A stretch of 64,000 nucleotides of DNA, from NCBI GenBank assembly GCA_963733095.1, contig CAVTBV010000013.1, positions 192,001 to 256,000 of the forward strand, in the 5' to 3' direction. Shown here piece by piece: positions 1-64,000 of the stretch (position 1 is its first letter; every line of letters starts with the position of its first letter). Under the pieces are notes generated by a model. That model made no database searches, had not been told where the DNA came from, and was given only the letters and a program-made list of their open reading frames with translations. A program made the position numbers and the translations under genes. The DNA is from Candidatus Bathyarchaeota archaeon. GTDB taxonomy: Archaea; Thermoproteota; Bathyarchaeia; Bathyarchaeales; Bathycorpusculaceae.

Positions 1-46
1 TTATCGCTTGTTTCCACAAAGAGCCGGAAAATTGTTGGATGCTGTT

Positions 47-1336
47 TTATTCGTTGGGTTGTTTTGTCTTGCCCTTGCCGAACTTTAGCTTTGCGGTCAG
101 TATCTTTTCCGTTGCAAACAGCCGTGACGCGATGTACATGATGACGACGGTGAAGATGGCGACGTAGACTATGCCGAAGATGACTGTTCCGTAGTCGCCC
201 GTTACGACTGCTTTGGCTGCGAGGATAGGGTGGCTGTAGGGGATGGCGTAGAAGATTGCTTTGACTGCGAGAGGGAGTGTGTTGACGTCGAGGTAGATTA
301 GTGCCATGGCAGGTAGAAAGATTAGTGGGTAGATGTAGCCGACGAGGGCTTGGGCGCCTCGGTCGTTTTCGCTGAAGGCAGACATAACCACTGCCAACGC
401 CAGGGCAGAGAGAAGAGTGAAGAAGAGGCTAATGCCCAGCAATGCGTAGCCTCCTGCCGAAGGCACCAAGCCCAAAGCGACTAAATCCACGCTTCCACCT
501 GAGCTGCCTGCGATTCCCGTCGACAGCGAACCAATCATATAGTTATAGCCTATCAAGACTGTGACTGCGGCGACGCCTGCAACGATGATTGTGCTTGAGA
601 CTTTACCCATCAAAATCGCAAACCTATCCACCGGAGTTGTCAACAATGTTTCTAGTGTTTTTTCTTCTTTCTCCATTGCCACGCTGGTTGCAGCAATCTG
701 CATAGCATAAGTCAACATAACCATGATAGTAATGGGCAAAGCAATCGACTGCGTCAACAACAAATTCGACAACACATTCACGCTAACGCCGTTGGTAATT
801 TGGCCTTTGATGACGCTTGATTCAGAAACCGAAACCAAATCTGGCGCGACTGCCCGGTTGAATCCGTTGACCACGGCGGTTACGGTTGAGCCGCTGACGC
901 CGCTGAATATGCCTCCTCCTCCGTTGAAAACGCCGTAGGTGTCCACGGTGCCGGTGATGTTCCATTCGCCAGCGTTGTGCCGCGTTAAATTTTCGCTGAA
1001 CCCCGCGGGAATAACCAAAAACGTGCTGCTGTTATAGTGGGATAAGAGTCCTTTGTCTACGACGGTTTGCGGAGAGGTGTTGTTGATGGTGTTAACGTTC
1101 ATGGTGCTGTCGAGGTAGCCCACGAAGATTTGACTCCAATTCCTGCAGTCGTTGTCGACCACCAGCAAGGTTGCCCTCTGTGCCTCGCTCTGCGCTGTCT
1201 GCACAGCAAAACCCATAACTAACCCGAGCACTGGGAACATGATTAGGGGCAAAACTATCATACCGATTAAGATTTTTGGGTCGCGCATTAGTTCTTTTAG
1301 TTCTTTGATGAGAATAGTTGTGAAGCCTTTAAGCAA
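47..1336 (-). CDS. ABC transporter permease (NatB/ABC-2 type)
   Basis: KELKELMRD start, N-terminal TM, SVAMEKEEKTLETLLTTPV motif, multiple C-terminal TMs; start moved to TTG at 1336, overlapping the ATPase stop. Confidence 0.88.
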   Translation of the reverse strand: MLKGFTTILIKELKELMRDPKILIGMIVLPLIMFPVLGLVMGFAVQTAQSEAQRATLLVVDNDCRNWSQIFVGYLDSTMNVNTINNTSPQTVVDKGLLSHYNSSTFLVIPAGFSENLTRHNAGEWNITGTVDTYGVFNGGGGIFSGVSGSTVTAVVNGFNRAVAPDLVSVSESSVIKGQITNGVSVNVLSNLLLTQSIALPITIMVMLTYAMQIAATSVAMEKEEKTLETLLTTPVDRFAILMGKVSSTIIVAGVAAVTVLIGYNYMIGSLSTGIAGSSGGSVDLVALGLVPSAGGYALLGISLFFTLLSALALAVVMSAFSENDRGAQALVGYIYPLIFLPAMALIYLDVNTLPLAVKAIFYAIPYSHPILAAKAVVTGDYGTVIFGIVYVAIFTVVIMYIASRLFATEKILTAKLKFGKGKTKQPNE

Positions 1337-2060
1337 AGCCAACCACCTTCGCAAAAACCTCTTCCAAGTTTTCGCTGCTGTATTTTTCTTTGAGGGCTTT
1401 GGGTTCTCCTTCAACCACCAGCCTGCCCTTATGCACTAGCGCTACGCGGTTGCAGAGGTATTCGACTTCCAGCATGTTGTGGCTGCTGAGCAGAACCGTT
1501 ACACCGTGTTCGTTAACGTATCGTTTAATGATTTCACGAATATGATACGCATACAAAACATCCAAGCCACTTGCAGGTTCATCCAGCACCGCTAACTTAG
1601 GATGCGTCATCAACGATCGCGCCACGAGTAACCGTCGCTTCATGCCTTTGCTGTAGGTTTTCGCCTTATCTTTCAATCGCTCGTTGAGTCCGCAGATTTC
1701 TGCACCTTCATCTACTGTGGCTTTGAGGTTGGTTTGCGGGGTGCTCTGGAGCTTCGCCATAAAAGTAAGGTATTCTAAACCCGTAAGGTTTGGGTAAGCA
1801 CCCGATTCCTCGGGTAAATAACTGATGATTTGCCTTGTTTTTTCGGGGTGGATGGTTGCATCTTGCCCAAAAATCTTTATTGTGCCCGAGGTCGGTTTGA
1901 TTAATGTGCAGATTGTTCGCAGAGTGGTTGTTTTTCCTGCGCCGTTGGGTCCGATTAACCCATAGATTTCCCCAGGTTTAATGTTAAAACTTACACCATC
2001 AAGGGCTCTTACTTGACCAAACTTCTTGGTTAGTGATACTGCTTCAACAGCTAAACTCAA
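1329..2060 (-). CDS. ABC transporter ATP-binding protein
   Basis: Walker A GPNGAGKTT, signature YSKGM, Walker B AVLDEP, H-loop SSH. Confidence 0.95.
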   Translation of the reverse strand: MSLAVEAVSLTKKFGQVRALDGVSFNIKPGEIYGLIGPNGAGKTTTLRTICTLIKPTSGTIKIFGQDATIHPEKTRQIISYLPEESGAYPNLTGLEYLTFMAKLQSTPQTNLKATVDEGAEICGLNERLKDKAKTYSKGMKRRLLVARSLMTHPKLAVLDEPASGLDVLYAYHIREIIKRYVNEHGVTVLLSSHNMLEVEYLCNRVALVHKGRLVVEGEPKALKEKYSSENLEEVFAKVVGFA

Positions 2061-2131
2061 AGTGCCCCGCTCTCTTGGTTGTTAGACTAGCAATTCTTAT
2101 TTAAGTTTTAACCAGCCGCCCAAAAAGTGAG

Positions 2132-2156
2132 AAAGGAAAAAAGGGTCTTTTCCTTT
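2132..2156 (-). terminator. Inverted repeat with U-rich tract downstream of the DRE-TIM gene
   Basis: AAAGGAAAA-N7-TTTTCCTTT just after the stop at 2164. Confidence 0.4.
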
Positions 2157-2163
2157 TTGATGT

Positions 2164-3393
2164 TTATTTGCAGTCAGTGCTTTCTGGCAGAATCCGCAGC
2201 ACGCGAAGGATTTTCATGAATTCTTCCTCTTTAAGCGATGCTCGGCGACCACTGGCGTACATGTCTTTGACTGTATCTACGACTGCGGCGACGGTTAGGT
2301 CATCCGGAACATTTCCCGATAGTTCGGTGATTTTGTGTTTGATTATGCCTTTTCCGGATTGTTTGCCTATGGTTAAGCGTCTTGTGTTGCCAACTAGTTC
2401 CGGTGGGTAAGGCTCATAGGTCCATGGGTCGTTGAGCACGCCATGAGTGTGGATGCCTGATTCGTGCGCAAAACCGTAGTCGCCAACGATTGCCTTGTTA
2501 GGTGGAACTGTGTAGCCTGTGGCTTCGCCAATGTAATCTGCAGTTAGTTTCAGCTTTTCCGTTTTGCCCATGTACTTCTCGACACCATAATGCAAGTACA
2601 AATTCAACAGAACCTTTTCAGTTTCAGCGTTGCCTGCACGTTCACCAATTCCAAGGTAAGTGGTGCTGGCGTACACTTTATCCCAAACACCTGAAGCTGC
2701 TTTAATCGCCGCCATCGAGTTCTCAACAGCGTTGCCAAAGTCGTCGTGCGCATGAATCTCTATAGAGCCTATTCGAGTTTCCTTCTTGGTGGCTACTACT
2801 TTTGCTGGAATGCCATGGGGTAAAGGCGCGTTAGGATCTGATAATCCAATGCCGACGGTGTCGCATATTCGATAACATTCTGCACCTGCATCGGCTATCG
2901 CATTGATGAATCGTTTTTCAAAGTCCCAGTCTGCGCGGGTGCTGTCTTCACCGTGAACGAAAGTTCTCAGCCCACAAGTTTTAGCTGCATATTCGGTCAC
3001 GTCAACGACGTTGGCTAAGATTTGTTCTTGGGTTTTCTCTGGCCATTTAGCCTTGAAATGTATGTCTGAAACAGGGTGTGATATGCCGACTTCTTTTAGC
3101 CCACATGCAACGGCGCTGTCGATGTCTTCTTTGACCGCTCGGCACCAACCAGCAACTCGCAAATCAAGGTTTAAGTCCCCGATTAGTTTGGCTGCTTTTT
3201 TGTCTGGTTCCTGATAGTGGAATAGTTCGATTCGTTCGACGCCTACTTCATTGAGCATTCGGGCGATTTTTGCTGCGTCTTTGGGTCCAACTGCTAACCC
3301 CGGCATTTGGATGCCGTCACGGAGGGTAGTGTCGTCTATGATGGGTTCGGTTTTTAGGGGCTTGAGTTTGAAATAGAAGTCTTTTATGTCCAT
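2164..3393 (-). CDS. DRE-TIM acyl-CoA condensing enzyme (homocitrate / Re-citrate / isopropylmalate synthase family)
   Basis: DTTLRDG, HAHDDFG, GIGERAGNA and HESGIH motifs; no LeuA regulatory domain. Confidence 0.85.
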   Translation of the reverse strand: MDIKDFYFKLKPLKTEPIIDDTTLRDGIQMPGLAVGPKDAAKIARMLNEVGVERIELFHYQEPDKKAAKLIGDLNLDLRVAGWCRAVKEDIDSAVACGLKEVGISHPVSDIHFKAKWPEKTQEQILANVVDVTEYAAKTCGLRTFVHGEDSTRADWDFEKRFINAIADAGAECYRICDTVGIGLSDPNAPLPHGIPAKVVATKKETRIGSIEIHAHDDFGNAVENSMAAIKAASGVWDKVYASTTYLGIGERAGNAETEKVLLNLYLHYGVEKYMGKTEKLKLTADYIGEATGYTVPPNKAIVGDYGFAHESGIHTHGVLNDPWTYEPYPPELVGNTRRLTIGKQSGKGIIKHKITELSGNVPDDLTVAAVVDTVKDMYASGRRASLKEEEFMKILRVLRILPESTDCK

Positions 3394-3575
3394 TTTTTAT
3401 GCTCTCTTGTCTGGTTTTGCGTTTCTAAAACGCATATTAGTAATGCTAAATAACGCTTATGCGTAATTGATAAACGTTTCTGCACTATTTATGTAAGTTT
3501 GTCCAAAAGAATACGAGACTTAAATTCAAAATGTCTTGTCTTAATGTAAACAAAACCTTTACATTCAAAACAAAA

Positions 3576-3890
3576 TTAGCCAACATTCGTGTACAGCGCC
3601 TTAAGCGTCCCCGAAACAGCCAAAACATGCAACGACGCAACCTTACCCGCTACCGCCGTCACCGTAGCCAACGAAGCCCTCACCATAGGAAAAGACACAA
3701 GCGAAGTGCGAACCACAAAAATCTTGCGTTCCCCATCAAAATTAATCAAAGCCAATCCCGCAAAACTCGCCCCAACCTCACCATACAACTTGGTAACCGC
3801 AGCCCAGACCGCATCCATAAACTCGCGTTCAGACGGCAAATCTTCACAATCCAATTGCAGGGCAAGGTAACGACGTTTAACTCGTTTCAA
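3576..3890 (-). CDS. rnp2: RNase P protein Pop5/Rpp14
   Basis: KRRYL start, LYGEVGAS, VSGTLKAL end; directly downstream of Rpp30. Confidence 0.9.
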   Translation of the reverse strand: MKRVKRRYLALQLDCEDLPSEREFMDAVWAAVTKLYGEVGASFAGLALINFDGERKIFVVRTSLVSFPMVRASLATVTAVAGKVASLHVLAVSGTLKALYTNVG

Positions 3891-4621
3891 ACGTTGTTCC
3901 CCTCCTTAACAACGCTGATGCCCGGCGCAATGAACCTTGAACTGAGCTTCTCTCGGTTACGCAGAACAATTGAGGTAGGATTCGTTGAAACCGCATCTAA
4001 AGCCTGTGATTCATCCATCCCAAATAGGTAACCTAAACTCGCTAAATCCCGCGGCATACGCATCAAACTCTCCTCGCCAACACCGCTCGAAACAACAACA
4101 GGCACATGGAATTCAAGCGCAACTGCCACTTCACGTCGCAAACTCGAAAGTAACCTAACCCGGGGCGGACCTTCCATAACAAGCAAGGATTTAACATCAA
4201 TCTCCAAACCTGCTAAACTGCAGCTGGCAAGTTCCGCTTCGGCACGGTCAAAAAATCGTTTATGATAATCAAGACTTGGAAAACTGAGCAAGTCCACGCG
4301 TCTGTCTTTGGCAGCTTGCCGCGCTACCTCCTTGTTGTCGCAAACTATGCATATAACTTCGAATTGGCGCCTGAACTTCCGGAGAAAACGCATGAGGTCT
4401 TCTTGGGTTCGTGGCTTAAAATCTGCTCGCAATACAAAATCTATACTTGCCTGAGTGCCAGCCGCCCTGAAGGATGATACTTCAGATTGCTGTATACCAT
4501 TGGCGAACGGTATACTAATGTAGTAGTAACCCATTCGGGCTGCTTTGGTGATTAGCTGTTGGGCAGTTTGTTGGTCTTTGGGGTTTATGCGCAGATGTAA
4601 ATCAGCGAAGGCTCGGGTCAT
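3887..4621 (-). CDS. rnp3: RNase P protein Rpp30
   Basis: ADLHL, RVDLL, VVSSG, MRMPRDL motifs; operon context. Confidence 0.88.
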   Translation of the reverse strand: MTRAFADLHLRINPKDQQTAQQLITKAARMGYYYISIPFANGIQQSEVSSFRAAGTQASIDFVLRADFKPRTQEDLMRFLRKFRRQFEVICIVCDNKEVARQAAKDRRVDLLSFPSLDYHKRFFDRAEAELASCSLAGLEIDVKSLLVMEGPPRVRLLSSLRREVAVALEFHVPVVVSSGVGEESLMRMPRDLASLGYLFGMDESQALDAVSTNPTSIVLRNREKLSSRFIAPGISVVKEGNNV

Positions 4622-5064
4622 GGTAGCAACCCAGCTTGCCTTGAAAACTCTGTTATTTCCTGTACCGTCTTGTTTTTGAAGTGGATTTTTATGTGAATAG
4701 AGTCATTTTGAGATATCCTTGCTGTGCCCAAAAAAGCGGATTGCTTGTCGAACCTTAGGTAAAGGTTGCCTTTTTCAAGGTGCAGTTTGATCTCGCTGTT
4801 TAGTTCTTCCTTATCAAGCGTACCTAGATCTTTTCCGATTTTCTCCACTGCGGTTGGGAGTAGTTTTTTGTCCATTAATTTAGCAGTGAAAAGAATGATG
4901 GGGTTCCCGTGGTGTCCCGTGCATGCCGTTTTTTCGAAAACAAGGGTTTGGGCCAGTTCTTCTGGCAACAAATTTTGTACGGAGGTTTGAACTTTGGCGG
5001 GGTCTTCAGTTGCGTGAGCGAAGACGCGGATATCTATGTAGGCTATTGGCGGTTTAGTAGACAT
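4618..5064 (-). CDS. Predicted RNA-binding protein of the exosome/RNase P superoperon
   Basis: HATED, GHHGNPI, LYLRFDKQ motifs. Confidence 0.8.
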   Translation of the reverse strand: MSTKPPIAYIDIRVFAHATEDPAKVQTSVQNLLPEELAQTLVFEKTACTGHHGNPIILFTAKLMDKKLLPTAVEKIGKDLGTLDKEELNSEIKLHLEKGNLYLRFDKQSAFLGTARISQNDSIHIKIHFKNKTVQEITEFSRQAGLLP

Positions 5065-5097
5065 TGGACACCGGGTTTGATTGAGGGTTTGTGGCTT

Positions 5098-5337
5098 TTA
5101 GCTTTTCTGTTTGAACACTGGCTTGGGCTTTGATGTTTTTGGCGTTGTTTTTGCGTGTGCTTTTATGCAGTCGACGTTTTCTTGGTGTGTGGATTTGCGT
5201 TTAACGTCGATGCGTAGGCCAAGTTGTTTGGCTTGCTGTTTGTTTACGCCTGCTTCTTTGAGTTCATTTGGGCTAAAGCCTTGACCGACGCTTTGTCGAC
5301 CGTTCTGTTTGGTGATGACGATTTTTAAGTGGTGCAT
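5098..5337 (-). CDS. rpl13e: Ribosomal protein eL13
   Basis: GQGFSPNELKEAG...IDVKRKSTHQENV. Confidence 0.85.
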   Translation of the reverse strand: MHHLKIVITKQNGRQSVGQGFSPNELKEAGVNKQQAKQLGLRIDVKRKSTHQENVDCIKAHAKTTPKTSKPKPVFKQKS

Positions 5338-5341
5338 TTAC

Positions 5342-5950
5342 TTATTTTCCTCCTTTCTTTTGGTGGTCGCCGTGGCGTCCTGTGTTGCCGATTCTGCGGC
5401 TTGGGCGAGCTTTTTCTGAGCCTCTGCCGCGGTGGTGGAGTCCTCGGACGTTTTTGCCTGCGCTGGTCATGCTGCGGAAGACTCTGCTGGTGTGCTGTGG
5501 TTCTGTTACCCAGCTGACATCTTTGTCTGTTTTGATTGTTGGTGCGTTGGGGTCGAGGAGGATGATTTCGAACCATTTGTGTTTGCCATCTTCGCCTACC
5601 CAGTAGCTGTTTAAGACTTCCAGGTTGGGGAAGTGTTTGGCGGTTCGTTCTTCAGCTATAAGTCGGATGCTTTTTCCTGGTTTAAATTTGGCGACACCCA
5701 TACGTTTGGGTCGTCGTCCTGATCGTGGACGTAGTTTTCTTAATCCGCCTCTGCGGACTTTTGTTCGGGCAACTACGAAGCCTTGTTTTGCTTTGTAGCC
5801 GAGTTTTCTTGCGCGGTCGAGTCTTGTAGGGTGCTCGATGCGTAGTACAGTTGGTTGTTTGCGCCACTGCACTAAGCGTTGGCGCATAAGTTCTTCAACG
5901 AAGCTTTTTTCGGGCTGAGCCCATTCTTCTGCAATATATTTGTATGCCAT
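5342..5950 (-). CDS. rpl15e: Ribosomal protein eL15
   Basis: PTRLDRARKLGYKAKQG, LEVLNSYWVGEDG. Confidence 0.97.
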   Translation of the reverse strand: MAYKYIAEEWAQPEKSFVEELMRQRLVQWRKQPTVLRIEHPTRLDRARKLGYKAKQGFVVARTKVRRGGLRKLRPRSGRRPKRMGVAKFKPGKSIRLIAEERTAKHFPNLEVLNSYWVGEDGKHKWFEIILLDPNAPTIKTDKDVSWVTEPQHTSRVFRSMTSAGKNVRGLHHRGRGSEKARPSRRIGNTGRHGDHQKKGGK

Positions 5951-6050
5951 CTAAATTTTTTCTCCTGTGTATTGTTTGCTTACGGTTCAGTCCCAAAGGA
6001 CCACATCCCAACGGACTATGTTTGTCCGCCTGCAATTTCACATCATAGTG
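5951..6050 (-). promoter_or_regulatory. Putative structured 5' leader of rpl15e
   Basis: Two hairpins plus C-box-like AUGAUGU/GGAUGU and D-box CUGA; TATA-like TTTATTT at 6061-6067. Confidence 0.5.
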
Positions 6051-6245
6051 CCCTGCCATGAAATAAACCTTTCCAGCGGAACAGTTGGTTCAAGTGTATT
6101 TTTTTTGTTGTCTTGCTCTTCTTTTTTTTGAGGTGATTAAGAATTTAGTAATTATGGAATTTGATGTATTGAATGATGAAGCACGACTTATATTGAATAA
6201 TCTGATGCCGTAGTTATATTGAAGCTGAAACAAAATGCCAGAAAA

Positions 6246-6941
6246 TTACTCGAGTATTATTCTCGCATCAACTGTCTTTGCGCCTTTTGGATAAGCCATT
6301 ACAGGGTTTAGGTCCAGTTCCTTGATTTCTGGATTATCCATGACAAGCCGCGAAACAGAACAGAGTATGCTTGCCAGGGCTTCAATGTCTGCTGGTGGTG
6401 AGTTCCTGTACCCATTCAACAATGGGAAAGCTTTGAGCTGGGTAATCATTTCTTTGGCGTCTTCCGCGGCTAAGGGTGCAACACGGAAGTTTACATCTTT
6501 TAATAATTCGACGAATATACCGCCGACCCCAAACATTACTGTTTGCCCGAACTGGGGGTCTTTGATTGCGCCCACGATGACTTCGGTTGATTGCGGAGCC
6601 ATCTCCTGAACCAAAATGCCGACAATCTTTGCATCCATCTTGTATTTGGTGACGTTTTCTATTATTTTTTTGTAGCCGCTTGCGACGTCGGCTGCGTTTT
6701 TGAGGTTAACCATGACTCCTCCTGCTTCTGTCTTGTGGATGATGTCTGGGGAGACGATTTTTAGTACGATGGGGTAGCCGATTTGGTCGGCTTGGGTTGA
6801 GGCTTCTTTCTCGTTTTTTGCGAGATTAAACTTTGTGACTGGGATTCCGTATTCGGTGCAGATAGTTTTGGCTTCGGTTTCTAGGAGTGCTTTTCGTCCT
6901 TCTTTTTTGGCTTGGTTGATGATTTTTGCGGTTTGGTTCAA
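6246..6941 (-). CDS. ADP-forming acetate/acyl-CoA ligase, beta (ATP-grasp) subunit
   Basis: GYPIVLKIVSPDIIHKTEAGGV, ELDLNP, VDARI. Confidence 0.9.
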   Translation of the reverse strand: MNQTAKIINQAKKEGRKALLETEAKTICTEYGIPVTKFNLAKNEKEASTQADQIGYPIVLKIVSPDIIHKTEAGGVMVNLKNAADVASGYKKIIENVTKYKMDAKIVGILVQEMAPQSTEVIVGAIKDPQFGQTVMFGVGGIFVELLKDVNFRVAPLAAEDAKEMITQLKAFPLLNGYRNSPPADIEALASILCSVSRLVMDNPEIKELDLNPVMAYPKGAKTVDARIILE

Positions 6942-7127
6942 TTGTATTCTTCCTTGGCGTATTGGTGTATGTCATGCTTCGAGGGTTAAAAATCGTTTTG
7001 TTCTTTGTTGGGTTTTTGGTTGGTTGTATAGTTGTTGGACAGATTTACAATACTGTGTAGTGAGACATAATACTTAATAGGATTGTGCACTCCAAATAGT
7101 TTTCAAAGAGAGCAAAGAGACTTACAA

Positions 7128-8888
7128 ATGCCCAAACTAACCCTCAAAAAAAAATTCGAAAAAACAACCGCAGACTTACAAAAATCAGCTAACGATTCTA
7201 CCAACAAACCTAAACGAGGCTTTAAATTAAACTTCAAAAAAACCAAAAAAAACCCAGACCCCTCCAAAAAAAGTTTTAAACTACCCAAACTTTCAAAATT
7301 TAATTTTAAAATCAACCTAAATCCTAAAGAAACCAAACCAGAACTCGAAATCGAAAAAACCCCTGTTGCAAAGAGTGTAGCAAAGGGCACAAAAATTGTC
7401 GACAAATATCCACTCTACGAGCCTTTCGCCCAAGTTGCAATAATTCAAGACCCCAAAACAGGCGAACACAAATACGTCCTCGACGAGCTCCAGCTTGACC
7501 AAATGGAACGTGGTATCTACCAACACATCTTGGAAATCCTGCTCGCCGAGATAGAATCCCCAAAAGAAGAAATCACTGATCCAAGAAAGTTTTTCGCACA
7601 AGAAGCCAAAAAAATCGTGGATAAATACCGAATTAGCCTAGGTTGGCTTCCTGATGTCTCTTGGTACAAAATTCTCTACCACGCTGAACGCGATTTGGTT
7701 GGCTTTGGCAAAATCGATCCCTTAATGCGTGATCCCAACATAGAAGACATTTCCTGCGACGGAGTGCAAAAGCCAGTTTACATTTGGCACCGCAACTTCG
7801 AAAGCATAGAAACCAACCTTCAATTTGAAAACGACGAAGACCTCGACAACCTTGTCGTCAAACTAGTTCACATGGCAGGTAAACACGTCAGCAGCGCTTT
7901 CCCCATCGTTGACGCATCGCTCCCGGGAAAACACCGCTTAGCCGTAGCGTATAGACGAGAAATTACACCGTTTGGCACGGCTTTCACTATCCGAAAGTTC
8001 CGTGAAGACCCCTACTCAATTATCGACCTCATCAATATCGGCACCTTTACCGAAGAAATGGCCGCTTACCTTTGGATTTGCCTTGAGAACCGTGCTTCAG
8101 TCATGCTTTTAGGTGGCACAGCAGCGGGCAAAACCACTGCGTTGAACGCTTTAGGCTGTCTCATTAAGCCAGGCAGTAAAATCATGACTATCGAAGAAAC
8201 AGCTGAGCTCAACTTGTCCCATGAAAACTGGGTCTCACTGATCGCGCGTCAAAGTTATGGTTTAGGCGGCAGCTCAGTAGGTGAAGTTGCTCTCTTTGAC
8301 TTGGTTAAGACTTGCATGCGGCATCGCCCTGACCTGATGATTGTAGGAGAGGTTCGAGGCCAAGAAGCTTACGTCCTTTTCCAAGCTCTAGCAACCGGCC
8401 ACGGCGGCATGTGCACTATGCATGCTGAAAACGTTCAGTCAGCAGTTAGACGTCTCACCCAAAAACCCATGGACATTTCGCCAGCCTATATCCCACTAAT
8501 GAACATCGTCATGTCGGTTCAGCGTGTGCATTTAGTTAAGAACGGCGAAAAGAAAGCTTATCGTCGTGTCCTCTCAGTCAATGAAATTGTTGATTCAGAA
8601 AAATTCATCGAATCCTTCAAGTGGGACCCGATTAAAGATCGGCAAGAAATTAATTTGGAAGGCAGCTTTTTACTTACAAACTTTTCACAGCGACTCGGCA
8701 TAACGCGTGAAAAACTCATCGAAGAGATGAATCGTCGCACTGAGGTACTTCGTTGGATGCGCAAGGGTAACATTCGAAGCTACAGAGAAGTAGCCACCAT
8801 AATCGCTGAATACTACGCTAGACCAAAAGAATTCCACCGAAAAATACACGAAAACGAAGAGGTTAAGCCAATTGCCGCTACTAGATAA
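7128..8888 (+). CDS. Type IV pilus/archaellum-type assembly ATPase (VirB11/FlaI family)
   Basis: Walker A GGTAAGKTT, IEETAEL, RHRPD..VGEVRG, TGHGG..TMHA; Lys-rich N-terminal extension; ATG at 7128. Confidence 0.93.
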   Translation: MPKLTLKKKFEKTTADLQKSANDSTNKPKRGFKLNFKKTKKNPDPSKKSFKLPKLSKFNFKINLNPKETKPELEIEKTPVAKSVAKGTKIVDKYPLYEPFAQVAIIQDPKTGEHKYVLDELQLDQMERGIYQHILEILLAEIESPKEEITDPRKFFAQEAKKIVDKYRISLGWLPDVSWYKILYHAERDLVGFGKIDPLMRDPNIEDISCDGVQKPVYIWHRNFESIETNLQFENDEDLDNLVVKLVHMAGKHVSSAFPIVDASLPGKHRLAVAYRREITPFGTAFTIRKFREDPYSIIDLINIGTFTEEMAAYLWICLENRASVMLLGGTAAGKTTALNALGCLIKPGSKIMTIEETAELNLSHENWVSLIARQSYGLGGSSVGEVALFDLVKTCMRHRPDLMIVGEVRGQEAYVLFQALATGHGGMCTMHAENVQSAVRRLTQKPMDISPAYIPLMNIVMSVQRVHLVKNGEKKAYRRVLSVNEIVDSEKFIESFKWDPIKDRQEINLEGSFLLTNFSQRLGITREKLIEEMNRRTEVLRWMRKGNIRSYREVATIIAEYYARPKEFHRKIHENEEVKPIAATR

Positions 8889-10593
8889 ATTTGAAGCCTT
8901 GTCATTTCGCCTCTTCGGCCGTTTCTCACCGTACATCTTAAAGAAGGTCTTCCCACAGATCAAAGGTGCCCTCGAAAAGGGGCGCGTAAAAATTTACTCC
9001 GAAACCTACGTTTCATTAATGTTCTTTATAGCATTATTGACTTTGCCAGTTTCAGTTTTAGCTGGAACTGCAGCTTTAATCTTCGGTTTTCTGCCTCTCT
9101 TGATATTAGTTCCCCTTCCACTTTTCGTTATTGTTGGCTTTTTAGTTGTTCCCATGAATAATGCCAGCGATAGATCCTCAAGCTTAGAGCGAGAAATGCC
9201 TTTTGCAGCTGCCTACATCAGCGTCATGTCCTCAGGAGGCATAGCGCCCTACACAAGTTTCAAACGGTTAACTCAAGTGGACCTCATGCCCGCGATGAGT
9301 AAAGAAGCAAGAGACATTATCAAAGACGTTGAAATATTCGGTGTTGATCCGCTTTCAGCTCTTGACCAGGCTTCAAAAAAGACTCCGCTGGATATATTCA
9401 AAGATTTCTTAGGCGGTTATGCTTCAACTGTCATCATAGGCGGTGACATCGGACACTACCTTGAGCGAAAGGCAGAAGACATCTTCAGAGCACGTGCTTT
9501 GCGAGTTAAAGCTGCTGCTGAACGTTTAGGGATGTTGCTTGAAACTTTCATTATCGTGATGGTCATGATGTCTTTGTGTTTTTACATTTTGTTTGCAGTA
9601 AACGGCATACAAAGTGGAGCCAACACAAGCGCAGACATATCGCAGTACTCAGGCATATTGCTATACACTTACATCTTTACACCTATGCTCTCGATGCTTT
9701 TCATCTACTTAGCCCACAGCATGCAGCCTAAAACGCCTGTTGTGGACATGCGGCCCTACAAAGTGTTTGCCGTATGCGGTGCTATAGGCATAGTTGTATT
9801 CCTGTTGCTTACAAACTTCATGGGCGCGATGCAGCTTCCACTCTTCACAACTTTGCAAACGTGGGGAGTCGATTTGCCCGTTGCCATAGCAGTTTCACTG
9901 TTCATTTCAACAGCTCCAGCCGCTATAGTGTATATGCGATTAACCAAAGCCAAAAACAGCATGGAGGCAGGCGTCGCAAACTTCCTAAGAGACTTAACTG
10001 AAGTAAGAAAAACAGGTCTGTCCCCAGAAAAATGCATTGAAAGCCTATCCAAACGTGACTACGGAACCTTCACAAAGGAACTCCGAAAAATTAGCTCTGA
10101 AATCTCTTGGGGGATTCCGATTAAACAAGTCATGAACGATTTTCTGCATCGAACACGAAGTTGGATGGTGCAAATCGTCATGTTTCTGCTAGTTGAAACC
10201 ATCGATGTAGGCGGCGGCACAATTCCCATGATTGAATCCTTAGCCCGCTTCAACAACTTAACTCAAGAAGTCGAGAAGGAAAAGAAAATGTCCGTTCGCC
10301 CCTACGTAATGATGCCTTACCTGGCATCAATTCTGCTAGTGGCAACCACCGTAATGATGATGGGATTAACCACTGGAATTGCTGTACCTGGTGCTGCCGC
10401 GGCTCCATCAGATAACGGAATGATGCAGACAATATTCATGTCAGCAGTCATATTCAACAGTTATCTCATTGGAATCGTTGCAGGAAAAATAAGCGAAGAA
10501 TCCGTCGGAGCAGGTTTCAAGCACGCATCTATCCTTGTGCTAATTTCAGTAATAGCTGCCAAAGTGATTCCGCAATTCATAAAACTCGGATAA
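8872..10593 (+). CDS. Type IV pilus membrane platform protein (TadC/FlaJ, two T2SSF domains)
   Basis: Two cytoplasmic T2SSF-like domains separated by TM bundles; overlaps the ATPase. Confidence 0.9.
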   Translation: MPLLDKFEALSFRLFGRFSPYILKKVFPQIKGALEKGRVKIYSETYVSLMFFIALLTLPVSVLAGTAALIFGFLPLLILVPLPLFVIVGFLVVPMNNASDRSSSLEREMPFAAAYISVMSSGGIAPYTSFKRLTQVDLMPAMSKEARDIIKDVEIFGVDPLSALDQASKKTPLDIFKDFLGGYASTVIIGGDIGHYLERKAEDIFRARALRVKAAAERLGMLLETFIIVMVMMSLCFYILFAVNGIQSGANTSADISQYSGILLYTYIFTPMLSMLFIYLAHSMQPKTPVVDMRPYKVFAVCGAIGIVVFLLLTNFMGAMQLPLFTTLQTWGVDLPVAIAVSLFISTAPAAIVYMRLTKAKNSMEAGVANFLRDLTEVRKTGLSPEKCIESLSKRDYGTFTKELRKISSEISWGIPIKQVMNDFLHRTRSWMVQIVMFLLVETIDVGGGTIPMIESLARFNNLTQEVEKEKKMSVRPYVMMPYLASILLVATTVMMMGLTTGIAVPGAAAAPSDNGMMQTIFMSAVIFNSYLIGIVAGKISEESVGAGFKHASILVLISVIAAKVIPQFIKLG

Positions 10594-10606
10594 GAGGCCA
10601 CGAAAG

Positions 10607-11440
10607 ATGCGAAACAACCTCAAAAGTTTACGGAGGAATAAGAGGGCAGCTAGCCCAGCTATCTCCACGGTCATAATTACCGCCGCCGTCGTTGTTATGG
10701 TTATGGTTGCGATGAGTTATGCGGAAAATATATTGTCGATGAAGATGGCGGAGAACGAGTTTAGCAGTAACCAGCAATTCATGCGCACGACTGGTCAGCA
10801 AATAGACGATATCGCATGGATGGTGGGTCGCACTCAAACTGTCAGCTACTCTGGCAGGTATGGACAAGTCAGTTTTCTTCCAGATGTTTTGACTTACACA
10901 TTTGAAGTACATACTACATCTTCAGGGTGGCAGCCTGCCCTGTCTTACACTACAGGTATCATAATGTTCAACATGCCTGTAAGTGCACTCTCGAAGGGCA
11001 ACGATTACTTTGAGCGGGTTCCAAATTACGCTAACAGTTCATTTATCCAGTCTGGTTCCTCAGCGCCGGTAGCTCAAGTGTTTTCAATAGAAAAATTGCC
11101 AATGCAAGACGGAAGTTATGTTAGAACAGTGGTTGTTCCAACTGTGCGCGTCCTAGGGTCAGCTGGAAACTTCAAGTTTTATCTTCCAACCCTCGATAAT
11201 GGCACTAACTTGTACAGGTCCCAATCGATAACAATGGTTGGAAACGACATCTCAAAGTTGCCAAAGGTCGAACAAAATGTTGACCAAGTCAGAATCACTG
11301 TAACTTTCGATAAAGCAGATCAAGGTTTCGATTCATATTTCTTCAACTTTAGACAGTTGATCGAAACTCAAGCGCTTTCTGAAAACTCACATGCTGAGAT
11401 CTACGTTGGCAACGTTGTCATCACAATAGGACAGGTGTAG
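10607..11440 (+). CDS. Pilin-like protein with class III signal peptide
   Basis: RRNKRA|ASPAISTVII followed by a hydrophobic helix. Confidence 0.75.
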   Translation: MRNNLKSLRRNKRAASPAISTVIITAAVVVMVMVAMSYAENILSMKMAENEFSSNQQFMRTTGQQIDDIAWMVGRTQTVSYSGRYGQVSFLPDVLTYTFEVHTTSSGWQPALSYTTGIIMFNMPVSALSKGNDYFERVPNYANSSFIQSGSSAPVAQVFSIEKLPMQDGSYVRTVVVPTVRVLGSAGNFKFYLPTLDNGTNLYRSQSITMVGNDISKLPKVEQNVDQVRITVTFDKADQGFDSYFFNFRQLIETQALSENSHAEIYVGNVVITIGQV

Positions 11441-11451
11441 GAGAGAGTGAA

Positions 11452-11928
11452 ATGGCCCACGTAACCATTGAATACATGATTCTGGTTCCAGTGCTGATCA
11501 TGCAAATTTTTCTATTCCCATTTGTGGCTACCACAATCATGAACACGTGGACAGATCAGCAGAGAACCCTTGAACTTCAAGAAATAGCAGGGCATTTGGG
11601 CAGTTCTGTGCAGCAACTGTACTTTACGATTAACAGGGCATCCGACGAGACAGGTTGTCTCACTTCAACACTTGATACACCCTCAACGGTAGATAATCAC
11701 TTCTACAGCATCTCTTTATGGGATGTTAGTAACCCAAGTTCGTCAGCTAAGGTAATGAAGTTAACTCTCAACATCATCGGGGAAAGCGGCGAATCATCGA
11801 GCCTTATAACATTAGGAAATAATGCTGCCTGGCAAGACGGGGTTACCTTCCGAAGTAACGTAACTTCCATCTCTGCAACTAAGTCATCAGGTTCCATTTT
11901 GCTATCTTTTGAAGGAGGACCCTCTTAA
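11452..11928 (+). CDS. Minor pilin-like protein
   Basis: MAHVTIEY plus hydrophobic helix; operon context. Confidence 0.65.
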   Translation: MAHVTIEYMILVPVLIMQIFLFPFVATTIMNTWTDQQRTLELQEIAGHLGSSVQQLYFTINRASDETGCLTSTLDTPSTVDNHFYSISLWDVSNPSSSAKVMKLTLNIIGESGESSSLITLGNNAAWQDGVTFRSNVTSISATKSSGSILLSFEGGPS

Positions 11929-11929
11929 A

Positions 11930-13171
11930 ATGACAAGTGCAGCTATAGACCACATGATTTCCCTTACAGTTTTCATAGCAGCAATAATAATTTTCATAAG
12001 CGTATTTAGCCAAAGCACCCAGACAGCACTTATCTATGAACAACATCGCGTTTTGTCGACAAAAACCAGTGACCTATTAGACACAATGATGTTGAATCCA
12101 GGGGTACCAGTGAATTGGGGAAAAACAGATAACACACCTGACTGTTTTGGATTGCAAGACCCCGATTATCCACAATACAAGCTTAGTGGGTTCTCGCTCA
12201 TGCGGCTGAGTTCTGTCACTAATCCACAAGTTTACTATCCTCGAACTGACACCTACTACAGCAACACATCGGTAGGTTACGGCGGCTACCTGTTGACTCC
12301 AGCCTCGAAGGTCCTGAATTATTCAACTGCGTCCAAGATGCTCGGAATAAATGGATCATACGGGTTCCAACTAACCCTGACGCCCACATTGAATGTCTCA
12401 ACAGCCCAAGTTTCCCCTGACGGAGCACCCTTAACCTTGGGTGTTAGTGTGGATGGTACTGGTTACCCGCTTGCTGATGCGACATTAATTTACAATTTCA
12501 TTTTAGTCAACCAAGACCAGGGCCAATATCCATCGTTCACGATGACAAGTGGCTCAACAACCACCGATGGGACAGGCTACGCTCAAATTACTTTTCCAGG
12601 GGTCAACTCAGAAACTCAGTCTTATGCCTTCGTAGTTTACTCTTATCTGTATGGCCTCAAAGGAATGGGGTACTACGTACATGTGCCCTTGTCATTCACT
12701 AAGAGTGTAGTTCCAATGGTCGATAGTTTTGCAGACAGAAACGTACTGCTTGTTCACAGCAATTCAATCGGGAATTCTGCACAACCAACTGAATATTCCC
12801 AGTTATGTTATAACGCGTCCTTTGGGATTCTAACCGACGAATACACCCTGCGCCAAGTTACCTTAGATCCAGATACCTCAACTGGAACGGTAACGGTTGG
12901 GTCAGGATTGCCCGACTACGCCACAATTAATGTCCCAGACAACGATGGAATACTGCTTGTAACCTACAAAGATACGGTGTCTGGTCAGGTTGGGATTGTT
13001 CTGATGCCTTGGGGGTTAGGCTCAATGGCTTTTCCGATGACGTTAGGAGCTGACCCTAAAGGGCAAGAATGGGTCACAACTGACATTCGCCAAGTAACTA
13101 TAGGGGGCTTTGCCTATGAAGCAAAACTTGCTATGTGGAGTTTACAGGGAGTTCAGGGGTTGCCTAAATGA
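11930..13171 (+). CDS. Minor pilin/pilus-associated secreted protein
   Basis: MTSAAIDH plus hydrophobic helix, GVPVNW motif; ATG at 11930. Confidence 0.65.
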   Translation: MTSAAIDHMISLTVFIAAIIIFISVFSQSTQTALIYEQHRVLSTKTSDLLDTMMLNPGVPVNWGKTDNTPDCFGLQDPDYPQYKLSGFSLMRLSSVTNPQVYYPRTDTYYSNTSVGYGGYLLTPASKVLNYSTASKMLGINGSYGFQLTLTPTLNVSTAQVSPDGAPLTLGVSVDGTGYPLADATLIYNFILVNQDQGQYPSFTMTSGSTTTDGTGYAQITFPGVNSETQSYAFVVYSYLYGLKGMGYYVHVPLSFTKSVVPMVDSFADRNVLLVHSNSIGNSAQPTEYSQLCYNASFGILTDEYTLRQVTLDPDTSTGTVTVGSGLPDYATINVPDNDGILLVTYKDTVSGQVGIVLMPWGLGSMAFPMTLGADPKGQEWVTTDIRQVTIGGFAYEAKLAMWSLQGVQGLPK

Positions 13172-14533
13172 TTCGTACAATCGAAGTTCTGTTTGTTATA
13201 ATTATCATTTCTAGCGCTTTCATAGCCACTTCTTACTTTACTGTTTTGCCGCCTCCCCAGCAGGTTTCACCCATTAACCTTAAACGTCTGTCGTTTACAA
13301 CTTTGCAGATGCTGGATTCAGATTATGATTTAAGCGGAGCCGTCTTCGAGACTGATGATGCTTCAGTTTTGAATGGACTGCGAGTTGCAATCTCGGCATC
13401 GCTTCCCCCCAACATAATCTATAATCTGACAATTTATGAGGTGAACCAAGGATCCTCATTCGACGCAACAGGAGGCTCACTCTACAATCAAGCCACAAGC
13501 ATCTCGAACGCTGAAAACTTGGGAACAACCACCGATCTCTCCACATACATGGTGGCTTCCTCAAACGTAACATTCAACTTCACACCTGAAAAAATAGGTC
13601 AAGCAAACGGGGGAACACTCTACATATTAAACTGCAGCGATGCAAACGGCTGGTGGATCACAGGTTACACGGCACAGAGCCTAGCCCAAGACCTATACAA
13701 CTTGCTTTCACCTTATTTTGTTAACACGATAATGGTGCAAAATACAACTCAGCTTAGACAACTTATCGATAACCAGACAATTTCTGGCTCACCCAGCGAG
13801 CGAGTTCAAAACGCCGTTGTTATCAACACTTTCGGCGAAAGCGTTCCAATGCCTTCGGAATATTATCAAGGTAATTCCCGCGCAAGTCTAGGTTATGATT
13901 CAGGCGCTCCGAGTGGTTACAACTACGTAAAGTACTGTTGGACTTTAGGAAACACTGTTCGGACGTACAATTGGACCTGGGCCAGCATTGTTGGATACCC
14001 CTTTTATTATGTTAGCAACAATGCAGTTTTCTCAAATGGACAGAACAATTGGGGTATTTATGGTATGAAAATGAATAGTCAGGGTGGCTCAAGAGCCTTT
14101 CTTGAAGGTTTAGATAATCAATCGGTATAACTATGATTCCTCTGGCGTCGCTAGTGATGTTGGAGGCGTTACGCTTACAAACCGAGCCATTGTTGCCACT
14201 AATTATTATGGGATTTACCCCTCGCCCTATCAGACATCCACAAGAGCGCTTACTAATTCCATACTATCAAGTTATAATCTGACTATTGGACTTACCGTTT
14301 TCAATCCTGTTGGTACCTATAATCCTGGGGCAATATACAATCATAAAGCTGCTGGTTCGACGAACATTACGGGGTCATTTTTGGCTTTAGGGCTGACCCG
14401 AACACCTGACGTTCGCGTCACGGGTTTGGGTCTGCTTTCGTACTATCAGCCAAGATTGTTCGCTTCAGAATTCAACGCAACGGGTACCAGTCGCGTAGCA
14501 GTTCTGCAACTGGGAATGGCGGGAGGCAACTAA
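13168..14533 (+). CDS. Minor pilin-like protein (~454 aa; +1 frameshift at ~14125)
   Basis: MIRTIEV plus hydrophobic helix; the +1 frame stays open from 14126 to TAA at 14533, abutting the next start. Confidence 0.65.
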
Positions 14534-14534
14534 A

Positions 14535-17364
14535 TTGTTGAACCGCAAGGGCCAGTTTTCAATCATCGCTGCTTTGCTGGTTGCTGTAGTCTTGATTGGT
14601 TCAGTAATTACCACTTACTCGATGATTCGTTACAACCCCGTTACCGGTCAACCACAAATTTTAAGTTCAGTGGACGAAACAAACTTGGGGCTTAAAGAAA
14701 TTTTGGGTTTCACAGTTGGTTATTATGGTTCAGTTCTCAAAGTCACCGGCAACCAAACATACGCTTATGACTTAGCTGTAAGCTACCTTAAAAGTGGACT
14801 CGAGCAGACAGGCGATGTCAGACCAGACTGGGGTGCACAGGTCAATTTGACAAGTTTAGACCTAACAACAAGTTGGTTTTCAAACGAGAGCTACAGCCAA
14901 GGCAACATGACAGTCACCTATAACTTGGCAGGTTTAGGCATATCCGGTGTCAGCTACTCTACTTCAACTCGACTAGACGTGCAAGTATCAAAGGCTAACC
15001 AAACCAATCAAGCACAATTGACTATTCTAATGGATGATGGGCAACCATTGATTAATCTGGGAAAAGAAAACTTGCAGTTATACCGTTATGTCTACAATTA
15101 TTCAGATTGGGAATTAGTTGAACCAACCAGCATTGCATCGTACTCAGATGGAACATACGTCCTTGGTCTGCCGCAAGGAGTAAACGCCAGCTCCTATGTT
15201 ATCCAAGTGGAGGATACAAGGGGCCTAATGGTTCTTGCCTCATCTTTTTCTCAAGTTTAACTCCCAATTAACATGGAACTCAAGTTCCTACCAAACAAGC
15301 TTCGATTACGTGGATAATAACAACTTGGACGTTTTGGGAACTCACAGCGACTTTGCCGCCCAACAAAACAGCCCCGACGGCGTCTATGATACTTTAACAG
15401 AAGCAGCCTCAGGAACAACCTACGTACCAAGCTATCCCACAAATTACAACCGCATAGGATCAACAACATTGACAGTGTGGTACACTTTCCAGCCTTCAAA
15501 ATAATGATGGCTCTCGTATGTCATTCGGATCTTATATATCTGGATCAAACCAAATCGTGCAGGTTGAGTTAACTGGCAATTCTGCTACGCCTTTTCCATG
15601 GAACAACCTCAATTGGACAATCGATGGCTCTGCTTCCACCACTGGTGTAACCGTGACTTTCCAACTTTACAACCCAATAACAGGTTTACCCAAACAGTGG
15701 AGACGGATACATGACCACCACATTTGGAACTGGCGATTCAACAATGCAACAGATAATAGCTAACAACACCGCTAATTATATTGACAGTAACGGAAACTGG
15801 AAAGTGAAGGTAATCGCTTTTAAATCCACTTCAAATCAATTTAATCTCAACTTGGACTTTGTACAGTACAGTCCAAACGCCACCAATTATGCACTTAATC
15901 TTCAAGAGCAATGGACAAACGTTAATGCTACGAACCTTCGCCAGGACTTATGCATCAAAACAGGCACTATGAGTTCGGAGCCTCTGTTGGTACAGGTGTT
16001 CGCATGGCGGTTCTTGGCAGAATTTAATGACGCTTACTCCTAACTACTTCAACAACGTGTCGCTGGCACCTTACATAGATTCGTCAACGTTTACCATCCG
16101 ATTTATGGATGGCAACAATGTCACAGACCCAATACAGGACAGCTGGAAAATTGACTCCGTCTATCTGCAAGATGAACCCGACATAAACTTCCTTGTAAAC
16201 CAGCAACAATCCACCTTCACACTTGAGATTCTCCAAAACGGCACGATGCGGTGGCTGGGTCAAAACATGCAAGTAACCACCCAAACCCTTCCCATCCCCC
16301 CAATCTCAGTAAAAGCATTGCACATAAACCAAACCATAAACGGCGTAAATCAGGAAGTTCCCTTTCAAATCGAAGATTGGGCATCCAATTACCAAATCCC
16401 ATTAGGCTTAACCAGTAATACCACGCTTTTTGGCAATCGCCAAATGATTGTTTTCCTATTAAACAGCAAAGTAACTGATTTTACAGTCTGGTGGAACGGT
16501 AGCGATGTGGCGACTCAGACACCCTTAGCATTCATTAGCAAGTATTTCGCTAACGATAACCCAAATGCTAACCCACCAACTCTTACAAATGGCAACGTTA
16601 CTCTTGCATTTGGAAACTTTAACGTTAAAGCAACCGTAGGCACAACATCAAGCACCGCAACTTTCATGCGTATAAACCAGCAAGCAAGCACTTATGGCGC
16701 AGGAGCGGCATACGTGATAAACCACGGTGTAGTAAGAGATATCGTGCAGCAAGAAGCAGAATTTAGCAACGGGGTAACAGGAAGCCCCAACCTCTATGCA
16801 AACATCGTACTGGAGTTACCCGCAAACTCAACCTACTACACATATCAGTTAAGAATAATGTTCATCGATTCCACCCAGGCACGCTCCATATCTGATTTAT
16901 GCCCAATTCAGTTGACAACATCGCTTAGTTCCCCACAGCTACAAACGGAAAATGGCACCCTCGCTGGTTTCCCCATTATCCAGAATGGTACGGGAACATT
17001 CCTCAATTCTTCAAGCGGCAGTTGGACAGCTCATCACTTTAGCCAGTTCATCTCAGCGGATGGTGGAAAGGGCGCTGGAATAATGTTCACAGATTCAGCT
17101 AACCAGAAGCTCTACGCGTTTGATTCCTTCGCTTCAAGCACCTCTAAGGGCGCCTTAAAAGCCAGCAGTGGATTGCTTGAACTGTTGCCTGTGAGTGCCT
17201 CGCAGGTTCAATTTACCTACGCATATGACATCACTTGGCAGGGTGCCATAGTAACGTTTGATGGTACGACGCCTTTATGCAACTTGTACGATGGAACAAC
17301 GCCAATGGGACTTTGGATATTGGCTGAGTATCCGCCATCCTTAGCGGTCACTCCCCGAAGCTAG
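14535..17364 (+). CDS. Large pilin-like/adhesin protein (~940 aa; four +1 frameshifts)
   Basis: NRKG|QFSII class III signal; five consecutive S/T/N-rich ORF pieces each offset +1 (~15254, ~15475, ~15685, ~16000). Confidence 0.65.
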
Positions 17365-17453
17365 CCTTTCCATATCCTTTGTGCGATGTAGCAGTTACCG
17401 ACAAAATCTTATTAGCCTAAACCACCATCAAACAACGCTCATAACAGAAAAGG

Positions 17454-18290
17454 GTGCAAACAGCAATACAATCATTCCAAGCAGGTTTAATTGCAGCAAA
17501 TGTAGCGGTTACTTTAGGTTTTCTATTTTATGCTTCATGGCGAGACTACAAAACAAGGGAAGTCAGCAACCGCGTCTGGGTAATCTATGGTCCCATAGCA
17601 CTTGCCCTATCCCTCTCTGAGCTGCTTTTCTTTGAACCATCCCAACTGCCTCTCTACGGTTTAAGCGTTGGCGTAACTGTTGGTCTTGCGTTTCTTTTGT
17701 TTTATGCTGGTGGCTTCGGTGGTGCTGACTCCAAGGCACTCATGTGCATTTCACTCGCCCTACCCTTCGCTCCCATAGCCCTTTCTATGCCCATGTTAAT
17801 CGATGGTTTATCACCAATTGCACAGTACATTTATCCCATAACAATCCTGGGCAACTCCGTTTTCTTCGCTGCCGCCACAGCCATCTACATGGTTCTACGT
17901 AACGTCGTTTGGCACAAAAAAAACGGAGTACAAATGTTCCCAGGGACGCTAGCATCCGAGTCCGTGGGCAAAAAGTTTCTGGCTATTATAACTGGTTACC
18001 ACATGCCTGTTGATACGCTTAAGAAAAAGCATATGTTCCCCATGGAAGACCTTGAGGAGCAAACCGAAAACCTTGGCAAACGCAAGCTTGTGGTATTTCC
18101 GCAGGATGAGGATGCACAGGACAAAACTATTAAACGTCTATCGACCGCAGTGCAATCTGGAAAAATTGATGCTTACGTTTGGGCGACCCCGGGTTTGCCT
18201 ATGTTGATTTTTGTTACTTTAGGTTTGATTTTTGCCTTAACCTTTGGCGACATTTTGTGGCTGCTGGTTAGGGTTGTTTTAGGTGCCTAA
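17454..18290 (+). CDS. Prepilin/preflagellin peptidase (A24)
   Basis: SWRDYKTREV and GGADSK catalytic aspartates; WATPGLPM. Confidence 0.9.
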   Translation: MQTAIQSFQAGLIAANVAVTLGFLFYASWRDYKTREVSNRVWVIYGPIALALSLSELLFFEPSQLPLYGLSVGVTVGLAFLLFYAGGFGGADSKALMCISLALPFAPIALSMPMLIDGLSPIAQYIYPITILGNSVFFAAATAIYMVLRNVVWHKKNGVQMFPGTLASESVGKKFLAIITGYHMPVDTLKKKHMFPMEDLEEQTENLGKRKLVVFPQDEDAQDKTIKRLSTAVQSGKIDAYVWATPGLPMLIFVTLGLIFALTFGDILWLLVRVVLGA

Positions 18291-18307
18291 ACTTAAAATT
18301 GTTAAAT

Positions 18308-18532
18308 TTATTGTAGGATGTTTTTGCTTCGTTTTGAATAAGAAATTGAGGCTGTAACCATGGACACTGATCCAAAACCGACAAAAGCAAGGGCGATTCC
18401 CCGATATGGATAAGCTAAACTTAGGCTTAAGGATTCGTTGTTGCCTCCGCTCTGGTAGGAATAGAAGAACATTGCTACCGCAAACAAAGTAATTGAAACC
18501 AATAGTAAGCTAACTTCAGTTTTAAACTTCGT
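18308..18532 (-). CDS. Small two-TM membrane protein
   Basis: Two hydrophobic segments; SD-positioned in-frame ACG at 18532 (first canonical start is TTG 18502). Confidence 0.6.
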   Translation of the reverse strand, partial: TKFKTEVSLLLVSITLFAVAMFFYSYQSGGNNESLSLSLAYPYRGIALAFVGFGSVSMVTASISYSKRSKNILQ

Positions 18533-18624
18533 AACCTTGCCCCTCTTTAGAATATTATGAATTCATATTCTAAATCAAAAGGTTATTTTAGCTTTTTGGA
18601 AATTACTCTTTAAGGAGCCTTCTT

Positions 18625-19707
18625 GTGTCCTTAGCACAATGCAAAATGGAACTTCAGACCCTTCTAGAACGCCAGCTCAAAGAATGTAAAGTCGTTGTCT
18701 TGCCAGATTTTTTTCTTGACCGACTCATAAACCTTGATTGTGACGCCGCCGAGTTTTCAAAGTTAGTGACAGATGTGGTCAAACGGAAAGGCGGCAGCTT
18801 AGACGGGATTCGCCAAGCGGACCTGCTAGGAGGAAACGCAATAAACGTAGCCTCAGCCTTAGCCAGTTTAGGTGCCACGGTTACACCGATTGTCTGCACA
18901 AGCGAATTTGGCTTGCAACAAATCAAATACCGCCTCCAAAAAACATCCATCGATACTTCCCACATAAAAACTCTCGGTCAAGCCTCAATAACCACAGCCA
19001 TAGAATTCAAAAGCCAAAATGGGAAAACAAACGTTATGCTCCGCGATTTAGGTGCGTTGGTCGATTTTGGACCTGCAGACCTGGATGGCGACGATTTTGA
19101 GTTAATTGAGGATTCGGATTATGTGTGTCTTTTTAATTGGGCAGGAACTTTGAGGTTTGGCACCGAGATGGCTCAAGCTGTTTTTGAATGGACAAAACGA
19201 CTCGGCAAGGGTAAAACTTACTATGATACTGCTGATCCAACTCCCAATGCCAAGGAGATGCCCGAATTAATGGCTAAAGTTCTGATGACTCATAGAGTGG
19301 ATATTTTAAGTTTGAACGAGAATGAGGCAATAACGTACGCAAGCCTGCTCGATGAGAGCTTAATTGAAAAGAAAACGCGGCTGGGCTTTGCGGAGTTAGC
19401 TATGGAGGCTGCAAGAATTTTATCGGATAATTTATCTGCAAGAATCGATTTGCACACTACAGATTTCTCTGCAACATTAAAAGGTAAAAAGGAAGTTGTG
19501 GTTCCCGCCTTCAAAGTTAAGGTTTTACGTGCTACCGGCGCCGGTGATTCTTGGTGCGCAGGCAACCTCTTAGGCGACCACAACGGGCTTTCTGACGAAT
19601 GCCGCCTGACGCTTGCAAACGCGGTTGCCGCCTGCTACCTTTCAGACCCAGAAGGACAACATCCAACCAATCAAAAACTAGCCAATTTCCTAAGAACACT
19701 CAATTGA
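18625..19707 (+). CDS. PfkB family carbohydrate kinase
   Basis: GGNAINVA, LNENEA, ATGAGDSWCAG. Confidence 0.88.
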   Translation: MSLAQCKMELQTLLERQLKECKVVVLPDFFLDRLINLDCDAAEFSKLVTDVVKRKGGSLDGIRQADLLGGNAINVASALASLGATVTPIVCTSEFGLQQIKYRLQKTSIDTSHIKTLGQASITTAIEFKSQNGKTNVMLRDLGALVDFGPADLDGDDFELIEDSDYVCLFNWAGTLRFGTEMAQAVFEWTKRLGKGKTYYDTADPTPNAKEMPELMAKVLMTHRVDILSLNENEAITYASLLDESLIEKKTRLGFAELAMEAARILSDNLSARIDLHTTDFSATLKGKKEVVVPAFKVKVLRATGAGDSWCAGNLLGDHNGLSDECRLTLANAVAACYLSDPEGQHPTNQKLANFLRTLN

Positions 19708-19769
19708 CACTTGCCAAATTCTTTTTTAAGCTAACTAACACACTACCATGCAATAACAGGTACAGAATA

Positions 19770-21126
19770 ATGGGTAAACTGTTTGGAAGCTCAGGCGTCA
19801 GAGGACTGGCAAACGTAGACTTAACACCTAACTTAGCGTGCAAGGTTGCTTCAGCAGTTGTAACTCATGCCAAAGCAAAAAGAGCTGTGGTCGCGCGTGA
19901 TACGCGGGTTTCAGGGGGGCATGCTTGTGGATGCTTTGGTTTCAGGCTTGGTTTCATGTGGAGCCGATGTTTTGGTTTTGGGTATGGTGCCGACGCCTGT
20001 TTTGGCTTATGTGGCTAAAGCGTTGGGTGCTGATGTTGGTTTTATGCTAACGGCTTCCCATAATCCACCCCAGTACAATGGCATCAAAGTGTTCAAAGCC
20101 GATCTATCGTACACCGATGCAGACCAAGATGCTGTTGAAAAAATAGTGGCTGAAGAAACCTTTGCTTTTTCGGATTGGCAAACCCTCGGAAAAGCCTCAT
20201 CCGCAGATGCAAGTCAGATTTATTTGAATATGGTGCAACAAGCAGTTTGCTTACAGAAGCACTGGAAAGTTGTCGTAGATCCAGGATGCGGCGCAGCTTT
20301 CAATGTTGCTCCTCAAATGCTCAAAACCTTAGGTTGCAAGGTAACCGCTTTTAATGCGCAGCCAGACGGTTTTTTCCCAGCAAGAAAATCTGAACCCACC
20401 GCCGAATCCCTACAAGACCTCGCAAAAACAGTGAAAGCCCTCGGCGCCGACATCGGCATAGCCTTTGATGGTGACGCTGACCGAGTCGCATTCGTCGATG
20501 AAAACGGGGTTTTTGTGAATTTTGACCGATCTTTGGCGGCTTATGGTGCTTTGGCTTTGAAGCGAAATGGCGGCGGAACCGTCGTAACCAACGTGGAAGC
20601 ATCGATGTGTGTGGAAACGATGGCAAGAAAATATGGCGGCAAAGTTCTCCGAACCAAAGTAGGCGATATATACGTTTCCGAAGCCATCAAACGAGACGGC
20701 GCGGTTTTCGGCGGAGAACCATGCGGCGCTTGGGTGCACCCTCAACTCCACCTTTGCCCTGATGGGCCACTTTCTGCAGCCCTGTTCTTGGCGGCTTTGG
20801 AAGAAGAAGGCAAAAGCGTTTCTGGGTTCATGGGTGAAGTTCCCGAGTACATTACACTGCGGGAGAACATCGCCTGCAGAAATGAACAAAAATATAAAAT
20901 TGTTGAAAACCTCGAAGTTTCCCTAAAAGCCACGTTCCCAACATACACCGATTTCTCCAAGGTGGATGGCACACGATTAGCCCTAAAGAATGGCTGGCTC
21001 CTTGTTCGAGCATCAGGTACCGAACCTCTCGTCCGCCTAACAGTTGAAGGCGAATCAGTTGATTCGGCAAAAGATATAACCCAAAAGGCAACAGCACTAA
21101 TACACAAACAAACAGAGGCACAATGA
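19770..21126 (+). CDS. glmM: Phosphoglucosamine mutase (+1 frameshift in G6 run at 19914-19919)
   Basis: KLFGSSGVRG, TASHNP, FDGDADR, GGEPCG, RASGTEP; adjacent to glmU. Confidence 0.85.
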
Positions 21127-21127
21127 C

Positions 21128-22408
21128 GTGAAAGCAGTTCTTTTAGCGGCGGGTGCGGGCGAAAGACTCATGCCCATAACAGCAACACGCCCAAAACACC
21201 TAATCAAAGTGGGCGGAAAACCGATTCTGCAGTTCTGTTTAGAAGCCGTTAAAAGAGCAGGAATAACTGAAACGATAATCGTCACCCATTACATGGGTGA
21301 ATCTATCCGCAGTTACTTTGGTGAAGGGAAAAAACTTGGTTTAAAGATCAATTATGTGGAGCAGAAAGAGATTTTGGGCACAGGAAACGCTGCTGAAGTA
21401 GCCGAACCCTATGTTGATGACGATTTCGTTTTGATTTATGGCGACTTACTTTTCGGTCAAGACGCAGTTAAAGACGTGTTAGCACAATTTAAGAAGAGAA
21501 AAACAGCCGCGGCCATGGCAGTAGTCCCAGTTGACCGACCAGAAAACTATGGCATAATCGAGCAAGACTCAGAAGGCAAAGTCAAACGCCTAGTTGAGAA
21601 ACCTTCGCCTGGAAAAGCACCTTCCAACCTGGCAAATGCAGGAATTTACGCTTTCTCAAAAGATGTCTTCAACAAAATCAAGCAGACCAAAGCCTCAGTC
21701 CGTGGAGAATGGGAACTCACCGACTCAATAACAATGCTCGCGGAGGAGGGCAAGACGGTTTTGGCAGCTCAGCTCTCGAAGGACGATTGGTTTGATGTGG
21801 GCAGGCCTTGGGATTTGCTTGATGCTAACAACTGGGCACTTAAACGTATGGATCACAAAGTTTTGGGCACAGTGGAGCAAGGTGCACACTTGATTGGTCC
21901 AGTTACTGTTTCAGAATCAGCTAGGGTCCGTTCCGGTGCTTACATCGAAGGACCTGTGTTCATCGACGAAGATGCCGATGTTGGTCCCAACTGCTATATT
22001 CGCTCTGGTACGAGTCTTGGTCAAAAAGTCCGCGTCGGAAACGCTTGCGAAATCAAAAACAGTATATTCATGGATGGCGCTCATGCGGGACATCTGTCTT
22101 ATGTTGGTGATAGCATCTTGGGTGAAAAATGTAACTTGGGCGCAGGGACGGTTATGGCTAACTTACGGTTTGATGATGGAAGGATCAAGATGACGGTTAA
22201 GGGCAGGGTTGTGGATACGGGAAGGCGGAAACTCGGTGCGGTTCTCGGGGACAACGTTAAGACGGGGGTTAAGTCATTGTTTATGCCCGGAGTGAAGGTT
22301 GGTGTTAACAGCTGGGTTGGGGCTAACTTTATGGTTGAACGAGACTTGCCAGCGGACTCAATTGCGTTGCTAAAGCAGAACAGCGAATTGAAGCAAAAAC
22401 AAAACTAA
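21128..22408 (+). CDS. glmU: Bifunctional sugar-1-phosphate nucleotidyltransferase/acetyltransferase (archaeal GlmU)
   Basis: LAAGAGERL..RPK, RGEWELTD, C-terminal hexapeptide repeats. Confidence 0.88.
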   Translation: MKAVLLAAGAGERLMPITATRPKHLIKVGGKPILQFCLEAVKRAGITETIIVTHYMGESIRSYFGEGKKLGLKINYVEQKEILGTGNAAEVAEPYVDDDFVLIYGDLLFGQDAVKDVLAQFKKRKTAAAMAVVPVDRPENYGIIEQDSEGKVKRLVEKPSPGKAPSNLANAGIYAFSKDVFNKIKQTKASVRGEWELTDSITMLAEEGKTVLAAQLSKDDWFDVGRPWDLLDANNWALKRMDHKVLGTVEQGAHLIGPVTVSESARVRSGAYIEGPVFIDEDADVGPNCYIRSGTSLGQKVRVGNACEIKNSIFMDGAHAGHLSYVGDSILGEKCNLGAGTVMANLRFDDGRIKMTVKGRVVDTGRRKLGAVLGDNVKTGVKSLFMPGVKVGVNSWVGANFMVERDLPADSIALLKQNSELKQKQN

Positions 22409-22511
22409 TTGTCTTTTGGGGTTTGTGCATTTCTGTTGTACTCGTAACTGTTGTATATTTAGTCTCAATAAACAATAAGTGGGGTTAAACCATGACCAAG
22501 AAGGTAATCCC

Positions 22512-23750
22512 TTGGAGACCTATAACCACCAAAAAAAGACATTCATACTATTAGTGATGCTATTAATAACGAGCTTATTCTTGGTCTTTCAAGTTAACCT
22601 TCCAAACAACCACGTTATAGCTTCGGGCGATATGGGCACACAAGTAGACGGAACAATAACCAGCGACACGACATGGAAAGCCGCAGACAGCCCCTACATT
22701 ATAACAAGTACAATAATAATCCCTGAAGACGTCAACCTGACAATCGAGCCAGGCGTAACAGTCACCGCTGAGTCCTCAGTAACCACAATGTTCCTAATCA
22801 ACGGAGCCATCACCGCCCACGGCAACCCAACAAATAAAATAACTTTTGATGGAAATGGCAACGCAACCTTCTTTAAAACAAACCACCTTGTATCTGAAGG
22901 ATTCGTAGACTTGGACTACTGCATCATAAAGAATGGGCAGAGTGCTTTTTGGTTCGACAACACTGGCTCTTTTAACCTGACCAACTCAGATTTAAGTGAC
23001 CTATCACAAGAATCCTATTTATGGTACCCATCTCAAGATACATACATTGAATTTAATACTTTCACGAATACTTCCGGCCTAAAAATAGCAACAGGTGATT
23101 ATTCTTCAAATTCTTCCGGAGTAGTTTATGTAAAATACAACCTTTTCATCAACAACCAAGGATACATAATTGACAACTTTGCAAGCTACGGATTAAGCAA
23201 AGCATACGTGAACAATAATTCTTTCATTGACACTTCTGGAATAATCTTAGAAGTAGAAAAAACTATGACCACGGCAGATATGGATGCTTCCCAAAACTAC
23301 TGGGGAACTACCGACACATCCGTTATTGATTCGATGATTTATGACAAAAATGATGATGCTTCTTGTTCAAGTTACATCAACTACTTACCATTGCTCGATA
23401 CACCTGACCCAGAAGTCCCGGTTGCGCCAACGCCTACACCATCTCCTACGCCAATTTCCACAAGCACACCTGAACCTACGCCTAACAATAGCCCCGACCC
23501 ATCCTCAAATCCATCAACTCCCAGCCCAACACCAACGACTACACCTACTACATCGCCTAATTCCCTAACTTCAGATCCATCATCCAACCCAACCACCAAT
23601 CCCAGCACAGCAGCCTACCAAGGCACAAATCCATCAGCCACACCCACTATTCCCGAGTTTTCGCCCATAGCAGTATTGTTGATTTTGATTGTTGCTGGGT
23701 CGGCAATTGGAATAACATTGCGCAAAAAGATCGCTAAATTTTCTCTTTAA
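22512..23750 (+). CDS. Secreted surface protein: beta-helix-like domain, P/T/S linker, PEF-CTERM-like tail
   Basis: Signal peptide, TTW..ADSPY, NYWG, IPEFS followed by TM and basic RKK. Confidence 0.8.
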   Translation: METYNHQKKTFILLVMLLITSLFLVFQVNLPNNHVIASGDMGTQVDGTITSDTTWKAADSPYIITSTIIIPEDVNLTIEPGVTVTAESSVTTMFLINGAITAHGNPTNKITFDGNGNATFFKTNHLVSEGFVDLDYCIIKNGQSAFWFDNTGSFNLTNSDLSDLSQESYLWYPSQDTYIEFNTFTNTSGLKIATGDYSSNSSGVVYVKYNLFINNQGYIIDNFASYGLSKAYVNNNSFIDTSGIILEVEKTMTTADMDASQNYWGTTDTSVIDSMIYDKNDDASCSSYINYLPLLDTPDPEVPVAPTPTPSPTPISTSTPEPTPNNSPDPSSNPSTPSPTPTTTPTTSPNSLTSDPSSNPTTNPSTAAYQGTNPSATPTIPEFSPIAVLLILIVAGSAIGITLRKKIAKFSL

Positions 23751-23785
23751 ACAGCAGGAATTAAGTTATCCACATGTATTAGTGC

Positions 23786-24380
23786 CTAAGCTAAGTAGGG
23801 AATTTATGCGCTTTGTTCGTTTCATGTATTCAATGTAACTGTTGCCCAATTCGTTTATGAGGACTTTTTCTTCGACAAATATCCTTAACCATAGACTAAG
23901 ACAAAGATTGCAACTTCTACAAGTGCTGCTGCCCAAGACTGAACTGCCAACCCCATCCCAAAGATAAAAACCAGAACACCCGGTGTACGACGGATGCCTT
24001 ATTAATCGGTAGGGTCCCGACTACACGACTTTATGTTCTGCTTGAACCCCTATTATGCCGGAGAAGCATCTGCCAAGCACAGCGATTGCCCATTGCCTAA
24101 CCCCAATTCCCATAACCTTGGCTGCGATGCCAATATAGTCCATCCAGTCAGGTAACAGAGCAAAACCTGCCTTGGCAAAGACTACAGGGAAAGCTAAAAC
24201 TGCGATCCAAGAAATGAATACAATTGTGTTTGAGCCTATATTTCTCCGTTGCACCCTCGCACCGCTTCGTTTTATCCATGGAATAATGACTCCTCCAATT
24301 TATTCGCACACAAAAAAAGCGACCAAAGTAATCACAAACCCTGCAGCAGTATAGTCTGAAGTGAAGATGATTGAAGGCAT
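23786..24380 (-). pseudogene. Isoprenylcysteine carboxylmethyltransferase family pseudogene
   Basis: HKVV*SGPYRLIRHPSYTG and RIFVEEK..LG..Y.EYMKRT motifs; in-frame TAA and TAG plus frameshifts. Confidence 0.8.
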
Positions 24381-24674
24381 GTTATCAAATGTATGACAAG
24401 AAACCAGACCTTTATTAATATCTACTAAAATTCCGCGTTCAAAAGCCTAAAATGTTCGAGAAAACAACGAAAAAGACCTAAATTCCGTACCCAGAGGTCG
24501 AAGGGAGCGTCTAATCGCCCTCTTTTTTGGTTCCATTTAAATCAAAGATAAATAGCCAATTCCACCGATTGAGCTAATGCTTGTTTTCATCTTTCATTAC
24601 CACTTAACTCTATGAAGGTATTCCCTCAAGAACTCCGATTGCAGTTAAGAAATAGAAAAATCCTCAATGTTGGT

Positions 24675-24743
24675 ACACCTCAGGTAGCGAGTATTCCTCC
24701 CTATAGGGTACCCCCCCTTGCACCCAAGGACTCTGTTTTTGCA
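24675..24743. repeat. Palindromic repeat copy 1 (left arm truncated)
   Basis: ACACCTCAGGTAGCGAGTA...CCCTATAGGG...AAGGACTCTGTTTTTGCA. Confidence 0.85.
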
Positions 24744-24856
24744 CCTTAAGAACGCTTCAAAAGAAATATGGACCGTTGAAAGCTTATTTCTAGTTTGCGA
24801 CATGAACTTCAAAGTTTAAAAGAAAGCCCGCTTTTCTACTAATAGGTGATTTTAAT

Positions 24857-25174
24857 TTGGTTTTAATCAGGAAAGCTACTTTCCATTTTAAAAAAGGAAA
24901 ACGTGAAGAGGGTTTCGCAGAGTTAGACCTAATACTTAACAAAGAGGCGCGAAATGCAAAAGGTTTCCGAGGTTTTGTTTCAATGCTCTCAAAAGATTCA
25001 GAAAATGAAGCATTAATCATGACGTTTTGGGAAGATGAATTGGCACTCACCATGTCAGAAGGTCAAATTCTATCACCTGCGATTAGGAAGGTCTTGAATA
25101 CATTAGAAAAAGAACCTAATGTGGAACATTTCAAGCTATACTCAACAGAAATGTATACACGAAGAGCACCCTGA
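24857..25174 (+). CDS. Antibiotic biosynthesis monooxygenase (ABM)-like protein
   Basis: K.GKREE, KGF.G, TFWE pattern; SD AGGTGA. Confidence 0.75.
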   Translation: MVLIRKATFHFKKGKREEGFAELDLILNKEARNAKGFRGFVSMLSKDSENEALIMTFWEDELALTMSEGQILSPAIRKVLNTLEKEPNVEHFKLYSTEMYTRRAP

Positions 25175-25249
25175 AAAAACTTGTTTCCCACCCCAACTAA
25201 GAATAGTGTTCTAGGAAAATAGTTGCATTCACCTTCAGACGAGTTTAAA

Positions 25250-25320
25250 GCAAAAACACCTCAGGTAGCGAGTACATCTCCCTGAAAATACCCCTCTCCC
25301 AAGCAAGAAGTCTGTCTTGC
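25250..25320. repeat. Palindromic repeat copy 2 (71 bp)
   Basis: GCAAAAACACCTCAGGTAGCGAGTAC...CAAGCAAG..TCTGTCTTGC. Confidence 0.85.
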
Positions 25321-25369
25321 AATAAACAAGATATTTAAGATGAAATTTGCTATTAGGCGATTGTTAACC

Positions 25370-25921
25370 TTAGTTTAGTTCGTTTATGTTTGTGTCTTTA
25401 AGGCTAAATTCTATATGGTAAGTTTGATCTTCGAAAGCTGTAGTATAGACAATTCTAAGGGGCCACAAAATAACTTTGTCAATGTAGTAGGTTGCGTTTA
25501 TTGCTTGGTTGGTGTAATCGTAGGCTATGCACTCTCGGGTTCCAATGCTTCTCAAGGTTATTTTCGTGTTGTAGGTTCCTGCAAGAGTTTCACCTTTAGG
25601 CTGAAAGGTAATGTTTGTTTTATTGACCCATAAAGTAGTTTGGTCGGTTAATGTTGGCGCAAAAGATGTGACAATTGATGAGTTAGTTTGGATTTGCACA
25701 TGGGTGGCGTTTAAGTCAGTAACTTGCATTGTTTCATTTATGCTAACTGGTATTGAAAGGGCGTCTATTTGGCCTTCGTAATTCGCGTAAGCCCCTTTAA
25801 ACATCCAAGACTCAGCCATATTTTGCTGGATACTATCTATAAATTGGCATCCGATAATCAAAACTAATGATGAAATGGCTAAAACAATAATGAACCCGAC
25901 AATTATCCAACTCTTTCCCAT
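25370..25921 (-). CDS. Membrane-anchored/secreted hypothetical protein
   Basis: N-terminal TM, WMFKGAYANY, ends LKDTNI. Confidence 0.75.
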   Translation of the reverse strand: MGKSWIIVGFIIVLAISSLVLIIGCQFIDSIQQNMAESWMFKGAYANYEGQIDALSIPVSINETMQVTDLNATHVQIQTNSSIVTSFAPTLTDQTTLWVNKTNITFQPKGETLAGTYNTKITLRSIGTRECIAYDYTNQAINATYYIDKVILWPLRIVYTTAFEDQTYHIEFSLKDTNINELN

Positions 25922-26076
25922 GCTTAGCTACAGAATGTATTGCGATAAAAGGATTATTATTTTTGATGATTTTCAGCTGTTAATTTATTGTAACAGACCT
26001 TTTAAAAGGAATTACTGGAATTACCCTATGTCTGCACAAGAGTAATCAGAAAGCACTAAAGACAAGCTTTAATCTG

Positions 26077-26280
26077 CTACCGCTGTTGTTTCCTTAGCAA
26101 ACCTCTATACCTTGCAGAACACCGCAAACATCTTTTCTGGTCAGCTGGGATTTTACTCCATTCAGGAGTTTTAGAACGCGCCTTAAGTGCTCTCTTGCAA
26201 TCACAACAATAATACTTTACTGCTTTTTCTCTAATCCCAAAAACCTGCAAGTATACATCTCCATGCGAATATTTTTCAAT
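26077..26280 (-). CDS. Small basic zinc-ribbon protein (not in the ORF track)
   Basis: IEKYSHGDVY...YYCCDCKR...KRCLRCSARYRG..., 67 codons; ATT after AAGGTAG, or internal TTG. Confidence 0.55.
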   Translation of the reverse strand: MEKYSHGDVYLQVFGIREKAVKYYCCDCKRALKARSKTPEWSKIPADQKRCLRCSARYRGLLRKQQR

Positions 26281-26311
26281 TTAGCTACCTTATTTATTAA
26301 TAATTGTCGGG

Positions 26312-26382
26312 GCAAAAACACCTCAGGTAGCGAGTACGCCTCCCTTTAGGGCACTCTCGTTTCAAGCAAGGACTGTTTTTGC
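26312..26382. repeat. Palindromic repeat copy 3 (71 bp, best preserved)
   Basis: GCAAAAACA CCT CAGGTAGCGAGTACGCCTCCCTTTAGGGCACTCTCG...AGG AC TGTTTTTGC; perfect 9-bp terminal inverted repeat. Confidence 0.9.
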
Positions 26383-26401
26383 AAAACCATAGAATAATAT
26401 G

Positions 26402-26848
26402 TTATGAATCCGTCTTTTTGGAAGTTGGCAGTTTAAGAACATGTACACTTACACCCACTGCAACAGCTAGCATTGCAATCTGAATTGGGAAAACAAGATT
26501 TGAAGGCAAAAGACGTCCTAGGAAGAATACCATTGAGGTGCCGATTGTAATCCACAGAACTGATAGAGTTGTTATCTTTGTTTTAAGTCCTAACCCTTTG
26601 CTTTCTTTGTAGTTTCTTATATAGCTTCCAAACCATCGATTGTTCAGTAACCAAGAATACATTCTATCAGAGCTTTTGCAGAAACAAGCAGCAGTAGCCA
26701 GAAGAAAAGGCGTAGTCGGCAATATCGGCAACACTATACCTAAAACCCCAAAACTCAAACAAATCAAACCAGCAACCAACCATAAACCTCTGACAAGCTT
26801 ATGCTTATTCCTCTTTGATTGCATAGTCTGGATTAAACCACTGTTCAT
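26402..26848 (-). CDS. YbaN/DUF454 family membrane protein
   Basis: GVLGIVLPILPTTPFLL, WLLNNRWFG.YI. Confidence 0.9.
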   Translation of the reverse strand: MNSGLIQTMQSKRNKHKLVRGLWLVAGLICLSFGVLGIVLPILPTTPFLLATAACFCKSSDRMYSWLLNNRWFGSYIRNYKESKGLGLKTKITTLSVLWITIGTSMVFFLGRLLPSNLVFPIQIAMLAVAVGVSVHVLKLPTSKKTDS

Positions 26849-26869
26849 AAATAAAAATGATGATGTGCC

Positions 26870-26913
26870 GACAAAAAGATTCTCCTCTCACACCTAAGGA
26901 CTCTGTTTTTGCA
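26870..26913. repeat. Palindromic repeat copy 4 (internally deleted)
   Basis: Right arm AAGGACTCTGTTTTTGCA identical to copy 1; degenerate left arm ACAAAAAGA. Confidence 0.7.
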
Positions 26914-27036
26914 TTACAAGCTGTTATCGCAAAATTAAGAAAGTAGCATCGCCCCGATACTTGTAGAGAATTGTTGGAAGCGAGCAACCACAAGGGTTGC
27001 CGCCGACTGATTATCTAAATCCCATTTCATAAATAG

Positions 27037-27591
27037 CTAAAACAAATGCTCAATTAAAATCCGTAACCCAATCAAAATCAATATTATGCCGCCTAGAATT
27101 TTTACGCGACTGCCAAAAAGCTTACCTATAGTGCAACCGAAAAAGAAGCCAATAATCGTGAGCCCAAAAGTTATACCCCCGATTATGAGTATAGGTTTAA
27201 GAATAGATGTTTGAAGAAAAGCAAAACTCAAACCAACCATGAGAGCATCGATACTCGTTGCAACAGCCAAAGTCAAAACAGAACTTAGTTTTACGGTTTC
27301 CTCTTGTTTTCCGTTATCTTTCTTTGCAGCGTCATAAATCATTTTAGTGCCAATGAGAGTTAGAAGCCCAAACGCAATCCAATGGTCAACGCCCATTATA
27401 ATATCTTTCAATCTAAGACCAGCAAACCAACCTATCACGGGCATTAACATCTGAAAGCCGCCAAAGAAAGATGCAAGTATTAGTGCAGTTTTTCGCCTGC
27501 TATAGGTTACAGTAATTCCCTTCGCTATAGAAACTGCAAAGGCATCCATAGCTAACCCGACTGCAATAAGGACAATAGTGAGTAAATCCAT
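27037..27591 (-). CDS. mntP: Manganese efflux pump MntP family
   Basis: GLAMDAFAVS, DHWIAF, ATSIDAL. Confidence 0.92.
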   Translation of the reverse strand: MDLLTIVLIAVGLAMDAFAVSIAKGITVTYSRRKTALILASFFGGFQMLMPVIGWFAGLRLKDIIMGVDHWIAFGLLTLIGTKMIYDAAKKDNGKQEETVKLSSVLTLAVATSIDALMVGLSFAFLQTSILKPILIIGGITFGLTIIGFFFGCTIGKLFGSRVKILGGIILILIGLRILIEHLF

Positions 27592-28062
27592 TAATCTGCC
27601 ACTTTTTAACTTGAGCCGCTATTTAGATTATAAGAAAAATAAAGGTATTGTGCTCGGTAGGTAAATATTTTTTCGCATATGCCAAGGGCCTTTCATTCTA
27701 AAAACTTATTACTAAAACCATACAATAGTTGATATCAGTAATTTAGTCCCAGAAAAATTACTTTGCCCTAAGGCGGGAACTTTGAATAGCTAACTTAGCC
27801 AACCGACAAATCACAAACATAGCCTTACCTTTTCACCATTGTCTGCATTAATTTAAATCAACTTTCAAAAGTCCAACAGCATTATTAAGGTTTTGTAGAC
27901 TTGGCTCCAACAAGAGAATTGAGACATTTTTGCCGATTTCAAATGAAAAGACACCCAAAACTAATTGATCATAGTAATAGTTGATGTGTCCTTTTCCCTG
28001 AATTTACCGTTAGGAAGTTATCCATAACTAAAAGGGTGGATTAAAAATTAATTTAAAAAAAT

Positions 28063-28275
28063 CTATGGCTTTGAAACAGTCAAGTAGTTGTGGGTCATTT
28101 TGCATGACAGTGCTCTTTTTCTTACAAATTGTGCAATTGCGAAACGGTCATAATCGCCTCTAATCTGCAATTGATATCCTTCTGGTTCATTGTGTTCAAT
28201 AAGAACTAATCGGGGATTGACAAGATTGTTAGATCCTAATTCATTTAATAAAACTGTTGCCTCTTCCTTTTTCAT
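28063..28275 (-). CDS. Small hypothetical protein, paralog of 32101-32319
   Basis: MKKEEATVLLNEL.SNNLV...KP; ATG at 28275. Confidence 0.7.
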   Translation of the reverse strand: MKKEEATVLLNELGSNNLVNPRLVLIEHNEPEGYQLQIRGDYDRFAIAQFVRKRALSCKMTHNYLTVSKP

Positions 28276-28625
28276 GTGCTTTTCCACCACGTCGACTATG
28301 CGCCGTACAAGATTAAGATTATGCGGTTGAATCAAAAAAACTAACGAATTGATTCTCAACTCGAATTGGAGGAAAAAAATTCACAGTGAAGTTAAATGTC
28401 CATCGTTCAGTTGGATTGAATGAGTTGGTTATTTGTGATGGCAGCCGTTTTGGCAAACTAATCCGAACAATAAAGGAAAAATGGAAAGTACCGAGAAATT
28501 GTAAAGCTAAACTGGAGACTTAAAATCCCTTGAGCTTTTTGTACACATTTTGTAAAGGTTGAAATGTTTTTTCAGTGTAGCTTTTAAGCATGTTCCGTTA
28601 ACTAACATTGGAGAAGGTTTACAGT

Positions 28626-30197
28626 TTGAAGAGAATATGGACTGCTGTATTAGCAGTACTTCTGTTCAGTTCTTTAGCATTCACATTAACTCCACAAACA
28701 GGAAGTGGAGCAAACGAATATACAATTTTGTGGACCAACATCTATGGCAATCCAGTAAACCAAACCTGCTATGACCTATTACAAACTAGCGATGGAGGCT
28801 ACGTTTTGCAATCATCAAATAGCTCATTTCTGTATGGCCAACCCGTTTCCACACAACAAGCGTTAGCTCTCAAGACTGATTCTTCTGGAAATTTGCTTTG
28901 GACTAAGAGTCTCCCTGCGGGTAATTATCGAGGATTAGATGGTTTTGGCATAATTCAGACGTCAGATGATGGGTTAGTTTTTGGTTATAATTCTGGCGCA
29001 CCCCAAACGGTCATGTGTTCTATAATAAAAACAGGCGGTGATGGAAACCTGATTGGGCAAAACACAACTGCTTATTGTGCTGCTAATTTTCTTAGTCAAT
29101 CAATTGATGGCGGATTAATTTATGGAGGGTACTTTTGGATTTCTGGGTTGGTAACTTATCCTTGGCTAAACAAGACTGGTTCTTCGGGCAATCCAATATG
29201 GGAAAAAACATACACAAGCTACAATACATCAGCAGACGGTTCACGGCTTAACAGCATATCTCAATTTAACGACGGAGGATACGCTTTATTTGGACAAAGC
29301 GCTGGGCCGAATGGGTTACTAATTAAAATAGATTCCAACGGGAATGAACTCTGGTATAAAATATACACAATTTTCAAGAACTTCGGCTCATCCATTGCCA
29401 CTACTGATGGTGGTTTCTTAGTTTCCAACGAACCAGGTCTAACTGTTTCAAGCGGTCTACCGGGACTTGTTAAGCTTGATTCTTCTGGAAACATTCAATG
29501 GAACCAAACATATGGAATCAATATTTCTTCATTTGTTCAGACAGATGATGACGGCTATCTTGTTATAGGAGGTAACACCCTATTGAAGTTGGATTCTTCA
29601 GGAAACAGTCAGTGGTCTTACTCATTTACAGGCTCAAGCCTTTCAAGCATAATTAAAAGCAATGACGGAAATTATGCAATCGCAGGAAGCTACTCAAGTG
29701 GAGCAAATACTTACTCGTGGCTAACAAAGATTTCTTTGACGCCAACTCCTACACCCACACCCAGTCCAAGTCCTACGCCAACGCCTTCTCCATCTCCGTC
29801 ACCAAGCCCTACGCCTACATTTTCGCCCAGTCCTACTCCAACAATCTCTCCAACTCCAACGCCAACACCTTCTCCGTCACCAAGCCCTACGCCTGCATTT
29901 TCGCCCAGTCCTACTCCAACAATCTCTGCAACGCCTTCGCCTTCTCCAACACCCTCCGGTACTCCTACGACGACCGTAACATCAACACCTAGTCAAGAAC
30001 CAGCGACAACAATGTCGCCAACATCAACATTCATTCCAACCCCGGTGCCTCCCACCTCAACAACAGAAACAATCAATCCAACAGGCATACCCCAAGGCGT
30101 AACATATGGAATAATAGTCGTAGCATTCGTAGCATTAACCGCCTTAGCAGTGTTATTTCTGAGGTTGAGGAAAAAATCAGTAGCTACCGTCAATTAA
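28626..30197 (+). CDS. Secreted surface protein with beta-propeller-like repeats, P/T/S linker and C-terminal TM
   Basis: Repeated QT.DGG(Y) / K.DSSGN..W motifs; IPQ followed by TM and RLRKK. Confidence 0.85.
29793..29927 (+). repeat. 57-bp direct repeat (period 78 bp) in the linker
   Basis: 29793-29849 and 29871-29927 differ at one base. Confidence 0.85.
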
Positions 30198-30282
30198 GCT
30201 TATTTTTAATTCAGATTCAAACGTCGTAAACCATACTAACTTGAACGCTAAAGAATGATGACCTGACGCAACAACGTCTGAA

Positions 30283-30522
30283 GTGCATAGTATGTCCGCA
30301 GGTTATCGAGACGCTTTCCACGTCGTCGGAATTTCAACACTAATAGGCTCCGTACTGATGATGAGCTGGATATTCTACGACATATCAACACAAGGATACT
30401 TCATTATAGGCGAAAACAACCCTTTCATTAGATGCATAGAAAGCGGACTAGTTGGTTTCAGTGTTATCTACGTATTTTACTTGTTTGCAATGTTTGTGAA
30501 GAAGAAAAACGTAACCCTTTAG
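30283..30522 (+). CDS. Small two-TM membrane protein
   Basis: Two hydrophobic segments, basic C-terminus. Confidence 0.55.
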   Translation: MHSMSAGYRDAFHVVGISTLIGSVLMMSWIFYDISTQGYFIIGENNPFIRCIESGLVGFSVIYVFYLFAMFVKKKNVTL

Positions 30523-30654
30523 GAATTGTACTCGTTGCCTGAGGTGTTTTGTTTGAGAATTGTTTATCCGTTGTTCAGTTGTGGGTGTGGACACATGATT
30601 AATAATGCTTATTAAGACATAAGACACACGATGTTCTAACGAGGGGGATAAAAT

Positions 30655-31113
30655 ACGCAAAAAATAAAACTCTCCGTCACAGCATCAATACTAGCTTTAG
30701 TTCTAATAGCCACAGTTTTAACAGTCACAACTTTTGCAGCTATAACCACATCTCAAAACCTGTCATCCAATGGCAGAATCTCCACATCAGCAAACTTGGG
30801 GGTCTATTCCAACAGCGCCTGCACCACACCATTAACCACCATAAATTGGGGGAATTTAACCGCCGGAGCAACCATCAACCAAACAATATACATTAAAAAC
30901 ATCGGTAGCGGGCTCTCACTTGCTTTAAGCATGGGGACTACAAGCTGGACTCCAGCAAGCGCAAACGGGCCAATTACCTTAACATGGAATCAAGAAGGCA
31001 CAAGACTAAATCCGAACCAATCAGTAGCCGCAACCCTGACACTGACAGTTTCCTCAGGTATAAATGACGTTACAAACTTCAGTGTACAAATAAACATCGC
31101 CGGCACAAACTAA
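30655..31113 (+). CDS. Small secreted beta-sandwich-like protein
   Basis: Frame is open from ACG 30655, adding a signal peptide (QKIKLSVTASILALVLIA...) to the 30796 ORF; INWG.L, IYIKN.G. Confidence 0.7.
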   Translation, partial: TQKIKLSVTASILALVLIATVLTVTTFAAITTSQNLSSNGRISTSANLGVYSNSACTTPLTTINWGNLTAGATINQTIYIKNIGSGLSLALSMGTTSWTPASANGPITLTWNQEGTRLNPNQSVAATLTLTVSSGINDVTNFSVQINIAGTN

Positions 31114-31465
31114 ACAAAAATTCCTACCCTTTTTCATTTAACTTATCTAAATTTTCTTGTTTTGAATTCACGCCCCTTTTACGATTGCAGAAAAATTGTT
31201 AAGCATACTCTTCTGCAAGTTGTTTTTGACATTCAGCCCAAAGTATGCTTGATGCAAAAACAGAGCCACTAATTATAACAATTATAACTAGACGGAATGG
31301 TAATAGTTTTAAGCTGTTTGACGGACTTGGGCAGACATTTTGACCTAATTGGCATTTGTATTATTAACTAAGGCAAAGCTGGAGTTCCGGGAAAATTTGA
31401 ACAAAGAACAATAATGCCAAATACTTTAAGAGCTAAAAGAACCAATATTCTTTTGGGGAGTTATT

Positions 31466-31795
31466 GTGCAAATAAGCAAAGCCTTATTTGATTTACTCGA
31501 TGCCCTCAAAGAAAGCGTTATCGCTTTAGATTCAGAAATGAACATTACTTATGTCAATAATTCACAGGCTGCCATTTTAGACAGTAAGCCAGCTCAAATA
31601 ATTGGAAAGAACATTTACGAAATTGCTCCACAAATCGCCGAAAAAATTCTTAATCAGAAAATTCTTAAAACAATCACCAGACAAGAAATTACAAGCGTCG
31701 AATGGTAAAGTGGTTACAATACTGACTTATGGCGAACAACCATTTTCCCTACAGATGATGGCATAGCAATGATAAGCCGTACGGTTAGAAGTTAG
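31466..31795 (+). pseudogene. Stand-alone PAS-domain protein with in-frame TAA
   Basis: ALD....ITYVN, IIGKNIYE; after the TAA at 31706-31708 the same frame continues with WRTTIFPTDDGIAMISR. Confidence 0.7.
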
Positions 31796-32100
31796 AGAAT
31801 AAAAATAAGTGAAATGCATCAACCAACTCAAATGCCAAAGAGTACTCTCTAAAAGTTTATAACTAGAAGCAACGATACAACATAGGACTCAAAATGAGTG
31901 AAGAAACAACTGGTAAAAAAATACTTTGCCCTAAGGCTGGGACGGCGACATCATCCCATAAGGAATCAACATAGTCCCACTGCTTAGGTTTTGTTCCTTA
32001 GTAACTGAGCACCCGACGTTAATGTTGCACTACTCGCGCCCATACTATGTTTTTACACTACAAGTCTGTAGAGGAGGAAAGCTATGTTTGAAGCTGTCAA

Positions 32101-32319
32101 TCACGGCTTAAAAATAATGCAAAAACCTTTTTCGTTATTTTCTTCCATTGCCAAGTTGCGGTTTTGAAGAAATGTGGCTAATAAGGAACGTTCGCAATAT
32201 CCTTTAAATTTTAGCTCGAAGCTGTCAGGCTTCCTTTTCTCAAGTGATAGCCAATTTGTTTGAATCAAATTATTACCAACCAACTCCCTCACAAGAGCCA
32301 CCGCTTGTTCCCTTCTCAT
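32101..32319 (-). CDS. Small hypothetical protein, paralog of 28063-28275
   Basis: MRREQAVALVREL.GNNLI...KP; ATG at 32319. Confidence 0.7.
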   Translation of the reverse strand: MRREQAVALVRELVGNNLIQTNWLSLEKRKPDSFELKFKGYCERSLLATFLQNRNLAMEENNEKGFCIIFKP

Positions 32320-32454
32320 GTTTTCCCTTCCCAAATCCTTGAAAATCGAACAAATCTAATAACCCTTTAGTGCTTCCAAACAGTTTAGAGCTTGAAACCC
32401 AGTTGAGCTGTTTTAATCACAAAGACTACAATATTTTTCATCGAGTGGGCAGTG

Positions 32455-32684
32455 CTATATTTGCTCGCTTACGTTTTGCTCTTTCAATTGCGGTATTTTC
32501 CGCTTGTTCAAGTTATAGTAATTTGTCATCCTAAAGTTTCATACAATTGGTCTGTTTCTTCCAAGGTTGGAACCCAATTTGCTTCCCCTGTCTCTGCGTC
32601 AATCCTAAAATTAGTTGTTGGCTGAAACCTAACCAATAGTTTTAAACGCCTATCAGGGAAACGCTTAAGTTCAAACCTTGTCAT
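32455..32684 (-). pseudogene. Small hypothetical gene, possibly frameshifted
   Basis: MTRFELKRFPDRRLKLLVRFQP...WVPTLEE (32684-32526) plus an overlapping shifted tail to 32455. Confidence 0.35.
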
Positions 32685-32840
32685 TTAAGTCACTAATACG
32701 TTTTTGTAGCGAGGCGTCTTAAATTTTTATTTCTTCTTGATCAACAATAGTAGCCATTCCCATCTTAGGATAACTAGCATAAAAAAAAGCTAAGTTACCT
32801 GACCTGAAAAGCCTTTAATGACTGCCCAAATAGGACTAAA

Positions 32841-33230
32841 TTAAAGGTCTTTGAGAGTTTCGTTAATTCGTTCAAGTTCTTCTTTTCTTTTTCTTTCCAA
32901 CTCAAGAAGGGTTTTTTCTTCAAGCAACTCCTCGGCTTTCTTTCTGTTATAACCATCATTTGCTTGCTGTATGTATTTGTCCATCCACTCAACATTAGCC
33001 TTAATATCAGACTCAAATGATACAAAAATAATGGTGCCGTTTTCTACAAATACGCTGCTGGGATGTACTCCACTAGCCGCATTAGATAATGGGTGCCTAA
33101 AATAGTCTTGAACCCAAATATAGTCAGGATAGCCATTAAGAGAAATTTCAACAGTGAGGAACCCGTTTACATCTTTGGCTTTGACTCTAGGTGGTCCAAC
33201 CCGTTTAAACTCCGCTTTTTCATTGCTCAT
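32841..33230 (-). CDS. Hypothetical protein with C-terminal coiled coil
   Basis: ~129-aa ORF, charged helical C-terminus. Confidence 0.7.
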   Translation of the reverse strand: MSNEKAEFKRVGPPRVKAKDVNGFLTVEISLNGYPDYIWVQDYFRHPLSNAASGVHPSSVFVENGTIIFVSFESDIKANVEWMDKYIQQANDGYNRKKAEELLEEKTLLELERKRKEELERINETLKDL

Positions 33231-33647
33231 TCGAAATCCCATTTTATAATTTGTGCCAATTGCTTATTACTGGATACTGTTATTAACAGTTACAAAAAGA
33301 CTTTCTGTGCTGGGTAACTTTAAAGTATCTACTAAATCAAGGGTTTAACAGTCTAAAACACAGAAGTGTTTTTGGGGGTTAACTGATTCGGGCTCAGCAA
33401 GGCTCGCGTGTCTTGAAAGTAAACTGAGGGCTTTTCTGGTAAACCTTATTGTGTTTTCGCTTGCCACAGTCAAAGCTAAGTAGCCAAGCTTCAATACTGT
33501 CAGTCATCTTACTCAAACATCACACCTCATAGCGTTAAAAACTTTTGATGAGGGTTTTTGATTGTTTTTTTAATACTCGCATCGGTGGGGCATGCTAAAG
33601 ATAAATAGTTGTTATGCAATTTCGTTACATTATTGGAGAAATAAAAG

Positions 33648-34076
33648 TTGTCTGTAGCGCAAAGAAAGTACTTTACTGATGTGGCAGCGTTGGCAGATAA
33701 AACTGTCGCTGTCGTTACCACTAACGGAAAAACCTTCAACGGCACACTCATCGGCATAAACCCTGACAACCTAAGCCTAAGCTTAACCGACGTAAAAGAC
33801 GAATCTGGAAAACTCCTCAACCGCCTAGTCCTCAACGGATCCATCGTTATGTCAATATCAAGCGCAGAAAAACCCTTCGACCTCAAAGCACTCGCAAACC
33901 GACTTGAAAAAGTGTTCCCAACCATGGTTAAACTCTACGATGATAAGGGTTTCATCTGGGTTATGGATAAAGTGAAACTAACTGAGAAAGGTGTCGTGGA
34001 AGGTTCAGGTCCAGCCGCCGACCGCGTCCAGAAAGTTTACGATGCCTTCATGAGCGAAGCCAAAGCCTCAGCTTAG
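33648..34076 (+). CDS. Lsm family RNA-binding protein with C-terminal extension (SmAP3-like)
   Basis: Sm1 V.V.T.NGK.F.G.L, Sm2 VLNGS.V, extra C-terminal domain. Confidence 0.85.
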   Translation: MSVAQRKYFTDVAALADKTVAVVTTNGKTFNGTLIGINPDNLSLSLTDVKDESGKLLNRLVLNGSIVMSISSAEKPFDLKALANRLEKVFPTMVKLYDDKGFIWVMDKVKLTEKGVVEGSGPAADRVQKVYDAFMSEAKASA

Positions 34077-34822
34077 ATAAACCAGCGTAGTTGCTGCTCC
34101 TCTTTCTTCTTTTCTTCTGTTATACTTCGAATAACTCCAAAGGACTCTAGCATCTTTTTGATTTCGTCACCTGTAGCTTCCAGTCCCGACAAGTCAACTT
34201 CTAAGTAGAGGTATTTGCCCAGTGTAAGCAGTGCGTAGCGTGCTGCATTCACGTCAGGGTTCATACCCGGCGTATCCACCAGAAGTGAGAAACCCTTCAT
34301 ATCCCGAATCCGCGCCATACCTATCGACAAGCCAGCAATTCCAAAGACATGCCCAACCATAACTTTAGTGCCTAAATCCAGCGCCTGCTGCATCGTCTCC
34401 AAATCCGTCGCGGTACTGTAAATGCCCGGCACAGGTTGCGCCTCGTCTTTTTTGAAGCCTCCGATGGAAATAACGAATCGACAGCCAAACTCTTGGGCAA
34501 TATCCAGCACTTTGCCAACTAACTCATACTGCCCAACCGTAGTTAACGCCTGAGTATTCCCATACCAAATGATAAGGTCCCGTTCACCATCCCGTTTGGC
34601 ATAGTAGAGTTCATTTATTGGGGTTCGGGCTCCTCCATCATCCGTGGTTATGGCAAAATCTTGGAAAGATGACGAAAAGATCTGGACAAACCGCGTTGCC
34701 TTGAGTTCTTTAATCAGATGCAGGGCGGCAATGTTGGCTACGTAGCCAATGCCTGGTAAACCTTCGATTAGGATGGGGTCGTTTAAGACTGGTCTTTCGC
34801 TTATGTCGATTGAGCAAACCAT
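34073..34822 (-). CDS. PAC2 family proteasome assembly chaperone
   Basis: IEGLPGIGYVANIA, SIGGF, GIAGL. Confidence 0.88.
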   Translation of the reverse strand: MVCSIDISERPVLNDPILIEGLPGIGYVANIAALHLIKELKATRFVQIFSSSFQDFAITTDDGGARTPINELYYAKRDGERDLIIWYGNTQALTTVGQYELVGKVLDIAQEFGCRFVISIGGFKKDEAQPVPGIYSTATDLETMQQALDLGTKVMVGHVFGIAGLSIGMARIRDMKGFSLLVDTPGMNPDVNAARYALLTLGKYLYLEVDLSGLEATGDEIKKMLESFGVIRSITEEKKKEEQQLRWFI

Positions 34823-34925
34823 GACAGTGCCTTCTTGGGTATTTAGAGATACATTGTGATATAAGGATGCCTAAGGAAGGCGATGTTTTTTATAATCGAG
34901 CAGTGTTTCATGTTTAGGTTTCACC

Positions 34926-36558
34926 TTGAGCTTTGAAATTAAAGAAAAAGATTTGCTGGGCAGAATCGGCAAACTAAAAACCAAAAGCGGCACAGTGGAA
35001 ACCCCGCTCCTGTTCCCCGTCATAAACCCCAGCATCCAACCCATCCCACCCCAAAAACTCAAGGACACCTTCGGCTTCCAAGCCGTCATCACAAACTCAT
35101 ACATAATCAAAAAACGGTTTGACAACAAACCCATAGAGTTGGGATTGCACAAATTCCTCAACTATGACGGCGCAGTAATGACCGATTCGGGTGCTTACCA
35201 AATTCTTGTTTACGGCGACATCGATGTTACCCAAAAAGAAATCGTCGCCTACCAAGAGGGTATCGGCAGCGACATCGCTACCATCCTCGACATCCCCACA
35301 GGCTGGAAAGTCACCAAAGAGCAAGCAGAAGTCACTGTGGCAGAAACCCTACGCCGCGCCAAAGCGTTCTTTAAAGAAAAAACCCGCGACGACATCCTCT
35401 GGGTTGGTCCCGTGCAGGGCGGAAAACACCTTGATCTCGTCGCCAACTCAGCCATAGAAATGGGAAAACTCCCCTTCCAAATACACGCGCTGGGCAGCCC
35501 AACCGAAGTTATGGAAAGCTACCGCTACGATGTCCTCGCAGACATGATATTAACTTGCAAGAAAGGCATTCCAATGGAACGTCCGTTGCACCTATTTGGC
35601 GCTGGACACCCCTCAATGTTCTCGTTGGCAGTCGCTTTGGGCTGTGACCTATTCGACTCCGCAGCTTATGCCCTTTACGCTCGGGAAAACCGTTACATGA
35701 CCGAAAACGGCACCTGGCGCCTAAACGAACTTGACTATTTCCCATGCAGCTGCCCCAGATGCAGCGCAGAAACGCCCCGGGGCTTAGAGAAAAAATCGCC
35801 CAAAGAACGCGAAATCTTCCTCGCTGAACATAACCTCTACGTTTGCCTCGCCGAACTAAAACGCATAAAACAAGCCATACGCGACGGCCGACTCTGGGAA
35901 CACACCGAAATGCGCGTCCACGCCCACCCAGCCCTGCTCTCAGCCCTTAAACACATCCGCAACCACGCAGAATTCCTCGAAAAATTCAGCCCAACAGCAA
36001 AAACCAGCGGCTTCTTCTACTTCGACTCTGTGGGGCTTGCACGACCAGAAATCACCCACTACCGCAAACGCCTAACCGAACGGTTCACGTACCACCCGCT
36101 GGATGCGAAGGTGCTTTTACTTGTGCCACAAACCCGAAACAAACCTTTCCATAAAGCGCCCGAATTCAAGAAAATCCGCCAATTGTTCAGAAGCTTAGGC
36201 AAGGAACTTGGCTGTCAAGTTCATATTTGTGTTTATTCGGCTCCGTTCGGGGTGGTTCCCTTGGAGCTCGATGAGGTTTACCCGCTTGTCTCAGCATGAA
36301 ACTGTACACCCATTTGATAGTGAAACAATAGACTATGTTGCAAACCAAACTGCAGAATACATAAAACGCTCAACTTACAAGAGCGTCGTCTTATTAAATG
36401 ACCCTAAAAACTGGAAGGACATTATCAAAAAAATCTGCTCAAAAACCTGCAAGACTGCGGATTTAGCGTTTAATTCTGTAGATGCCGATGTGCAGGGAAG
36501 CAGAGAAATTTTCAGCCGCTTAGAGACTATTTTAAAGGAGCAGTTAAGAAAAGTCTGA
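34926..36558 (+). CDS. tgtA: Archaeosine tRNA-guanine(15) transglycosylase (+1 frameshift at ~36285)
   Basis: TDSGAYQ, HLFGAGHP, GCDLFDSA, CSCPRC; YPL|SQHE continues in the +1 frame. Confidence 0.92.
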
Positions 36559-36774
36559 TGCCAGTTTGCGAGTTTCCAACATTGGTAATTACTCTAAAGT
36601 ATTTTTCTTGATTTCAGTTGCCTTCCTACTCAAAGTCAGGCATCTGAAAACCTCTAAATAGACTTTTTCAAAAGTAAAGTTACTCCTTAAAAAATGGTCT
36701 TGGCAAACTTTTTTTTACTTCAGCCACCGAAGTATATTTAGTAAACTCGCGTTAGTATTCATGGAGATGTAACT

Positions 36775-37387
36775 ATAGAACCCCTTTACGCCGACTTCCA
36801 TATTCACACGATTTATTCAGCGGATTCCGTCATTCAACCTAAACTGCTCGTTAATATGCTTGCTGAGCACAGTTTTATTAAGGTTGCAGCAGTCACCGAC
36901 CATGACAGCGTACGCGGTTGCAGGGTAACAGTTGAGTTGGCTTCGGCTTATCCAGACATCCTCATAATTCCAGGAGTGGAAATCAGCACTTCGCAAGGTG
37001 ATGTGGTGGTTTTGGGCACCTTCGAGTTGCCGCCTAAGCCTTGGACGCCTGAAATTGTAGTTGACTTCGCCAAATCCGTCGGCGGCGTTTCCATCGTTGC
37101 CCATCCATTTCAGGACATATGGAATGGGTGAACGTGCCAGAAACTACAAAGTCGACGCCATCGAAGTCCTAAACGGTGGCTCAAGTCATGAAGCAAATAA
37201 CGAGGCGAAAGAGTTCGCTAAAAGCGTGGGCTTGCCAGGGACTGCAGGCAGCGACGCACATCAGGTTTCAGAATTATTCAGCGTCTACAACAAAGTCGAA
37301 GCCTCACTCGACATAGATGCAGTTTTGCGAGCTATTAAGAGGGGTTTCGTGTCCGCGCAAATGAATCGAGGGTCAATACGTTTTTAA
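36775..37387 (+). CDS. PHP-domain phosphoesterase (+1 frameshift at ~37109)
   Basis: DFHIHT.YS.D, TDHD, PGVEIST, AHPF, GSDAH; the N-terminal HxH requires a start at or near ATA 36775. Confidence 0.85.
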
Positions 37388-37440
37388 AACAGCATAGGTT
37401 CCTTTTTAGTCGTTAACATTAACAATGGGATTGATTCTGA

Positions 37441-38700
37441 TTGGTGCAAGTTGGATTTTTAGGTGGAGCGCGAGAAGTCGGCAGAATTGGAGTATCAGTT
37501 AAGACAGAGAAGACGCAGGTTGTTTGCGATTACGGGGTTATGCTTGATAATGAGCCTGGATTCCCTATGCATGTTCCTCCAAAAGACGTTAACGCCGTCA
37601 TTTTAACCCATAGTCACCTTGACCATTCCGGCGCTGTCCCCATTTTCTACATCAACGACAAAAAACCCCTCTACACCAACAAACTCAGCCTTGAATTAAC
37701 TCAGCTTCTTGTGCAAGACTTCATACACCTATCCAGCTATTACCTGCCCTTTGAGTACCTTGAATTAAAAACCATGATGAACAACAACAGGCACCTAGAC
37801 TTTGGCGTTGAAGAAACCATCGGTGACATGAAAATAAAACTTTTCAACGCAGGCCATACTCCAGGAAGCTCACAGGTGCTAATGGAAGCAGAAGGCAAAC
37901 GCATACTCTACACAGGCGACTTCAACTTGGAGGATAGCAAACTCTTGGCAGGCGCCCCAATGAATTACGGCGATTTGGATGCAGTCGTCATTGAAAGCAC
38001 ATATGCAGATGCTGACCATACAGAACGTTTAGAGCTTGAGAGGCAGTTTGTGGAGGCTTGCACGATTGCGGTTGAAGCAGGAGGAACCGTGCTTGTTCCT
38101 GCATTTGGTGTGGGGCGTTCACAGGAGATAGCTTGTGTCCTAGCAGCCCACCATTTTGAGTACCCTGTAACTTTGGATGGTATGGCTCGTGAAGCAAGCC
38201 GAGTTATAATGAATTACAAAGAATTCCTAAAAGACCCCAAACTATTCATGAATGCCATGCACTCCGCCGATTGGGTGGAAGGTTGGCGCGACAGGCGAAA
38301 CGCTCTCAAATCACCCGGTGTGATAATTTCCACGGCAGGAATGCTGAAAGGCGGACCAGCAGCATTCTACATTTCTAAGCTGGGCAAAAAAGCAATCAAT
38401 GCCGTTTTCCTAGTCAGCTACCAAATTCCAGGCACACCAGGACGTGAACTAATGGAGAAAGGTGTCTGCACCATCGATGGCCAAGTACGCAAGATTAAAG
38501 CCCAATATCGACACTTCGATTTCTCTTCACACTGTGGCGCAAGCAAACTCAAAGAAGCCCTGACTCGACTAGGCGGCAAACCCAAAGTCTTCGTCGTTCA
38601 CGGCGCCGAAGGCAACTGTGAACTCTTCGCAAACTGGGCAAAAACCGAGTTAGGTTTGGATGCTGTGGCTCCGCGAACAGGAGAAACTTACCAAATATAG
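37441..38700 (+). CDS. Beta-CASP metallo-beta-lactamase ribonuclease
   Basis: GGAREVGR, THSHLDHSG, AGHTPG, YTGD, ESTY, FSSH, VHG. Confidence 0.9.
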   Translation: MVQVGFLGGAREVGRIGVSVKTEKTQVVCDYGVMLDNEPGFPMHVPPKDVNAVILTHSHLDHSGAVPIFYINDKKPLYTNKLSLELTQLLVQDFIHLSSYYLPFEYLELKTMMNNNRHLDFGVEETIGDMKIKLFNAGHTPGSSQVLMEAEGKRILYTGDFNLEDSKLLAGAPMNYGDLDAVVIESTYADADHTERLELERQFVEACTIAVEAGGTVLVPAFGVGRSQEIACVLAAHHFEYPVTLDGMAREASRVIMNYKEFLKDPKLFMNAMHSADWVEGWRDRRNALKSPGVIISTAGMLKGGPAAFYISKLGKKAINAVFLVSYQIPGTPGRELMEKGVCTIDGQVRKIKAQYRHFDFSSHCGASKLKEALTRLGGKPKVFVVHGAEGNCELFANWAKTELGLDAVAPRTGETYQI

Positions 38701-38710
38701 GCAGTAGAGT

Positions 38711-39262
38711 ATGAAGATTGGGATTTTACCGGTTGGGCAAGTTGCCCCCGAGGTTTTGGTTGGGGTACAGGATGGATTAGCGAAGACTTTTCCCGACACA
38801 TCTGCCTCCGTAATAAAAGAAGCCTTGCCCCTACCTGAACATGCCTTTGACAAGAAACGTAACCAATACAACTCCAACATCATGCTAAATGAAATCAGAG
38901 CCTATGCCGCTAAACCAACTGATTTTCACCGCGTACTGGGTGTAGTTGACGTTGACATTTTCACGTCTGGCCTAAACTACGTTTTTGGCGAAGCCTACAC
39001 CCCGGGAAACGCAGCACTTGTTTCGCTTTGGCGCCTCAAACCCGAATTCTACAAAGACAAACCCGACCTCGCACTCTACATTCTGCGGGCACTCAAAGAA
39101 GCCGTTCATGAAGTAGGGCACACCCTGGGAGTTAGGCATTGTCCACGGTCGCTGTGCGTTATGCATTTCTCCAACTCGATTTTTGACACAGATCGGAAGC
39201 AAAACTTATTGTGCGACGAATGCTATTTGCAAGCAGCAATAGCTATAGCCAATTTAGGGTAA
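38711..39262 (+). CDS. Archaemetzincin zinc metalloprotease
   Basis: HEVGHTLGVRHC...CVM.FSN...LCDEC. Confidence 0.93.
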   Translation: MKIGILPVGQVAPEVLVGVQDGLAKTFPDTSASVIKEALPLPEHAFDKKRNQYNSNIMLNEIRAYAAKPTDFHRVLGVVDVDIFTSGLNYVFGEAYTPGNAALVSLWRLKPEFYKDKPDLALYILRALKEAVHEVGHTLGVRHCPRSLCVMHFSNSIFDTDRKQNLLCDECYLQAAIAIANLG

Positions 39263-39267
39263 CAGAC

Positions 39268-40173
39268 GTGACTGAGCAACCAAAACCTGAACCGCCTAAA
39301 CCAGTGGAGAAAGAGCAGGACAACTTCAAATTCCAAATCGTCTACTTAGTTCCCATATTAGCTAGCATGCTCTTCGGTTTAGCCTGCGCTTACCTTATTG
39401 CACCCCAGCAGGCAGAAGCTATACCCGTCACACCAATCCCCGAAACCACCCCGGGAGCACCATATGGCAACGCACTGTACTTTGTGGTCTTAATCGCAAT
39501 AAGCGCCACAATATTCTATTTCCTGCTTAAAAGAAAAAGCAAAAATATAATTAAAGGCTTAATCATAGTCGCGTTGACGACGGCGTCACTGCTGTTGTCG
39601 CTGGTTTACCTGTCCGCGATTTTACCGTACTTCCCATTTGTAGATAATTTGTGGGTGCTGATTGCTTTATCAATTGCTGTGGCGGTGCTCTTTGACCTCG
39701 CCATCTTCCGATTGGGCAGCATAGCCCGAAATGTGGCCGTCGTTGCTATAGGCGGCGCACTAGGTATCTTCTTTGGGTTCTCTATCCCCCTCTACAGCGG
39801 AGTCATCATCTTGGCATTCCTCGCAATCTACGATGTCATCGCAGTCTACAAGGGTCCAGTGGGAAAGATTGCTGCCTCGGGACTTGACCAGCTGCAGGGT
39901 TTGAGTTTCTCGTTTAAGGACATCCAGATGGGACTAGGAGATTTAGTATTCTACTCCATGCTCATGGGCATCATGTTCTTTGGTTTTCCCCAAAGTGTCC
40001 TGCCAACGATCATGGCTATAGTCGGTATCCTGGCAGGTTCAATAATAACTTTCTTTGCGCTGGAGAAAAAAGGGATTTTTCCAGGGTTGCCTTTTCCAAT
40101 CATGCTAGGGCTAGCAGTTGGGCTAATAACCGTGCTCCTTTTGGGACTACCTTTTCCCACCTCGCTGATTTAG
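39268..40173 (+). CDS. Presenilin-like intramembrane aspartyl protease
   Basis: YD, GLGD and PGLP motifs, many TMs; GTG at 39268. Confidence 0.85.
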   Translation: MTEQPKPEPPKPVEKEQDNFKFQIVYLVPILASMLFGLACAYLIAPQQAEAIPVTPIPETTPGAPYGNALYFVVLIAISATIFYFLLKRKSKNIIKGLIIVALTTASLLLSLVYLSAILPYFPFVDNLWVLIALSIAVAVLFDLAIFRLGSIARNVAVVAIGGALGIFFGFSIPLYSGVIILAFLAIYDVIAVYKGPVGKIAASGLDQLQGLSFSFKDIQMGLGDLVFYSMLMGIMFFGFPQSVLPTIMAIVGILAGSIITFFALEKKGIFPGLPFPIMLGLAVGLITVLLLGLPFPTSLI

Positions 40174-40240
40174 GTAACCACCAGTATGTTAATCATAAAC
40201 GTTTAAACCACCCAACCAACCATAAACAGCAGGTGTCTTT

Positions 40241-41074
40241 ACGGAAAAATCAACAGTGGCAATCGTGAAGGGTGAACGTGGGCTTGATCCCGTGTTTAAA
40301 GCCCTAGATTTAATCGATTACGAATCGGCTTTGGCTGGTTTTAAGAAGGTTCTCATAAAAGTTAACTTCATCACCACTATGACTTGGGATACAGGCGCAA
40401 CAACCGACCCCATCGTGGTTGAAGCGATAATTCAGCGCATAAAGAAACTGCCCGTTGAAATCTTCGTTGTGGAATCCGACGCAACAATGACAAACGCCGA
40501 CAAAGCCTTTGAAGCTACAGGTATGGCAGAGATGTGTAAGAAATACGACATCGAGTGCATTAACCTGCGTCATATCAAGGACAAAGTTAAAATCAAGATT
40601 CCTAGCGGTGAATGCCTAAACGATATAACTGTGCCCCGTATCGTAACTGAATCCGCAATCATTAGTGCCGCCAAAATGAAAACCCACATGGCAACCAAAG
40701 TCACCTTGGGCATGAAAAACATGTTCGGGCTCCTTCCAGACAAAATGAAGTTCAAATACCACGCCCGCGGCATAAGCAAAGTCATAGTTGACATAAACAC
40801 AGTCATAAAGCCACACTTGACCATTATTGACGGCTTCGTAGCTATGGAGGGACGCGGACCAACCGATGGGTCACCCCTCAAAATGGACCTAATACTCGCA
40901 GGCAAAGACCCTGTTGCAACCGACGCCACATGTGCACGCATAATGGGGTTAGACCCCCACGAAATCAGTCACATACGCACCGCTAACCAGAAAGGCATAG
41001 GTCAAATTGACGAAATAGAAACCGTGGGCTTAAATGTTGATGATGTGAAGCGTCCATTCAAGAAGGGTTGGTAG
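40241..41074 (+). CDS. DUF362 domain protein
   Basis: VLIKVN, TTDP, KMKTH, TLGMKN.FG, EGRGP, DPVATD; SD-positioned ACG at 40241 (GTG at 40256). Confidence 0.85.
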   Translation, partial: TEKSTVAIVKGERGLDPVFKALDLIDYESALAGFKKVLIKVNFITTMTWDTGATTDPIVVEAIIQRIKKLPVEIFVVESDATMTNADKAFEATGMAEMCKKYDIECINLRHIKDKVKIKIPSGECLNDITVPRIVTESAIISAAKMKTHMATKVTLGMKNMFGLLPDKMKFKYHARGISKVIVDINTVIKPHLTIIDGFVAMEGRGPTDGSPLKMDLILAGKDPVATDATCARIMGLDPHEISHIRTANQKGIGQIDEIETVGLNVDDVKRPFKKGW

Positions 41075-41163
41075 TTCCCCTTCTTTTGTTTTCAGTACCG
41101 TGTTGATATGGCAGTGGAGCATTGGCGGATTTTTTGTTTAGGCAAGCGCAAGGATAATATATC

Positions 41164-42354
41164 TTGTCTTGGAATCATGTCTGCGAGGGTGCCGTTGCTA
41201 TCAAAAGCAAAATCAGTTCTATTGGTTACGTGAATAAGATCCAAGAAAATGTCATGGGTATAAGAAAGAAGGAGTTGGCGCCTCTATACGAGGACCTTAA
41301 AGCCGCGGACTGCGTTATCTGCGGTGGGTCAGGTCGTTCGCTTTATTCACTTAACGCGGCTATGAGCCAGATTGCGCTTAGCCAAGCGGGTTGGCGAAAC
41401 AAAGTTGTCTTAACACCCGACGACCCGGGGTTTCCCGGTAAAAGCATGTATGATGCCGCCGCTGATCTAGAACGTCGCTACAAAAAAACCCTGCTCCTCA
41501 TGAATAGTGGCAGCGGCTACAGCGACGACCCCCTCGTCATGGCACAGGACCTAGCCAAATATATCGAAGAAAAGAAAAGCACCCATTTCTCCATGGGTCT
41601 CTTCACATCCGCTCCAGAGTCGCCATTATCAGAAATCACCCAAAAATACGGGCAAGTGGTTCAGCTAAAAGGACGCGGCAAATCCAAACCCGGCACCGAA
41701 TATGCCGAAACCGGCATGATGGGCGACATCTTCGAACTTGGCACCCTTGAAATCCTCAACAGCATGATTGAAGCCATATTCCGCAACCTTGAAGTAAATG
41801 ACGTCTTCCGACTGTGTGAAGAAGAATTTGAAAAAGTTGGCGATATGATAGACGACAACGTTAACAGCGAAACCTACACCCGACTCGTCGACATCATGGA
41901 AAAACGCACAAATGTGTTCCTCGGTGGAAAAGGCACAGGAAACGAAATCGCCAAAATGACTGGAGTGAGGCTCTTTCACATCAAAAGTTTCCTTGGTGAC
42001 AACGTTTACATTACACGGGGCGTCAACACGCCTCATCCAAGGGCGGGCGACTTGGAAATTCTGCTCTCGTTCTCAGGTGAAACAAGACCGGTAATCATTT
42101 GGGCTGATGTGCTCAAAAAGTTTGGCGGGACTGTCTTTGCAATAACTGGCAACAATGAGTCAACGCTCGCCAAAAAAGCTGACCTCAAAATCATCCTGCC
42201 CGAAAAAGTCAAGCCATCTACGCCACGACGCTTCTACACACGGGCAGCTTATGTTTTGAGCCCCCTGCCAGTGAAGCTTGCAGAACGCCTTGGTGAGCGA
42301 GGACTAAACCTGCCCGAATATATCATCAGCTGGTACCACTCCGTAACACAATAA
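41164..42354 (+). CDS. Tandem SIS-domain sugar isomerase-like protein
   Basis: GGSGRS/NSGSG in domain 1, GGKGTG/SFSGET in domain 2; start uncertain. Confidence 0.75.
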   Translation: MSWNHVCEGAVAIKSKISSIGYVNKIQENVMGIRKKELAPLYEDLKAADCVICGGSGRSLYSLNAAMSQIALSQAGWRNKVVLTPDDPGFPGKSMYDAAADLERRYKKTLLLMNSGSGYSDDPLVMAQDLAKYIEEKKSTHFSMGLFTSAPESPLSEITQKYGQVVQLKGRGKSKPGTEYAETGMMGDIFELGTLEILNSMIEAIFRNLEVNDVFRLCEEEFEKVGDMIDDNVNSETYTRLVDIMEKRTNVFLGGKGTGNEIAKMTGVRLFHIKSFLGDNVYITRGVNTPHPRAGDLEILLSFSGETRPVIIWADVLKKFGGTVFAITGNNESTLAKKADLKIILPEKVKPSTPRRFYTRAAYVLSPLPVKLAERLGERGLNLPEYIISWYHSVTQ

Positions 42355-42382
42355 CCAATAAAGAGAGGTTAAAGCCCCATTT

Positions 42383-43807
42383 TTACTGGTTTTTTAGCCA
42401 GAAGGGTTTGCCCAAGAGGAAATCGGTTAAGAACTCGGCAAAATCCCCGTTTTCCCCGTATATTTCAAGGGCCTCACTGTTGACGAGAACTTGAAGATTT
42501 TTTTGGATAGTTTTTGCAACTAAATCTGCAACGCCAACGTTCTTTCCCCCGTCCACCAATTTTTCTTTAAGAAGTACAATGGCATCAGTTGTTTTGCGAG
42601 GCAACTCAACCATCCAGCGCCCATCTTCTATATAGGGACCAGAAATCACCCTTTGGTTGTTGCTGTATTTGGATAAGTATTTTTTGCATTCGGCTTCTCG
42701 TTCTAGCGGCGGTCCCACATGCTTCTTTATGTTGGGCAATACTTGCTGCTCCAGCTTAAAAGCGAAAATGCTTTGGAATTTCTCGTTGCTCCAAACTGCG
42801 TCTTTGAGAACCCTAAAATCATTTAACTCAAGCAATGTTCGCAGCGAACGCTTGGACCTGAAGAGTTGCCCCCAAAGAACATCAGGGACAGCCTTCAACT
42901 CGCCTAAAACCAAAAATAAAATGGAATAGTTACGACTGCTCAGCTGTGTCTTTAGTGCTTCATGAGACAAAACTGTGGGTTTAGGCGGATAGAAGAATTC
43001 TTCGGAAGGCTTTTTCAAAAATTCCCGTGATGCTCCGACGAATGTGTAGAGTTTTTGGGGTTGCACCGCTGAAGCCACATTTCTTCCCTTATCAACAGGG
43101 TCAACGATTGCCAAGGGCTCTGGAAAAAGCAAGGTAAGCTCGTTTTCTCGATTTGTGTAGTAACCTTCAAGGTCAATTACTACCCGACAATTATACTGGG
43201 CAAAGGCACTTATGGTTTCAGCAAAGGAACCGTACTTCATTACTAAAAGTTCACAGAGATAACCGCTAAAACCTCCCACCTTAATTTCTGCACCGTAAAC
43301 GTCGATGGCTGCCATGAACTTTTTGAGAAGCCGAACCTCCCCATGCATCTCAGCGCTCAAACGTGATTTAATGTAGTCTGTGTGGTAGGGTGTCCGGTCT
43401 GTTGCGCTTTGCCATTTACCCGGTTTGGTATCGTAGCATGGAACAATGTCTATTCGGTGGCCTTCTGAGAAGATTTCAAGGTAAGGATGTTCAGCGAAAC
43501 GTTCAATCTGCTCTGCGCCCTCAGCGGCTTTTTTCGCGATTTTTAAGCCTACATCGCCTAGGTTTTTGCGTGGTATTGAGGTAGGTAGGCGTATGAAAAT
43601 GTCGATGTCAAGACTATCGCGTAGCCATGTGTCCTTGGCAACTGAACCTTCAACGCGGACGACTGCGCTTATGCCTTCTTGCTGGCAAACCAAAGTGATT
43701 TTATTTTCTAACTCTTTGGTTAAAACCTCAACTGTTGCATAATCCTTCTCTTTAGGCGTGATTTTTTCAAGAATCCGCTTAGTCAACGAATCTAATTCGT
43801 TTTCCAT
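42383..43807 (-). CDS. cca: Archaeal (class I) CCA-adding enzyme
   Basis: GSVAKDTWL...DIDIF, AEHPY, DRTPYH, GFSGYLCELL. Confidence 0.95.
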   Translation of the reverse strand: MENELDSLTKRILEKITPKEKDYATVEVLTKELENKITLVCQQEGISAVVRVEGSVAKDTWLRDSLDIDIFIRLPTSIPRKNLGDVGLKIAKKAAEGAEQIERFAEHPYLEIFSEGHRIDIVPCYDTKPGKWQSATDRTPYHTDYIKSRLSAEMHGEVRLLKKFMAAIDVYGAEIKVGGFSGYLCELLVMKYGSFAETISAFAQYNCRVVIDLEGYYTNRENELTLLFPEPLAIVDPVDKGRNVASAVQPQKLYTFVGASREFLKKPSEEFFYPPKPTVLSHEALKTQLSSRNYSILFLVLGELKAVPDVLWGQLFRSKRSLRTLLELNDFRVLKDAVWSNEKFQSIFAFKLEQQVLPNIKKHVGPPLEREAECKKYLSKYSNNQRVISGPYIEDGRWMVELPRKTTDAIVLLKEKLVDGGKNVGVADLVAKTIQKNLQVLVNSEALEIYGENGDFAEFLTDFLLGKPFWLKNQ

Positions 43808-43816
43808 GGTTATCAG

Positions 43817-44389
43817 TTAGGGGCAATATTCTTTGAGTGTTGAGTAAGTTGGACCTTTGGGCGATAGCTGGCTTTTTTTCAGCCGCAAACAATCTGCCCG
43901 TATGTTGCCAAAGTCATAATTAGCCTGTTTAGTTACGAGGTCCACTAATCTTTGTTTATTGGCGCCTGACCGAACACGCGCGATGGTTAAATGTGGGGTA
44001 AATCCGTTGGGGTCTGGCGCGAAACCTAACTCGTGGATTTGAGGCTCAAGCTGCTCAAAGATGCTCTTTAGTTGTTCAGCCCCATCAGTTATTCCTGCCC
44101 AAACCACCCGTGGATAATTAAGTGTTGGAAAAACCCCTAACCCAGCCAACTGGATGTTAAAAGGACTAAACTTCACGTTCTTCATTACTTCATAAACTTT
44201 CTCTATCTGTCCAAGGCTGATTCCGCCGAGAAAACGCAGAGAAATATGAATGTTTTTTGGTTCAACAAGTTTTAGATCTGCATTTGTTTGAATCAACATC
44301 TTTTGCGCAGCGGCAAGCCTGTTTAACACGTTGTCGTTTTTTATATCGAAAGCGATGAAGCTTCTAATTTGTGGTACTGGTTCTGACAT
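43817..44389 (-). CDS. thpR: RNA 2',3'-cyclic phosphodiesterase (2H family)
   Basis: HISL and HLTI motifs, RSFIA start, GPTY. Confidence 0.92.
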   Translation of the reverse strand: MSEPVPQIRSFIAFDIKNDNVLNRLAAAQKMLIQTNADLKLVEPKNIHISLRFLGGISLGQIEKVYEVMKNVKFSPFNIQLAGLGVFPTLNYPRVVWAGITDGAEQLKSIFEQLEPQIHELGFAPDPNGFTPHLTIARVRSGANKQRLVDLVTKQANYDFGNIRADCLRLKKSQLSPKGPTYSTLKEYCP

Positions 44390-44462
44390 GGTGCATCTTC
44401 ACTGTTTTTAACACATAACCCTCATAAATGCTTTTTAATCTATTCGTTTTACACATTCTCGA

Positions 44463-45206
44463 TTATTTTTGCTCTCTTGATTTTTGAGTAGCTGAAAAGT
44501 CTTTTTGGAAATAGTTGGGTAAATCTGATTTAGCAGGTTTAGGTTTCTCTGAGGGTTCTTTCATTTCTAACACTTTGTCTGTGCACAGTTTTGCTTCGTC
44601 ATTTCTGCCAAGTTTTGTCAAAATAACTCCTTTAACAATCAACGCCTCGGCGAAATTTGGCTTCAACCTTAAAGCTTGATCAATCGATTCGAGTGCTGTT
44701 TGATAATTGCCTTTGTTTCCTTGGGTTATTCCGATCAAGTAGTGGATTTGGGAGTTATTAGGTTTTTGTATTAGCAGGTCTTCGTAGCATTTTTGGGCTT
44801 CTTCAAACTTTTTTAGTTTTTGATAGAACGCTGCTAAGCGTAAGTAAAAGTCTATGTTGTCGGGTTCCAACTCGATCGCTTTAAGCTCGCACTCGACGGC
44901 TTGGTCATAGCGGTTCATCAGGCTGTAGGTGGCTCCCTTTAGATGCCACGCGTTTGCAAAATGGGGGGATAGCTCGATTATTTTATCGTAGCACTTTAAC
45001 GATTCAGCGCATCTGCCCAACTGACCTAAAATTACACCTTTCATTACCCATGCGTCTACATAGTTTTCTTGCAGTTTAAGGGCTTCATCGATGGACATTA
45101 AAGCGCTTTCATATTTACCTGCATCTTTACAAGAAATTCCGTTCTTCAGTTTAGCAGCAGCGTTGAACTGCCCTTTTGTATCAATATTTGGTTCTCTTTC
45201 AACCAT
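44463..45206 (-). CDS. Tetratricopeptide repeat protein
   Basis: About six TPR units (AW..KG..L..LGR..EA...YDK). Confidence 0.88.
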   Translation of the reverse strand: MVEREPNIDTKGQFNAAAKLKNGISCKDAGKYESALMSIDEALKLQENYVDAWVMKGVILGQLGRCAESLKCYDKIIELSPHFANAWHLKGATYSLMNRYDQAVECELKAIELEPDNIDFYLRLAAFYQKLKKFEEAQKCYEDLLIQKPNNSQIHYLIGITQGNKGNYQTALESIDQALRLKPNFAEALIVKGVILTKLGRNDEAKLCTDKVLEMKEPSEKPKPAKSDLPNYFQKDFSATQKSREQK

Positions 45207-45548
45207 GCCCTTAACCTTCAAAGTACGACTTGAAATTAGCCCGTTGTTCTTAAATGATAAAACAAGGATTCTTAATTTATAATTAATCGCTTGGAAAAAT
45301 ACAATACATTTGCATAGGTTGAGCTAATTTTTTGAGTATTTGTATAAGTTATGACTTTCCATGCTTTAAATCGATGAAGCCGTGCTTGTATTATAGTAGC
45401 TTGAACAATTTTGGCTTAAATAGTCATTTACTCCTTATCTGCTTAAATTCCTTTATGGTTATCTCGGAAATACAAACAAGCGCTTTTGTAAAACAAACGC
45501 TTTTAATTGAGACGCTTGCTAATATGAACCAAAAAAAGGGTAACTTAC

Positions 45549-46115
45549 GTGAACGCTGACAAATTGGTTATTGGTTTAGCAGGGATGCCTGGTTCAGGGA
45601 AATCATTGGTTGTTAATACTGCGCGCGAGCTGGGTTACGATGTTGTGGTAATGGGTGATGTGGTTAGAAACGAAACCCTCGACCGCGGTTTGGAGTTGAA
45701 TCCCCAGAACGTTGGAAAAGTTATGCTTCGTCTTCGGGAAGAGGGCGGGAACTTTGTTATTGCCCAGAAATGCATCCCTAAAATTGAGGAACAAACAAGC
45801 CCAAAAGTCCTCATAGATGGACTGAGAAGCCTGCATGAAGCTGACATCTTCAAAGAGCACTTCGCCAAATTCAGTCTCGTGGCAATCCACGCTTCTCCCG
45901 AAACCCGCTTTAACCGCCTATCAAACCGCCATCGAAGCGACGACCCTGCGGAATGGAAGGTCTTCAACGAACGGGACATGCGGGAACTAGGCGTTGGTTT
46001 AGGTAATGTTATAGCGATGGCTCAGCAGATAATAGTGAACGATAATAGCTTCGAACATGTTAAGGCTAAAGTGAAAGAATCACTTGCGAGGGTTGAGGAG
46101 AAATGGTTGAAGTAA
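45549..46115 (+). CDS. P-loop nucleotide kinase (UPF0200, dephospho-CoA-kinase-like)
   Basis: GMPGSGKS, MGDVVR, DGLRS, ERDMREL. Confidence 0.85.
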   Translation: MNADKLVIGLAGMPGSGKSLVVNTARELGYDVVVMGDVVRNETLDRGLELNPQNVGKVMLRLREEGGNFVIAQKCIPKIEEQTSPKVLIDGLRSLHEADIFKEHFAKFSLVAIHASPETRFNRLSNRHRSDDPAEWKVFNERDMRELGVGLGNVIAMAQQIIVNDNSFEHVKAKVKESLARVEEKWLK

Positions 46116-46501
46116 CAGTTTTTGTTGAAACCGAAATTAATCCAACGGAAAGTGAAGAAAAAGTTAAACAAGCGGTCAATAACTTTTTGGATGACGCAAC
46201 CATAGCGGTCAAGCCCGCAGTCAAGGGCAGCAGTTTAACTGCAGTAGCTAAAGGGCAAAATTCACTGCTTAAACTACGCAATATGCTACGCAACGACCGA
46301 ATCCGCGATGCGTCACGACGTTTGCTTTTCAAGTCAATACGAGGAAACATGATTTCATTTTGCTTAAACAAGCAGGTGGCTTTTGCAGGACACATCTCCT
46401 TCTCTGAACAAACCGCTGAGTCGCCGTTGGGTCCCATAAGAGTCAACATTGAGACTGATAATACAGAACAGCTAATCGATTGGCTTGCAGAAAAAACTTA
46501 G
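46103..46501 (+). CDS. UPF0201 predicted RNA-binding protein
   Basis: PTESEEKV, RIRDA, LNKQVAFAG, PLGPI. Confidence 0.85.
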   Translation: MVEVTVFVETEINPTESEEKVKQAVNNFLDDATIAVKPAVKGSSLTAVAKGQNSLLKLRNMLRNDRIRDASRRLLFKSIRGNMISFCLNKQVAFAGHISFSEQTAESPLGPIRVNIETDNTEQLIDWLAEKT

Positions 46502-46514
46502 CAGGAAGATAAGG

Positions 46515-47534
46515 TTGGCTGAAAGGGCACTGGTAACTAAGAGCGGCGCGGTTTTGTTAGGTGACAGCGTAGCATGCGATGCCCACGATGCTTCACGACC
46601 TATGCGGGTTGTTACTCACGCACATGCAGATCACCTCTATGGTTTGCGAAGCAGCCTGAAAGGTTGCGAAAAAGTTTTGATGACCAAAGCCACCCGCGAC
46701 CTCACAGAAACCCTCAACGAATCACTCAAACTCAAAGACTCCTCTGCAGTAAAAACCTTAGAGTACGGCAAGGTATTCAAGTACGGCAAAGAAAAAATCA
46801 GCTTCATCAAAGCCGACCACATCTTGGGTGCTTGCCAAGTTTTGGTTGAGGATGAAGGCGGCATACGCATCGTTTGGACGGGCGATTTCAGGCTTGAAGG
46901 CACCGCCGTCGTGGACTGTGATGTTTTGGTTGTGGAAGCCACGTATGGGAGCCCATCATGCAGACGCAACTTTGACGTTGACGTACGCGAACTCTTAGTT
47001 TCCATGATAGAGAAACGTCTGCGCGGCGGCACAGTTTACGTGTTCGGCTACCATGGCAAACTCCAAGAAGTCATGCAAATCCTGCGCAAAGCCGACGTTG
47101 AAGTGCCCTTTGTTATGCCTGAACGCGTTTACGAGGTTACCAAGGTTTGTGAAAAACACGGGATGGATCTTGGTTGTCTCTCTCTGTCTACCGACCATGA
47201 CGGACATGAGCTTTTAGATGGCAACCTGCCCTGCGTGGCATTCTACCATATGAATCAGCGCCAGCACGTGGGTCTGCGGAATGCGCGGATTTGTGTGAGT
47301 GGTTGGGAGTTTCGTAATCCTTGCAGGCAAATCGGCGACCGCGAACACCTCGTAGCCCTCAGCGACCACTCAGACTTTGACGGCTTAATCGAATATGTTA
47401 AACGCTCCAAAGCAAAGCAGGTTATCACTGACAATTACCGCAGCAACGGTGATGCGTTAGCTCAGGAAATCAGCAAGCGCTTAGGCGTATCCGCCGTCGC
47501 CATGCCCAGAGCCAACGGTCAAACTACCCTCTAA
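46515..47534 (+). CDS. MBL-fold (SNM1/beta-CASP-like) nuclease
   Basis: THAHADH, HILG, TGDF, EATYG, SDHSDF; TTG at 46515. Confidence 0.85.
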   Translation: MAERALVTKSGAVLLGDSVACDAHDASRPMRVVTHAHADHLYGLRSSLKGCEKVLMTKATRDLTETLNESLKLKDSSAVKTLEYGKVFKYGKEKISFIKADHILGACQVLVEDEGGIRIVWTGDFRLEGTAVVDCDVLVVEATYGSPSCRRNFDVDVRELLVSMIEKRLRGGTVYVFGYHGKLQEVMQILRKADVEVPFVMPERVYEVTKVCEKHGMDLGCLSLSTDHDGHELLDGNLPCVAFYHMNQRQHVGLRNARICVSGWEFRNPCRQIGDREHLVALSDHSDFDGLIEYVKRSKAKQVITDNYRSNGDALAQEISKRLGVSAVAMPRANGQTTL

Positions 47535-47607
47535 CTACAAGATTTTGAGGACTGGGTTGGTTAAAGTTTAAAAGCTAAGAGCCAAACACACATGCAAGTG
47601 AAATAGC

Positions 47608-48879
47608 ATGGCTAAATCATCTGTAATCTCGGGTTTCTACAAGCTGCCGCCCAAAGAGCGGTTAGCAATCATTAAAGATTTTGCCAATTTAACAGAAGAT
47701 GAAGTGCGTCTATTGGAGAACACTGGTTCTTTACCCATGGATGTGGCTGATCGCATGGTTGAAAACGTCATTGGCGTCTTTCCCGAGCCAATGGGCATAG
47801 GCGTTAACTTCCAAATCAACGGCAAAGACTACCTGATTCCCATGGCTACCGAAGAGCCAAGCGTAATTGCCGCAGCCAGCTACGCCGCAAAGATGGTTCG
47901 CGACGGCGGAGGCTTCCACACTAGCAGCACTGCGCCAGTGATGATTGGGCAAATCCAACTTGTCAACCTAAAAGACGCGAAAACCGCTCAAAAACAGGTT
48001 TTCGACGCAAAAGTAGACCTTCTTAAGAAAGCAAACGACCAAGACCCCGTCCTCAACCAATTCGGCGGCGGAGCCAAAGACCTCGATGCCCGAGTAATCG
48101 AAACAACCATGGGACAAATGCTCATCGTCCACTTGTTTGTTGACTGCCGAGACGCAATGGGCGCTAACGCCGTTAATACGATGGCAGAGGCAATTGCGCC
48201 CGTGATTGAGAAGCTAACAGGCGGGCATGTCTACCTCAGAATAATCTCTAACCTTGCAGTAAAGCGTCTCGCTAAAGCATGGTGCACCCTTCCCAAAGAA
48301 TCGTTGGGCGGAGAAGGAGTTGTCGACGGCATCGCTTATGCGTCGGCTTTTGCAGCAGCTGACCCCTACCGTGCAGCAACCCACAACAAAGGCGCCCTAA
48401 ACGGCATTATCGCAGTGGTTTTAGCCACAGGCAACGACCATCGTGCCATCGAAGCAGGAGCTCACGCCTACGCCGCATTCAACGGACCATATACATCTAT
48501 ATCTAAATGGGCCAAAAACGCCAACGGCGACCTAGAAGGCACCATTGAGTTGCCTATGGCTGTTGGCTTAATCGGCGGTGCAGTCAAAACCCACCCAATC
48601 GCCAGAATCGCCATGAAAATCTTAGGCGTCAAATCTGCAAATGAATTCGGCGAAGTCTTAGCCGCTGTCGGATTAGCCCAAAACCTCGGTGCCCTCCGCG
48701 CCCTTTCAAATGAAGGCATCCAGCGGGGCCATATGTCTCTGCACGCACGCAACATCGCAGTAACCGCAGGTGCCAAAGACAACCAAATCGACATTGTGGC
48801 GGAACGTATGGTTAAGGAACGTAAAGTTCGCGTGGACCGCGCCACAGAAATACTTGAAGATTTGACGAAAAAACAGTAA
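47608..48879 (+). CDS. mvaA: HMG-CoA reductase, class II
   Basis: ENVIG, MATEEPSV, DAMGAN.VN, RAATHNKG, GIQRGHMSLH. Confidence 0.93.
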   Translation: MAKSSVISGFYKLPPKERLAIIKDFANLTEDEVRLLENTGSLPMDVADRMVENVIGVFPEPMGIGVNFQINGKDYLIPMATEEPSVIAAASYAAKMVRDGGGFHTSSTAPVMIGQIQLVNLKDAKTAQKQVFDAKVDLLKKANDQDPVLNQFGGGAKDLDARVIETTMGQMLIVHLFVDCRDAMGANAVNTMAEAIAPVIEKLTGGHVYLRIISNLAVKRLAKAWCTLPKESLGGEGVVDGIAYASAFAAADPYRAATHNKGALNGIIAVVLATGNDHRAIEAGAHAYAAFNGPYTSISKWAKNANGDLEGTIELPMAVGLIGGAVKTHPIARIAMKILGVKSANEFGEVLAAVGLAQNLGALRALSNEGIQRGHMSLHARNIAVTAGAKDNQIDIVAERMVKERKVRVDRATEILEDLTKKQ

Positions 48880-49038
48880 GGGTACGTTTAACTTTTTTTT
48901 ATCTTCTTCTATTATTAATCCATAGGTGTAGCAACTTTTAGCGCTACCTTTTGAAATCCAAAAAGCTCGAACGGAAAAATCACCATTTTAAGATGTGCAT
49001 ACTGAGTGAAACGGCTCTTCAGTGTTTCCATCTCTGGT

Positions 49039-50712
49039 CTATAGGTAGGCGTCGATTACATAGCGTCGCATCATTCGGTGGCTGTTAAAGTAATAGGCAA
49101 TTTTGCCAATCGAGTTCTTCATCATCCCAATCCATTCATCGTGCCTGTCATAGAACATTGGAGCAATAACGTATTCTATTTTGTTGTAGATGTCTTCTGC
49201 TTCTTTGGTTACGTAGTCTTGGTCGTCTACGTTTTCAGTTGAGTGGGAACCGATTGCCCAGCCCGTCAGGTTTTCTATCCAGCCTTCAATCCACCAGCCG
49301 TCTAAAACGCTGAAGTTAATGCCTCCGTTGTGGGCAGCTTTCATGCCGCTGGTTCCAGAAGCCTCCATCGGCCTTAGCGGTGTATTGAGCCAAACATCCA
49401 CGCCTCCAACCATCTTGGCAGCAATGTCCATGTTGTAATCTTCCAAATAAACAATTTCAATGTCCCCTTTAAGTTGCCTACCGTAACTGTAGATTTGTTC
49501 TATGAGTCGTTTGCCTCCATCATCACGAGGATGCGCTTTGCCTGCAAATATTGCTTGGAACTTCCCCTTGTGGCTGATTGAGCGTAATCTCTCAAGGTTC
49601 GAGAACAGCAAAGCGGGTCTTTTGTATTCGGTTGCTCTTCTGGCAAAACCAAACGTTAACACATCAGTGCTCAGATTCGCGTTTGACGCTTGGTTCGCGT
49701 AGTCTATTAGCACCTTTTTTTGTTCTTCGTGCGCTTGCCAGATTTCACAATCTGGAATAATGTCAACTTTCGCGAGCAACTCAGGCTCAATTGCCCAGCC
49801 TGCCAAGTACTTGTCAAAGACTTTCCGGTAACTCTTACCCGTCCATGTGAACGAGTGAACTCCGTTGGTTACGGCGTGGATTTTGTAGCCAGCAAACATT
49901 TTACTTGAAATTTCTTGGTGCCGTTTGGCAACGCCGTTAACGTAGTTGCTTAAGTTCAATGCTAAGGAAGTCATGTTTAATCTGTCGTGGCCACCAAATT
50001 CTTTTAACGTAGCAAAATCGGAATTGTCCAGTATTTCTGCAACTAATTCATAATTGAATTTGTCATGTCCAGCTTCTACAGGGGTATGTGTGGTGAAAAC
50101 GCAGAGTTCTCGCACCTTTTCGGCGTCTCCTGCGTGTTTGCGAAGGAGCTCTACTGATAGAAGGCTTGAGTGTCCCTCGTTCATGTGATATTTTCTAACC
50201 TTAAAACCCAAGGAATCAAGCATCCGCACGCCGCCAAAACCCAAAATCGCCTCCTGTTTGAGTCGGTACCTTTCGTTTCCGCCGTAGAGGTAGAAGGTTA
50301 TTTCCCTGTCTTGGGGGGTGTTTGCTTCGCAATATGTATCAAGAAACAGAACAGGAACGGAGCCACCGGTGACGCTTATGTATTTGTAGAGCCATGCCCT
50401 CACTTTAACGGTGCGTCCTTCGATTTGGACGTAGACTTCGTTTGGGAGGAGGGTCATTGTTTTTTCTGGGTTCCATTCTCTTGGCTGTTCGGATTGTCTT
50501 CCGTTTTGGTCGAGTTTTTGTTTAAAATAGTTTCTTTTGCTGATTAGAGTAATGGCGATGAGGGGGAGTTTTAGGTCGGCGCTTGAACGGATGGCGTCTC
50601 CTGCCAATGTGCCTAAGCCGCCAGCGTATGTTGGTATCTCGCTTGTTAAGCCTACTTCCATGGAGAAATAGGCTATTTTCTGTCCTTTCAGTACACCCTC
50701 TAATTCGCTCAT
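49039..50712 (-). CDS. glgP: Alpha-glucan (glycogen) phosphorylase
   Basis: YFSME, GGLG.LAGD, HMNEGH, EASGTSGMK. Confidence 0.93.
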   Translation of the reverse strand: MSELEGVLKGQKIAYFSMEVGLTSEIPTYAGGLGTLAGDAIRSSADLKLPLIAITLISKRNYFKQKLDQNGRQSEQPREWNPEKTMTLLPNEVYVQIEGRTVKVRAWLYKYISVTGGSVPVLFLDTYCEANTPQDREITFYLYGGNERYRLKQEAILGFGGVRMLDSLGFKVRKYHMNEGHSSLLSVELLRKHAGDAEKVRELCVFTTHTPVEAGHDKFNYELVAEILDNSDFATLKEFGGHDRLNMTSLALNLSNYVNGVAKRHQEISSKMFAGYKIHAVTNGVHSFTWTGKSYRKVFDKYLAGWAIEPELLAKVDIIPDCEIWQAHEEQKKVLIDYANQASNANLSTDVLTFGFARRATEYKRPALLFSNLERLRSISHKGKFQAIFAGKAHPRDDGGKRLIEQIYSYGRQLKGDIEIVYLEDYNMDIAAKMVGGVDVWLNTPLRPMEASGTSGMKAAHNGGINFSVLDGWWIEGWIENLTGWAIGSHSTENVDDQDYVTKEAEDIYNKIEYVIAPMFYDRHDEWIGMMKNSIGKIAYYFNSHRMMRRYVIDAYL

Positions 50713-50857
50713 GCTTGTTCCCCCTTACAACTGCTAACGAATCCGCTCACAAAGCAGTGTTAAATCTATCCTTGAACTGGTTTGCCTTTATCTACTTTTC
50801 CATGATCCAATTTTGATCAGTCAGCACTTTTTGAAAAATTAAAAGTTAAAAAATAGT

Positions 50858-52045
50858 TTAGGGTGTTGCTGGAGGGCGTGTTCCCAAGACTACGGTTACA
50901 GGAATCTGGTTGTTTCCCCTAACAACAGTCAAAACTAAGCTATCGCCTGGCAATGTGTTTTGTTCTAAGTAGCTTGCTAAGTTTTCGTTGTTTTTGATGG
51001 TTTGCTGGTTTGTTAAGGTTCCCTTTGGTCCTTGGAGTCCCATTGCGATTATGATGTCGCCGACTTGCAGTTTACCTGCTGAGGGTCCGTTGGGAGTTAT
51101 CGAGGATAGTCTCCAGCCGTAAGTGACACTTGCGCCTATATTTTGGGCTGTTGTGTAATCCATGTCTGTTCCTACAACTCCTAGATAGGAGTGTCCTTTG
51201 TAGCAGCCCGTGCTGATTAAGTCTGAGACTTCTCTTAGAATGGTGTCTGAGGGGATGGCAAAGCCTAAGCCTTGAGAGTCAGTAACTATAGCTGTTGTTA
51301 TGCCTACGACGTTTCCAACTGCATTAAGCAGAGGACCGCCTGAGTTTCCGGGGTTTATGGGTGTGCTGGTTTGGATGATGTTGGCAATTGAATATGCTCC
51401 AGCTGTATCCTCAGTTATTGTTCGTCCAGTAGCACTTACAACACCTGTCGTTAATGAACCAACGAGTCCATAGGGGTTTCCTATAGCTATGACTGGTTCA
51501 CCTACACTCAATTGTGATGAGCTCACGATTGTTAAGGGTTTAAACTCTGAAGCAGGCGCATTAGAGGAAACAGATACAACCGCTAAATCAGAGTACGGGT
51601 CGGTTCCAAGCACAGAAGCTGAGTAGCCATTTCCATCAGAAAATGTTACGCTTAAATTGGTTGTGCCATCGACGACATGGAAATTGGTTAACACCACGGT
51701 GCGGTCAGCGAACGTGTAGACAAACCCTGAGCCCTGCACGTTTGAGTCACTGGTGTCTCCCTGAACTAAAACAACTGAAGATTGCACATTGGCATAAATG
51801 TCCTCGAGTGAGGTTCCGTTTTGCAGGATGGTGATGTTTTGGGTAGTTGCGTTTTGGAATCCTCTGAGGTCTGAAACTTGACTTTGCAGGTCAGAAATTT
51901 GGCTATTCAGATTCGTTGTGGACGGATAGGTAACAAGGAAAATCAGCAGTCCCCCAACGAGTAATCCTGAAACGAAAAGCAAAATTAGGATAACTGCCGA
52001 GACTTTATGGGTTGTGCTGGGTGGGTTTGGTGGGGGTGGATACAT
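50858..52045 (-). CDS. Membrane-anchored HtrA-like serine protease with PDZ domain
   Basis: TNFHVV, DLAV, GNSGGPL, C-terminal PDZ. Confidence 0.92.
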   Translation of the reverse strand: MYPPPPNPPSTTHKVSAVILILLFVSGLLVGGLLIFLVTYPSTTNLNSQISDLQSQVSDLRGFQNATTQNITILQNGTSLEDIYANVQSSVVLVQGDTSDSNVQGSGFVYTFADRTVVLTNFHVVDGTTNLSVTFSDGNGYSASVLGTDPYSDLAVVSVSSNAPASEFKPLTIVSSSQLSVGEPVIAIGNPYGLVGSLTTGVVSATGRTITEDTAGAYSIANIIQTSTPINPGNSGGPLLNAVGNVVGITTAIVTDSQGLGFAIPSDTILREVSDLISTGCYKGHSYLGVVGTDMDYTTAQNIGASVTYGWRLSSITPNGPSAGKLQVGDIIIAMGLQGPKGTLTNQQTIKNNENLASYLEQNTLPGDSLVLTVVRGNNQIPVTVVLGTRPPATP

Positions 52046-52095
52046 CAGATTCGCCTTAAAAAAGAAGTGCTGCTTGTGGAAATAAAAGTTTGCTT

Positions 52096-53097
52096 TTAGC
52101 GGCGGTCGATAAGATCCAAGGCTTCAGGCCCTGTTCCGATAAATGTGACGGGTACGCCTGTTCGCGTTTCTACCTCTTGTATGAAGTCTTTGGCGTCCTT
52201 TGATAGGTCCTCGTATTTTCTTGCTCCCTTGCAAGATGGGTAGATTACGTCGAGTTTTGTCATAGCAGACATGGTTGCTCCATTAATCTTGGCTGTTTTT
52301 TTTGCTAAGTCAAAATCAAAGGGTGCACTTCGCCGGTCGCGTCCCGTTCCAGCGGCCACCTCGAACCACCCGCGTTTTAGTGCTTCTTCTTTGGTAATTT
52401 CCCCTGGCAAAGGTCCAGCACCCACCCGAGTCATGAACGACTTGTAAACTATAATTACCTCATCTACACGTGTCGGTCCAACACCTGCTTCTGAGGCAAT
52501 GGCTGATGCACCTGTATCTCTGCTAGTCACATATGGGTAGCCGCCTCCTAAAAATAGTGACAGCATGAAACCTTGAGTGCCTTCAAGCAAAACACTTTTG
52601 CCTGCATCCAAGCCATCATTAATTTCCATTGTTCCGTCTGTAACATAGGGTTTAAGTTCAGGAATGTCCCTTGCAAGTTTGGCGGTGCGCCTAACGCGCT
52701 CTTCAAGAGCTGGCCCAACGCCTCTGCCCGTGGTTCCAATTCCTTTGTTGATTGCGCTTGCCTTGTCTTGTTCTGCGTGTTTCTGTTCAATTATAGATGC
52801 GTTTTGGTCTATTCCCATCCTTTTTTGGTCAACTTGGGTGAGTGCTACTTCGTCGAAGAATGTTTTAACATCGACGTTTGCGCCCGCAGCGATGAGAAGA
52901 CGCGTTTTAGGGTTAATGAAGGCGGCAGGAACCATATGTAAGGCGTATTTTTTGCCTTCAAACCAAACTGTATGAGCGGCGTTCACTGAGCCAGTTCGGA
53001 CACAGAAATCAAGGTTGTCTTTTAGCGCTAAATAAGAAATAATTTTTCCTTTGCCTTCGTCTCCCCAGAAGGCACCAACGATTACTGAGCAAGGCAT
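52096..53097 (-). CDS. purA: Adenylosuccinate synthetase (short archaeal type)
   Basis: WGDEGKGK, GTTGRGVGP, EGTQG, YPYVTS, TRVGAGP. Confidence 0.96.
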   Translation of the reverse strand: MPCSVIVGAFWGDEGKGKIISYLALKDNLDFCVRTGSVNAAHTVWFEGKKYALHMVPAAFINPKTRLLIAAGANVDVKTFFDEVALTQVDQKRMGIDQNASIIEQKHAEQDKASAINKGIGTTGRGVGPALEERVRRTAKLARDIPELKPYVTDGTMEINDGLDAGKSVLLEGTQGFMLSLFLGGGYPYVTSRDTGASAIASEAGVGPTRVDEVIIVYKSFMTRVGAGPLPGEITKEEALKRGWFEVAAGTGRDRRSAPFDFDLAKKTAKINGATMSAMTKLDVIYPSCKGARKYEDLSKDAKDFIQEVETRTGVPVTFIGTGPEALDLIDRR

Positions 53098-53429
53098 AAC
53101 TTTTCACCTCTGCTAAGTCAGTTTAAGACTTATTTAAAGTTGTAGTGAAATTCTGGGATTTATTCTTTGGAGGTTTTTTTGTCTTCGTTTATTAGCTTTG
53201 CTAAAAAGTAAGTGATGTAAGCTGAGAAGCTGTGTATTCCTTTTTTATGGAATAATCATCTTTGACTTTAAGCCATTCGTTAAAAAAGTAGTCGTAAACC
53301 TCGGACTTGTCAGTGATACTTTTATAACCTTTTTTCGGCGTTTGTGTTTCCCTCTCTTCAATCGTAGTAACCGAACGTACATTTATTTAAGGTTTAAGAG
53401 TGTTAGCGTTAATTTACCGTTAATTATTT

Positions 53430-53612
53430 ATGCCTGAGTACTGTAAAGTACGGAAGGAGATGGGTCTTTTGCCACGAAAAGGATACAAATGCATAACGGT
53501 TACCGACGAACTTCACGAAGCCATTAAAAAAAGATCAAACGAAACAAACCGGACAATGAAGGAATATATAGAATACTTAGTGGCACACGAAAAAGCTAAC
53601 AAAGGAAAGTAA
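53430..53612 (+). CDS. Small ribbon-helix-helix-like DNA-binding protein
   Basis: PRKGYKCITVTDELHEAIKKR...MKEYIEYL; the true start is probably a few codons in. Confidence 0.6.
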   Translation: MPEYCKVRKEMGLLPRKGYKCITVTDELHEAIKKRSNETNRTMKEYIEYLVAHEKANKGK

Positions 53613-53790
53613 CTTTTTGCCATTAAAGGTCTTCAAGACAATCAACGCCTAGCTGAAGTCCAGTTTATTTGCGATTCATGTGGCAAACTGGTAAGGACAA
53701 GTTGGTTCCAAAAAAAGATGACGAACATCAAAAAAGAATAGCTGTTATATATTGGCAATGCAAACAAGCCGACTCGGCAAACAAAAGTAT

Positions 53791-54189
53791 CTACGAAATC
53801 CTCTCTAAGGCTTCAGAATCAATTCTTTCCAGAAGCTTAATGACTTTTTTGCCTTTGACATTTTTTTCTTCTTGAGTTATCGTATTTCTTGATTGACAAA
53901 TATCATCCAGAATTATCCCTGTATCTTCATCCAATATAACTGGGTACACTCTGCAACCAGATGGTCTATCAGCATAAACCCCGCACTGACGATTTTTGAG
54001 GTCGTAAAAGACGCAGTAGCCCTCACGATTTTTAAGCACTGCGTAGCCTTGTTTGTCGAAGTTAACGAATTGGTTTTGGCTGAAACCCTTCTTTTCCAAG
54101 CGTTTAATGTCTTTTTTGGAGAGCAGCATTTCTGTTTCTGTGCAGCAGACTCCGCAGTTTGAGCAGCGCATAAAATTGATGAATGCCAT
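53791..54189 (-). CDS. YkgJ family cysteine-cluster protein
   Basis: CSNCGVCC, CVFY, CGVYADRPSGCRVYP. Confidence 0.9.
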   Translation of the reverse strand: MAFINFMRCSNCGVCCTETEMLLSKKDIKRLEKKGFSQNQFVNFDKQGYAVLKNREGYCVFYDLKNRQCGVYADRPSGCRVYPVILDEDTGIILDDICQSRNTITQEEKNVKGKKVIKLLERIDSEALERIS

Positions 54190-54225
54190 GGCGGGTATTT
54201 GTGTTTTTATCCAGTAATTTTGGTT

Positions 54226-54465
54226 TTAGGCGGGATTTTTCATAAAGTTAATGTTAAGCATCTCAGCCCATGCAACGTTTTTGAGCGGTACGCGTGTAGC
54301 TTTACGGTTGTTTGATGGAGAATACTCAATTAGGTTGTTGTTTTTTCCTACGCCTCGATGAATTTTCGTAAGTTGCACATTTACTATAACTGCGCCATCT
54401 TTTAGGTGCAGGTTAACGTTTCTTCCAATGAACGATCTTGCACTGTTAGCGCTGAAGCTTTCCAT
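54226..54465 (-). CDS. Small Sm/Hfq-like fold protein
   Basis: FIGRNVNLHLKDGAVIVNV resembles an Sm1 motif. Confidence 0.6.
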   Translation of the reverse strand: MESFSANSARSFIGRNVNLHLKDGAVIVNVQLTKIHRGVGKNNNLIEYSPSNNRKATRVPLKNVAWAEMLNINFMKNPA

Positions 54466-54468
54466 TTT

Positions 54469-54606
54469 TTACCATTCCTCTTCTTGGTTGGCGATTTTGA
54501 TCCAGCATTGTTGACATATGGGTAGGTTTTCGCCTTTTACTTGGATGTAGAGTTTGATGTTTTCGCTTGTGCAGGTGTCTTTCCAAGGATTTTTACAATG
54601 TTCCAT
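54469..54606 (-). CDS. 45-aa zinc-finger microprotein (below the ORF-track cutoff)
   Basis: MEHCKNPWKDTC...PICQQCW...EEEW; SD GAGG upstream; ends 3 bp before the next ATG. Confidence 0.7.
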   Translation of the reverse strand: MEHCKNPWKDTCTSENIKLYIQVKGENLPICQQCWIKIANQEEEW

Positions 54607-54730
54607 TCTTTTTGCCTCATGCTCTCTGTTGGTGTTCTTTGCTTTTAAAGCGGTCGAAGAAACATAAGTTTGGTTCTGGAGAGGGGTGAGTGAAAGTGAA
54701 GCTTTATAGTCTTATTCTTGAATTATAGCA

Positions 54731-55192
54731 ATGGCGTCAATGAGTCTCTTAAACAACCCTGTTGCACTTACAATCACAGTCAGTTTAGTGATTCAAATAA
54801 TTGTCTTATTTTTGCTCGTTTACGGTTACTATTTGATGAAAAAACTAAAGTTTAGAAACCACGGAATAACGATGGCTACAGCCGTTATTCTACATCTCTC
54901 CATGGTTCTTTATGTGATGATTCCTTCTTTTGTACTGGCAGTTGTTCCTGAATATATTGTTTCAGCTCCTTTGGCATTGCCTTCTGTTGTAGGACTAATT
55001 CACGGAATCCTTGGAAGCGTAGCATTATCAATTGGTGTTTGGATAGTTGCTTCTTGGCGATTCCAAAAGAACCTTAAAGGATGCTTTAACAGGAAAAAAA
55101 ACATGCTAATAACCCTCATTGTTTGGGGCTTTTCTTTAGTCTTCGGAATCATTCTTTATGCAATATTTATCGGACCTCTTTTGAAGAGTTAA
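54731..55192 (+). CDS. Four-TM membrane protein (DUF420-like)
   Basis: Four TMs with His residues in HG.TM and IHGILG. Confidence 0.7.
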   Translation: MASMSLLNNPVALTITVSLVIQIIVLFLLVYGYYLMKKLKFRNHGITMATAVILHLSMVLYVMIPSFVLAVVPEYIVSAPLALPSVVGLIHGILGSVALSIGVWIVASWRFQKNLKGCFNRKKNMLITLIVWGFSLVFGIILYAIFIGPLLKS

Positions 55193-55731
55193 AAGTCGAT
55201 TATTTCCGGAGCTATGATTTCCCTGCTGATTTTTAGCAATCCCACTGAAGGCTTATTCATAGGGGACGACGGGTCTGTTGCGCTCCCCGGATTAATGTAA
55301 AGGATTCTTCCTTCCCACTTAATGTCCGGAACATGTGTATGCCCATAAACAAAAACGTCAAACCCATTCTTCTCTGCAACCTCATTAGGCTTATTTAATC
55401 CTAAGAAAAAGCTCGGGTCATGCGTAACGCCAATTTTCCAATTGAAAACTTTTAGTGAGTTAATTTTGGGAAGCGCATTAGCAGCTTCTAAACTATCCAT
55501 ATTGCCATGAACCGCTAGAACTGGCGCAATCTGCTCCAACTCATCCACCACTGATAGATCCACCAAGTCGCCTGCGTGTATGATGTATTCTACTTTTTCA
55601 AAGATTTCGAAAACTTTTTTAGGAATACATTGGGCTCTTTTTGGGATGTGCGTGTCAGAGATTAGGCCGACGGTTTTGGTGACCACAAAGTTTGGGGGGT
55701 CTTTATTTATTAGTGCTTGTCCACTGAACAT
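55189..55731 (-). CDS. YfcE/Vps29-like metallophosphoesterase
   Basis: ISDTH, HAGD, GNMD, GHTH, NPGS. Confidence 0.92.
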   Translation of the reverse strand: MFSGQALINKDPPNFVVTKTVGLISDTHIPKRAQCIPKKVFEIFEKVEYIIHAGDLVDLSVVDELEQIAPVLAVHGNMDSLEAANALPKINSLKVFNWKIGVTHDPSFFLGLNKPNEVAEKNGFDVFVYGHTHVPDIKWEGRILYINPGSATDPSSPMNKPSVGLLKISREIIAPEIIDF

Positions 55732-55824
55732 TTTTTAGGTTGCCTCTTAAGCAGGCGGATCTTAGGAATACTATGATGTTTAGCAATAAAAATTAGACTG
55801 TTTAAAAAGAAAAAATGTGGGCGG

Positions 55825-57183
55825 TTAAGTCATGAATCTCTTTACTGCCTCGTAGAAGATGCTTGTTCCAAAAACAAGGTTCTCCACAGTTATGCGTTCA
55901 TCAATGCCATGCATACGTTTTTCCAGAAGGTCATTGGGTTCGTCGGGGCGCATCGGGTGAAAACCGTAGCATACACTGCCCGTTTCTCTAAAAAAGCGTG
56001 AATCAGTTCCGCCTGTCGTTAATGTTGGTGTTATACCGCAGTTGGGCTCGAACTCTCTTAAAACATCTGTGATTGCGTTATAGAGTGGGGTTTGAGTAGT
56101 TGACTCGTTACCGTTATGCATTTGGATGATTTCAAAGCTCAACTTGTCGGTACCTACATCTTGCAGCAAACCCTTGATTAGATTGAGCGTTGCTTCGACG
56201 CTTTGTCCGGGCAAAACACGGCAGTCGAAAACGGCTTCACACTCCGAAGGTATGATGTTTTCTTTTACTCCTCCGTGAATTATGGTTGGGGTGATGGTTG
56301 CTTTGGTTCGGGGTCTGATTTCTTCGGCTAATGCCTTGTCTATTTTGGCTAGTTCGTCGAGGATCTGTTCGCTCTGTTTAGGGTTCGCGAGTAGGCATGA
56401 AAACTGCGGTTCAAGGTCAGGGTTGATTTTAGCTATCTCGGTTAAGTACCGTTTAAGAGTTGGTACATAGACCGTTTCTGGCTGGTATTCTTCCAGTTTA
56501 GTTATGACTTTGTTCATGCGTAAAATGGCGTTGTCAGCCATGTTTGGGGTGGAGCCGTGTCCCGGGCTTCCTTTGGCTTTTATTTTGAACCACAGGATGC
56601 CTTTTTCTGCAGTTTGTATGGGGTAGATATTGCCTTTTTTCTGTGGAATCGCTAATCCTCCGCCCTCATTTAAGACGTAGGGACACCAAACCTTCTCTTT
56701 ATAGTTCCTCAATAGGTAGCCTGCGCCTTCTTCGCCGCCTTTTTCCTCATCAGCGGTGGCCGCTAGAACGATGTCGCCTTTAAGTGGGACGTTGTTTCTT
56801 TTGAGGAGCAAGAGAGTTAGAACTTCGACGGCGGTCATGCCTTTCATGTCGTAGGCGCCTCTGCCGTAGACATAGCCGTCTTTTACTGTGCCAGCAAATG
56901 GGTCAATGCTCCATTCAGATGGGTTTGCAGCTACAACATCGATGTGGGAGAGTAAGAGTACGTTGGGTTTTTCTCCTGAGCCCTTGAGCCGAGTGATTAT
57001 GCTGCCCCTGCCGGGAGCTGATTCTATAACTTCTGTTTTAAACCCTTCCTTTGCTAGGTAATTGGCGATAAAGTTGGCTGCTGCCGTCTCGTTACCTGGG
57101 GGATTGGTTGTGTTTATTCGTATTAAATCGCTAAGGAAACGTGTAATTTCCTCTTCAATCTCTTTTAGCATTTGGATCGGCAT
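55825..57183 (-). CDS. M20 family metallopeptidase/deacylase
   Basis: SHIDVV, GRGAYDMKG, DEE, GHGS, TDSRF, HGIDE. Confidence 0.93.
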   Translation of the reverse strand: MPIQMLKEIEEEITRFLSDLIRINTTNPPGNETAAANFIANYLAKEGFKTEVIESAPGRGSIITRLKGSGEKPNVLLLSHIDVVAANPSEWSIDPFAGTVKDGYVYGRGAYDMKGMTAVEVLTLLLLKRNNVPLKGDIVLAATADEEKGGEEGAGYLLRNYKEKVWCPYVLNEGGGLAIPQKKGNIYPIQTAEKGILWFKIKAKGSPGHGSTPNMADNAILRMNKVITKLEEYQPETVYVPTLKRYLTEIAKINPDLEPQFSCLLANPKQSEQILDELAKIDKALAEEIRPRTKATITPTIIHGGVKENIIPSECEAVFDCRVLPGQSVEATLNLIKGLLQDVGTDKLSFEIIQMHNGNESTTQTPLYNAITDVLREFEPNCGITPTLTTGGTDSRFFRETGSVCYGFHPMRPDEPNDLLEKRMHGIDERITVENLVFGTSIFYEAVKRFMT

Positions 57184-57344
57184 TTTTTGGAGGCTCCTGC
57201 ATGCTTAGGGGTGTTTTTTCTCTTAAGAGTATCTGTTGCTGTGTCCCTGTTGTGGTGGGAGGGTTTTATGGTTATTCAACAATGATGTTTATATATGATG
57301 TCAAAAAATGCTATGGATAGCAAAAATCGTTTAAGTTGATCGTA

Positions 57345-57857
57345 ATGAAAGAGCTAAAACCAATAGACTACAAAATTCTCTTTGAGCTTATGAAGGACTC
57401 ACATCGAAGCGACAGACAACTTGCAAAAGCCTTAGGCGTCTCACAGCCAACAGTAACCCGCAGACGAGCTATGCTGGAAGAAAACTATATCGAAGGGTAC
57501 ACTGTAATTCCTAAATTTGGCCAAATCGGGTTTGAGATTGCAGCTATAACCTTTTTGAAGAGCAAACTAAAGTATGCAACAGGCCACGAGAAAACTCAGG
57601 CATTACAGAAAATGAAGGAATGGTATATGAAGCAAACCAACGTGATTCTAGCTTTAGATGGTAGAGGTATGGGTTGGGATACAGTTTGCATTTCGCTTCA
57701 TGAAAACTTTGAGAACTTCGCCGGGTTTATTCGGGCTCTTGATTCAGAAATGTCCGATTGGGTGGTTGAAAGCCAAACTTTCAACGCTGACTTGAAGGGC
57801 GGCATCGTCATTAAGCCATTCCACCTCAAGTACCTTGCCTCTGCAAAACAGCAGTAG
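57345..57857 (+). CDS. Lrp/AsnC family transcriptional regulator
   Basis: D.KIL.EL..D...S.RQLAKALGVSQPTV.RR HTH. Confidence 0.88.
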   Translation: MKELKPIDYKILFELMKDSHRSDRQLAKALGVSQPTVTRRRAMLEENYIEGYTVIPKFGQIGFEIAAITFLKSKLKYATGHEKTQALQKMKEWYMKQTNVILALDGRGMGWDTVCISLHENFENFAGFIRALDSEMSDWVVESQTFNADLKGGIVIKPFHLKYLASAKQQ

Positions 57858-58248
57858 ATAACCCAAAAAATTTTATTTTTTTTTACATCCTAATCTTTTT
57901 TGAAAGAAATTCTTACAGCTGTATCTTCGTAAAATTGATGTGTGAAAGGTTAAAGGCACCTTATTTTCGGCTAATCTTCTTTAGCAATTTTTTTGGGCGC
58001 TTTAGCTTTTTTTGTCCTAGTTGCGTTAGCAGTCAAACAATTCAACATGACGTCACTAAGGATATGTGGTCCAGACATATGGTGCTGGGGGTTTCTTGAA
58101 AAAAGTTTCATTCTAATGGGTACTTGACAAAGGTTAGTCGCCCATTTCATTGTTTTCAAAGGTTCAAAGCCAAAACCCAAAGGTAAAAACATATATCTGA
58201 TAACTTTCCCTTCTTACTTTTCACGTTTAACCCCGAACAGGCGAAAAC

Positions 58249-59160
58249 ATGGCTTTATCGGACAAAATCCTAAAACTCAAGAAAGAAAAAAAAGCCGTCA
58301 TACTGGCACATAACTATCAGCGACCAGAAATCCAAGACATAGCCGACTACGTCGGCGACAGCATAGAGCTTAGTCGAAAAGCAGTTGAGGAAAAAGAAGC
58401 TGAAATAATCGTTTTTTCGGCGGTGGATTTTATGGCAGAATCCGCGTCGATTTTGAACCCCAACAAAAAGGTGCTTTTGCCCTGTTTAGGTGCGCGTTGC
58501 CCGATGGCGCAGATGCTAACAGTTGACGAGATTAAACGCGCAAAAAAGCAGTACCCCGGTGCACCTGTGGTCCTCTATGTTAATACTTTGGCTTCCTGCA
58601 AAGCTGAATGCGATGTTTGCTGCACAAGCGCCAACGCCGTGGAAGTTATAAAATCACTCGACGCTGACACTATCCTGTTTGGTCCCGACAAAAATCTGGC
58701 AGAATACGTCAGCGAAAAAACAGGCAAAAAACTAATCTCGATTCCCTCAAACGGTTTCTGCCCAACCCACCTATTATTCCAGCCAGAAGACATCAAAGTC
58801 CTAAAGATGCAGAATCCAAATGCCTTAGCTATGGCTCATCCTGAATGCAGCTCCGAAATGCGCAAAGCCGCAGACTTCATCGGCAGCACCTCAAAAATGT
58901 GCCGCTTCGCCAAAGAATCCTCGGCCAAAGACTTCATCGTTGGGACCGAAGAAGGTATTCTGCATCGCTTGCGCAAAGAGAACCCGGAGAAAAACTTTTA
59001 CCTCGCCTACGAAGGCGCAATATGTCCAAACATGAAGCTAACAACGCTTGACAGACTCTATACTGCGCTAAAAGAAGAAAAGAACGTGGTTCAGGTTCCG
59101 GAAGCGGTCGCCAAAAGAGCCCGTGCTTCGTTGGAACGTATGTTTGAAGTGAAGAGTTAA
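58249..59160 (+). CDS. nadA: Quinolinate synthase
   Basis: ILAHNYQ, GDS, FMAE, CPMA, YVNT, HPEC, CPNMK. Confidence 0.95.
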   Translation: MALSDKILKLKKEKKAVILAHNYQRPEIQDIADYVGDSIELSRKAVEEKEAEIIVFSAVDFMAESASILNPNKKVLLPCLGARCPMAQMLTVDEIKRAKKQYPGAPVVLYVNTLASCKAECDVCCTSANAVEVIKSLDADTILFGPDKNLAEYVSEKTGKKLISIPSNGFCPTHLLFQPEDIKVLKMQNPNALAMAHPECSSEMRKAADFIGSTSKMCRFAKESSAKDFIVGTEEGILHRLRKENPEKNFYLAYEGAICPNMKLTTLDRLYTALKEEKNVVQVPEAVAKRARASLERMFEVKS

Positions 59161-59564
59161 ACTGAGACTATCATTGACTTGAGGATTTTTACGCCTCTTC
59201 TTGTGGCTAAATGGTCGCTTAGGTGCCTGATTTCTGATCCCTTACCTTTTACTGCTATGACTTCGAGACAGTCGTGTTCACCTAGGTGTATGTGCATGGT
59301 TGAGGAAATGAGTTCGGTATGGTGGTGTTGTTCTTCTGTTAAGTCACTTTCTAAGCCTTTTGTATCGTGGTTATAAACCATCAGTAGGACGCCTGTTTGT
59401 TGGGCGTCTGCTTCTTTGACCCATTTGCGTTCGGAAACGTAGAGTCTTACCGCGTCTTGTATTGCTTTGCTGCGGCTTTCGTAGCCCATTTTGGCGGTGA
59501 TTTCGTCGAAGTCTTTGAGGAGTTCGGGTGGGAAGGTTACGCCTATTCGTGTTACCTTTGACAT
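59157..59564 (-). CDS. nikR: Nickel-responsive regulator NikR
   Basis: RIGVT RHH strand, GY.SRSKAI.DA, HIHL..HDCLEV. Confidence 0.93.
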   Translation of the reverse strand: MSKVTRIGVTFPPELLKDFDEITAKMGYESRSKAIQDAVRLYVSERKWVKEADAQQTGVLLMVYNHDTKGLESDLTEEQHHHTELISSTMHIHLGEHDCLEVIAVKGKGSEIRHLSDHLATRRGVKILKSMIVSV

Positions 59565-59617
59565 TGGTTATCCCATGTAGAATGCGTTTGTTGTGCCTAA
59601 AAGCTTTTATATGCACG

Positions 59618-59645
59618 GTAACACGTTTTTGTTGAAAGGTGTTAC
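59618..59645. promoter_or_regulatory. Putative NikR operator
   Basis: GTAACAC-N14-GTGTTAC (GTAACA-N16-TGTTAC) between TATA-like TTTATAT (59606-59612) and the permease start. Confidence 0.75.
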
Positions 59646-59649
59646 TGGC

Positions 59650-60720
59650 GTGGGCAACCAATCAATAATAACGCTTTCACGTAGCGAAAAAATCAGAATC
59701 GCCATAATCTTCTCCGTACTCCTAACCATAACCGTCATCGGTTTCTCAGCAGCCTTCGTCATCGGACAAATCGCGGTGGTCTTAGGCGGCTTAGGTATAG
59801 TAGCCTACGTTTTCGGTCTACGCCATGGCGTCGATGCTGACCACATAGCCGCCATCGACAACACAACCCGCAAACTCATGCAGGAAGGAAAACGCCCCTA
59901 CACCGTTGGCATGTGGTTCTCGCTGGGACACTCAACCGTAGTTGTCGCCCTAATCATTGCACTTATATTCGCCACAAGAGCCGTCGCGGCTGATATTCCT
60001 GTCCTGCAAAGCACAGGCACAATCGTCGGCACACTGGTTTCGGGAAGCTTCCTCTGGATTATCGGCTTCATCAACGCAGTCATCGTAATCGGCATCTACA
60101 AAATCTTCCAAACCCTAAAACAGGGCAAACTCAACCAAGAAGAACTAGACAAACTCCTCGAAAACCGCGGCTTCATGAACCGCTTCTTCCGACCCCTCTT
60201 CCGAGTCATAAACAAACCCTGGCACATCTACCCAGTCGGCGTGCTCTTTGGTTTAGGATTCGACACCGCAAGCGAAGTTGCCCTCATAGCCATAAGCGTA
60301 GGCATCGGTGTCTCCACAAGCATCCCACTTTACTACATCCTTGTTCTTCCATTGCTATTCACCTGTGGCATGGTCACAGTCGACACCGCCGATGGTGTAG
60401 CAATGCGACTGGCATACGGCTGGGCTTTCCTCAACCCCGTTAGAAAAATCTACTACAACCTAACCGTCACAGTCATATCCGTACTGGTTGCCTGGGCAAT
60501 AGGCACCATAGAACTCCTGCAAGTGCTCTCCACAGAACTCAACCTCAGCGGATTATTCTGGAGCTGGCTAAATGCCATAAACTTTGAAATGATAGGCTTT
60601 GGAATAATCGGTGTATTCATCGCATCCTGGATAGCTTCCTTTGGCTACTGGCGATACAAAAAATACGACAAGCTCGAACAATTCAAACAGAACCTCCGAG
60701 CTCCGATAAACACCAACTAA
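59650..60720 (+). CDS. NiCoT (HoxN/HupN/NixA) nickel/cobalt permease
   Basis: GLRHGVDADHIAAID, FSLGHST, FGLGFDTASE; GTG at 59650. Confidence 0.93.
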   Translation: MGNQSIITLSRSEKIRIAIIFSVLLTITVIGFSAAFVIGQIAVVLGGLGIVAYVFGLRHGVDADHIAAIDNTTRKLMQEGKRPYTVGMWFSLGHSTVVVALIIALIFATRAVAADIPVLQSTGTIVGTLVSGSFLWIIGFINAVIVIGIYKIFQTLKQGKLNQEELDKLLENRGFMNRFFRPLFRVINKPWHIYPVGVLFGLGFDTASEVALIAISVGIGVSTSIPLYYILVLPLLFTCGMVTVDTADGVAMRLAYGWAFLNPVRKIYYNLTVTVISVLVAWAIGTIELLQVLSTELNLSGLFWSWLNAINFEMIGFGIIGVFIASWIASFGYWRYKKYDKLEQFKQNLRAPINTN

Positions 60721-60773
60721 ACCTCGCGGTCGCTTTGAAAAGTTTTTATCACTGAATTAATCATCTAACGCTG

Positions 60774-61664
60774 ATGTCGGGCAAAGAATTTTTCACAGAC
60801 CGCTACAAACGGTTGGGTTGGCAATATCAAGAGGTGACGTTAAAGCAAGCTATCCGCGTCAACAACACCAACGCGAAAGGAAAAAAACTCTTACAAAGGC
60901 TCTCAGACTTAGGTGTTCACCTACAAAAAATCCCTTTCCTCGAATCAGGCTACTGGGTGATGGACTCCAAAGTTTCCGCTGGCGCAACCGCCGAATACCT
61001 GCTCGGGTTGTATTCAATTCAGGAAGCAGCAGCCCAAATCCCTGTCTCCGTTTTCACTCATCTAAAGGGCAAAAAAGTGCTTGATGTAGCTGCGGCTCCA
61101 GGCGGCAAAACTGTGCATTTGGCTGATTTGATGGAGAACACGGGAGCAATTGTGGCTTTGGATGTAGATAAGTGGCGGTTGAATGCGTTAGTTAACCATT
61201 TGGAACGCTGCCGCGTTAGCAACGCGCTGGTTTACATGTTGGATGCGCGGCAAGTTTCCACGTTAAACATAAATTTTGACAAGATATTAGTCGATGCGCC
61301 TTGCTCAGGAAATTTCGCGGCAGACAAAAACTGGTTCTCAAATCGAACCCTAAAAGACGTGGAGCGCAATGCTGGTTTGCAGCGGGAAATTTTAACAAAA
61401 GCAGCTGAATGCCTCAGCGACGATTGTGAAATGGTTTACTCCACCTGTTCGCTTGAACCTGAAGAGAACGAATTGAATATGGACTGGGCAGTAAAAAACC
61501 TCAACCTCCAAATTGAAGAAATATACTGTGAAGGCGAAAAGGGTTTAACCAACATTTTCGGCAAACAGCTAGACCCGTCGATTAAGCATTGCAGGCGTCT
61601 ATGGCCTGGTGAAACGCAGGGCTTCTTTGTTTGTAAACTGAAAAAACGGAGTCAAAAACCATGA
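60774..61664 (+). CDS. RsmB/NOP2 family RNA m5C methyltransferase
   Basis: IQEAAA, DVAAAPGGKT, DAPCSG, YSTCS..PEENE. Confidence 0.93.
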   Translation: MSGKEFFTDRYKRLGWQYQEVTLKQAIRVNNTNAKGKKLLQRLSDLGVHLQKIPFLESGYWVMDSKVSAGATAEYLLGLYSIQEAAAQIPVSVFTHLKGKKVLDVAAAPGGKTVHLADLMENTGAIVALDVDKWRLNALVNHLERCRVSNALVYMLDARQVSTLNINFDKILVDAPCSGNFAADKNWFSNRTLKDVERNAGLQREILTKAAECLSDDCEMVYSTCSLEPEENELNMDWAVKNLNLQIEEIYCEGEKGLTNIFGKQLDPSIKHCRRLWPGETQGFFVCKLKKRSQKP

Positions 61665-62134
61665 ACACAAGGGCAATAACAGATTTTGCCTCCCAATTCG
61701 GGGTACAAATCGCTTTAAATTTGGATTTAATGGTTGAGAACGCTGGGCGTTTTTACCTTGTAAATCCTACTCTGAAACCCTTAGTTCGGCAGGCTTTCTT
61801 TTCCGCTGGAGTTTATTTGGGGAAAGCTAAGGAGGGAAAGTTCTTTCCAAGTTTTTACTTGCTTGGGATGCTTGCGAAAAAAGAGGCTTATCGAATTATC
61901 TTGGATAGGAAGGCAGCTTGGCTTTTTATCTGTGGCAGGGATGTTTTGAGGAAAAGTATTGTGCGTGTTCAGGGTCCAGGCAAGAAGGATACGAATACTT
62001 TGATGTTCAACGAGTTTGGCGAATGTTTAGGTTTTGGTAGAATTGTTGAAAACCTGCGCGATTCCGTTGTTGGTAATGAAATTGTGGTTAGAAACGTGTT
62101 GGATATCGGTGATTATCTGCGCAGAGAGCGATAA
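61661..62134 (+). CDS. Nip7-like PUA-domain protein
   Basis: F..GRDV, CLGFG, DIGDYLRRER end; overlaps the methyltransferase. Confidence 0.75.
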   Translation: MNTRAITDFASQFGVQIALNLDLMVENAGRFYLVNPTLKPLVRQAFFSAGVYLGKAKEGKFFPSFYLLGMLAKKEAYRIILDRKAAWLFICGRDVLRKSIVRVQGPGKKDTNTLMFNEFGECLGFGRIVENLRDSVVGNEIVVRNVLDIGDYLRRER

Positions 62135-62353
62135 TGGTGAAATTTGGTTATTTGACTAGTTAACTGGTGTTTTTCAACATTTTTTTACAGTGCATAAAGC
62201 AAGTAGTTGTTCGGACATTATTTCAGTGATTTGTGTACTTACTGGACATTTATCTATAATTGCGGAGCGATAAATTTATATATGTTTACGTTTAATCTGA
62301 TTTCCATAACATATGGAGACTAAAGCCAAGCCTCACAAGGAGAAAAATAGAAA

Positions 62354-63718
62354 ATGAAAAATTTCAAAAACCCCGTGTGGAAAGAAGCAGTATCCAAAGT
62401 CATCCAACAAATTCAAGAGCAAGAAATAAAATTTGTTAGACTACAATTCACCGACATAAACGGTATGCTAAAGAACATAGCTGTCAGCTCAAAAAACATG
62501 GAAAGCATCTTTGAAAACGGCCAATCCTTCGACGGATCCTCAATTACCGGTTACCGGCCAATCGAAGAATCAGACATGGTTCTCTTCCCAGACCCATCTA
62601 CCTTTGCAGTTTTACCCTGGAGGCCAAAAGAGAAATCTTCATGCAGACTGCTCTGCGACATTTACACTCCACAGAACAAACGTTTTGAAGGCGACCCGCG
62701 TTATGTCCTTGAAAGAACAATAGAAAAAGCGGCCAAAGCAGGTTACACTTTCATCTGCGCTCCGGAACTAGAGTTCTTCATAGTAAAAGAAAGCGAAACA
62801 GGCGGCCTACCAACACCCATCGACTTAGCAGGTTACTTTGATTTTCACCCAAGCGACCTAACAGACGACTTACGACGCGAAATTGCAGATACTGCTGAAG
62901 CTTTCGGCATAGAAATAGAGCTCAGCCACCACGAAGTCGCATTAGGACAGAACGAAATTGACTTCAAATACGGTGAAGCCCTCGAAACAGCCGACCGCGC
63001 AATAACAATGAAGATGTGCGGCAAAGTTGTGGCTGCACGCGCAGGCTACGTCACTACCTACATGCCTAAACCATTCCAAGGAATCAACGGCAGCGGCATG
63101 CACGTTCACCAAAGCTTATGGAACAAAGACGTAACTCAAAACATGTTCTACTCAGACGACACCAAAAACGGTTACCTCTCAGACATCGCCCGAAACTTCA
63201 TCGGCGGACAACTCGCCCACGGACGAAAGATGGCGGCGATCCTTGACTCATGGCCAAACAGCTACAAACGCTTAGTTCCTGGATACGAAGCCCCAGTCTA
63301 CCTCGCTTGGGCACACAAAAACCGCAGCCCGCTCATCCGCGTGCCCAACTTCGGAGGAAGAAAAGGCGCAGCTAGATGCGAAATCCGCTGTCCAGACGGC
63401 GCAGGAAACCCATACTTACAATTCGCAGTGCTCTTGGCAACAGGTTTAGATGGAATCAAGAATAAGATTGATCCAGGCGATCCAATTGAACTAAACGTAT
63501 ACCACATGACCTACGACGAACGCAAAGCACGCGGCATCGTTTCACTACCCGAATCACTCAAAGAATCACTCGACGAACTCGAAACCAGCGAACTAATGCG
63601 CGAAACACTCGGACAAACAGCCTTTGAGAACTTCCTCAAAGAAAAACGCAACGAATGGGACCTATACCGCACCCAAGTCACCGAGTGGGAAGTTAACCGG
63701 TACATCAAGCGACTCTAA
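62354..63718 (+). CDS. glnA: Glutamine synthetase type I
   Basis: FDGSSI, PELEFF, HHEVA.GQ.EI, MPKP..G.NGSGMH, NSYKRLVPGYEAP. Confidence 0.96.
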   Translation: MKNFKNPVWKEAVSKVIQQIQEQEIKFVRLQFTDINGMLKNIAVSSKNMESIFENGQSFDGSSITGYRPIEESDMVLFPDPSTFAVLPWRPKEKSSCRLLCDIYTPQNKRFEGDPRYVLERTIEKAAKAGYTFICAPELEFFIVKESETGGLPTPIDLAGYFDFHPSDLTDDLRREIADTAEAFGIEIELSHHEVALGQNEIDFKYGEALETADRAITMKMCGKVVAARAGYVTTYMPKPFQGINGSGMHVHQSLWNKDVTQNMFYSDDTKNGYLSDIARNFIGGQLAHGRKMAAILDSWPNSYKRLVPGYEAPVYLAWAHKNRSPLIRVPNFGGRKGAARCEIRCPDGAGNPYLQFAVLLATGLDGIKNKIDPGDPIELNVYHMTYDERKARGIVSLPESLKESLDELETSELMRETLGQTAFENFLKEKRNEWDLYRTQVTEWEVNRYIKRL

Positions 63719-63722
63719 ACCC

Positions 63723-63743
63723 AAAAAAGCCTCTTTTGAGGCT
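63723..63743 (-). terminator. Hairpin plus U-tract between convergent glnA and hisS
   Basis: AGCCTC-TTTT-GAGGCT followed by T6 on the minus strand. Confidence 0.5.
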
Positions 63744-63759
63744 CAAACTTATATTCTTT

Positions 63760-64000
63760 TTAGTTCTTGATTTTTTCAATTAGTTTATCGATTGAAATTA
63801 TGCTTTGCTGTCGATTAGCTAAATCCTTGAGTACCACTGCGTCTTCTTTCAGCTCTCGCTCACCAACGATAACTGCGAAATCTACTTTGCGTTTGTCCGC
63901 ATCTTCGAGGGCTTTCGCGATTTTTCTTCCCATAACCTCAAACTCTACAGTAACCCCACCAGCGCGCAAACGCTGCGTAATCTTGAGTGCTTCAGACTTC
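63760..64000 (-). CDS. hisS: Histidyl-tRNA synthetase, C-terminal anticodon-binding domain (partial)
   Basis: LRAGG.TVE...KAL..AD....FAVIVGERE....V.LKDL; runs off the window edge. Confidence 0.7.
   Translation of the reverse strand, partial: KSEALKITQRLRAGGVTVEFEVMGRKIAKALEDADKRKVDFAVIVGERELKEDAVVLKDLANRQQSIISIDKLIEKIKN

Follow-up and report, generated by a model that had tools for sequence, protein, structure and literature searches.

Integrons are the textbook gene-capture system. Their attC sites are imperfect hairpins. The base of the hairpin carries two conserved boxes, R'' (RYYYAAC) and R' (GTTRRRY); extrahelical bases are conserved and determine the polarity of the site, and the apical part varies. 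Integron cassettes are mostly single promoterless ORFs that lie in one orientation behind a common promoter. The integrase IntI, a tyrosine recombinase with an IntI-specific extra domain, adjoins both the attI site and the array; circles with a single site are excised, and the integrase inserts them at attI. Where attC sites are clustered with no integrase, the term CALIN is used. SCC composite islands grow by tandem accretion at one attachment site under a serine recombinase. In the pdif modules of Acinetobacter plasmids, which depend on Xer/dif, the 28-bp sites alternate in orientation. MITEs carry terminal inverted repeats and a target-site duplication, are dispersed in either orientation, and have an autonomous partner with the same ends. 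The archaeal integrons reported so far are only of the canonical IntI/attC kind (Ghaly et al., 2022; PMC9668308, apart from its attC-cluster tables), and no description of arrays such as those below in Bathyarchaeia was found in the literature searched, taken within the same limits. The arrays analysed here share much of the layout of integrons and are not canonical integrons.

We analysed a stretch of 64,000 nucleotides (the window) on contig C13 of the genome termed G000, whose host genus consists of wetland archaea of the Bathyarchaeia. An imperfect palindrome, termed R, occurs on the + strand of the window between positions 24667 and 26913, in three full copies and once as a 3' half. The covariance model and nhmmer bear out the preliminary description in the number and the common orientation of these copies; the length of the unit is corrected from about 71 bp to 76-79 nt. 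Copy 1 (24667..24746, +; cmsearch 76.2 bits) is the first site of the array, copy 2 (25248..25325, +; 55.3 bits) is degraded in its apical hairpin and at its 3' end, copy 3 (26310..26386, +; 71.7 bits) has a complete terminal inverted repeat, and copy 4 (26876..26913, +; nhmmer, model positions 37-74) consists of the 3' arm only. Copies 1-3 do share an identical core, as first described: the 19-mer ACACCTCAGGTAGCGAGTA is exact at 24675, 25256 and 26318, always on the + strand, and the 18-mer AAGGACTCTGTTTTTGCA, a 3' motif of R, is exact at 24726 and, in copy 4, at 26896. The 19-mer also occurs with 2 mismatches at 30529-30547 on the - strand (chance expectation 0.01 matches), within an inverted partial R that comprises only the 5' arm and the apical hairpin (30514..30553, -; nhmmer model positions 5-41) and that had been overlooked. 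The terminal inverted repeat GCAAAAACA/TGTTTTTGC stands for copy 3 and needs qualification elsewhere, being degraded in copy 2 (TGTCTTGC) and lacking its left arm in copy 1, where flank sequence takes the place of GCAAAA and the counterpart left end reads GTTGGTACA. Copy 1 has an orthologue in the relative G010, where it is the sole copy on contig C1; the left flank is common to both, and the identity to G010 is 83%. The ends of R, GCAAAAAC... and ...TGTTTTTGC, contain AAC and GTT with A- and T-runs in place of YYY and RRR; the attC consensus is absent, as had been noted.

No Rfam covariance model matched the R copies at E values up to 5 (window 22000-33000). R was considered as coding sequence, and a + frame TPQVAS..PP.R does run through some copies; this was rejected on account of stops in copy 2 and in the C13 copy and of indels between copies. 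An origin of R as a tRNA-derived attachment site was also rejected, as the window holds no tRNA and R is unlike the tRNA-Arg that neighbours one array locus elsewhere. The GC content of the array region is 36-41%, against 42.7% for contig C13.

The hairpin of R is conserved across species. RNAalifold on 24 aligned copies gave only 3 pairs; the long hairpin was drawn by hand and then tested on the cross-species alignment of these copies, where 82.7% of its 573 pair cells were paired compared to 27-48% with the partners slid. The observed percentage was reached by 0 of 500 shuffles, and the observed 15 doubly changed cells by 1 of 500. A long inner helix, CCTCAGGT.AGCGAG with CTCGC.ACCTAAGG, which had escaped the preliminary description, is intact in copy 1 and most relatives and broken in window copies 2 and 3. 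Both of these copies have chimeric arms (5' arm of type A, 3' arm of type B), and the inner helix of copy 3 is broken because of this chimerism. In the type-B subfamily, AGGT/ACCT is changed to GCTT/AAGC on both arms, a set of compensatory changes. Folding copies 1-3 singly gave inconsistent structures with modest z-scores of -1.5 to -3.0, copies 2 and 3 being the chimeric-armed ones. The inner CCC-N4-GGG hairpin was found in copies 1 and 3, as described before. The apical hairpin is variable, and versions with other sequences exist, whereas a bulged A in the 5' arm (column 20) and ACTC in the 3' arm (columns 64-67) are each at least 90% conserved. A C/A mismatch that is fixed would pair as a T-G wobble if the bottom strand folds; the numbers of wobble pairs (28 for the top strand, 35 for the bottom) do not tell which strand does so. 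The stem is followed by a T5 run on both strands, and one terminator-like match lies inside copy 1. Overall, R copies are about 75-85% alike with a 20-nt block identical across species; in 4 of the 24 aligned copies the left terminal repeat is absent and the rest of the element is kept.

The genes between the copies in the window are unrelated to each other in family, and the Pfam models agree with the earlier calls of ABM, YbaN and mntP. Copies 1 and 2 enclose a 105-aa ABM-domain protein (24857..25174, +; PF03992, 29.3 bits, above the cut-off). Between copies 2 and 3 are a membrane-anchored or secreted protein of 183 aa (25370..25921, -; no Pfam family above the cut-off) and a zinc-ribbon-like cassette ORF of 57 aa (26077..26250, -). 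A 148-aa DUF454 (YbaN-like) membrane protein (26402..26848, -; PF04304, 119 bits) occupies the interval between copies 3 and 4; it had been said to fill this interval to within about 20 bp on each side, and it leaves 16 nt on the copy 3 side and about 28 nt on the copy 4 side. The 184-aa MntP manganese exporter (27037..27591, -; PF02659, 162 bits), in the block absent from G010, is followed by a 449-bp module (27907..28355, no strand assigned) that contains a 98-aa ORF (28063-28359, -), is 98% identical to positions 491510-491957 of the same contig, and is the last segment before homology to G010 resumes at 28558. No R was found at 28558, the right end of the array, and the segment with mntP and the 98-aa ORF therefore lacks an R on one side.

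The R family is restricted to one Bathyarchaeia genus, in which it was found in 63 of 119 other genomes at 1-6 copies each; G000 has 5 copies that are full and 5 that are partial. Rather than being scattered singly in random orientation, the copies are clustered and co-oriented: in the genus-wide listing of 120 genomes, 22 of 23 neighbouring R pairs within 10 kb have the same orientation. All matches fell on a single strand in 17 of 17 sources with at least two covariance-model matches (49 matches), many of these sources having been chosen from co-oriented clusters already seen, such that only the additional weaker matches are new; three new metagenome contigs had more than one copy, and on all three the copies were co-oriented. 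Widely separated copies on one contig differ in strand, which shows that co-orientation is not a replichore-wide bias. Inverted partial copies, namely the one in the window and one each at loci L033 and L037, count against a site-specific model. R is intergenic. Next to it on either flank are 21 genes on the - and 20 on the + strand; at its 3' side, - strand genes end at a distance of 2-60 nt, and genes on the + strand start about 100-130 nt past it, a spacing that looks like the genes' own promoter regions. The modules span 0.5-4 kb and hold 1-5 unrelated ORFs, often several, and the arrays, which include those on G010:C9 and G141:C9, are short, with 1-5 sites. Other short conserved non-coding modules also occur in the arrays: a conserved element termed E2, an element of about 85 nt and a 59-mer.

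Comparison of relatives revealed that gene content and order change at R. In G010:C1, the orthologue of copy 1 is followed directly by a PQQ-like gene, and the 3.8 kb of cassettes at 24746-28558 of the window are absent. In G023, the repeat Ra is a hybrid, with a left flank like that of R2 in G010 and a right flank like that of R3; a 1.9-kb module of five ORFs that lies between R2 and R3 in G010 is missing from G023. Relative to R, the orientation of three modules (X, Y and Z) is constant and their order differs between three genomes, reading X-R-Y-R-Z in G125, R-Z-...-R-Y-R-X in G141 and R-Z-R'-...-Y on contig C14 of G000, and their homology begins within 4 nt of the R start. The PQQ gene is 91% identical between G000 and G010 compared to 78% for core genes, and between G010 and G125 the identity is 95% for a block made up of R and a 128-aa gene, compared to 73% for the recombinase gene described below; by these comparisons, the modules are more alike between species than core genes are. 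Gain or loss of a cassette with a hybrid repeat and permuted order are compatible with a shuffling array.

Synteny of the bracketed genes is not kept in relatives, as seen in G010 and in the nine contexts of the secreted-protein gene. This 183-aa gene is a module of about 650 bp with its own promoter region that recurs in nine other genomes at 81-91% identity with different flanks in each, and R is near in only two of the nine, indicating that genes also move without R. The 57-aa ORF followed by a repeat is found again in G022:C5 (L058; 82% identity, with R 72 nt further on). Of the two observations named beforehand as refuting it, scattered copies and synteny in relatives, neither was made. 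The earlier proposal of a gene-capture or shuffling array is upheld for the variation in content and order at R, and is weaker at the right end, which has no R, and for the recombination itself, which is deduced from comparisons between genomes. No circles or deletion joints were seen in the low-depth contigs of three runs that cover part of the stretch. A joint from 25271 to 26884 reported in the reads was considered as a deletion and ruled out, as it is another R copy with a different apical hairpin; likewise, loose ends at 25244/25248, 26309 and 26912 in low-depth read contigs represent the repeat in other contexts.

A candidate enzyme was found at a conserved locus, termed locus A, where the order in many relatives is a NosD-like gene, E2, a tyrosine recombinase gene, variable DNA, R, and DUF996/PadR genes, with the recombinase upstream of R on the same strand; one example is the 315-aa ORF at G010:C9:100384-101328. 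In the window, E2 lies at 31851..31992 (+). Elsewhere E2 stands just upstream of the recombinase gene and also inside arrays, always co-oriented with R (20 of 20 matches on the R strand), and of 25 distinct E2 copies, 5 are followed by R at a distance of 84-245 nt. The recombinase gene or pieces of it are held by 9 of 19 array loci, and every full-length gene or large piece is upstream on the R strand. Orthologues of the G010 recombinase are present in 26 genomes, in 10 of which R lies 0.3-6.7 kb downstream on the same strand. Six further locus-A loci have the recombinase-then-R order, the gene being full-length in five and reduced to an N-terminal fragment in one (L082); at a seventh, G000's own (L074), the recombinase is missing. 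Among recombinase-bearing contigs from metagenome and genome-contig scans, 9 of 10 show the order, some of them duplicating earlier loci. These recombinase-R pairs belong mostly to one orthologous locus and are therefore not independent observations. Several findings count against the link: 16 of the 26 orthologue-bearing genomes have no R near the recombinase, and ten of these 16 have no R at all; G000 has R and no orthologue of the G010 recombinase; at G000:C14 and L086 the recombinase is downstream of R on the opposite strand; and at locus A, variable DNA lies between the recombinase and the first R with no bounding R.

The array-associated tyrosine recombinase is neither IntI nor XerA. With the integron-integrase model TIGR02249, the G000 C14 recombinase scored 19.8 bits (cut-off 265) and the G010 recombinase gave no match; the XerA model NF040815 gave 35.5 and 41.9 bits (cut-off 220). 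A sequence search of solved structures with the recombinase returned no real match, and no attI-like site was identified beside it. At L033 and L037, the recombinase gene breaks off near codon 57, with R about 25 nt further on. Splitting of the gene by its own site, as in SSV-type elements, was considered for these two loci and not adopted, as intact genes contain no R-like stretch and simple gene decay is seen in other locus-A genomes. The preliminary description had placed the recombinase outside the window; the window indeed contains no recombinase gene, and the link to a recombinase elsewhere draws largely on the one orthologous locus.

These arrays have several features in common with integrons and CALINs. 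In both, co-oriented imperfect-hairpin sites alternate with small unrelated modules, the sites are more alike within than between lineages, extrahelical bases are conserved and the apical hairpin varies, the same modules occur in different orders, some arrays have no integrase nearby, and a tyrosine recombinase stands at one end of a conserved platform, here in relatives. In contrast to integrons, R has no RYYYAAC/GTTRRRY boxes, the R-associated recombinase falls far short of the integrase model (19.8 bits) and points towards the array rather than away from it, genes lie on both strands at the ~100-130 nt spacing and often in multi-gene modules, and the arrays are short (1-5 sites), that of the window having no site at its right end. 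Like pdif modules, R modules swap contexts between short recombinase sites with the enzyme encoded elsewhere; unlike pdif sites, R sites are 76 nt long and co-oriented, and the recombinase reaches 42 bits where the XerA cut-off is 220.

We see an even chance that crossover takes place at R within a conservative site-specific recombination system, by which small gene modules are inserted, removed and put in a different order. Alternatively, R may be a passive intergenic hairpin, a bidirectional terminator or an mRNA-stabilising structure, that was spread by some route, with the cassette differences arising by homologous recombination or slippage between 76-nt direct repeats. We consider this unlikely, although it would suit the position of R between genes with - strand genes ending close to its 3' side, the hairpin with T5 on both strands, the terminator-like match in copy 1, the lack of any recombinase within 98 kb of the window's array, and the presence of E2, the ~85-nt element and the 59-mer, as in bacterial mosaic intergenic repeats; the hybrid repeat of G023 is equally well explained by homologous deletion. 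However, homologous recombination accounts for losses and not for the co-orientation of 22 of 23 neighbours, and it leaves the reordering of X, Y and Z with kept orientation unexplained. At only about 75-85% likeness, R copies are poor substrates for homologous exchange, terminators need neither the cross-species identical 20-nt block nor the conserved bulges, and with genes of either strand about equally frequent beside it, R has no tie to gene 3' ends.

A further explanation is that larger integrative elements, each with its own tyrosine integrase, inserted one after another at a single hot spot; R would be the scar of their attachment site, and the cassettes their decayed remnants. Such tandem accretion would be SCC-like, and R arrays do resemble SCC-type islands in that direct attachment-site repeats separate recombinase-less modules at a hot spot, with a recombinase in trans or at one end. 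The many co-oriented remnants of the recombinase-upstream region (E2), the N-terminal gene fragments, the truncation just before R at L033 and L037, the R that follows E2 in 5 of 25 copies, the one array locus that adjoins a tRNA-Arg(CCT) gene and the 20 matches in G000 to the tyrosine-recombinase family PF00589 all fit it. We nevertheless hold it to be unlikely as well: no R-to-R unit with an intact recombinase was found among the loci read, R gave 0 matches on viral contigs, the modules are only 0.5-4 kb with 1-5 unrelated genes, and the same small modules recur intact in differing orders. Moreover, R lies outside tRNA genes, and intact recombinase genes have no R-like stretch. In comparison with SCC-type islands, the site here is a hairpin of 76 nt that derives neither from a tRNA nor from a gene end, the candidate enzyme is a tyrosine rather than a serine recombinase, and the modules are permuted between genomes. 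We judge it very improbable that a transposase mobilises R, as it would if R were a miniature inverted-repeat transposable element (MITE) or a REP-like element. R shares with MITEs and REP/BIME mosaics its small, palindromic, intergenic form, its terminal inverted repeats, its confinement here to one genus and its combination with other short motifs. Unlike them, it has no target-site duplication (among the 12 copies whose ends are clear, none shows flanks that match), is low in copy number, shows strict local co-orientation and keeps the remainder of the element in the 4 copies without the left terminal repeat; no longer element with the ends of R was seen among the loci read, and the Y1 (RAYT-type) transposase family PF01797 had 0 matches in G000 (95% complete), with the control matched in 6 of 14 genomes.

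Under conservative site-specific recombination at R, a resident R would sit at a fixed chromosomal place and a circular module with one R would recombine with it to give R-module-R in direct orientation. Repeated insertion would build co-oriented arrays, and recombination between two R copies would remove a module and leave a hybrid R. The asymmetries of the hairpin (bulged A, ACTC and the fixed C/A mismatch) may set the polarity of the site. The catalyst would most likely be a lineage-specific tyrosine recombinase acting in trans, and the window's array would be recombinase-less and CALIN-like, with modules that carry their own promoters on either strand. Both the site-specificity and the identity of the recombinase we infer from sequence comparison and gene position, and the site may act either folded, as single-stranded DNA, or as duplex. 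By pattern, there are four chimeric A/B sites, 3 of them in G000, and no B/A sites; this counts against the site-specific model, as reciprocal exchange at the site centre would not predict such an asymmetry.

More tentatively, and with less confidence than in site-specific recombination as such, the arrays may represent an integron analogue of one Bathyarchaeia genus that evolved independently of IntI and attC, in which a lineage-specific tyrosine recombinase and a 76-nt folded site would capture, stack and reorder promoter-bearing modules in either orientation at several chromosomal hot spots, with exchange between species. If so, cassette capture would have evolved more than once, and the arrays would offer a handle on accessory-gene exchange among abundant uncultured sediment and peat archaea as well as a recombinase with its site as a new pair for testing. 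Software that relies on attC and IntI models would be expected to miss R arrays. The cargo of the arrays seen here includes membrane transporters, sensors and small secreted proteins.

R is an imperfect palindromic repeat of 76-79 nt, and its copies in the window were located by motif, covariance-model and nhmmer searches. The 19-mer ACACCTCAGGTAGCGAGTA was found exactly at 24675, 25256 and 26318 on the + strand, and with two mismatches at 30529 on the - strand (chance expectation, 0.01 matches), and the 3' motif AAGGACTCTGTTTTTGCA was exact at 24726 and 26896. The covariance model placed three full copies on the + strand, at 24667-24746 (copy 1), 25248-25325 (copy 2) and 26310-26386 (copy 3); nhmmer added a 3' half at 26876-26913 (copy 4), also on the + strand, and a 5' half at 30514-30549 on the strand opposite to copies 1-4. 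The genes that the preliminary description had named between the copies were borne out, namely ABM, a membrane-anchored 183-aa protein with a 57-aa zinc-ribbon-like ORF, DUF454/YbaN and MntP. The DUF454/YbaN gene fills the interval between its flanking copies. The G+C content of 24-34 kb is 36-41%, against 44-52% in the flanks and 42.7% for contig C13, which holds the window.

Across the window's own genome, G000 (2.84 Mb, 16 contigs, 95% complete), nhmmer detected five full and five partial copies in five places: the window, C14:6068 with a co-oriented half copy at C14:7659, C13:444432, and partial copies on C12 and C3. BLAST detected R in 15 of the 36 further genus members searched and in none of 24 genomes from eleven other families of the same order; the covariance model, applied to 119 other genomes of the genus, found it in 63, at one to six matches per genome. 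An exact two-motif pattern matched 14 contigs among 185,579 species genomes, 13 of them labelled as Bathyarchaeota or Bathyarchaeia MAGs and one, of 5.4 kb, as Acidoferrum. The same pattern matched 27 metagenome contigs and none of the viral contigs scanned. The Acidoferrum record (5391 nt, labelled an Acidobacteriota MAG) is identical to contig C94 of the genus genome G009 and carries two R copies; its taxon label or binning looks wrong.

Neighbouring copies of R share one orientation. In the genus-wide covariance-model listing, 22 of 23 pairs no more than 10 kb apart were co-oriented (the exception lies on G130:C5), and among 18 fetched array loci all 17 sources with at least two model matches had these on a single strand (49 matches), a count that takes in weak matches that played no part in locus choice; both counts include orthologous loci and are not independent. 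Three new multi-copy metagenome contigs were likewise co-oriented. The exceptions seen are partial copies: in the window the inverted 5' half, and in the closely related L033 and L037 a 3' half that lies inverted some 2 kb away from the array. Where copies on the same contig are separated by tens of kilobases, their strands often disagree; the local co-orientation is therefore not a replication-strand effect.

Gene content and order at R were compared between genomes. In a BLAST of a 12-kb stretch of the window against 80 genus genomes, the two genes left of the array (20000-22400) were found everywhere, at 66-79% identity. In G010 they are followed by an orthologue of copy 1 with a shared left flank, likewise without the GCAAAA arm, and, about 36 nt past it, by the sequence that lies upstream of the PQQ-like gene and starts at 28558 in the window (91% identity); G010 therefore lacks window 24746-28558, which holds all of the array modules. 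No R was found at the right junction of the window array. At another locus G010 has four R copies and G023 has two, and the first copy in G023 combines the left flank of the second G010 copy with the right flank of the third, between which G010 carries a 1.9-kb module of five ORFs. Modules X (a 126-aa gene), Y (two small genes) and Z (a CPA2 antiporter) differ in order among three genomes and keep their orientation relative to R: R'-X-R-Y-R-Z in G125, R-Z-R...R-Y-R-X in G141 and R-Z-R'-(174-aa gene)-Y on G000:C14. The homology of Z begins within 4 nt of the R start in all three, and in G000 it stops where the next half copy of R starts. The modules are more similar across species than are the core genes (91% versus 78% for G000 and G010); between G010 and G125, a block of a 128-aa gene plus R is 95% identical and the recombinase gene 73%.

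The structure of R was read from an alignment of 24 copies. The outer helix pairs GCAAAAACA with TGTTTTTGC, with four extra bases (ACTC) on the 3' side; then come a helix CCT.AGGT / ACCT.AGG with a fixed C/A mismatch, a single bulged A, a helix GCGAG / CTCGC and an apical CCC-N4-GGG hairpin, which in some copies is swapped for other self-complementary sequences. Standard pairs make up 82.7% of 573 cells, compared with 27-48% when the partners are slid by 1-3 columns; the observed percentage was matched in 0 of 500 shuffles, and the 15 doubly changed cells in 1 of 500. These double changes come mostly from a type-B subfamily (GCTT/AAGC, against AGGT/ACCT in the majority type A) and may represent a single inherited event. 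Window copies 2 and 3 and the C14 copy join a type-A 5' arm to a type-B 3' arm, so that their inner helix is broken. Typing of the arms by pattern in 76 distinct copies gave 24 AA, 4 BB, 4 AB and 0 BA, the remainder being partial or too diverged for typing. Wobble counts over the pairs did not indicate the folding strand, RNAalifold alone did not recover the hairpin, and R had no match in Rfam.

The candidate recombinase, 315 aa long, emerged from clustering the ORFs of the fetched loci and belongs to the phage-integrase family (PF00589, 30.9 bits). It is very divergent, scoring 35-42 bits with the archaeal XerA model (cut-off 220); the integron-integrase model gave 19.8 bits for the G000 paralogue, against a cut-off of 265, and no match for the G010 protein, and no solved structure matched the candidate in sequence. 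The gene or pieces of it occur in 9 of 19 array loci, where full-length genes and large pieces all lie upstream of the array on the R strand and three small fragments run the other way. Of the 120 genomes, 26 encode an orthologue of the G010 protein (E up to 1e-40). In ten of them R lies downstream of the gene, on its strand, at a distance of 0.3-6.7 kb (only 267 nt in G004); the remaining 16 have no R nearby, and ten of the 16 lack R altogether. One platform recurs at seven further loci, in the order NosD-like gene, E2 (another conserved non-coding element), recombinase, variable DNA, at least one R, DUF996 and PadR; at this locus G000 has E2 and one R and lacks the recombinase. The same order was seen in nine of ten recombinase-bearing loci from two collection scans, some of which duplicate earlier loci. 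In G000, which has 20 PF00589 matches, the closest to the window array is 98 kb off, and three of the four other R places have a match within 10 kb, two of the three on the opposite strand. The positional counts indicate that the association of recombinase and R is real in position and polarity, yet it reflects mostly one orthologous locus and is not a strict co-occurrence.

Two further observations may bear on integration. In L033 and L037 (G126:C5 and G067:C6), the recombinase gene breaks off once about 57 codons have been read, and the first R of the array starts about 25 nt on. Some integrases are split by their own attachment site, and the arrangement recalls these; it may also be a simple deletion. 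In L073 (G000:C14), positions 4954-5014 (61 nt), 1 kb from the R array, are identical to part of a tRNA-Arg(CCT) gene called by ARAGORN in G124; ARAGORN made no such call in G000, for which an intron may be the reason. Contig C15 ends in 51 nt identical to C14:4924-4974, which means that the assembly is interrupted at this tRNA-Arg; such breaks happen at integration hot spots.

The arrays hold further short conserved non-coding pieces besides R. E2 lies at window 31851-31992 (+ strand; core about 31928-31957, CTGGGACGGCGACATCATCC, within a possible 8-bp hairpin) and reaches 93% identity across species. In relatives it precedes the start codon of the recombinase by about 20-70 nt, and it is also found within arrays, where a TATA-like box and a short ORF come before it. 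Each of the 20 E2 matches is co-oriented with R, and R follows within 84-245 nt in 5 of 25 distinct cores. A 37-nt stretch at 26018-26054 belongs to an element of about 85 nt; four other genomes carry it at 92-97% identity, at a distance of 49-69 nt from an R copy. A relative of it is present at G000:C14:5437-5530, and on contigs of two metagenome runs an exact match begins at 26017/26018. A 59-nt element with a small hairpin (26952-27010; 88-95% identical in G141, G125 and G010) begins 34-39 nt past an R copy in the window and G141, and in G010 and G125 lies at the left boundary of the block that contains the 128-aa gene and R (95% identical).

The best explanation of these data would be that R is the crossover site of a site-specific recombination served in trans by a tyrosine recombinase, and three other readings were weighed against it. 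R as a MITE or other transposable element fails: target duplications flank none of 12 copies with clear ends, copy number is low, orientation is directed, the left terminal repeat is missing in 4 of 24 copies, and the genome has no Y1 transposase. If R were a passive hairpin or terminator, with the differences between genomes arising by homologous recombination, the deletions would be accounted for, and the T5 runs past the stem on both strands and the - strand genes ending close to R would fit; this covers only part of the evidence, since both the orientation rule and the reordering of modules are left unexplained. Closest to the crossover-site reading is the serial integration of larger elements that left R behind, in keeping with the co-orientation of E2 remnants, the N-terminal recombinase fragments, the cut genes of L033 and L037 and the tRNA-Arg gene adjoining one array locus. 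However, no R-bounded unit with an intact recombinase was found in the loci read, and small modules reappear unbroken in differing orders.

The crossover-site reading invites comparison with a sedentary integron or CALIN (an attC cluster without integrase), which the arrays resemble in their structured, polar and co-oriented sites, swappable modules and tyrosine recombinase at a platform. R does not show the integron R-box consensus, no IntI enzyme was identified, and the arrays do not have the layout of promoterless cassettes in one orientation; the R system is therefore placed outside the integron/CALIN family. Genes adjoining R on either side show no strand preference (21 on -, 20 on +), and those on the + strand begin about 100-130 nt past R, a spacing suggestive of individual promoters. 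The 183-aa gene (25360-25973) forms a self-contained module of about 650 bp including its promoter region, which recurs in nine other genomes at 81-91% identity (core genes, 66-79%) with unrelated flanks each time, and with R nearby in only two of the nine. Genes on both strands, own-promoter spacing, this module that mostly recurs away from R and the extra non-coding pieces do not fit a simple cassette picture. Judging from the sequence comparisons, we give R an even chance of being a site-specific recombination site. The archaeal integrons described in PMC9668308 are canonical IntI/attC elements, and among the entries listed by literature searches none resembled the Bathyarchaeia R arrays.

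Repeats with a 24-nt period at window 23424-23467 and 29735-29968 lie within two surface-protein genes, encode Pro/Thr/Ser-rich linkers and are ordinary low-complexity coding sequence. Finally, a 449-bp stretch at 27907-28355, with a 98-aa ORF of no family, is 98% identical to G000:C13:491510-491957, with parts recurring at 84-91% identity in several other genomes; either it was duplicated recently within the genome, or it is one more mobile module.
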